Both the position numbers and the translations under genes were made by a program. This document shows positions 1-64,000 of a stretch of DNA of 64,000 nucleotides, piece by piece. This stretch comes from Macrostomum lignano (lineage: Eukaryota), in assembly GCA_002269645.1 (NCBI GenBank), contig NIVC01001402.1, positions 186,001 to 250,000 on the forward strand, given 5' to 3'. The notes under the pieces were generated by a model. It searched no databases. It was not told the DNA's origin and worked only from the letters and a program-made list of their open reading frames with translations. Numbering within the stretch: position 1 is the first letter of the stretch; every line of letters starts with the position of its first letter.

Positions 1-254
1 TGCAGCAGTGCGTGACTGAAAGCAGGCCTGCAGATTTCATGCACAGATGGGGCCTCACTCGGCCTGCATGGGGTGGCTTTGCGCAGATGCGAGCAGCACC
101 GCAGATCGCACAGATATTTGGCGGCCTGAGCTGCACACAGCTGAGGCTTGATAGATGAGGCGGAGGCCCAGCTTTCGCAAGCTGTAAGCTAAACTTGCTG
201 GAGTGCTGCGGCACTTGGCTGCGAAATTGAGAGCTTTGGTTCAGCTGAGTGAGA

Positions 255-585
255 GTAGTTGAGAGTAGATCATGGCTCAGCTGAGTCAGAGTAGAGTATG
301 GCTCAGCTGGGTAAGAGTAGATCATGGCTCAGCTGAGTCAGAGTAGACGAGTGAGACTAGATCATGGCTCAGCTGAGTGAGAGTAGATTATGGCTCAGCT
401 ATTTGAGAGTAGATTGTGGCTCAGCTAATTGAGAGTAGATCATGGCTCAGCTGACTGAGATTCGCTGAGTGAGAGTAGATTGTGGCTCAGCTAATTTAGA
501 GTAGATCATGGTTCAGCTGACTGAGATTAGCTGAGTGAGAGTAGATTGTGGCTCAGATAAGTGAGAGTAGAGTAGGCTTAGCTGA
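255..585. repeat. Degenerate ~26-bp tandem repeat (GAGAGTAGATCATGGCTCAGCTGAGT-like)
   Basis: Repeated AGAGTAGA(T)..TGGCTCAGCT motif read directly; boundaries approximate. Confidence 0.85.
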
Positions 586-639
586 GGCATGCAGGTTGAG
601 AAGAACTGTCTGAGAACTCCTGCCTGCTGACTCACCGGC

Positions 640-722
640 ACGTGACTTTTCCGCTTTCTTGAGCCGGTGGGCGCCGGGCCGCCAAAATCAACGGGTCGAC
701 AGCTGAGCTGACAGGCCGTCAA
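640..722 (-). CDS. Candidate coding exon ([29 protein letters not shown]), possibly of the zinc-finger gene at 4140-4471
   Basis: On the minus strand: CCTCCCAG acceptor, one open frame, then a GTGAGT donor. It lies in unique sequence between two arrays. No recognisable homology. Confidence 0.3.
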
Positions 723-744
723 CTGGGAGGCGACCTGCGGATGG

Positions 745-2036
745 ATTCGGGCTGTGGATTCTGCAGGGGAAGCTGTGGATTCTATATGGGAGGCTGTGGA
801 TTCTATATGGGAGGCTGTGGATTCTATATGGGAGGCTGTGGATTCTGCAGGGGAAGCTGTGGATTCTGCAGGGGAGGCTGTGGATTCTATATGGGAGGCT
901 GTGGATTCTGCAGGGGAAGCTGTGGATTCTGCAGGGGAAGCTGTGGATTCTGCAGGGGAAGCTGTGGATTCTGCAGGGGAAGCTGTGGATTCTGCAGGGG
1001 AAGCTGTGGATTCTATATGGGAGGCTGTGGATTCTGCAGGGGAGGCTGTGGATTCTATATGGGAGGCTGTGGATTCTGCAGGGGAGGCTGTGGATTCTGC
1101 AGGGGAGGCTGTGGATTCTGCAGGGGAGGCTGTGGATTCTGCAGGGGAGGCTGTGGATTCTATATTGGAGGCTGTGAATTCTGCAGGGGAGGCTGTGGAT
1201 TCTGCAGGGGAGGCTGTGGATTCTGCAGGGGAAGCTGTGGATTCTGCAGGGGAAGCTGTGGATTCTGCAGGGAAGGCTGTGGATTCTGCAGGGGAGGCTG
1301 ATGGATTCTATATTGGAGGCTGTGGATTCTGTAAGAAAGGCTGTGGATTCTGTAGGGAAGGCTGTGGATTCTATATGGGAGGCTGTGGATTCTGCAGGGA
1401 AGGCTGTGGATTCTGTAGGGAAGGCTGTGGATTCTGTAGGAAATTCTGTGGATTCTATATGGGAGGCTGAGGATTCTGCAGGAGAGGCTGTGAATTCTGT
1501 ATGGGAGGCTGTGGATTCTGTAGGGAGGCTGTGGATTCTGTATGGGAGGCTGAGGATTCTGCAGGGAAGGCTGTGGATTCTGTATGGGAGGTTGTGGATT
1601 CTATATGGGAGGCTGTGGATTCTATATGGGAGGCTGTGGATTCTATATGGGAGGCTGTGGATTCTATATGGGAGGCTGTGGATTCTATATGGGAGGCTGT
1701 GGATTCTGTATGGGAGGCTGAGGATTCTGCAGGGAAGGCTGTGGATTCTGTATGGGAGGTTGTGGATTCTATATGGGAGGCTGTGGATTCTGTATGGGAG
1801 GTTGTGGATTCTGTATGGGAGGCTGTGGATTCTGTATGGGAGGTTGTGGATTCTGTATGGGAGGCTGTGGATTCTGTATGGGAGGTTGTGGATTCTGTAT
1901 GGGAGGTTGTGGATTCTGTATGGGAGGCTGTGGATTCTGTATGGGAGGTTGTGGATTCTGTATGGGAGGCTGTGGATTCTGTATGGGAGGTTGTGGATTC
2001 TGTATGGGAGGCTGTGGATTCTGTATGGGAGGCTTG
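745..2036. repeat. 21-bp minisatellite (GGCTGTGGATTCTATATGGGA / GGCTGTGGATTCTGCAGGGGA variants)
   Basis: 7-aa periodicity in overlapping ORFs (AVDSIWE, GCGFYMG) and direct reading. Confidence 0.95.
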
Positions 2037-2569
2037 CAGATTTTTTTGCAGCCGTCTCTATTGAAAACAAGCATGGGCTGTATAAACAGACATTGACCGC
2101 AACCACTTAGCCTGCAGCATTTTGCCGCAATGGCTTCCCACAGTGCCAACCATATATTTGACCAGTGTTTGCAATGCAAAATGACTTGAAGGAATTGAGG
2201 TTTATTTTGCCCAACAATCTGAAATGTTGCGCAATTCGAAATTAGAATTCAAATGAGCGACAAAGCTGGGCGCAAGTGGAGACTTTCCAAAACTTGAGAG
2301 GGAATCAGAGGGGATGGGAGAATGCACAGCCTGTGACCGCCGAGCCAGTCCAGCCCGAGTCAGCGGGTGGTCGCGGGAGTTGCATATTTTGGTTCAGCAA
2401 TCGAGCAGAGCAGTTTGGGAGAAATTTGATACAATTTGGAGACCCAGGTGCACGCGGCTTGTGAGACTCAGCCCCTGGTTTGACTGCTCCACAGGATTGA
2501 AATGACCCAAGATTTTCGCACCTTTTCCCACTGGGATGCGAGTGGCCCGCATTGATGGTTCTCGATTGC

Positions 2570-3850
2570 GACAGCAGACTCGAGGATCAGGGGATAGCGA
2601 CAGCACCCACTGACGGATCAGGAGATAGCGACAGCACCCACTGACGGATCAGGGGATAGCGACAGCACCCACTGACGGATCAGGGGATAGCGACAGCACC
2701 CACTGACGGATCAGGAGATAGTGACAGCACCCACTGACGGATCAGGGGATAGTGACAGCACCCACTGACGGATCAGGGGATAGTGACAGCACCCACTGAC
2801 GGATCAGGGGATAGTGACAGCACCCACTGACGGATCAGGGGATAGTGACAGCACCCACTGACGGATCAGGGGATAGTGACAGCACCCACTGACGGATCAG
2901 GGGATAGCGACAGCACCCACTGACGGATCAGGAGATAGTGACAGCACCCACTGACGGATCAGGGGATAGTGACAGCACCTACTGACGGATCAGGGGATAG
3001 TGACAGCATCCACTGACGGATCAGGGGATAGTGACAGCACCCACTGACGGATCAGGGGATAGCGACAGCACCCACTGACGGATCAGGAGATAGTGACAGC
3101 ACCCACTGACGGATCAGGGGATAGCGACAGCACCCACTGACGGATCAGGGGATAGCGACAGCACCCACTGACGGATCAGGGGATAGTGACAGCACCCACG
3201 GACGGAGCAGGGGATAGTGACAGCACCCACTGACGGATCAGGGGATAGTGACAGCACCCACTGAAGGAGCAGGGGATAGTGACAGCAGACTCGAGGATCA
3301 GGGGATAGCGACAGCAGACTCGAGGATCAGGGGATAGTGACAGCACCCACTGAAGGATCAGGGGATAGTGACAGCACCCACTGAAGGAGCAGGGGATAGT
3401 GACAGCACCCATTGAAGGATCAGGGGATAGTGACAGCACCCACTGAAGGAGCAGGGGATAGTGACAGCATCCACTGAAGGAGCAGGGGATAGTGACAGCA
3501 TCCACTGAAGGAGCAGGGGATAGTGACAGCACCCACTGAAGGATCAGGGGATAGTGACAGCACCCACTGAAGGAGCAGGGGATAGTGACAGCACCCACTG
3601 ACGGATCAGGGGATAGTGACAGCACCCACTGACGGATCAGGGGATAGTGACAGCACCCACTGAAGGATCAGGGGATAGCGACAGCACCCACTGACGGATC
3701 AGGAGATAGTGACAGCACCCACTGACGGATCAGGGGATAGCGACAGCACCCACTGACGGATCAGGAGATAGTGACAGCACCCACTGACGGATCAGGGGAT
3801 AGTGACAGCACCCACTGAAGGATCAGGGGATAGCGGCAGCACCCACTGAA
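2570..3850. repeat. 31-bp minisatellite (GACAGCACCCACTGACGGATCAGGGGATAGT)
   Basis: About 40 tandem copies read directly. Confidence 0.95.
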
Positions 3851-4115
3851 GGATCTGAACACCCAGAAGACACACTGAAGGATCTGAACACCCAAAAGAC
3901 ACACTGAAGGATCTGAACACCCAAAAGACACACTGAAAGATCTGAACACCCAAAAGACACACTGAAGGATCTGAACACCCAAAAGACATACTGACAGATC
4001 TGAACACCTAAAAGACACACTGACAGATCTGAACACCCAAAAGACACACTGAAAGATCTGAACACCCAAAAGACACACTGAATGAAGGACCTGAACACCT
4101 AAAAGACACACTGAA
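3845..4115. repeat. 29-bp minisatellite (CACTGAAGGATCTGAACACCCAAAAGACA)
   Basis: About 9 tandem copies, contiguous with the 31-bp array and sharing the CACTGA(A/C)GGATC core. Confidence 0.9.
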
Positions 4116-4139
4116 GGAAAACACTGCAAAGTAACCAAC

Positions 4140-4471
4140 CTCCTCCTGGCAGCTGAGTCCGTGGTAGATGTCCATGTGCTGCCGCATGAGGTCCAGCTGA
4201 GTGGAGGCTCCGTGGCAGCGACTGCAGCTGTACACTGTGACGTTGCAGCTGTCAGCGGGGCCCACGCAAGCGCAAGTGGCTACATGGGCAACCAGCTCGG
4301 ACTCTTGAAGGCTCATGAAGCAGCAAGAGGGCATGGCGGGGCAACACAGGACGTGGGTGACAGCCGGGGAGGAAGCCACCAAGCCGCTGTTGTTTGCGAG
4401 GAATTCGTCGAGTCGTGAGCGCCGTTTGCTGCCTTCTTGCTCCTGTGCTGACGACATCGCGCTGACCACTT
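4140..4471 (-). CDS. Internal exon of a C2H2-like zinc-finger protein gene
   Basis: Translation contains C-x4-C-x12-H-x3-C (CPAMPSCCFMSLQESELVAHVATC) and C-x2-C-x12-H-x4-H (CSRCHGASTQLDLMRQHMDIYH). Bounded by a TCTGCAG acceptor and a GAG|GTTGGT donor. Other exons unresolved (candidates 5880-6022 and 640-722). Confidence 0.6.
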
Positions 4472-6059
4472 CTGCAGACTTTCAAGGCAGGCTGAGAAAT
4501 ACACAGAAAAGTCTGCCTTGTTTGCCTGTCTCTTGACTGCGATTTAAGTGCGCGAGCGGATTCCGCGGGTTTTTATTGCTTTGTTTGTCATTGAATTAAA
4601 ATACTGGGGAGCTCAGCCGGGAGGGTCTGGCGTGCGGCGGGCGCTGATTGGCTCGGGGGAGAGGCCGAGTTTGGGGGGTTTGGACCAAGGGGTCTGCAGT
4701 CTTGCATATGGGGGTGTGAAGTTGTCTCAACGCGAGACTCACCCACCCCCCCCCACTAACGGCAGGAAGAGCTCTAAGCCCGGAGCAGTGAAAGCCTCCC
4801 TTGGCCCATTCCTTGCCCAAACTGCCGTTCCAATCGCGGCAAGTGGGCTGAAAGGCAGGACGCATCCACACAGCATAAACAAAGGGCGATACAGTGAAAT
4901 GAACTGATGAATAGCTGCGATAACTGACTGAAGTCCATGAGACTCCTGGAGAGTGAGGTCGGACTAACGCTCACTGGCTGGCGTCAATTTCTTTGTGCTG
5001 TTCTGCTGAAGCGGTGCAGACGCCTAAGCTGATACGATGAGGGTAAGACAGGAAGGATGGTGCTAAGGAATGCATGAACATAAATGCTCTGCGGGCACTC
5101 CAAACAGCAGGTTTTGTCTCCAAGATGCAGTGCCGCTCCCCGTGACTCTGTTTTGTTTGAACTTTATTTATGTAATCAATCCGGGCAGCGCCTTTAAACT
5201 GAAATTCGGAGTTTTGGAGTCTAATAAACAGCCTGATCTGCCTCAATGCAACACTCAAGGAGGATTAGAAGGATGACTCAGTCTCATCAACAGGCAGCCG
5301 GCAGCAGACGAATCTCCAACCGAAGGCAAACTGTTGAGCAGAGTTCGAACGGGCCGTCTATTTCAGGAGACCAGAACGAACCAGTGAAAACACAGCAAAC
5401 CAAATAGCCTAAGAGACGAAACAGAAGTTGCATTGGAGCTCGTGAGCAGACAGGAGAGAGAGCAGAGAATTCGGCCCCAAGGCTGTGCTTGGCAGTAACC
5501 AAATTTCTCTACTTTGCTCAAGACTTGTCGATACAGTTCTCTGAGCCCGCGCACTGCTCGCTCTTTCTCCGCATAATGCATGCATTAGACAGGCCACCTG
5601 AGCTGCAGGGCGCGCTGGTGGGTGAAGAGCTGAACTCACCGGGGTCTCCTCAACCCCCCAATATATTTAGCAGTGAAATTCAATCCGGCCGCGGCAAACA
5701 AAGGCCTGGGACTCGGCTGGGCTGGGGTGCAGAACTCGATAGCTCATTTCGATACTCAGGCGGGCTGGAAACCGAGAAACTGAAAGTCAAGCCAAGCCCC
5801 CCGGTCTCTGGGAGGCTCCGGCCTCACAACTGCTCAGGGCCTCAGTGAAGAGAAGCAAGCCTGTATAGCCCGATTTTCACCTTTCCTGTGCGAAGTGCAA
5901 AACAAGGCAGCCGCTGCATGTCCAAAGTGTCTGTGCTGAGCTGGACAGCCTGGCCTCGCCACTTCCGTGCCACAGCCCCTGCGTCTGCATCAAAACTGCG
6001 TCACTCAGCTCAGAATCTTCCTTGACTAATTCTGTGCTGTGCCCGCTCGGTCTGACACA

Positions 6060-7560
6060 GCATCCCGCCATTTCTCAACTTCCATCTCACCCTCCATCTG
6101 GCTATTTCTCAACATCCATCCTTCCATCTCACCCTTCATCCCGCTATTTCTCAACTTCCATCCTTCCATCTCACCCTTCATCCCGCCATTTCGCAACATC
6201 CATCCTTCCATATCACCCTCCATCTCGCTATTTCTCAACATCCATCCTTCCATCTCACCCTTCATCCCGCTATTTCTCAACTTCCATCCTTCCATCTCAC
6301 CCTTCATCCCGCCATTTCGCAACATCCATCTCACCCTCCATCCCGCCATTTCTCAACATTCATCCTTTCATCTCACCCTCCATCTCGCTATTTCTCAACA
6401 TCCATCCTTCCATCTCACCCTCCATCCCGCCATTTCGCAACATCCATCTCACCCTCCATTCCGCCATTTCGCAACATCCATCTCACCCTCCATCCCGCTA
6501 TTTCTCAACATCCATCCTTCCATCTCACCCTTCATCCCGCTATTTCTCAACATCCATCCTTCCATCTCACCCTCCATCCCGCCATTTCGCGACATCCATC
6601 TCACCCTCCATCCCGCCATTTCTCAACATCCATCCTTCCATCTCACCCTCCATCCCGCCATTTCTCAACATCCATCCTTCCATCTCGCCCTCCATCTCGC
6701 CATTTCTCAACATCCATCCTTCCATCTCGCCCTCCATCTCGCCATTTCTCAACATCCATCCTTCCATCTCGCCCTCCATCCCGCCATTTCTCAACATCCA
6801 TCCTTCCATCTCGCCCTCCATCTCGCCATTTCTCAACATCCATCCTTCCATCTCGCCCTCCATCTCGCCATTTCTCAACATCCATCCTTCCATCTCGCCC
6901 TCCATCCCGCCATTTATCAACATCCATCCTTCCATCTCGCCCTCCATCCCGCCATTTCTCAACATCCATCCTTCCATCTCGCCCTCCATCTCGCCATTTC
7001 TCAACATCCATCCTTCCATCTCGCCCTCCATCTCGCCATTTCTCAACATCCATCCTTCCATCTCACCCTCCATCCCGCCATTTCTCAACATCCATCCTTC
7101 CATCTCGCCCTCCATCTCGCCATTTCTCAACATCCATCCTTCCATCTCGCCCTCCATCTCGCCATTTCTCAACATCCATCCTTCCATCTCGCCCTCCATC
7201 CCGCCATTTCTCAACATCCATCCTTCCATCTCGCCCTCCATCCCGCCATTTCTCAACATCCATCCTTCCATCTCGCCCTCCATCTCGCCATTTCTCAACA
7301 TCCATCCTTCCATCTCACCCTCCATCCCGCCATTTCTCAACTTCCATCCTTCCATCTCACCCTTCATCCCGCTATTTCTCAACTTCCAACCCTTCGTCTC
7401 CCCCCATCCCGCTATTTCTCAACTTCCAACCCTTCGTCTCCCACCATCCCGCCATTTCTCAACTTCCAACCTTTCGTCTCCCTCCATCCCGCCATTTTGC
7501 AGCTCGATCTCAGCCTCCATCCCGCCATTTCGCAACTTCCATCATTCAATCTCATCCTAC
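6060..7560. repeat. 42-bp pyrimidine-rich minisatellite (CATCCATCCTTCCATCTCGCCCTCCATCTCGCCATTTCTCAA)
   Basis: 14-aa periodicity in ORFs on both strands; edges degenerate. Confidence 0.95.
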
Positions 7561-8046
7561 ATTCCTCAATTTGTCAACTTCTATCTTTCCATCCCGTCCA
7601 CCCCATCTCTGCTTATCCTGCAGTCAACTTCGCCTCACCTTGGGCTGACTGCTACCTGAATATCCGGGGTCCAATACCAGATAACGAAACAATGAGCATC
7701 AACTATGATTACTTATAGCTCGTAATATAATAACTAAATTCAATGCGAAACCGCAACTCCATCTCTTATCAGTAGGTAAGCATAAATTGCTCCGATATCC
7801 GAGCTTAGCTAATGCGCATCTCGCTGGTCAGAGATTGCTCACAGGCCTCACAGGTGAGTCCTATTTCTATCCGCAGGCTTCAGATAGCGATAACGCTCAC
7901 TAACAGCATCTGCTCAGAGCTCACTCGCCGCGGCCGTATCTCCGCGATTGCGCAGCCTGAGAGCAACCGGCTATAATTAGTCGGTGCGCAACTCCTATTC
8001 ACTGACAGTTGCTCCGCACTGCTCATGGAGCACTCTCCTATGTTAC

Positions 8047-9330
8047 AGTGCCACACTGCCACTCCGTGCCACACTGCCACTCCCTGCCACACTGCCACTC
8101 CCTGCCACACTGCCACTCCGTGCCACACTGCCACTCCCTGCCACACTGCCACTCCCTGCCACACTGCCACTCCCTGCCGCACTGCCACTCCCTGCCACAC
8201 TGCCACTCCCTGCCACACTGCCACTCCCTGCCACACTGCCACCCTGCCACACTGCCACACTGCCACACTGCCACCCTGCCACACTGCCACACTGCCACAC
8301 TGCCACTCCCTGCCACACTACCACTCCCTGCCACACTGCCACTCCCTGCCACACTGCCACTCTCTGCCACACTGCCACCCTGTCACACTGCCACACTGCC
8401 ACTCCCTGCCACACTGTCACTCCCTGCCACACTGCCACTCCCTGCCACACTGCCACTCCGTGCCACACTGCCACTCCCTGCCACACTGCCACACCCTGCC
8501 ACACTGCCACTCCGTGCCACACTGCCACTCCGTGCCACACTGCCACTCCCTGCCACACTGCCACTCCGTGCCACACTGCCACTCCGTGCCACACTGCCAC
8601 TCCGTGCCACACTGCCACTCCCTGCCACACTGCCACTCCGTGCCACACTGCCACTCCCTGTCACACTGCCACTCCGTGCCACACTGCCACTCCCTGCCAC
8701 ACTGCCACTCCGTGCCACACTGCCACTCCGTGCCACACTGCCACTCCCTGCCACACTGCCACTCCGTGCCACACTGCCACTCCCTGCCACACTGCCACTC
8801 CCTGCCACACTGCCACCCTGCCACACTGCCACACTGCCACACTGCCACCCTGCCACACTACCACTCCCTGCCACACTGCCACTCCCTGCCACACTGCCAC
8901 TCTCTGCCACACTGCCACCCTGTCACACTGCCACACTGCCACTCCCTGCCACACTGCCACTCCCTGTCACACTGCCACTCCGTGCCACACTGCCACTCCC
9001 TGCCACACTGCCACTCCGTGCCACACTGCCACTCCCTGCCACACTGCCACCCTGCCACACTGCCACACTGCCACACTGCCACCCTGCCACACTACCACTC
9101 CCTGCCACACTGCCACTCCCTGCCACACTGCCACTCCCTGCCACACTGCCACTCTCTGCCACACTGCCACCCTGTCACACTGCCACACTGCCACTCCCTG
9201 CCACACTGCCACTCCGTGCCACACTGCCACTCCCTGCCACACTGCCACTCCGTGCCACACTGCCACTCCCTGCCACACTGCCACTCCCTGCCACACTGCC
9301 ACTCCCTGTCACACTGCCACTCTCTGCCAC
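8047..9330. repeat. 18-bp minisatellite (GCCACACTGCCACTCC(C/G)T)
   Basis: 6-aa periodic ORFs (PCHTAT, LPHCHS) and direct reading. Confidence 0.95.
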
Positions 9331-9573
9331 AGTGTCTCACTGCATTATTAAAAACATCAAAATCTACTCGTATATATTTATTACTAAAAGCTAGAGTAGT
9401 CTGTGCTTTTAAACCGCGCAAGTCTCATAATGTTACTTTAAGTAGTGTGTGCGAATTCTTCCTAGTGAATTAATATTAAATATTAATTTACAGCTGAAAG
9501 TGAGAATCCGCCGAGGGGCCAATGGGAATGGAGCTGTGGGAACTCAACACTGTTGGTTTCGCATTCTCCATAG

Positions 9574-9746
9574 GTTTATGCGCAAGGCTGAGAAGCCCAG
9601 GCATTTAATACTCAACTTCCCACTGGTGAGCACAGATCAAGGAACATTTTCAGCTTGGCGCTCTGATCTCGTGTCGAAGGTATTCAACAAAATATTAGCA
9701 GACAATGCCAAGTCTGCGCCGCCTCAAGCTGGGGCTTTTGCCGAAG
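9574..9746 (+). CDS. Candidate coding exon (FMRKAEKPRHLILNFPLVSTDQGTFSAWRSDLVSKVFNKILADNAKSAPPQAGAFAE), unknown protein
   Basis: TTCTCCATAG acceptor, a single open frame and a G|GTGAGA donor, in unique sequence between arrays. No homology recognised. Confidence 0.35.
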
Positions 9747-9821
9747 GTGAGACTGCGCAATGCACTGTGAAGGATTGCTGTGCAATTGGGAAGTGTTACT
9801 GCGTACGTTCGTACTGTGTAC

Positions 9822-10048
9822 AGTGCAATTGTAAGCTTTACTGTGTACAGTGCAATTGTAAGCTTTACTGTGTACAGTGCAATTGTAAGCTTTACTGTGT
9901 ACAGTGCAATTGTAAGCTTTACTGTGTACAGTGCAATTGTAAGCTTTACTGTGTACAGTGCAATTGTAAGCTTTACTGTGTACAGTGCAATTGTAAGCTT
10001 TACTGTGTACAGTGCAATTGTAAGCTTTACTGTGTACAGTGCAATTGT
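9822..10048. repeat. 27-bp tandem repeat, ~8 near-identical copies (TACTGTGTACAGTGCAATTGTAAGCTT)
   Basis: YCVQCNCKL periodicity and direct reading. Confidence 0.95.
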
Positions 10049-10092
10049 AAAAAGTGTGATGTGAGTTATGTGTTGTGGAATTGTAGTGTAAA

Positions 10093-10715
10093 GTGTACTG
10101 CTTACTATGTACTGCATACTATGTACTGTATACTATGTACTGTATACTATGTACTGCATACTATGTACTGTATACTATGTACTGTATACTATGTACTGCA
10201 TACTATGTACTGTATACTATGTACTGCATACTATGTACTGTATACTATGTACTGCATACTATGTACTGTATACTATGTACTGTATACTATGTACTGTATA
10301 CTATGTACTGTATACTATGTACTGTATACTGTGTACTGCATACTATGTACTGCATACTATGTACTGTATACTATGTACTGTATACTGTGTACTACATACT
10401 ATGTACTGTATACTGTGTACTGTATACTATGTACTGTATACTGTGTACTACATACTATGTACTGTATACTATGTACTGTATACTATGTACTGCATACTAT
10501 GTACTGTATACTATGTACTGCATACTATGTACTGTATACTATGTACTGTATACTGTGTACTACATACTATGTACTGTATACTATGAACTGTATACTGTGT
10601 ACTGCACACTGTGTACTGCACACTGTGTACTGCACACTGTGTACTGCACACTGTGCACTGCACACTGTGTACTGCACACTGTGTACTGCCCACTGTGTAC
10701 CGCATACTGTATACT
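10093..10715. repeat. 14-bp minisatellite (TACTATGTACTG(T/C)A grading to CACTGTGTACTGCA)
   Basis: Direct reading; 14-aa (3 x 14 nt) periodicity in ORFs. Confidence 0.95.
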
Positions 10716-11601
10716 GTCTACGAACTCTCCCATTGTGTAATTGAAAATTGCAGTCTGTAATAGGCATTGTGCAGATGGATATTGTCTCCATACTTACATA
10801 CATATCGCCCACATGCATCCCTGTGAGGAATCGATGCCCCACTCCATTTTGGCGCCAATTGCCAAGGCGCGCCATTATCTTTTTTGGCGCCCAGCTCCCT
10901 TCTCGTTGCTCGTGCAGTTGCAGGATATCATAAGGCTTCCCTTCCCCAAGCACACGGCAGGGGCTGCATTGAAGGATGGTGCTGGCCGGCCTAGATAAAG
11001 GAATCTGCAGCCACGGAGCTGCAGCCGAGAGCAATAAATCACTTTGTCTCCCGTCAGGCGGGTGAGTGCAGAGCCGCACAGTGAGAGTGACTCTGCTTTG
11101 CGTCTCCCGCTGTCTCCCATCCATTTTCGCCAGCAGATGGCGGCGGATTCTTCATCACCCGCCCGGAGACAGTTCATCAGCCTTAGGCCTCTCCAGTCCC
11201 TCTCTGTCTCAGGCCCACTAGCTCAGGAGTGCCGAGCGCTGGGTTCTTACCTATATGTTATTGCACCGAGCATTCTGAGCAGCCACCTCCCTTGCTTCCC
11301 CCGCTTTTATGTGCGAAGGGTGCCCTGCCGCTGCATTGAGCTGCTCTTCAAGGATGGAGAGCAGGGGAGAGGCTGTGGGCGGAGACTGGCCGGGGTCTCA
11401 GCCTGCCGTTCCGCCTCAAAGGCTGCAGATTTTGCAGATAGCTCCGCATTTGGATGCAGAAGGGGTATTCGAGTGGGAAACAGAGCGGTGCCCGAGAGTT
11501 TCAATGCAATTCGCTCTCTTAATGATAAAACCTTAATCGGGCCACCAAGCCATGACGATAGCAGTGCAGGCATTCTGCAGCTATCAGCTGCGGGAATTTA
11601 A

Positions 11602-37200: not shown

Positions 37201-40200
37201 ATCTCACCCAAGCCATCTCCAATCTCCCCCAAGCCATCTTCAATCTCCCCCAAGTCATCTCCAATCTCCCCCAAGCCATCTCCAATCTTACCAAAGTCAT
37301 CTCCAATCTCATCCATTTGCAGCCGATCTGGAGCGCAAGCTGGAGGAGAATTTCCGCAACCTGACGGAGATCGAGGAGTTCCTGCTGGTGACAAACTCCA
37401 GGGACCTGACCTCCTTGTCCTTCTTGGCCAACCTGCGGGTTGTGCACGGCAAGCATGTTGTTGACGATGCCACCAGAGCGGCCAGGTAAGCAGACAGAGA
37501 CTAGCAGGTGAGGCGCAGTGTGCCAGGCCAAGGAAGAGCAGAGCAAGTACGAGCGTATTTTGAGCTGCCCAGCTAAAGCCGCCTTTCCACAGCAAGGCCA
37601 ATTAGCCGGCCGTCAAAGCAGCTCGTTCTTGTGTCCCTGCCGGCCCATTGCAGCTGCGGGCAATTTTTGGAATGCCCCGCGTTTTCTGCCCTCCCCATCT
37701 TCGCCGTTGTTCAGAACTGCAGAATCCGCTTCGCGCTAATCACGAGCAGACACGGCCTTGCTTCTTTTGATTAGCGAGATTGCTGCTCCAAGGCTCAGCT
37801 GAGCCCCTTGCCTGTCCAACCTTTTTCTTGTTCGCTTGCAGTCTCTCCTCTCCATCCCCATTGCTTCCCTTGCAGGCCCACCATCAAGATTGAGCACACA
37901 GACTTCCTGCAGAGCTTGTGGAACACAACCGGCGGCAGGCGGGTCAGCGTGCCCCGCGGCAAGGTGCAGTTCTACATGAACCGCCGCCTCTGCTACAACC
38001 GGATTCAAACCTTCGTTAATGAGACTCTGGACGTGGCCGAGAAGGTTGGCCTGGGCCTTCGCTGTAGCTAATCACCTGTTCTGAATGTTTCTTGCAAGGC
38101 TCGGGTGAACAAAGATCTGTTCCCAGTGATAGTTGAATGACCCGGGTGAACAAAGATCTGTTCCCAGTGATAGTTGAATGACCCGGGTGAACAAAGATCT
38201 GTTCCCAGTGATAGTTGAAATGGCCCGGGTGAACAAAGATCTGTTCCCAGTGATAGTTGAATGACCCGGGTGAACAAAGATCTGTTCCCAGTGATAGTTG
38301 AAATGGCCCGGGTGAACAAAGATCTGTTCCCAGTGATAGTTGAATGACCCGGGTGAACAAAGATCTGTTCCCAGTGATAGTTGAATGACCCGGGTGAACA
38401 AAGATCTGTTCCCAGTGATAGTTGAATGACCCGGGTGAACAAAGATCTGTTCCCAGTGATAGTTGATTGGCCCGGGTGAACAAAGACCTGTTCCCAAGGA
38501 TAGTTGATTGGCCCGGGTGAACAAAGATCTGTTCCCAGTGATAGTTGAATGGCCCGGGTGAACAAAGACCTGTTCCCAAGGATAGTTGATTGGCCCGGGT
38601 GAACAAAGATCTGTTCCCAGTGATATTTGAATGACCCGGGTGAACAAAGATCTGTTCCCAGTGATAGTTGAAATGGCCCGGGTGAACAAAGATCTGTTCC
38701 CAGTGATAGTTGATTGGCCCGGGTGAACAAAATGCAGCTTGTTCTGCCCTGCCCAGGTGAACAAAGATCTGTTCCCAGTGATAGTTGATTGGCCCAGGTG
38801 AACAAAGACCTGTTCCCAAGGATAGTTTATTGGCCCACGTGAACAAAATGCTTGTTCTGCCCTGCCCAGGTGAACGAGCTCGAGGACCTGTCCCCGAAGA
38901 CCAACGGAGACCTTGCCTACTGCATCAACCGCACCTTCGACATCGTGGTGGGGCTGGTCTCGGCCAGCGGGGTCATCCTGCATTGGCCGGACCTGGTGGT
39001 CAGCGACCAGCGCTACGTACTGGGCTACTCCATCTACTACCGCCTGGTCGGCCCGGACGAGACCGTTCAGTACGCGGACCCGTCCACCTGCGAGATCCGG
39101 CAGTGGCAGACGACCTTCTCGCCCTGCGACAACGTCTATTCGCTGAACAAGCCGGAGCCGGACCCCACCGGCAAGGGGCCGCCGCCCAAGCCGCTGCCCA
39201 ACTCCTGCCATCTGCAGAACTGCTCGCAGTGCATCGGGGACTGTCAGAACCGGCTGGGGAAGCGGCAGTGTCAGAAATATGTGCATGTGAGTGATGAATG
39301 GTTGGCTTTGAGTGAGTAACTTGAGTAATAATACTCCTTGAGTAATAACTTTAAGAACGAGTTATTTAGTGAGATAGTGAGGAAGAGTCAGTCAGCTAGG
39401 TAGTCAGTGACTTAGTCAGTTAATCAGTCAGTCAGTCAGTGAGTTAGTCAGTCAGTCAGTGAGTTAGTCAGTCAGTCAGTCAGTTAGTGAGTTAGTCATT
39501 TAGTCAGTCAGTCAGTCAGTGAGTTAGTCAGTTATTCAGTTAGTCAGTCTAATAGTCAGTCAGTCAGTCAGTCAGTGAGTTAGTCAGTTATTCAGTTAGT
39601 CAGTCAGTCAGTCAGTTAGTCAGTGAGTCAGTGAGTCAGTGAGTTAGTCAGAGTCAGTCGGATAGTCAGAGTTATTTTGCAGCGATATTCTTCCGACAGC
39701 TAATAAATTGGCTGAGCTGGGTCAGGGGCGGCAGCGGTCGCGCGCAGGCGACAGTTCGATGATTGAATTCGGGGTTTGAAACTCCAGCCCTGAGGTGTCG
39801 GTAGACATTGCGTGTGAGGAATTCCCGGATGGGTTTGATGAAGAGAATTTTCAGTTGCAGCAGGCGGGGATTTCAGAGGCTGCAAACGGAAGAGACGGGG
39901 TGGAACAGCACGGAACTGAATTAAAATGCAGAGGCAGTGGAAATTGAAATAAAACATGATTAAACAGAGGACAGGACGACTGACTAACAAGGAGTTAAAA
40001 AGTCATGCAAAAAGAAAATTGATTATTGCTATGCGATTGCACGGGTGCAGAAGTGGGATTACACCATTTTACCTCCTATTTTGAACAAAGTCGTGTTCAA
40101 AAGAAACAAGCAGAACTTCAATTCAAACACTTTAAGAAATACAATAACAGCCCTTGCGGAAGTTCAATTCAAACAAAGTCCCTTTCTATTGAAACAGAAG

Positions 40201-43200
40201 AACTTCAATTCAGACTGTCTGTGGCCAAAACTGTCCTTGAGTGACGCGCATGCGCGAACTTGAAATTCAAAAGAAACAAAGTCACATTCTATTTCGACAG
40301 AGATTTTCGGACATAGGTACAAGTACATTTTTAGTACATTAATCTAACTTTTTTGTTTTCCCTGTACTGCATAACTGTACAATCGTTGCACAACAAGAAA
40401 CGATATGAATGCTGGAAGATCAGATTGAAGAAGACGATGAATTGCTGGAAGAAGATGGAATCAGTGAATTTGAAGCAGAATTCGATGAAGATATCATGGA
40501 ACAGCAGCCTTGGCAGTGCGCTATTGTTTAAGCAACAGTGACAGAGACCGTATCATCAGGGCTGCTGATTGTTGGGGATGACTTGTGGAACTGGCGCGCC
40601 AACTTGGAGTCAAGAGGTCAACAGCGAACACGATCGTGAGGTCAGGGGGAGCAGAAAAGCAGCCTACAAGATTCCGGACACCATTCAGGTCAAGTGGCTT
40701 CCACCATACAGTCCATTTTTGATTCCTGTGGAGAACTCAATCTCCTGTTGGAAGGACACCCTGAAGAGAAAACTGGTAGCAGACCAGCAAAATTTCATCA
40801 CTCCGATAGCTGAGCAGCACGGGAATCAGTCAATGGCGTCCTATCGGCGAGACATTCTGTACAGCATGGTGGACAAAACCATTGGCTGCATCTCTGTGGA
40901 CAAATGCACTGAGTGGTTCAACCATGTGTTTACATACGTACCTCGCTGCGTTGGTGGACAGGCAATTGATGGTTAGATGTCTCAAGTTGGCCAGCTGACA
41001 CTGTCTTGTTCCTGTTTTTCATTCTACTCTTATGTTCGTCGATATGCTGTGTTTTATCCCTTTGTCGAAATAGAATGTGACTTTGTTTCTTTTGAATTTG
41101 AAATCTGCGCATGCGCGTCATTCGGGGACAATTTTGGCCACAGACAGTCTGAATTGAAGTTCTTCTGTTTCAATAGAAAGGGACTTTGTTTGAATTGAAC
41201 TTCCGCAAGGGCTGTTATTGTATTTCTTAAAGTGTTTGAATTGAAGTTCTGCTTGTTTCTTTTGAACACGACTTTGTTCAAAATAGGAGGTAAAATGGTG
41301 TAGTTAGTGCTATAGTAGTAGATAATACTTATCAAGATATGTTTGCCAAAGTAATGGAGCTTTTGTCTGTGGTAGCAAGGCTGGCACAGCAGCAAGTGGG
41401 CTGCAAAAAGCGATAATACACTGCACGGGTGCATGGGCAGCAGGCAGGCAGGCTGACAGGGAGACAGGCAGACAGACAGGCTGACAGGGAGACAGGCAGA
41501 CAGGCAGGCTGACAGGCAGACAGACAGACTGACAGGGAGACAGGCAGACAGACAGGCTGACAGGGAGACAGACAGACAGACAGGCTGACAGGGAGACAGG
41601 CAGACAGACAGGCTGACAGGGAGACAGGCAGGCAGACAGACAGGGAGACAGACAGACAGACAGGCTGACAGGGAGACAGACAGGCGGATCAGCAGCTGAT
41701 TTGTCCCCTCTCTCCCCAGGATCTCCGGCCGGCCAGCCGCTACGCTCTCTTCGTGATGCCGCAGATACTGCTGGAGCGGCAGCAGGAGTACGGCAGCAAG
41801 AGCCGCATCATCTACGTAGAGACGCTGCCGACCCAGCCGTCGCCGCCTCACCAGTTCGACGGCAAGGCGGCATCCAGCGACGAGATTCGGCTGGAGTGGC
41901 GGCCGCCGCTGGTGCCGAACGGGCGGGTGACTCACTACCTGCTGTGGGTGAAGGAGATCCAGTCCAAGCAGGCCAACTACGCGCTTAAGGACTACTGCGA
42001 GGAGAAGCGGCGCGGCCCGCTGGATTTGTTGGTCTCAGCTAAGCTGCCGCTGCTCAACAAGGGCGACTCGCAGTTGCTGGAGCCCGATGGCCGCAGTGGC
42101 AGCAGCGGCGGCGGTCGGAGCTTCCCGGCCAACTCCAGCCTGTCCTGCCGGCGCCACTGCCAGTGCGAGCAGCGGCCGGACCTGAAGCGGCGGGAGAAGA
42201 TCATCTACTTTGAAGACACCCTGCTGCGCATCATGTTTCGGAGGAGGTGAGGGCTTACTTTTCATGTGCCGTATTTCAGGTACTCGTAGCAGCAAGCAGC
42301 CATTTTTCTGCTCTCTTTGTGGCAATGAGGCTAATGTCTGTCTACGTTTTAGCCAGCTGTGTGAATGCTGACAGTAGAACTTCTAGCAGTGTGAGTGCTT
42401 ACAGAGAGCTTTTAGCTGTGAGTGCTTACAGAGTGCTGTTAGCTGTAGGAGTGCTTACAGAGTGCTGTTAGCTGTAGGAGTGCTTACAGAGAGCTGTTAG
42501 CTATGTGAGTGCTTACAGAGAGCTGTTAGCTGTAGGAGTGCTTACAGAGTGCTGTTAGCTGTGTGAGTGCTTTCAGAGAGCTGTTAGCTGTGAGTGCTTA
42601 CAGAGTGCTGTTAGCTGTGTGAATGCTGCTAGCTGTGTGAGTGCGTACAGAGTGCTGTTAGCTGTAGGAGTGCTTACAGAGTGCTGTTAGCTGTGTGAAT
42701 TCTGCTGGCTGTTTGAGTCCTGCTGTTAAAGTTAGTTTCGGGTTACAAAAGGCAAAATGCCGCCGACTGCCGAGCTCGCAGATTTAAGCCGGAGCTCTTT
42801 TTGTTTGAATAATTTTAGCTCACAAATTCAGCTTGAAAATGCACTCCGCTAGCAGAGATTAAGGCTCGGGCAGCTGTTTGAAGTGAAAGCATCTCAATTA
42901 TAAGCTTTGCAACTACTCCCATGGCTTTCCCTTGGGGGCTTCCTCTGACTTCCTGAGCCTGCAGTGCGCTGCCTGCCCGACCATCCACGGACAGCTCGAG
43001 CTCGCGCGGGCTGCGGGGACGGGCGGAGCGGGAAATAGGAGCCCACGGGGTTTTCAGTTAGACAGAGGGTAGTACTTGAGAAAGTAATTCCTATCGAATT
43101 CACGTGCGATAGGAACCCCCCCAATGCCCATATTCGGTATATTTTCTATATATCAATCAGTTAATGGAAACTTCACTGACGCCCTTCCTGACAATCCTGA

Positions 43201-46102
43201 CACCCCGACCATCCTGACACCCTGGCCATCCTGACACCCTGGCCATCCTGACACCCTGGCCATCCTGACACCCTGGCCATCCTGACACCCTGGCCATCCT
43301 GACACCCTGGCTATCCTGACACCCTGACCATCTTGACACCCTGGCCATGCTGACAACCTGGCTATCCTGACACCCTGGCCATCATGACACCCTGGCCATC
43401 CTGACACCCTGGCTATCCTGACACCCTGACCATCTTGACACCCTGGCCATCCTGACACCCTGACCATCCTGACACCCGGGCCATCCTGACACCCTGGCCA
43501 TCCTGACACCCTGGCCATCCTGACACCCTGGCTATCCTGACACCCTGACCATTCTGACACCCAGGCCATCCTGACCATCCTGACACCCTGGCCATCCTGA
43601 CACCCTGGCTATCCTGACACCCTGACCATCTTGACACCCTGGCCATGCTGACAACCTGGCTATCCTGACACCCTGGCCATCATGACACCCTGGCCATCCT
43701 GACACCCTGGCTATCCTGACACCCTGACCATCTTGACACCCTGGCCATCCTGACACCCTGACCATCCTGACACCCGGGCCATCCTGACACCCTGGCCATC
43801 CTGACACCCTGGCCATCCTGACACCCTGGCCATCCTGACACCCTGGCTATCCTGACACCCTGACCATTCTGACACCCAGGCCATCCTGACCATCCTGACA
43901 CCCTGGCCATCCTGACACCCTGACCATCCTGACACCCTGGCCATCCTGACACCCTGACCATCCTGACACCCTGGCCATCCTGACACCCTGGCTATCCTGA
44001 CACCCTGACCATTCTGACACCCAGGCCATCCTGACCATCCTGACACCCTGGCTATCCTGACACCCTGACCATCTTGACACCCTGGCCATCCTGACACCCT
44101 GACCATCCTGACACCCTGGCCATCCTGACACCCTGGCCATCCTGACACCCTGGCCATCCTGACACCCTGGCTATCCTGACACCCTGACCATTCTGACACC
44201 CAGGCCATCCTGACCATCCTGACACCCTGGGTATCCTGACACCCTGGCTATCCTGAACACGCTGATTATCCTGACGCTTGGGTCGTCCCAAAATTCTGAC
44301 TTCCTTTTTCACATCTGCGGATGTCATCTTACGCTATTTTTAAGCCTGGCTCTTCCTGCCTGACAGACTTTCGCACAGACTAATTAATGCAGCCAATGAA
44401 AAAACTCGAGCTTGCGGCTATCTCTGCTGCCCCTAATTGTGCAAGCCTGCTGGCTGTCTGGGTGCGGACGCACTGGTGCAAATGCACTTTTAGTCTTTCT
44501 GCCATTCCGCAGCCATGCATCCGAGAGAATTACCGTGTTTGCTTCCTGGCAACTCGTGTCTGCTTAACCATAGGAAAACTTTATTTGCATTCCAACAGCA
44601 TGAACCTTATCATGCTTTCACCTACAACGTTACCGCCGCTTCTACCCGATTGCCCTTCTAGCCACCCCCCTTCTATCCAAAGCATCCCCACCCAGAGCCG
44701 AGCTCCGCCCGCCCACCCGCAGGCCCGAGTCAGACTCCATGCGAATTCTGCATCGTAACGCGACTCGCCGCTTTCGATTCGGCCGCCGCAACGCCTCTTC
44801 GCTGCTATCGTTTCCCGTGGGCACGGAGTCCCGCCTGGCCTCGCCCTCGGCCCTGCTGGACCCCCTGCTGCCCGATCCTGCGGACGCCACGCCGGCTCCG
44901 GTAGCCACCGTTGCGCCCACCACAGCGCCGAAAACGAACTGCCCGGAGCTGAAGTGCCACGAAGACATTGTGGAGGCCATCGCGCCTCCGCAGGACACTC
45001 GCGGCCTGGCCGATGGCTACACGGTGGTGCGAGGCACCCAGTACACAGTGACCAACCTGCGGCATTTCACCTCCTATGAGCTGATGGTGCGTGCCTCCCG
45101 CATTGCGGAGTATTGGGCTGGTTCAGGGTGGCTGAGATATCAAGGTTGGTGAGATGACAGAACCGTGCTGTACTGGCATTTTTTCCTCCCCCCGCAGCTG
45201 GTAGCGTGCCTGGACGAGTTCCAGCACCCGCAGTACAGCACCACCCTGCACCTGTGCTCGAACCCGGCTCGCATCATGCGCCGCACCCTGGCGCTGCCTG
45301 ACGCCGACGAAATCCCTGCCAGATCGCTGTCCGCCGAGCCGGTGCCTGCACCGTCGGGCTATTCAACAGACTTCCAGCTGCTGTGGCGGCAGCCGGACTC
45401 GCCGAATGGCGCAGTGATCTACTACGATGTGGAGTACAAGACCGACAGCCACCGCAGCTGGCAGTACCACTGCGTCTCCTTTCAGGAGTGGCTGAACCGC
45501 GGGCACCGGCACCAGGTGCGGCAGCCAGCGCAGCGCCAGTCTTTGGCCGGGGCTGCCAACGGCAGCAGCAGTTCGGCGTCCATGCAGCAGCTGATCGGCG
45601 GCACCCTGCTGAAGTCGGTGCCGGAGGGCGACTACCAGGTGCGGGTGCGGGCCGTGTCGCTGTTCCAGCCTGGTCGGTGGAGCCTCCCGGTCCCCATGAG
45701 GGTCCGCCGGCGCCCCGGCCGCCTCACCGCAGACGCGATTGCCGGGGTTTTGCTGGTTGCCATGCTGTTGCTAGGCGCCTTGGTGGTTATCATCGCCTGG
45801 GTCACCTACCGCCGGATCAACCGGGAGAAGACGGTGGTCAACGAGAACCCGGACTACTGGAGCTACACCTACGAGCCTGACGAGTGGGAGGTGCCCCGCG
45901 ACCAGGTGACCTACAGCACCGCCGATCGCCTCGGCACCGGCTCCTTCGGCAGGGTCTACCGCGGCCTCGTGCGCTCGCTGAACACCCCGGCTGCGCGCTA
46001 CATCCGCCAGTCTGAGGACGTCCCTGTGGCGGTCAAGAGCGTCAACGACAAGGCCACCATGCGGGAGAGACACGAGTTTCTGCAGGTCAGAGTCTGGCTG
46101 TC

Positions 46103-46161
<59 letters not shown>

Positions 46162-47882
46162 GTCTGTCTTCCTGCTTAGCCAGTTGTCTGTCTATAACAC
46201 CAAGCCAAATTGAATCAACTCGCTTCGCAGGAGGCCACCCACATGAAGAAGTTCCGTCAGTGTGCCCACGTGGTCCGCTTGATCGGCGTGGTGTCGGAGA
46301 ACGTGCCGATTCTGGTGCTCATGGAGCTGATGGAGAACGGCGACCTCAAGACTTGTCTGCGCCAGATGCGCCCGGACACGGACGGGCCAGTCCTGCCCAT
46401 GTACAGCAGGGATCAGCTGGTGCTGTGGTGCGCGCAGATCGCTGACGGCATGTACTACCTGGAGACTAGAAAGTACATTCACCGGGACCTGGCAGCCAGG
46501 AACTGCATGGTCACGGCCGCCTTTACGGTCAAGATAGGCGGTAAGTCGCCTGCGGTAGCTGGGCCTTGGGCTAGAGTCTAAAATAATATCCGTGAGCCTC
46601 AGCCTGCAGAAAGTGCGGGATTTGAGATTTTGCTGCTGGAGCAACGGGTGAGCCGTGGGGCAGCAGCAGCCAGCTGAAGCATCAGGGGAGGGGCAGCAGC
46701 AGCCAGCTGAAGCATCAGGGGAGGGGCAGCAGCAGCCAGCTGAAGCATCAGGGGTGGGGCAGCAGCAGCCAGCTGAAGCATCAGGGGTGGGGCAACAGCA
46801 GCCAGCTGAAGCATCAGGGGTGGGGCAACAGCAGCCAGCTGAAGCATCAGGGGTGGGGCAGCAGCAGCCAGCTGAAGCATCAGGGGTGGGGCAGCAGCAG
46901 CCAGCTGAAGCATCAGGGCTGGGGCAGCAGCAGCCAGCTGAAGCATCAGGGGTGGGGCAACAGCAGCCAGCTGAAGCATCAGGGGTGGGGCAACAGCAGC
47001 CAGCTGAAGCATCAGGGGTGGGGCAACAGCAGCCAGCTGAAGCATCAGGGCTGGGGCAGCAGCAGCCAGCTGAAGCATCAGGGCTGGGGCAACAGCAGCC
47101 AGCTGAAGCATCAGGGGTGGGGCAGCAGCAGCCAGCTGAAGCATCAGGGCTGGGGCAGCAGCAGCCAGCTGAAGCATCAGGGGTGGGGCAACAGCAGCCA
47201 GCTGAAGCATCAGGGGTGGGGCAACAGCAGCCAGCTGAAGCATCAGGGCTGGAGCAACAGCAGGCTCCGCTGCAACATGTAGAGTTGCCACCCGCCCGCA
47301 GACTTCGGTATGACGCGGGACGTGTACTACTCGGACTACTACAAGAAGGAGGGTCAGGCGCCGCTGCCGGTCCGCTGGATGGCGCCGGAGTCGCTCCGGG
47401 ACGGCGTCTTCACCACCGCCTCAGATGTTTGGTCCTACGGCGTGGTGCTGTGGGAGATCGCCAGCCTGGCTTCCCAGCCGTTCAACGGGCGCAGCAACGA
47501 GGAGGTGCTGAACATGGTGAAGTCAGGCAAGACGCTGGAACCGCCAGAGGACTGCCCGGAGTTCCTGGCTGACCTCATGGCCCGCTGCTGGGCGCAGAAG
47601 CCGAAGCAGCGCTCATCATTTTCGGGCCTGCTGGCCTGCATCGATGAGCAGCCGGAGCTGCGGGCGGACTTCCGCCAGGCCAGCTGGTACCACAGCGGCC
47701 ACGCCGGCGACTCCGCCGTCACCGTCTGCCTGCCCGACCGCAGCTCCGCCGCTTCCTCGTGTAGCTCGGCCGCCACGCTGCCGGCCTGCACGACCTCCGC
47801 TGCTCTGAAGCAGGTGGAGGAGCAAATCCCCATGCTGCACCAGCAGTCGGTGCCCAACGCCTACGTGCACCTGCGGGCCTGA
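31208..47882 (+). CDS. INSR: Insulin/IGF-like peptide receptor tyrosine kinase, 11 exons
   Basis: Exons 31208-31280 (signal peptide), 31406-31901 (L1), 34861-35399 (furin-like Cys-rich), 37323-37485 and 37876-38044 (L2), 38870-39286, 41720-42246, 44696-45086 and 45198-46085 (FnIII, TM, NPDY, GTGSFG, VAVK), 46231-46540 (HRDLAARNC), 47302-47882 ([23 protein letters not shown]). All introns are GT-AG and phases are consistent. Confidence 0.95.
31889..33042. repeat. 24-bp minisatellite (TATGTGAACCAGTGAG(T/A)GCTCAGA), ~48 copies, spanning the INSR exon 2 donor
   Basis: ICEPVSAQ periodicity; the first unit overlaps the exon end TATGTGTACCA|GTGAGTGCTCAGA. Confidence 0.97.
34133..34825. repeat. 34-bp minisatellite (GCTCAGCCTGAGCATCCCAGGGAGAGG...), INSR intron 2
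   Basis: About 20 copies, each with a GCTCAG-C-CTGAGC palindrome; ends about 35 nt before the acceptor. Confidence 0.95.
35455..36265. repeat. 15-17-bp minisatellite (CCATCCATGAATC(T)CC), INSR intron 3
   Basis: Direct reading. Confidence 0.95.
36935..37315. repeat. 21-bp minisatellite (CCAAGCCATCTCCAATCTCAC) abutting the INSR exon 4 acceptor
   Basis: 7-aa periodic ORFs; the last unit runs into CATCCATTTGCAG. Confidence 0.9.
38100..38850. repeat. 41-42-bp minisatellite (GGGTGAACAAAGATCTGTTCCCAGTGATAGTTGAATGACCC), INSR intron 5
   Basis: Direct reading; includes a duplicated acceptor at 38733-38762. Confidence 0.95.
39380..39660. repeat. (TCAG)n-like microsatellite
   Basis: Direct reading. 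Confidence 0.9.
40062..41300 (+). mobile_element. Internally deleted Tc1/IS630-superfamily DNA transposon with 238-bp TIRs and TA target duplication
   Basis: Near-identical inverted repeats at 40062-40299 and 41063-41300, flanked by TA (40060-61 and 41301-02). Internal fragment 40569-40976 encodes [22 protein letters not shown] (the SPxLNPIE-type C-terminal DDE motif). No N-terminal DNA-binding region or first Asp residues are visible. Confidence 0.9.
41440..41685. repeat. (CAGA/GACA)n compound microsatellite upstream of the INSR exon 7 acceptor
   Basis: Direct reading. Confidence 0.9.
42380..42715. repeat. ~29-bp minisatellite (GAGTGCTTACAGAGTGCTGTTAGCTGT..), INSR intron 7
   Basis: Direct reading. 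Confidence 0.9.
43190..44265. repeat. 17-bp minisatellite (CCATCCTGACACCCTGG), INSR intron 7
   Basis: 17-aa (3 x 17 nt) periodicity in ORFs and direct reading. Confidence 0.95.
46088..46170. repeat. (TCTG)n microsatellite filling the short INSR intron 9
   Basis: Direct reading. Confidence 0.9.
46655..47260. repeat. 27-bp minisatellite (GGGGCAGCAGCAGCCAGCTGAAGCATC), INSR intron 10, which splits the DFG motif
   Basis: GQQQPAEAS periodicity; about 22 copies. Confidence 0.95.
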
Positions 47883-48944
47883 GCAGTGTTTAACTATTTA
47901 TTTTTGAGGTTGAGTTTCAAAGTTCGATTCGATGGTCAACAAGCGAAAATTTTATTCATTTTGTTTTTTTAGGCTTTTTGACGTGTTAATAAATTTAATC
48001 ATAGACTGGCTTAACCCACTTACTGATCCTACATACCTACTGACTGTAGTATAGATTTTTATACAAGCAGCTCTTTGAAAATATTTTCTGCATTCCATCT
48101 TTCCCAACACTGTCAGATGGCTTTGCTTGTGCTGCACAGCGATTTGATATTTGAACTTCTATGCTGAACTGCCTCGCGACTTGTCCTGTCCTTGTGCCGT
48201 ATGCAATGCATTGTTGTGCTATTTTTTATCTTGGATTCTGCATGCTCGTCTATTTTACTTGCAGTAGCTGAGAGTTTTTTATTTTTCTTTCCGAAGTCAA
48301 TCTTGTAGCAGAAAAATTTATTGAGAGCTAACAATTACCTGATTGATTTGCGAGTTTTTATTAATTCAGCTTTTCCCCAAGCCGTTTTGTCTCGCCTGCT
48401 TCTCCCTTCAACGATAAACTTTTTACCTCTATGCTTTTCGTGTGTTGTCTTTACTTGACTACTTAAAGTAGCAGCGACATGCTGCGAATCTCACTTTTAT
48501 CCGCATGCACCGGCCACTGCCGTTTTTACTGTCTGTTTGCAGAATATTTTTATCGTTTAACCCGGCCCCAGTGCTGAGCTCGGCTGGCAACACTTGGATG
48601 TTGTGGTGCACAATGACAGTCACAATAAATAATTGACAGCAATGTTAAATTCTTCTGGTCAGCTTCGGTTTTTTCTGATTTAGAAGAAAAATTGCCTACA
48701 ATTTGAACAGTGCGAGTTTATTTATCGGCAAATGCAAAAACTGCTTTTGAACACGCTTAAGCATAAATAAATTACTTATGGAAATTGGCGAATGAGTAAA
48801 TTCACACTAACATTATCGATCGGCTTCGTGACCGATGCTTGATTCAAGTGAAAAAATTGCAACCGTCAAATAACTGGAGGAACTATGTTCACACCAGCAT
48901 AAAAAAGTGAGGCAAACTTTACGCATCACGAAACCCTGTATGGG

Positions 48945-50835
48945 TCAGAAGCGCCTTTCCCGCTTCTGGTTGAATGAGCAGCCGCTGCCGCCGCTGGCCC
49001 GCTTGACGCCCTGCGCTACCAGCTGCAGGATGCCGCCGTGGCTTGTCGGCTGCCACTGCATCAGCTGCTGTGGCTGCTGCGGCGGCTGGCGTGGGGGCGG
49101 CGGCACAGCCTGCGGCACCTGCCGCCTGGCGAGGCTCACTTCGAGACCGTCGACACCATCAAGCTCGGCGACGGCGCGCAGCGCGTCCTCCCGCCGGCGG
49201 AAGCACACCAGGCCGAGGTCGTGAGTTCGAGTCACGCTGTCTAGTTGGCCGAACGAGGCGACCCGACGGCGCAGTTCAGCTTCCGTCACGGAGGGCTTTA
49301 GGTTGCGGATGAGCAGCAGGCGGAGCTGGTTGAGCGTCTCTCGGTCCTCCTGGTGGGCAGGTACGCAAGAAGTGTGGATGGACACCTGCGGGCCTCCTTG
49401 CTCTGCCTTTGCTGATCTCCACAACTACTTTTTCTATTAAACCAGGCCATGGAGTTCAAATCTTTTCTGCTCATCTATCCTATCTAGCCAGCTAGGTGGT
49501 ACTAGAAAACTTGTCTACTGTCAATGTATTCTGCTGAACAGTCGCTTAGACCGGCCCTATTAAAGCCGGTCTTCGGGGTGGGAATGGTTCTGTTCTATCC
49601 AAACTGCAGTAGCTTCAAATCACCTCTTCAACGGCGTCCGCCCAGTCCACACAGATGTCGCCGGCGCCGCCGCTGCAGTCGGCAAAGACGCACCTGCCAC
49701 GGTCCTTCACCAGCCGTTTTTTCGCCGCCGAGGCGTCGGCGTGGCTGGCGAATTCCAGGAAACAGAAGCCGCGGTTGCTCGCTGGCGACTGCGATGAGGC
49801 CGAAGGCACGTTTGATGAGGCAGCAGCGGCTGCGGCGTAGCAGACAACTCCAGTGAGACCGTTAAGACCAGCGGACTTGAATGCTGACCTGGACAGGTGG
49901 TGTACAACTACACTGGATTAACGGTGAGACAGACAGACGGACAGACAGACACTAACAGACAAACCTGATCTGTTCAACACTCAGCCGCTTCGGTAGGTTT
50001 CCAACCAGCAGCCGGCAGTTTGGCGCCATCGGCTCCACTTGCAGCGGCCGAGAGTCACTGAAGTCGCAGATGCGTCGGCCATTGAGCAGCTCGGCGGCGC
50101 GGATGGCATCGGCGGGGCTGGCAAAGAGGGCGAAGGCAAAGCCTTTGTTAAGGCCGCTGGTGGGTTCTGTGGGGATTCGCAGGTCGAACAGCGGCCCGGC
50201 CTCCTCCAGCAGCGGCACGAGCGAGTCCTCAAAAGCGTCGGGCGGCAGGCGGCTGATGAAGACCTCGCAACTTGGTGGCGGTGGCGGCTCGCGCTGACGG
50301 CCCGGCGGCGGCCCGTAGCGGCGCTGGCCTGCAGTGACCTCGTGGCTGAAGCCGGTGCGCTGCAGCAGCCGCTTCAGGGAGGCCTCGCTGGGGCCCTTGG
50401 AGGCGGACTGGGCCTGCGACGGTTAAGGTTTATGGTTGCTATGGAGACATCCTGTTCAGACCCACATGCCCCATAGCGGTTCTGCTTAGACTCACATTCC
50501 CCATAGCGGACTCTGCTCAGACTCACATTCCCCATAGCGGACTCTCGCCACGCCTTGAGCGCGCAGTTCAACGCGACGGTCCGCGCCTCGCCAGGCCGCA
50601 GGTCGTCGGCCGACTCCTCGAATTCCTTCAGCGCGCTGACCAGCGCGGGCTCCGGGAAGTCGGTCTCACTGACAGCGGCAAAAGTCTCACCGTCCAGCTC
50701 CGCCCAGGTCAGACGACCGGCCCGTAGCAGCTCAGCGAGGTGCCCGGCTGCCACGACCCCGACACCGCGCCCAGCCAACCGGGATTCGAAGTCGGCGGCT
50801 CCATCTTTGCCGCTTTTGTCCTCGGAGCTGCCCGA
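48945..50835 (-). CDS. SYNCRIP: hnRNP Q/R (SYNCRIP)-like RNA-binding protein: N-terminal helical domain plus 3 RRMs
   Basis: Exons 50835-50527, 50413-49965, 49888-49624, 49349-48945. Family motifs: KGPSEASLKRLLQRTG..VTAGQRRYG, FEDSLVPLLEEAGPLFDLR, GLNKGFAF, CRLLVGNLPK, SNRGFCFLEF, VDWAD, LLIRNL. The N-terminal helical domain (LAELLRAGRLTWAELD...) favours SYNCRIP/hnRNPR over A1CF/RBM47. Divergent, with no RGG tail and no in-frame ATG. Confidence 0.85.
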
Positions 50836-50924
50836 CTGGCGGTGCGGCCGGATTATTCAGCATAACAGTTCGATGCGCACAAATTAACGCATAGAATTCT
50901 ACTTGTGGCTATTCTGTTCTATTC

Positions 50925-52312
50925 ACATGGGGTCACTGACTCATACATCCCATTGGGGTCACTGACTCATACATCACATGGGGTCACTGACTCGTACACC
51001 CCATTGGGGTCACTGACTCGTACATCCCATTGGGGTCACTGACTCATACATCCCATTGGGGTCACTGACTCATACATCCCATTGGGGTCATTGACTCATA
51101 CATCACATGGGGTCACTGACTCATACATCACATGGGGTCACTGACTCGTACATCCCATTGGGGTCACTGACTCATACATCACATGGGGTCACTGACTCGT
51201 ACATCCCATTGGGGTCACTGACTCATACATCACATGGGGTCACTGACTCGTACATCCCATTGGGGTCACTGACTCATACATCACATGGTGTCACTGACTC
51301 ATACATCCCATTGGGGTCACTGAATCAAACACATCACACTGGGGTCACTGACTCAAACACATCACAATGGGGTCACTGACTCAAACACATCCCAATGGGG
51401 TCACTTACTCAAATACATCACACTGGGGTCACTGACTAAAACACATCCCAATGGGGTCACTTACTCAAATACATCACAATGGGGTCACTGACTAAAACAC
51501 ATCACAATGGGGTCACTTACTCAAATACATCACAATGGGGTCACTGACTAAAACACATCACAATGGGGTCACTGACTCAGATACATCACATGGGGTCACT
51601 GACTCAAATACATCACAATGGGGTCACTGACTCAGATACATCACATGGGGTCACTGACTCAAATGCATCACATGGGGTCACTGACTCAAATACATCACAA
51701 TGGGGTCACTGACTCAAACACATCCCAATGGGGTCACTTACTCAAATACATCACAATGGGGTCACTGACTAAAACACATCCCAATGGGGTCACTTACTCA
51801 AATACATCACAATGGGGTCACTGACTAAAACACATCCCAATGGGGTCACTTACTCAAATACATCACAATGGGGTCACTGACTAAAACACATCACAATGGG
51901 GTCACTTACTCAAATACATCACAATGGGGTCACTGACTAAAACACATCACAATGGGGTCACTGACTCAGATACATCACATGGGGTCACTGACTCAAATAC
52001 ATCACAATGGGGTCACTGACTCAGATACATCACATGGGGTCACTGACTCAAATGCATCACATGGGGTCACTGACTCAAATACATCACAATGGGGTCACTG
52101 ACTCAAACACATCCCAATGGGGTCACTTACTCAAATACATCACAATGGGGTCACTGACTAAAACACATCCCAATGGGGTCACTTACTCAAATACATCACA
52201 ATGGGGTCACTGACTAAAACACATCACAATGGGGTCACTTACTCAAATACATCACAATGGGGTCATTGACTAAAACACATCACAATAGGGTCACTTACTC
52301 AAATACATCACA
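50925..52312. repeat. 26-27-bp minisatellite (ATGGGGTCACTGACTCA(T/A)ACATCAC) with a 389-bp higher-order duplication
   Basis: Direct reading; identical 68-aa ORFs at 51618 and 52007. Confidence 0.95.
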
Positions 52313-52939
52313 CCGGGTTCTATCACTACTCAAAATAATTTAAATTTTCAGCCGAATCTTAAGCGACAAAATAAATAAAGAGCTACACTCATGCTACTGA
52401 AAGTAGCAGCAAGTTGCGACTATGAATTCCGAATATTTTGTTAAGAGAGTCAGAGAGAACAGCTTGGACAAATTTAGCCGAACTGGCAAACTCCAGAGTA
52501 AATGGTGCATTTAATCAGGCCAGCTTCAATGCAAGCTGCATTGTACATTGCAATACTTAGATGCTACTACAAGTAGAGCGGGGGAGGGAGGTCAGGACCA
52601 ACTCCAAGACAGAATGCCCTGCAGAGGAAACTGGAAGTCACTGGCTCATTGCGCAGATCGGCAGCAAAACGAGGCAAGCAGAGATTCGGGGCCAGAAACG
52701 AGGAATAGAATGAAAGCATGCAGTAAAAGCAGACTTTGAATGCACTGACTCGTGCAGCTTCAGCCAAATGCTTTTTAGACTTCAGGCTTACGCCTATAAG
52801 AAAATATAGCAATGCCTGCGTGAATTGCGAGCCATAGGAACTAAGTACCGATAAGCTATAAAGTAAATCAAGCAACCCCGCCTCATCAATCCATCAACCC
52901 AGCATAAGTCTGTCATCAGCCCAGACCAAGCTTAATTAC

Positions 52940-53768
52940 TCGTAATCTGTCAGACCCAGTCTCATTAATCTGTCAGACCCAGCTTCATAATCTGTCAGAT
53001 CCAGTCTCATAAATATGTTAGACCCAGCCTCGTCTCATATCTGTCAGACCCAGCCTCATAAATATGTCAGACCCAGCCTCATCAATCTGTCAGACCCAGC
53101 CTCATCAATCTGTCAGACCCAGCCTCATAAATATGTCAGACCCAGTCTCATCAATCTTTCAGACCCAGCCTCATCAATCTGTCAGACCCAGCCTCATAAA
53201 TATGTCAGACCCAGCCTCATCAATCTGTCAGACCCAGCCTCATAAATATGTCAGACCCAGCCTCATCAATCTGTCAGATCCAGCCTCATCAATCTGTCAG
53301 ATCCAGCCTCATCAATCTCAGACCCAGTCTCATCAATCTGTCAGACCCAGCCTCATCAATCTGTCAGATCCAGCCTCATCAATCTGTCAGACCCAGCCTC
53401 ATAAATATGTCAGACCCAGCCTCATCAATCTGTCAGACCCAGCCTCATCAATCTGTCAGACCCAGCCTCATCAATCTGTCAGATCCAGCCTCATCAATCT
53501 CAGACCCAGTCTCATCAATCTGTCAGACCCAGCCTCATCAATCTCAGACCCAGTCTCATCAATCTGTCAGACCCAGCCTCATCAATCTGTCAGACCCAGC
53601 CTCATCAATCTGTCAGATCCAGCCTCATCAATCTGTCAGACCCAGCCTCATAAATATGTCAGACCCAGCCTCATAAATATGTCAGACCCAGCCTCATCAA
53701 TCTGTCAGATCCAGCCTCATCAATCTGTCAGACCCAGCCTCATCAATCTGTCAGACCCAGCCTCATCG
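52940..53768. repeat. ~23-bp minisatellite (TCTGTCAGACCCAGCCTCATCAA) directly downstream of the GID8 stop
   Basis: Direct reading. Confidence 0.95.
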
Positions 53769-53797
53769 ATTTGTCGATAATTCGATCCCGCAGGCGC

Positions 53798-54692
53798 TCA
53801 GACCAAGCTGCCCCCGCCAGACGATGGAGCGCCGTCAAATCCAGCGCCCGCCAAGTCGGTGAGGCGCGGGAATCGAACTCCGGCCGACGCCAGGCGGTCC
53901 TGTGACCACAGCAGCAGACGGAGCAGGTAGTCGAGCCGGCAACGCGCCGCAGCGTCTCTGCCATCCCCATCGGCCTCTGCATCGGCCTCGGCGTCGCGTC
54001 CGGCGATGGCCGCGTCCAGCAGGCCGGCCAGTTGCCGCCGCTGCCCCTGTCCGAGCCAGTGGCCAAACGCTGCAGACTCGGCCGGCCGCTCAAAGGCCAA
54101 TAGTGCCATGGCCTCCTCCAGATCGGACAGCCGCTCCGGTCGCGCTTCTGCCAGCGGCGCCAGGCGCTGCTGCGCCAAATCCAGCGCCTCAGAGGGCCGG
54201 CCAACCCTCACCAGCTCCAGCAACTGCTGCAACCGCAGGCGGAACTCCAGCCCAGGCCGGGAAGCCAGCAGGCCCGGCCTCGCCAATTCCAGCAGCTCCA
54301 CCGCCTCGTCAATGCGGCCCGACTGGAAGAGGGGCGAAAAAATTAGAAAATGACTGTTAATGTACTGCTGGGCAGAATGCTCAATGAGAGCGAGAAATGT
54401 GCTCGCTAAACAGCAGCGGGTGTCAGTGACAATGGACGGTGGGAGCCACAGAGCCAGCGATCACCTGCACAGCCTCCCGTATCCGGCAGCGCAGTTCAGC
54501 ATGGGGAACAGCCGCAGTCTCGGGAGTCGGCAGGCCGCGGGCTTCGCGCTGAAACGCCTCGGCAGCCTCCAGGTGGCCCTGGTGCCGCAGGTAGTCCAGT
54601 AGCAGGCGGTTCAAGTCCTGCTCAGGGGCGAGTTGGCGCTCAGGCAGAGAGGCCAGCCACTGGTCCGGCCGGCAGTCCCTGCCCGAGGCCAT
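53798..54692 (-). CDS. GID8: GID8/TWA1 CTLH E3-ligase subunit (LisH-CTLH-CRA), 2 exons: 54692-54465, 54322-53798
   Basis: LisH motif DLNRLLLDYLRHQGHLEAAEAFQREA; CTLH motif IREAVQSGRIDEAVELL; FRLRLQQLLELVR; LEEAMALLAFERP; LLRLLLWSQDRL..FPRLTDL. GT-AG intron in phase 0. Confidence 0.92.
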
Positions 54693-55892
54693 GGAGGAGG
54701 CCGCAGGGGCCAGAGGAGTTGCGGCCGATGACGGAGCTGTTGACTCGGCCGGAGCCAAGTGTCGAATGCCCAGGCGAATTCGCTGCAGGTGAGAATGCGA
54801 TCTGGGGTATGGATGTTGCCTCCAAGACTTTGCCACAGCAACTCCGGACTCAGAGGAACACTAAGTAGGTAGCACAACTATCCAGCAACTTTATAGCTTA
54901 GACATGAATCCAGACTCAAATTCACACTGCCAGCAAACGAGCCATAAAATGCAACTGGTGTACAATACGATGAAATCCACAACTGATCAAAATGGGCTTC
55001 ATTTGATGGCAGTGTGAACGAGCCTTTAAGAAACTTTTTGGACTTCCTGGTCTAGGATAGGCCTGTTGCTTTTAGTTTACCTGGATTGTGTGCTAATTAT
55101 GGCTCAAAGAAATTGAGAGAAGAATTAAAACATTCTCAACTAAAAAACACTAAGACTAGTTATACAAGCATATAATACACACTTGTAATTGAATGAGAGG
55201 AGGCCTGTGGGGTCATGCCTCTCCCAATATTTTTTGGTAGTAGCTCGTACATGTCAATTTTTAAGGAAGTCTAGTATTTTTATTATAATGCAGATGGGAC
55301 ATTTCAATGTTTGCCTTATTTTGCCAAACCTGCTGACCCACTACTTTTTGAAGCATTCTTGTACAATTGTACAATATTTGGCTATTAAAAATAAAAAAGA
55401 GATAATTAGCTCTTTTGCTCATTGCTAATGAATTTATTGCATCTCTTAGGTTATGATAATAGGAATTAAAAATCCTGAACTTATTATATTATGACATAAA
55501 AATGATTGTTTCATAAAAAGGGTTCCTTAATTACAAATATAAATTAAATATATTATATCAAAAATAAAATACATTCTAAAATTTATTGATGCTGATATTG
55601 ATTTTTTCATATTATGCCATAGCAACCACACTGCCTTCAATAAAAATTGAATAGGCCTATATATAGCCAAGATATAAGAATCCTAATGATATAATCTACA
55701 AGACAAATGCAAGATATAATTATTTTTATATTAAAAATATGTACATTTAAATTAATAAATTCTTTTATTTAGCTAAAACAATGTCAAAAGCAATAAAAAA
55801 GAATTAGAAATTAAAACCAAGTTTTAAGTAAACTTATTATATAAATACCTAAGGTAATAATCTAAAACATAGTATCAAGTCAATAATATATT

Positions 55893-56025
55893 TAAACAAG
55901 CTGTTGAAACCCGCGGATTTTGAACCCGGGGAATTCTAATACCCGGAACTACTTTTGCATGTATTCTGAAATCTAAGGCCATACACAAACAAAAACTTGT
56001 TAATAGTTAGTAGGATAGAGGTAGA
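55893..56025 (+). mobile_element. Possible very short non-autonomous Helitron-like (HINE/DINE-1/Lep1-type) fragment
   Basis: Begins ACAAGCTGTTGAAACCCGCGG and ends TAGTTAGTAGGATAG, resembling from memory the termini of Lep1/DINE-1-type elements; needs a library search. Confidence 0.3.
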
Positions 56026-56139
56026 CATAAAATGGAGCACATTCGTTTAAAATTAGGGTTTGAGACATTGTTGGCTGGGGTACTGCGCAGAATGTCAGGC
56101 AATGTCTGTCTGACTCTAAAACATATATTGCTAAACTCT

Positions 56140-56557
56140 GGTCTCTCCCTGTCTCTCCCTACGTCCCTTGGATCCTTTAAAATTTCTATCGTCTCTTTGT
56201 TTCCTCTCATCTCTCTCGTCCCTCGTCTCTCCTCTCTCGTCTCTCCTCTCTCCCCTCTTCTTTCGTATCTTCCCTCATCTCTCTTCTCTTTCATTTCTCT
56301 TATCTCATCTCTTGTCTCTTCTTTTCTCTCTCTTCTCTACTTTTTCGTTTTCTCTCTTCTCTCTCCCCCTCTCCTCTCTCCTCTCACCCCCTCTTCTCTC
56401 TTATCTTCCTTCTCCTTTCTATTTCTTTTCTCTCTTCTCTTAACTCTCTCATCTCTCCCCTCTTCTCTCGTCTCTTCCCGCACCTCTTTTCTCTCTCGTC
56501 TTTGCTCTCTCATCTTTCCTTTCTCTTCTTTTTATCTTTTCTCTCTTATCTCTTCTC

Positions 56558-56626
<69 letters not shown>

Positions 56627-56640
56627 GTCTTTCTCTCTTA

Positions 56641-56675
<35 letters not shown>

Positions 56676-57340
56676 TATCTCTCCTCCTCTCTCTACTCTC
56701 TCCCCTCTCCATTCTCCTCTTTCCTCTCCTCTGTTCTCTCTACTCTCCCATCTTTTATCTGTTCACTCTCGTCTCTGCTCTCTCATCCCCCTCTTTAATC
56801 TGGCATCTCTGTCTTATTCTGTCTTATATGTTCTCTCACCTCTCTCCTCTGTACTCTTTTCTTTCCCCTCTTTTGACTCCTTACTTTCCTTTCTCCTTTC
56901 TTCTTTTCTCTTCTCTTCCCTTTTCTATACTCTGTCTCCCTCTCTTCTCTCACTCCACTCTCCTCTCTCCGTTATCTCTCATCTCTCATTTCTTATCTCT
57001 CCTTCAACCTCTCTCATCTCTACAACCTTAGAGATGTAGAGATGTATCTTTATCTCTTCTCTCTTCCCTTTACTCTCTCATCTCTTCTTTCACCTGTTTC
57101 CTCTCTGCTCTCCTCTCTGCTCTCTGCTCTCTCCTCTCATCTGCAGCTCTCTGCTCTCTCATCTCTACTCTCTCCTCTCGCTTTTCCTCTCTCCCCTCTT
57201 CTCCCCCTCTCTCTCATCGTCCTCACCCCCTCATCTCTCCTATTATCTTTTATCTTTTCTTTTATCCCCTCTGTCGCCTCTCCTCTCTTCGAATCGTCTA
57301 TTCCTTCTTCTTTCCACTTTCATCTGCCCCTCAGCTATGA
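56140..57340. repeat. CT-rich low-complexity tract with a (CT)n core
   Basis: Direct reading; explains the spurious Leu/Ser-rich ORFs. Confidence 0.95.
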
Positions 57341-58029
57341 GCTGGATTCTTTATCTGGCCTTTGAGGTAAAAGTCTGCCCATCCCTGCTTGGAAAGCCAG
57401 TTTGTGGGACGTAGTACTCTCATGGTTGTTCTCATGCTTTGATCACGTCATCTTTCTTGCCAATTTGCAGCCCTGAAAGGAATTTTTGTATCTTCAGCTC
57501 CACTGCAGTCTGCATCAGTCTAACAACCAAGGAAATACGCATTTCTTAGGAGGCCATTTAATATTTACACAGTACCTTTAAAAGAAACCTAAAATTTCCA
57601 TGGTGTGCCCAATTTAGTAGGGTTGTATTGCATTGCATCGCATCGCCTTTTCATAAATCTTTCGCTTTTACAAACCATGCTGGATAGTGGATTCCCTCGA
57701 TTTGCCAATTGCCAATTGCCATCCACTGTTAAACTGCTGCAGACTTGTGTCTATACAGAGGACAGTGGTTTGAATCTCTCGCTAAACTGTCTCTCCTCTC
57801 TACGCCTCTCCACTCGCGGGGTGCAGAGAAGGCTATAAATAAAGTTATTCCAAAACACTGTACATTTGCTATGTACATTCAGTCCTATCGCCTGACTCTT
57901 CGTCTGGCTCTGGGGGAATGAGTGAGTGACACAAACAACAGAAAAAGCAGACAAACTTCACATGCTTACAGTTTCTTTTTCGGTTGAGTTACAGAGTTGA
58001 AACTTTACATTTAGATAGAGAATGAGTCA

Positions 58030-58547
58030 ATGAAGAACTGTGTCAAGTTTGAAGTCAATCGCTTTACGTGGAGCAAACTTATGGCAGCTGAAAGTTAGTC
58101 AATTTTGAAACCCTTTTACACATCTGGGCCCAGATCGGGAAAGAGAGGCAGGCGGGCGGAGGTTGGGGTGGTTGCTACGCTGAAAAAAACAGCCTAACTT
58201 TAAAAGTGCACAGCACCGCTCAGGATTAACTTTGAGATTTGAAATTTTACACGATTGTGTCAAAATAGTTGAAAATTGCCTGTGTCAAATTTAAAGAGAA
58301 TCGGTAGAAGTGGAGCGGCGCTATGGAGGATTTAGTGAAAAAAATGCGCATTTTGAGCAGTTTTTTGCACTTTTAGGTAGGAAGAATCAAATTTAGGAAA
58401 TTAAAAGGTAGCCTAAGACATTCTCCGTAGTAAGTTTAGGGTGGGTGTAAAGTTTGGTGTAATTTGGTTGAGCGGTTTGGGAGTCCATAGCGATCAAAAA
58501 TGTCCACACACAGACAGACAGAGTTTTGATTTTTATAGGTAGAGATA
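58030..58547 (+). mobile_element. Probable non-autonomous Helitron-like (HINE/DINE-1/Lep1-type) element, 3' part
   Basis: Three related cores (TGTGTCAAGTTTGAAGTCAATCG ~58041, TGTGTCAAATTTAAAGAGAATCGG ~58281, GGTGTAAAGTTTGGTGTAATTTGG ~58444), an AAAGGTAGCCTA motif, then a CACACAGACAGACAGA microsatellite and a TTTTTATAGGTAGAGAT end. The 5' boundary is undefined. Confidence 0.45.
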
Positions 58548-61188
58548 TACTATTATTAGCACTTAATAGGCCTATAATTTTTTATTATGATACTATGATC
58601 AGGAGAAATAGCATTTCAATATATGAGTGTCTTATAAGTTCCTAGATTTTTTATCATTGCTTTGCAATACCTTGCTCAGATTCCATGCTTGTAAATGTAA
58701 ATTAAAATAAAAGAATAACAAATAAGTCATACAATTAAGTTATTTTTTATCTTTAACCATTCACAAGATGCATCAATATGTGTATCTAGCTCATATTAAG
58801 TGAGTACTATTGTTTTAAATTGCCAATTTGTCTTTTAAAAAATCACCCAAGAGCTCTATTCATTGGAAGTTTTCATTTTGAACTTGTGATTGCTAATGTG
58901 TTACTTGTAATAGACATGTCAATGTCTATGGTCAAACCTTGGTGCCCAAATTGCTAATGAGAATTCTGCTACCAGCATAGGTTATCCCACATAAGTGTTT
59001 GCCATGCCTTACTTGGGCTAGGTATGTATATATAGTCCAATAGATAGAAGACAGTTGAAGGGCATTTTAGCATAAGATAGAAAGTTAAAACCACACTTAA
59101 ATACTAATTAGCAGAGAACTGTACAAGCCAACAATTGATTATGTTCTGAGGTATGGAGATGCAAATTTGTGTATGCACTCTTTAATTGCTTTACCTGGCT
59201 GCATAACTTTGCTAATACTTATATGCATTCTCAGTAGCAAAAATGCATGCAAGTATTTGGTGACCAAATAGAGAAGCCTCATGAGAAAGTTTTATTTAAC
59301 TGCTATCATTGGAGCTATCATAGGTTTTTATCCATCACACATATAAAAATAAAGTTCGCAGTTTGTAACATTGTCATTAGTACTCACCTATACACATACT
59401 TTTTGATGCAGCTTACAAATGGTTGGAGATAGAAAATTAATTCAAGTGTATGACTTATTTGCTACTTTAATTTGCATTTAAAATTGTAAAAACTGAGCAA
59501 GGTATTGCAAAGCTTTGATAAAATTCTGGAAACTTTTGGGATATCCTTGTAGTATAAATCATTGAGATAATTTAGACAAATTTGACTGACTGTATTATGA
59601 GTAGGCATATGACAAATGAGACAATCTAACTAAATAATAATATAGAAACACTAATTACATTTGCATATATGCAATATTTGCTAGTATAAATGAAACAAAA
59701 AATAATTAATAGGTGCCTAGGCCTAGCTATTAATATTGCATCATGAAATTATAAAATCACAATAGATTATATAGTTATACACATTAAACATTAAGGTTGT
59801 CAATGACAAGGACAAGTTGTCAATAATAAATTGTCCTCGTAAGTTGTAACTTATTAAATTATAAAAAGCAATAACTATTTAGTATTTAAAATAAGTGTGA
59901 TGTACTAAGTTGCAATATCACATTATAGATAATAGATAAGATAAGATAAGATAAGATATAGATAAGTTAGTACATCACATTAAGATAGATGCCTCTCTGT
60001 CATTTTAATTTGTTTCACTAGTAAAATTAGTTGACAAATATAACCGCAGCAAAAGTCAGGCCTAAACTAATTTTTTTGTTTTCTTGATTAAATTATTCGA
60101 AGTTCTGTTACATTGCAATGTTTAAAGATATTAATTTTCGTGAAATGTGTAAATCAAGGTATAAGCGGTTAATTACATAAAAATACAAACGAAATTGAGG
60201 CCTACACACTTAATCCTTTATTCTTAACCTATTACTAGCCGTAGTGTTGTGGCCCACAGTGGACCGCGTATGCAATCGGCCGGCCCCCTTTTTAGTAGTA
60301 GTAAGTTTGGCTCAGGCAAGAAGTCTGTTTGGCCAATATATTTCAATAGTAATTCAAGAGTAGAAGAATATATTTATGCATAAGTACCCCCCTTAACCTT
60401 ATGCATAAGTGAGCCCCTTGATCAGCTGACAGTTGTTTTGAAAATGCTTTCTAAGAAGCTAATGATATAAACAAAATGTTTATTTTAAAAACACTCAGAC
60501 CCTTTTTTATAATAATAAGTATTCAAAAAACACACTTCTTCTTTAGATTTTACTTCAGCTCTTACCCTTTATCGTCTTCTATAATGTAAGCTTGATGCCT
60601 TTAGTTACTCATGCACAAAGACGAAGACAAAGAAGCAGCAGGATTTTATTGTATGGCTATCAGGCTATTCGATACCACTGGATATCACGTCACTATTTCG
60701 TTCCTTAGCTAACAAGACATCATAATATTCGAATTCAAGTGATTTTCTACAATCAACAATTTGCTTTTGTTTCAATCTCCCTTGCCGAATAACTTGCCCT
60801 TTATAATAAATTATTTTTGTTTCTTGTGAATATAATTGCAATTCATTTTTTGTCTTTTACTTTTTTATTTTTTTAATTACTTTTTTATACTACATCAATA
60901 TATTTTTTCAGTTCCTCTCCAGTAAGTCTAGTTGGGTGGAACGAAGCCATATTTTTGTTGCTTTAATTTCCCTAAGCCCAGCCTAGATAAGCACCCAATA
61001 GAAAAGATTTTCAAGAATCTATACATGTATTGTTTTATTTATATAAATGGATGACTAGAAAGTAAAAAATGGAACTCGGGATTATCTATCAATTATATTG
61101 CAAGTCTAGGATCATTTTGACATCTAATCTAAAAAATATTAAATTCTAATCTGATTCACTATTGAACTGTTTCAGTCAGTCTTCAATA

Positions 61189-62797
61189 ATGAGCAGGACA
61201 TTTATACTCGTACTGTTGCTCTTAACAGCTCTGGCACCAGGATTCAGCAGCTTTAGCATCAGCGTCTCTGTGTCACCTGCAGTAGTGACTGTAGGCAGCC
61301 CTGCAAACCTTACTTGCAACATTGACATGGGCTGGAATGGACAATCAAGGGATCAATCTATCTTTTGGAGCTTTAAAAATGAGAACAACGATGTGTCAGA
61401 GAACTGTAAACCTTACAATGATCGCCAGTACTCAGTCTGGCAGAACCATGCCAACTGTTTCATAGCTACTCAGCATGTGCTCACCATCAAACAGGTGCAA
61501 TGGAGCCAGCGCGGCTACTGGTACTGCAAGTACGCCAGTAACAGCAGCAATGTGTTTCTCAATGTGACTAGTGAGTTCTATAACTGCTGCTTTAGTTTTG
61601 CTTTGTTCTTCTCAAGTTTTGTTTGTGCAGCTTGATGTGAATTCCACCCCTTCACATTCACCCTCCAGTTCCTGCTCAAATGGAGCGGTTCACCGGTGGC
61701 CCTGTTTCCCCCGCCAAGCGGCTTCGCGGGAACGGCAGCTTATTGGCGCCCTTCGATCTCACCACCAGCAGCGGCAGCGGCCAGGGTCTGCGGCTCTCGT
61801 GCCGCTCCAGCTGCAGCTTTCCTGCCAGCCGGCCCCGAATCCGCGCACTTGCTGGCGTCCGGCTGGCGCCCAGAGGCTGGCGGGCCGCTGTGGCCAGCAA
61901 CAGCAGCAGCGGCGGCGGCTGCAGGCTGGGGCAGCGGGCGCTGGCAGTGGAGTCCGAGTTGGTCAGCTGCTCCGCTGCTGGCATCCGCGGCCGAGTCCGG
62001 TTTCGCTGCACGGTTGGCAACACAACGGCCGATCTGCATGCGCTGTGTTCTGGTGAGAGCTCTGGCTTGCTTAGTCCAACCTTCGGCTGAGTTAGTGCAC
62101 CTTGGCCGAACCCGGCTGAGTTAGTGCACCTTGGCAGAACCCGGCTGAGTTAGTGCACCTTGGCCGAACCCGGCTGAGTTAGTGCACCTTGGCAGAACCC
62201 GGCTGAGTTAGTGCACCTTGGCCGAACCCGATGACTTAGTGCACCTTGGCCAAACCCGATGACTTAGTGCACCTTGGCCAAACCCGATGAGTTAGTGCAC
62301 CTTGGCCGAACCCGATGAGTTAGTGCACCTTGGCCGAACCCGATGAGTTAGTGCACCTTGGCCAAACCCGATGAGTTAGTGCACCTTGGCCAAACCCGAT
62401 GAGTTAGTGCACCTTGGCCGAACCCGATGAGTTAGTACACCTTGGCCGAACCCGATGAGTTAGTGCACCTTGGCCGAACCCTTGACGTCGTATATAATTT
62501 CCTCCCCAAGTCTCAGGTGCATACCAGTACAACCCTGCTCTTCAGTGCATTTAACCAGTATTATTACTCAATTTGGATCATCTGCTCAACTATTTTACCA
62601 CAGCATCGGCCTTCCAAAATCTGCTCACTCCGGGCGAGGTGGCCGCCGCCTCAGCCGCCTCCGTTCTCGCGCTGCTGCTCGCCGGCCTAGGCTTCGCGAT
62701 TTTCTGCACGGACTCGCCCGCGCAGCTGGACGGCGATGACATGGACGAAGCCGATGACAACCGGCTCACACCGAGGGCGCGAACTCTGCCTGTGCAG
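61189..62797 (+). CDS. Immunoglobulin-superfamily type I membrane protein (signal peptide, Ig domain, second Ig-like domain, TM); may continue 3'
   Basis: Exons 61189-61570 (signal peptide; ANLTC..IFWSF..LTIKQVQWSQRGYWYC, a canonical Ig C-W-C pattern), 61669-62052 (LSCRSSC..FRCTVG) and 62604-62797 (TM VAAASAASVLALLLAGLGFAIF). Phase-1 GT-AG introns typical of the IgSF. Confidence 0.8.
62086..62482. repeat. 28-29-bp minisatellite (GAGTTAGTGCACCTTGGCCGAACCC..), Ig-gene intron 2
   Basis: Direct reading. Confidence 0.95.
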
Positions 62798-62865
62798 GTT
62801 TGAGTCCGCTAGACTGGCGCTCCTCGGCAGCCATTGTGAGCCTCACCTGCTGACAAGCTCTCCGT

Positions 62866-63705
62866 GACTGTGTGACTCACTGGCCGATGTGGGTAATTTT
62901 GTGACTCACTGGCCGATATGTGTGATTGTGTGACTCACTGACCGATGTGTGTGATTGTGTGACTCACTGGCCGATGTGGGTAATTTTGTGACTCACTGGC
63001 CGATATGTGTGATTGTGTGACTCACTGACCGATGTGTGTGATTGTGTGACTCACTGACCGATGTGTGTGATTGTGTGACTCACTGGCCGATGTGGGTAAT
63101 TTTGTGACTCACTGGCCGATATGTGTGATTGTGTGACTCACTGACCGATGTGTGTGATTGTGTGACTCACTGACCGATGTGTGTGATTGTGTGACTCACT
63201 GGCCGATGTGGGTGATTGTGTGACTCACTGGCCGATGTGTGTGATTGTGTGACTCACTGGCCGATGTGGGTGATTTTGTGACTCACTGGCCGATGTGGGT
63301 GATTGTGTGACTCACTGGCCGATGTGTGTGATTGTGTGACTCACTGGCCGATGTGGGTGATTTTGTGACTCACTGGCCGATGTGGGTGATTGTGTGACTC
63401 ACTGGCCGATGTGTGTGATTGTGTGACTCACTGGCCGATGTGGGTGATTTTGTGACTCACTGGCCGATGCGGGTTCTTGTGTGACTCACTGACCGATGTG
63501 GGTGATTTTGTGACTCACTGGCCGATGTGGGTGATTTTGTGACTCACTGGCCGATGTGGGTGATTGTGTGACTCACTGACCGATGTGGGTGATTGTGTGA
63601 CTCACTGACCGATGCGGGTGATTGTGTGACTCACTGACCGATGCGGGTTCTTGTGTGACTCACTGACCGATGCGGGTTCTTGTGTGACTCACTGACCGAT
63701 GCGGG
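62866..63705. repeat. 29-bp minisatellite (GTGTGACTCACTGGCCGATGTGGGTGATT)
   Basis: About 29 copies read directly. Confidence 0.95.
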
Positions 63706-64000
63706 TGCTTGTTTCGTTGAGACAAATGTACAAAGTAGTGTTTTGAATTCAGCACTCATTCGCAGTTTTTCCGTTTGCCATCAATTTTATTTCCTGATTG
63801 CCTGGCGGCTCTGAGGCAGTCTCGCCGATTTGTTATAATGGTTCGAGTGCCCTCGAACTTCTCGAACTGACAAGTCTTTTCCGTCTCTTAGGCCAATGCA
63901 TTCCGTGCTAATTTACCTGTAAATCACCTGTTCCGGTTTTATTACTCATCTGTTTTATATTAGTCCGCTAAAGCTGAGTCTCAGCTTCCACAGAGTCGCA

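Follow-up and report, generated by a model that had tools for sequence, protein, structure and literature searches.

In flatworms, the supply of a start codon by the spliced leader (SL) is an already known mechanism and not a new one. According to the summary of Cheng et al. (2006) in PMC9851317, the AUG of the Schistosoma mansoni SL is in frame in 28% of the mRNAs that undergo trans-splicing, and more than 40 cDNAs depend on it for initiation. Macrostomum lignano possesses a single 35-nt SL that ends in ATG (...TTGCATG) (PMC8629364) and is trans-spliced onto transcripts of 30–39% of the genes (PMC8629364, PMC5730564), and the ATG of the Macrostomum SL was previously flagged as a likely start codon (PMC10468722). 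A full-text literature search for the Mlig gene identifiers used below returned no match, and these identifiers are not among the rows listed in the supplementary tables of PMC5816591 and PMC5173321, which carry {TRANSSPLICED} flags.

The M. lignano SYNCRIP-like gene described here resembles the flatworm mRNAs that initiate at the 3'-terminal AUG of the SL in that the leader has AUG at its 3' end, the acceptor opens the recipient exon in phase 0, and no in-frame genomic AUG precedes the conserved N-terminal residues in that exon. Because of this phase and this lack of an in-frame AUG, the SL AUG would restore the full-length conserved protein. The gene differs from the known cases in three respects: (i) the host is a free-living macrostomorph; (ii) the case is described from sequence and gene models; and (iii) the acceptor also has an annotated in-frame cis partner with its own ATG. 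Acceptors common to cis- and trans-splicing are widespread in flatworms (PMC12582326). As in the shared acceptors of Calvelo et al. (2025; PMC12582326), whose data come from parasitic species, one 3' splice site here could plausibly receive the SL and has an annotated donor in cis. The cis donor at our locus lies in a coding exon of the upstream gene, and the cis product would therefore be an in-frame fusion protein and more than a 5'UTR variant.

The locus is also similar to the operons of M. lignano (Wudarski et al. 2017, PMC5730564; Ustyantsev and Berezikov 2021, PMC8629364): the adjacent same-strand genes g1 and g2 are annotated as parts of one transcription unit, the spacer is inflated by satellites, with only ~740 nt of non-repeat DNA, and a CTGCAG| acceptor marks the exact start of the upstream gene. 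In contrast to those operons, trans-splicing of the downstream gene is a prediction here, its CGCCAG acceptor does not have the T of the enriched [T/C]TNCAG motif, and the repeat-adjusted spacer is well above the ~100-nt mode for trans-spliced gene pairs.

The SYNCRIP-like gene and its N-terminal domain

The window, a 64,000-nt stretch of DNA, contains on its minus strand a SYNCRIP-like gene that GenBank lists as Mlig002446.g2 with the label "partial". The flatworm origin on which the first-pass annotation depended was borne out: over 7.1 kb, the window matches M. lignano scaffold NIVC01001402.1 with 100% identity, and the SYNCRIP-like protein is 100% identical to M. lignano proteins, the spliced product matching both A0A1I8HY62 and PAA68354.1. 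Exon 1 (50835–50527) comprises 103 codons and encodes an hnRNP Q/R-type N-terminal domain. Exon 2 (50413–49965) encodes a linker and RRM1; in the spliced model, RRM2 is in exon 3 (49888–49624; also covered by BLASTP), and exon 4 (49349–48945) encodes RRM3 and a Q/P-rich tail ending at the stop TGA (48947–48945). The end of exon 1 lies in a 31-bp tandem triplication (50545–50452) that copies the last 15 nt of the exon together with the GT donor, and only the donor of the first copy (50527|50526) fits the annotated protein.

The best database relatives of the protein are hnRNP Q/R. BLASTP revealed 35% identity over ~410 residues to insect hnRNP Q/R with all three RRMs covered, and Pfam detected RRM_1 (E=7e-28), the three RRMs being in the hnRNP Q/R arrangement. 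The order of an N-terminal helical domain followed by three RRMs is that of the SYNCRIP/HNRNPR family. The M. lignano protein differs from the family as follows: it does not have the RGG/Tyr-rich C-terminal region, in place of which it carries a short P/Q-rich tail that is devoid of RGG repeats and ends ...NQKRERRF; the Pfam acidic-domain model PF18360 finds no match in it even at E<=1; and its gene exists in at least three near-identical copies in the genome.

The BLASTP alignment to an hnRNP Q/R homologue begins at residue 15, and the N-terminal domains of 14 homologues were combined into a profile, against which residues 14–98 score 26.3 bits, compared with 10.9 bits for the best of 1000 shuffles. 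Given this homology, translation must start within ~13 codons of the acceptor that opens exon 1. The 14-residue lead-in that an SL AUG would provide is similar in length to that of the homologues (~21 residues). Comparison of exon 1 with its paralogues revealed 5 synonymous and 4 non-synonymous changes, where ~1:3 would be expected under neutrality, which points to constraint. Judging from these comparisons, the coding sequence ahead of codon 102 appears to be real.

The acceptor and the reading frame around it

The acceptor CCGCCAG|TCG at 50836|50835, with its AG at 50837–50836 (CCGCACCGCCAG|TCG), marks the beginning of the first coding exon. Since this is the sole AG in the stretch, the exon begins at T 50835 in phase 0; the exon sequence 3' of the acceptor is TCGGGCAGCTCCGAGG (also given as TCGGGCAGCTCC). 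That this C-rich AG is a phase-0 acceptor had been proposed from the letters alone, and it is the exact site used by a transcript-based GenBank model at a paralogous locus (junction ...REAVQ|SGSSEDK). A second AG 8 nt downstream (50829–50828) was considered as an SL site and rejected, because the SL AUG would then fall out of frame. The acceptor hexamer CGCCAG is not the most enriched trans-splice motif, [T/C]TNCAG, which counts against SL use of the site, although that motif is itself present at only 44% of sites. Between the acceptor and the nearest satellite lies a unique 85-nt stretch (50922–50838), which would be the 3' end of an outron or, in the cis isoform, of an intron.

Seven codons 5' of the acceptor, the SYNCRIP-like frame is closed by a TGA (50859–50857). 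From this TGA the frame continues ATA ATC CGG CCG CAC CGC CAG up to the acceptor and TCG GGC AGC TCC GAG GAC beyond it, and translates as *IIRPHRQ|SGSSEDKSGKDGAADFESRLAGRG. The first-pass annotation had reported no in-frame ATG between the TGA and the conserved domain and had placed both nearby ATGs out of frame, and our analysis agrees on each point. The ATG at 50892 is in frame, but it precedes the TGA and runs into a stop after 2 codons; the earliest genomic ATG that could serve this frame is codon 102 (50535–50533), past the conserved N-terminal domain (residues 14–98). Of the out-of-frame ATGs, that at 50863–50861 begins a 43-codon open reading frame in the outron and is removed by splicing at 50836, and that at 50804–50802, in the third frame within exon 1, has a strong context (AAGATGG) and a 31-codon open reading frame. 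The SYNCRIP-like gene is without a usable genomic start codon of its own.

The ATG at 50863 could be in frame in reality if a 1-nt assembly indel between 50860 and 50836 masked it, as had been considered earlier; the scaffold comes from a long-read assembly, and one indel would yield MLNNPAAPP.... However, the interval from −68 to +77 relative to the acceptor does not differ among three paralogous copies that were assembled independently, and the ATG, TGA and frame relations are the same in all of them, which makes an assembly error unlikely. Moreover, the stretch has no homopolymer longer than 2 nt, and the transcript-based model splices exactly at 50836. We regard such an error as hardly credible.

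Translation might alternatively proceed with no upstream AUG, starting at Met102 (50535), possibly by re-initiation after the 31-codon open reading frame, or at a near-cognate codon (ATA or ATC at 50856–50851, or the TTG in DFESRL), with the N-terminal domain being untranslated or decaying. Consistent with this, the acidic domain of hnRNP Q goes undetected by Pfam, the SL AUG has a weak context (UGCAUGU), and the strong out-of-frame AUG 34 nt further on would divert scanning ribosomes; the last two facts count against initiation at the leader, and AUG 50804 would capture the ribosomes that skip the SL AUG. On the other hand, the profile score of the N-terminal domain and the constraint on exon 1 speak for its translation, the frame is open for 108 codons 5' of Met102, the in-frame near-cognate codons are of the weakest types or lie within the domain, and an unspliced leader would meet the out-of-frame AUG 50863 first. 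A start at Met102 or at a near-cognate codon is thus improbable in our estimation.

The upstream GID8-like gene and its probable cis junction

Upstream of the SYNCRIP-like gene (50835–48945) and adjacent to it on the minus strand is a GID8/TWA1-like gene (54782–53798), in which Pfam detected LisH (1.8e-07) and CTLH (1.6e-21) and both exons of which were spanned by a tblastn search with human GID8. Exon 1 (54782–54465) contains the LisH and a conserved ATG (54692–54690). Its 5' end, where PAA68355.1 (Mlig002446.g1) starts, is located directly after CTGCAG| (54784–54783), an SL-type acceptor, and its 3' end is in phase 0 (...GTG CAG|gtgatc; 3'-end sequence GAGGCTGTGCAG, also given as GCTGTGCAG). 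Exon 2 (54322–53798), with the CTLH/CRA domain and the stop codon (53800–53798), follows the acceptor cttccag|TCGGGC and begins with TCGGGCCGCATTGACG.

No gene is present between the GID8-like and SYNCRIP-like genes in the gene lists of the loci L002 and L003. The 2962-nt spacer of the window harbors a 23-bp satellite (53775–52944), which starts 23 nt past the GID8 stop and has 36 copies here and 11–12 in the paralogues, and a 28-bp satellite (52312–50923) with 51 copies here and 15 in the paralogues. Subtraction of these repeats (832 and 1390 nt) leaves ~740 nt, compared with 735 and 739 nt in the paralogues, which is below the published 1-kb threshold for the repeat-adjusted spacer of an operon (PMC8629364). 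The two genes are named Mlig002446g1/g2 in GenBank, and Mlig033866g1/g2 at a paralogue. Such names denote one transcription unit that was cut by the TBONE pipeline on SL and/or poly(A) evidence (PMC5730564); they show a single transcription unit and not which of the two types of evidence cut it. A two-gene transcription unit is the typical setting for SL trans-splicing (PMC5730564).

At a paralogue (L001), the protein PAA58449.1 (Mlig021072.g1, 581 aa) joins GID8 exon 1 to exactly the SYNCRIP acceptor. The splice-site sequence of this paralogue is that of the window, where this exon, its donor and the acceptor likewise occur in a matching frame. The upstream ATG-bearing cis exon that had been named earlier as an alternative therefore has a counterpart in GID8 exon 1 with its ATG 54692; this exon is nevertheless part of the upstream gene, and separate annotations are given for the two genes at the other two loci. 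Were this junction the source of the start codon, GID8 exon 1 would be spliced over 3.6 kb to 50836, the genes would share their first exon through alternative splicing, and the main product would be a LisH–hnRNP Q fusion of 551 aa from the ATG. The 10-nt sequence ccag|TCGGGC occurs, with identical phase, at each of the two acceptors that are open to the donor, and flatworms commonly use SL acceptors in cis (PMC12582326). However, at two of the three loci the same pipeline kept g1 and g2 apart with no joining exon despite identical splice-site sequence, and the junction is therefore evidently that of a minor isoform. Furthermore, the proximal acceptor of GID8 exon 2 is only 142 nt away from the donor and intact in all copies, the fusion needs read-through of the GID8 3' end, and hnRNP Q/R homologues do not have a LisH and begin ~20 residues before the N-terminal domain. 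We consider it unlikely that the fusion is the main product; as a coexisting cis-spliced isoform, it is probable.

Proposed initiation at the leader AUG

The M. lignano SL has the sequence CGGTCTCTTACTGCGAAGACTCAATTTATTGCATG and the 3' end UUAUUGCAUG (also written ATTTATTGCATG), and the earlier statement that flatworm leaders end in AUG holds for this species, as the published 35-nt SL demonstrates (PMC8629364). A search with the SL sequence found no SL gene in the window, and Rfam gave no match over the whole window. Joining the SL in silico to the acceptor produced an uninterrupted 476-codon open reading frame, MSGSSEDK..., in accordance with the M-S-G-S-S-E-D that had been read from the SL AUG plus TCG GGC. 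After the SL AUG, the first AUG encountered is out of frame, and codon 102 provides the first one in frame.

We propose that Mlig002446.g2 is the downstream gene of a two-gene, same-strand unit with the GID8/TWA1-like g1, and that its pre-mRNA would lack a 5' exon belonging to the gene itself, so that coding sequence would begin with the exon that opens at 50836|50835. The 35-nt SL (...UUAUUGCAUG) would be trans-spliced onto this site, which would discard the outron with its in-frame UGA and out-of-frame AUG 50863 and set the terminal AUG of the leader in phase 0, directly 5' of UCG GGC. Initiation at this AUG would produce MSGSSEDK..., 476 codons that include the full N-terminal domain. We infer, with moderate confidence, that the leader is spliced to this acceptor and that the SYNCRIP-like protein most likely starts at the AUG of the leader. 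The donor of GID8 exon 1 probably also uses the 50836 acceptor in cis at a lower level, which would give an in-frame LisH–SYNCRIP fusion from the genomic ATG 54692. A more speculative and rather doubtful extension is that 50836 is a dual-use operon site, at which competition between cis- and trans-splicing would set the output of one unit as GID8, the SYNCRIP-like protein and the LisH–hnRNP Q fusion.

The public gene models were compared with this proposal. The GenBank g1 models start exactly at their own acceptor in all copies, whereas the g2 models at two of the three loci have ragged starts 21 and 27 nt downstream of the g2 acceptor and no upstream exon. This difference suggests that the g2 site lacked a strong SL peak in the 2017 pipeline. 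Models ending 21–27 nt past the acceptor are nevertheless expected with the mapping mode used (PMC5730564), because SL-bearing reads cannot map end to end, whereas transcription from a nearby upstream start would extend the coverage past the acceptor, unlike the g2 models. Such a start, or an unannotated 5' exon of the gene itself, could lie in the 3-kb spacer, for example as an ATG-bearing exon in the 630-nt unique block 52943–52313 that is cis-spliced to 50836. The acceptor must have some partner, the spacer is long, its satellites hamper read mapping and assembly, and transcription units of M. lignano break in repeat-rich spacers (PMC8629364). However, any such exon is absent from both independent annotations (ML2/UniProt and Mlig_3_7/GenBank) at the loci returned, and supporting homology was not found; we regard this origin of the start codon as very unlikely.

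The UniProt models of both genes begin with Q (QSGSS... and QRIRLG...), the CAG codon of the acceptor, in the position that the SL AUG would occupy. We did not accept this residue as proving SL addition: it fits SL-bearing transcripts, but GID8 exon 1 likewise has CAG at its 3' end, and a truncated cis-spliced transcript would therefore also give the Q. Exact protein look-ups of MSGSS... (476 aa), SGSS... (475 aa), the Met-started fusion and GID8 preceded by M returned no entry. Protein searches with full-length and low-complexity-masked queries, aimed at transcript-derived proteins such as those from Logan assemblies of Macrostomum RNA-seq, found nothing beyond the M. lignano cluster and insect hnRNP Q/R. 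A 138-aa N-terminal query gave no match and missed even the identical UniProt entry, which we read as a limit of the word index. The only close relative in the representative search (P0010) was discarded as a junk 1403-aa model, in which GID8, a frameshifted SYNCRIP and antisense receptor-kinase sequence are fused.

If the leader AUG is the start, the SYNCRIP-like gene would illustrate cleanly, through a conserved domain, a mechanism for which experimental proof comes only from Schistosoma, and would do so in a flatworm that is free-living and amenable to transgenesis; the "partial" label in both public M. lignano annotations would also be accounted for. In that case, annotation pipelines that trim the leader together with its ATG will systematically truncate or mislabel such genes. 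In addition, the cis junction to the GID8 coding exon provides a concrete case for competition between cis- and trans-splicing within a flatworm operon.

Identity and reading frame of the SYNCRIP-like gene

The SYNCRIP-like gene (Mlig002446.g2, hereafter g2) occupies four minus-strand exons (50835–50527, 50413–49965, 49888–49624, and 49349–48945) that encode 475 codons plus a stop. Its product shows 100% identity with M. lignano A0A1I8HY62 and, over the shared length, with GenBank PAA68354.1 (BOX15_Mlig002446g2, "partial"). The flatworm host assumed in the first-pass annotation was borne out, as 7.1 kb of the window matched scaffold NIVC01001402.1 (assembly GCA_002269645.1) at 100% identity. 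Pfam searches of the protein found RRM domains and no match to the acidic-domain model, and BLASTP aligned it with insect hnRNP Q/R from residue 15 (35% identity, ~410 residues). A 31-bp tandem triplication (50452–50545) repeats the GT donor of exon 1 along with the final 15 nt of that exon, giving three candidate donors spaced 31 nt apart, of which the second and third would shift the frame.

A TGA (50859–50857, minus strand) lies in frame with the long ORF and is followed by ATA ATC CGG CCG CAC CGC CAG/TCG GGC AGC..., that is, IIRPHRQ/SGSSEDKSGKDGAADFESRLAGRG. The two nearby ATGs occupy the other two frames and open ORFs of 43 codons (from 50863) and 31 codons (from 50804); the earliest usable in-frame genomic ATG is codon 102 (50535). 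The sole AG of the stretch (50837–50836) gives an exon beginning at 50835 in phase 0. This layout agrees to the base with the one first described.

In a profile built from the N-termini of 14 homologues, residues 14–98 scored 26.3 bits, compared with 10.9 for the top shuffle among 1000, and exon 1 carried 5 synonymous and 4 non-synonymous differences relative to its paralogues. Together with the homologue alignment, these results indicate a true coding function for the ~100 codons that precede the earliest in-frame ATG in the genome. The profile score of this region weighs against initiation from Met102 or a non-AUG codon, which is improbable. The absence of a start codon is genuine and not an artefact of annotation. 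A 1-nt assembly error concealing an in-frame start, which had been offered as an alternative, is very unlikely, because three independent assemblies are concordant and the stretch around the acceptor has no homopolymer longer than 2 nt: two paralogous copies of the locus (L001 on NIVC01002373.1 and L003 on NIVC01000868.1) were identical to the window from −68 to +77 nt around the acceptor, with the ATG, TGA, and frame relations unchanged. An unannotated 5' exon is also improbable. Each of these three explanations is less likely than a start codon from the spliced leader (SL) or from the cis route described below.

The spliced leader as a candidate start-codon donor

M. lignano has a single 35-nt SL, CGGTCTCTTACTGCGAAGACTCAATTTATTGCATG (PMC8629364), carried by 30–39% of its genes (PMC8629364, PMC5730564). 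As summarised in PMC9851317, work on Schistosoma (Cheng et al. 2006) established that flatworm SLs end in an AUG and that this AUG can initiate translation; such initiation is also covered by PMC12582326, and PMC10468722 names the ATG of the Macrostomum SL as a probable start codon. When the SL was joined in silico at 50835, its terminal AUG opened an uninterrupted 476-codon ORF, MSGSSEDK..., reproducing the M-S-G-S-S-E-D predicted from SL-AUG plus TCG GGC. The lead-in from the SL AUG to the conserved domain is 14 residues, and homologue lead-ins are of similar length. The SL would be trans-spliced at 50835 and its AUG would start the protein; this is the likeliest explanation and probably the route used.

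Two observations favour SL use. At two loci, the g2 models include no exon further 5' and begin 21–27 nt inside exon 1. Reads were mapped end-to-end in the GenBank annotation pipeline (PMC5730564), under which such ends are expected if SL bases kept the 5'-most reads from mapping; had transcription begun shortly 5' of the acceptor, coverage should instead extend past it. The first residue in the older UniProt/ML2 models of g2 and of the upstream gene (g1) is Q, encoded by the acceptor CAG, which is where the SL AUG would sit. Other observations count against SL use. Protein searches and exact protein look-ups, including the MSGSS... form, retrieved no SL-tagged sequence for the SYNCRIP-like acceptor. 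The 5' starts of g2 are ragged, whereas g1 starts exactly at its acceptor, a contrast suggesting that the pipeline had registered no strong SL peak for g2. The SYNCRIP-like acceptor, CGCCAG, is missing the T of [T/C]TNCAG, the motif published for trans-splice sites. The SL AUG also sits in a weak context and is followed by a strong AUG in another frame.

The upstream GID8/TWA1-like gene and a possible cis route

The same strand carries, 3 kb upstream, a complete GID8/TWA1-like gene with LisH and CTLH/CRA domains (exons 54782–54465 and 54322–53798, minus strand). Its GenBank name is BOX15_Mlig002446g1, and the g1/g2 naming implies that the authors' pipeline first assembled the pair into a single transcription unit and then separated the two genes, guided by SL and/or poly(A) evidence (PMC5730564). 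The g1 model begins right after CTGCAG/, which fits the published trans-splice motif. The SL AUG would be in frame at this acceptor too (54692–54784, minus strand), where it would prepend 31 codons (MRIRLGIRHLAPAESTAPSSAATPLAPAASS), with no intervening stop, to the conserved Met at 54692.

The GID8–SYNCRIP spacer is 2962 nt, of which 2222 nt are two satellites, one of 28 bp (50923–52312; 51 copies here, 15 in two paralogous loci) and one of 23 bp (52944–53775; 36 copies here, 11–12 in two paralogous loci). The 23-mer array starts 23 nt past the GID8 stop codon and therefore lies in the 3'UTR. Satellite copy numbers vary among paralogues, the non-repeat spacer is ~740 nt in 3/3 copies, and this repeat-adjusted length is below the 1-kb operon threshold of M. 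lignano (PMC8629364).

GenBank PAA58449.1 (Mlig021072.g1, 581 aa, from L001) splices GID8 exon 1 straight onto the SYNCRIP acceptor (...AELRCRIREAVQ/SGSSEDK...). This exon is found in the window at 100% protein-level identity and terminates in GTG CAG/gt in phase 0, and an in-frame fusion from the genomic ATG at 54692 is possible. This is the ATG-bearing upstream cis exon that the first-pass annotation had named as counter-evidence, but the L001 model is not decisive: the exon is part of the adjacent gene; all copies preserve an intact proximal acceptor for GID8 exon 2, only 142 nt off; at the remaining two loci, this pipeline retained no such junction despite identical splice-site sequence; and cis use is frequent at flatworm SL acceptors (PMC12582326). 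Splicing of GID8 exon 1 to 50836 could be the main source of the start codon, although we consider this rather unlikely; a cis-spliced fusion isoform probably coexists with the SL route.

The GID8 exon 2 and SYNCRIP exon 1 acceptors (54318–54326 and 50831–50839, minus strand) have in common the 10-nt ccag/TCGGGC in the same phase, and both can pair with the donor of GID8 exon 1. The match may be coincidental, serve as a dual-splicing cue, or cause short-overhang reads to be mis-assigned. A gene for an insulin-receptor-like receptor tyrosine kinase (~38945–47882, plus strand; Recep_L, furin-like, fn3, and kinase domains) converges on the SYNCRIP-like gene and ends ~1 kb from the stop codon of the latter, with a ~42-bp tandem array in an intron (46660–47270) and a (GACA)n run in its region (~46110–46180). 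The ML2 annotation (P0001, P0161, and P0010) includes a 1403-aa artefact that fuses GID8, frameshifted SYNCRIP, and antisense kinase.

Initiation at an SL AUG is a mechanism already known in flatworms, and the SYNCRIP-like gene would be a new instance of it, not a new kind; competition between cis and trans splicing would be a possibly interesting twist at this locus.
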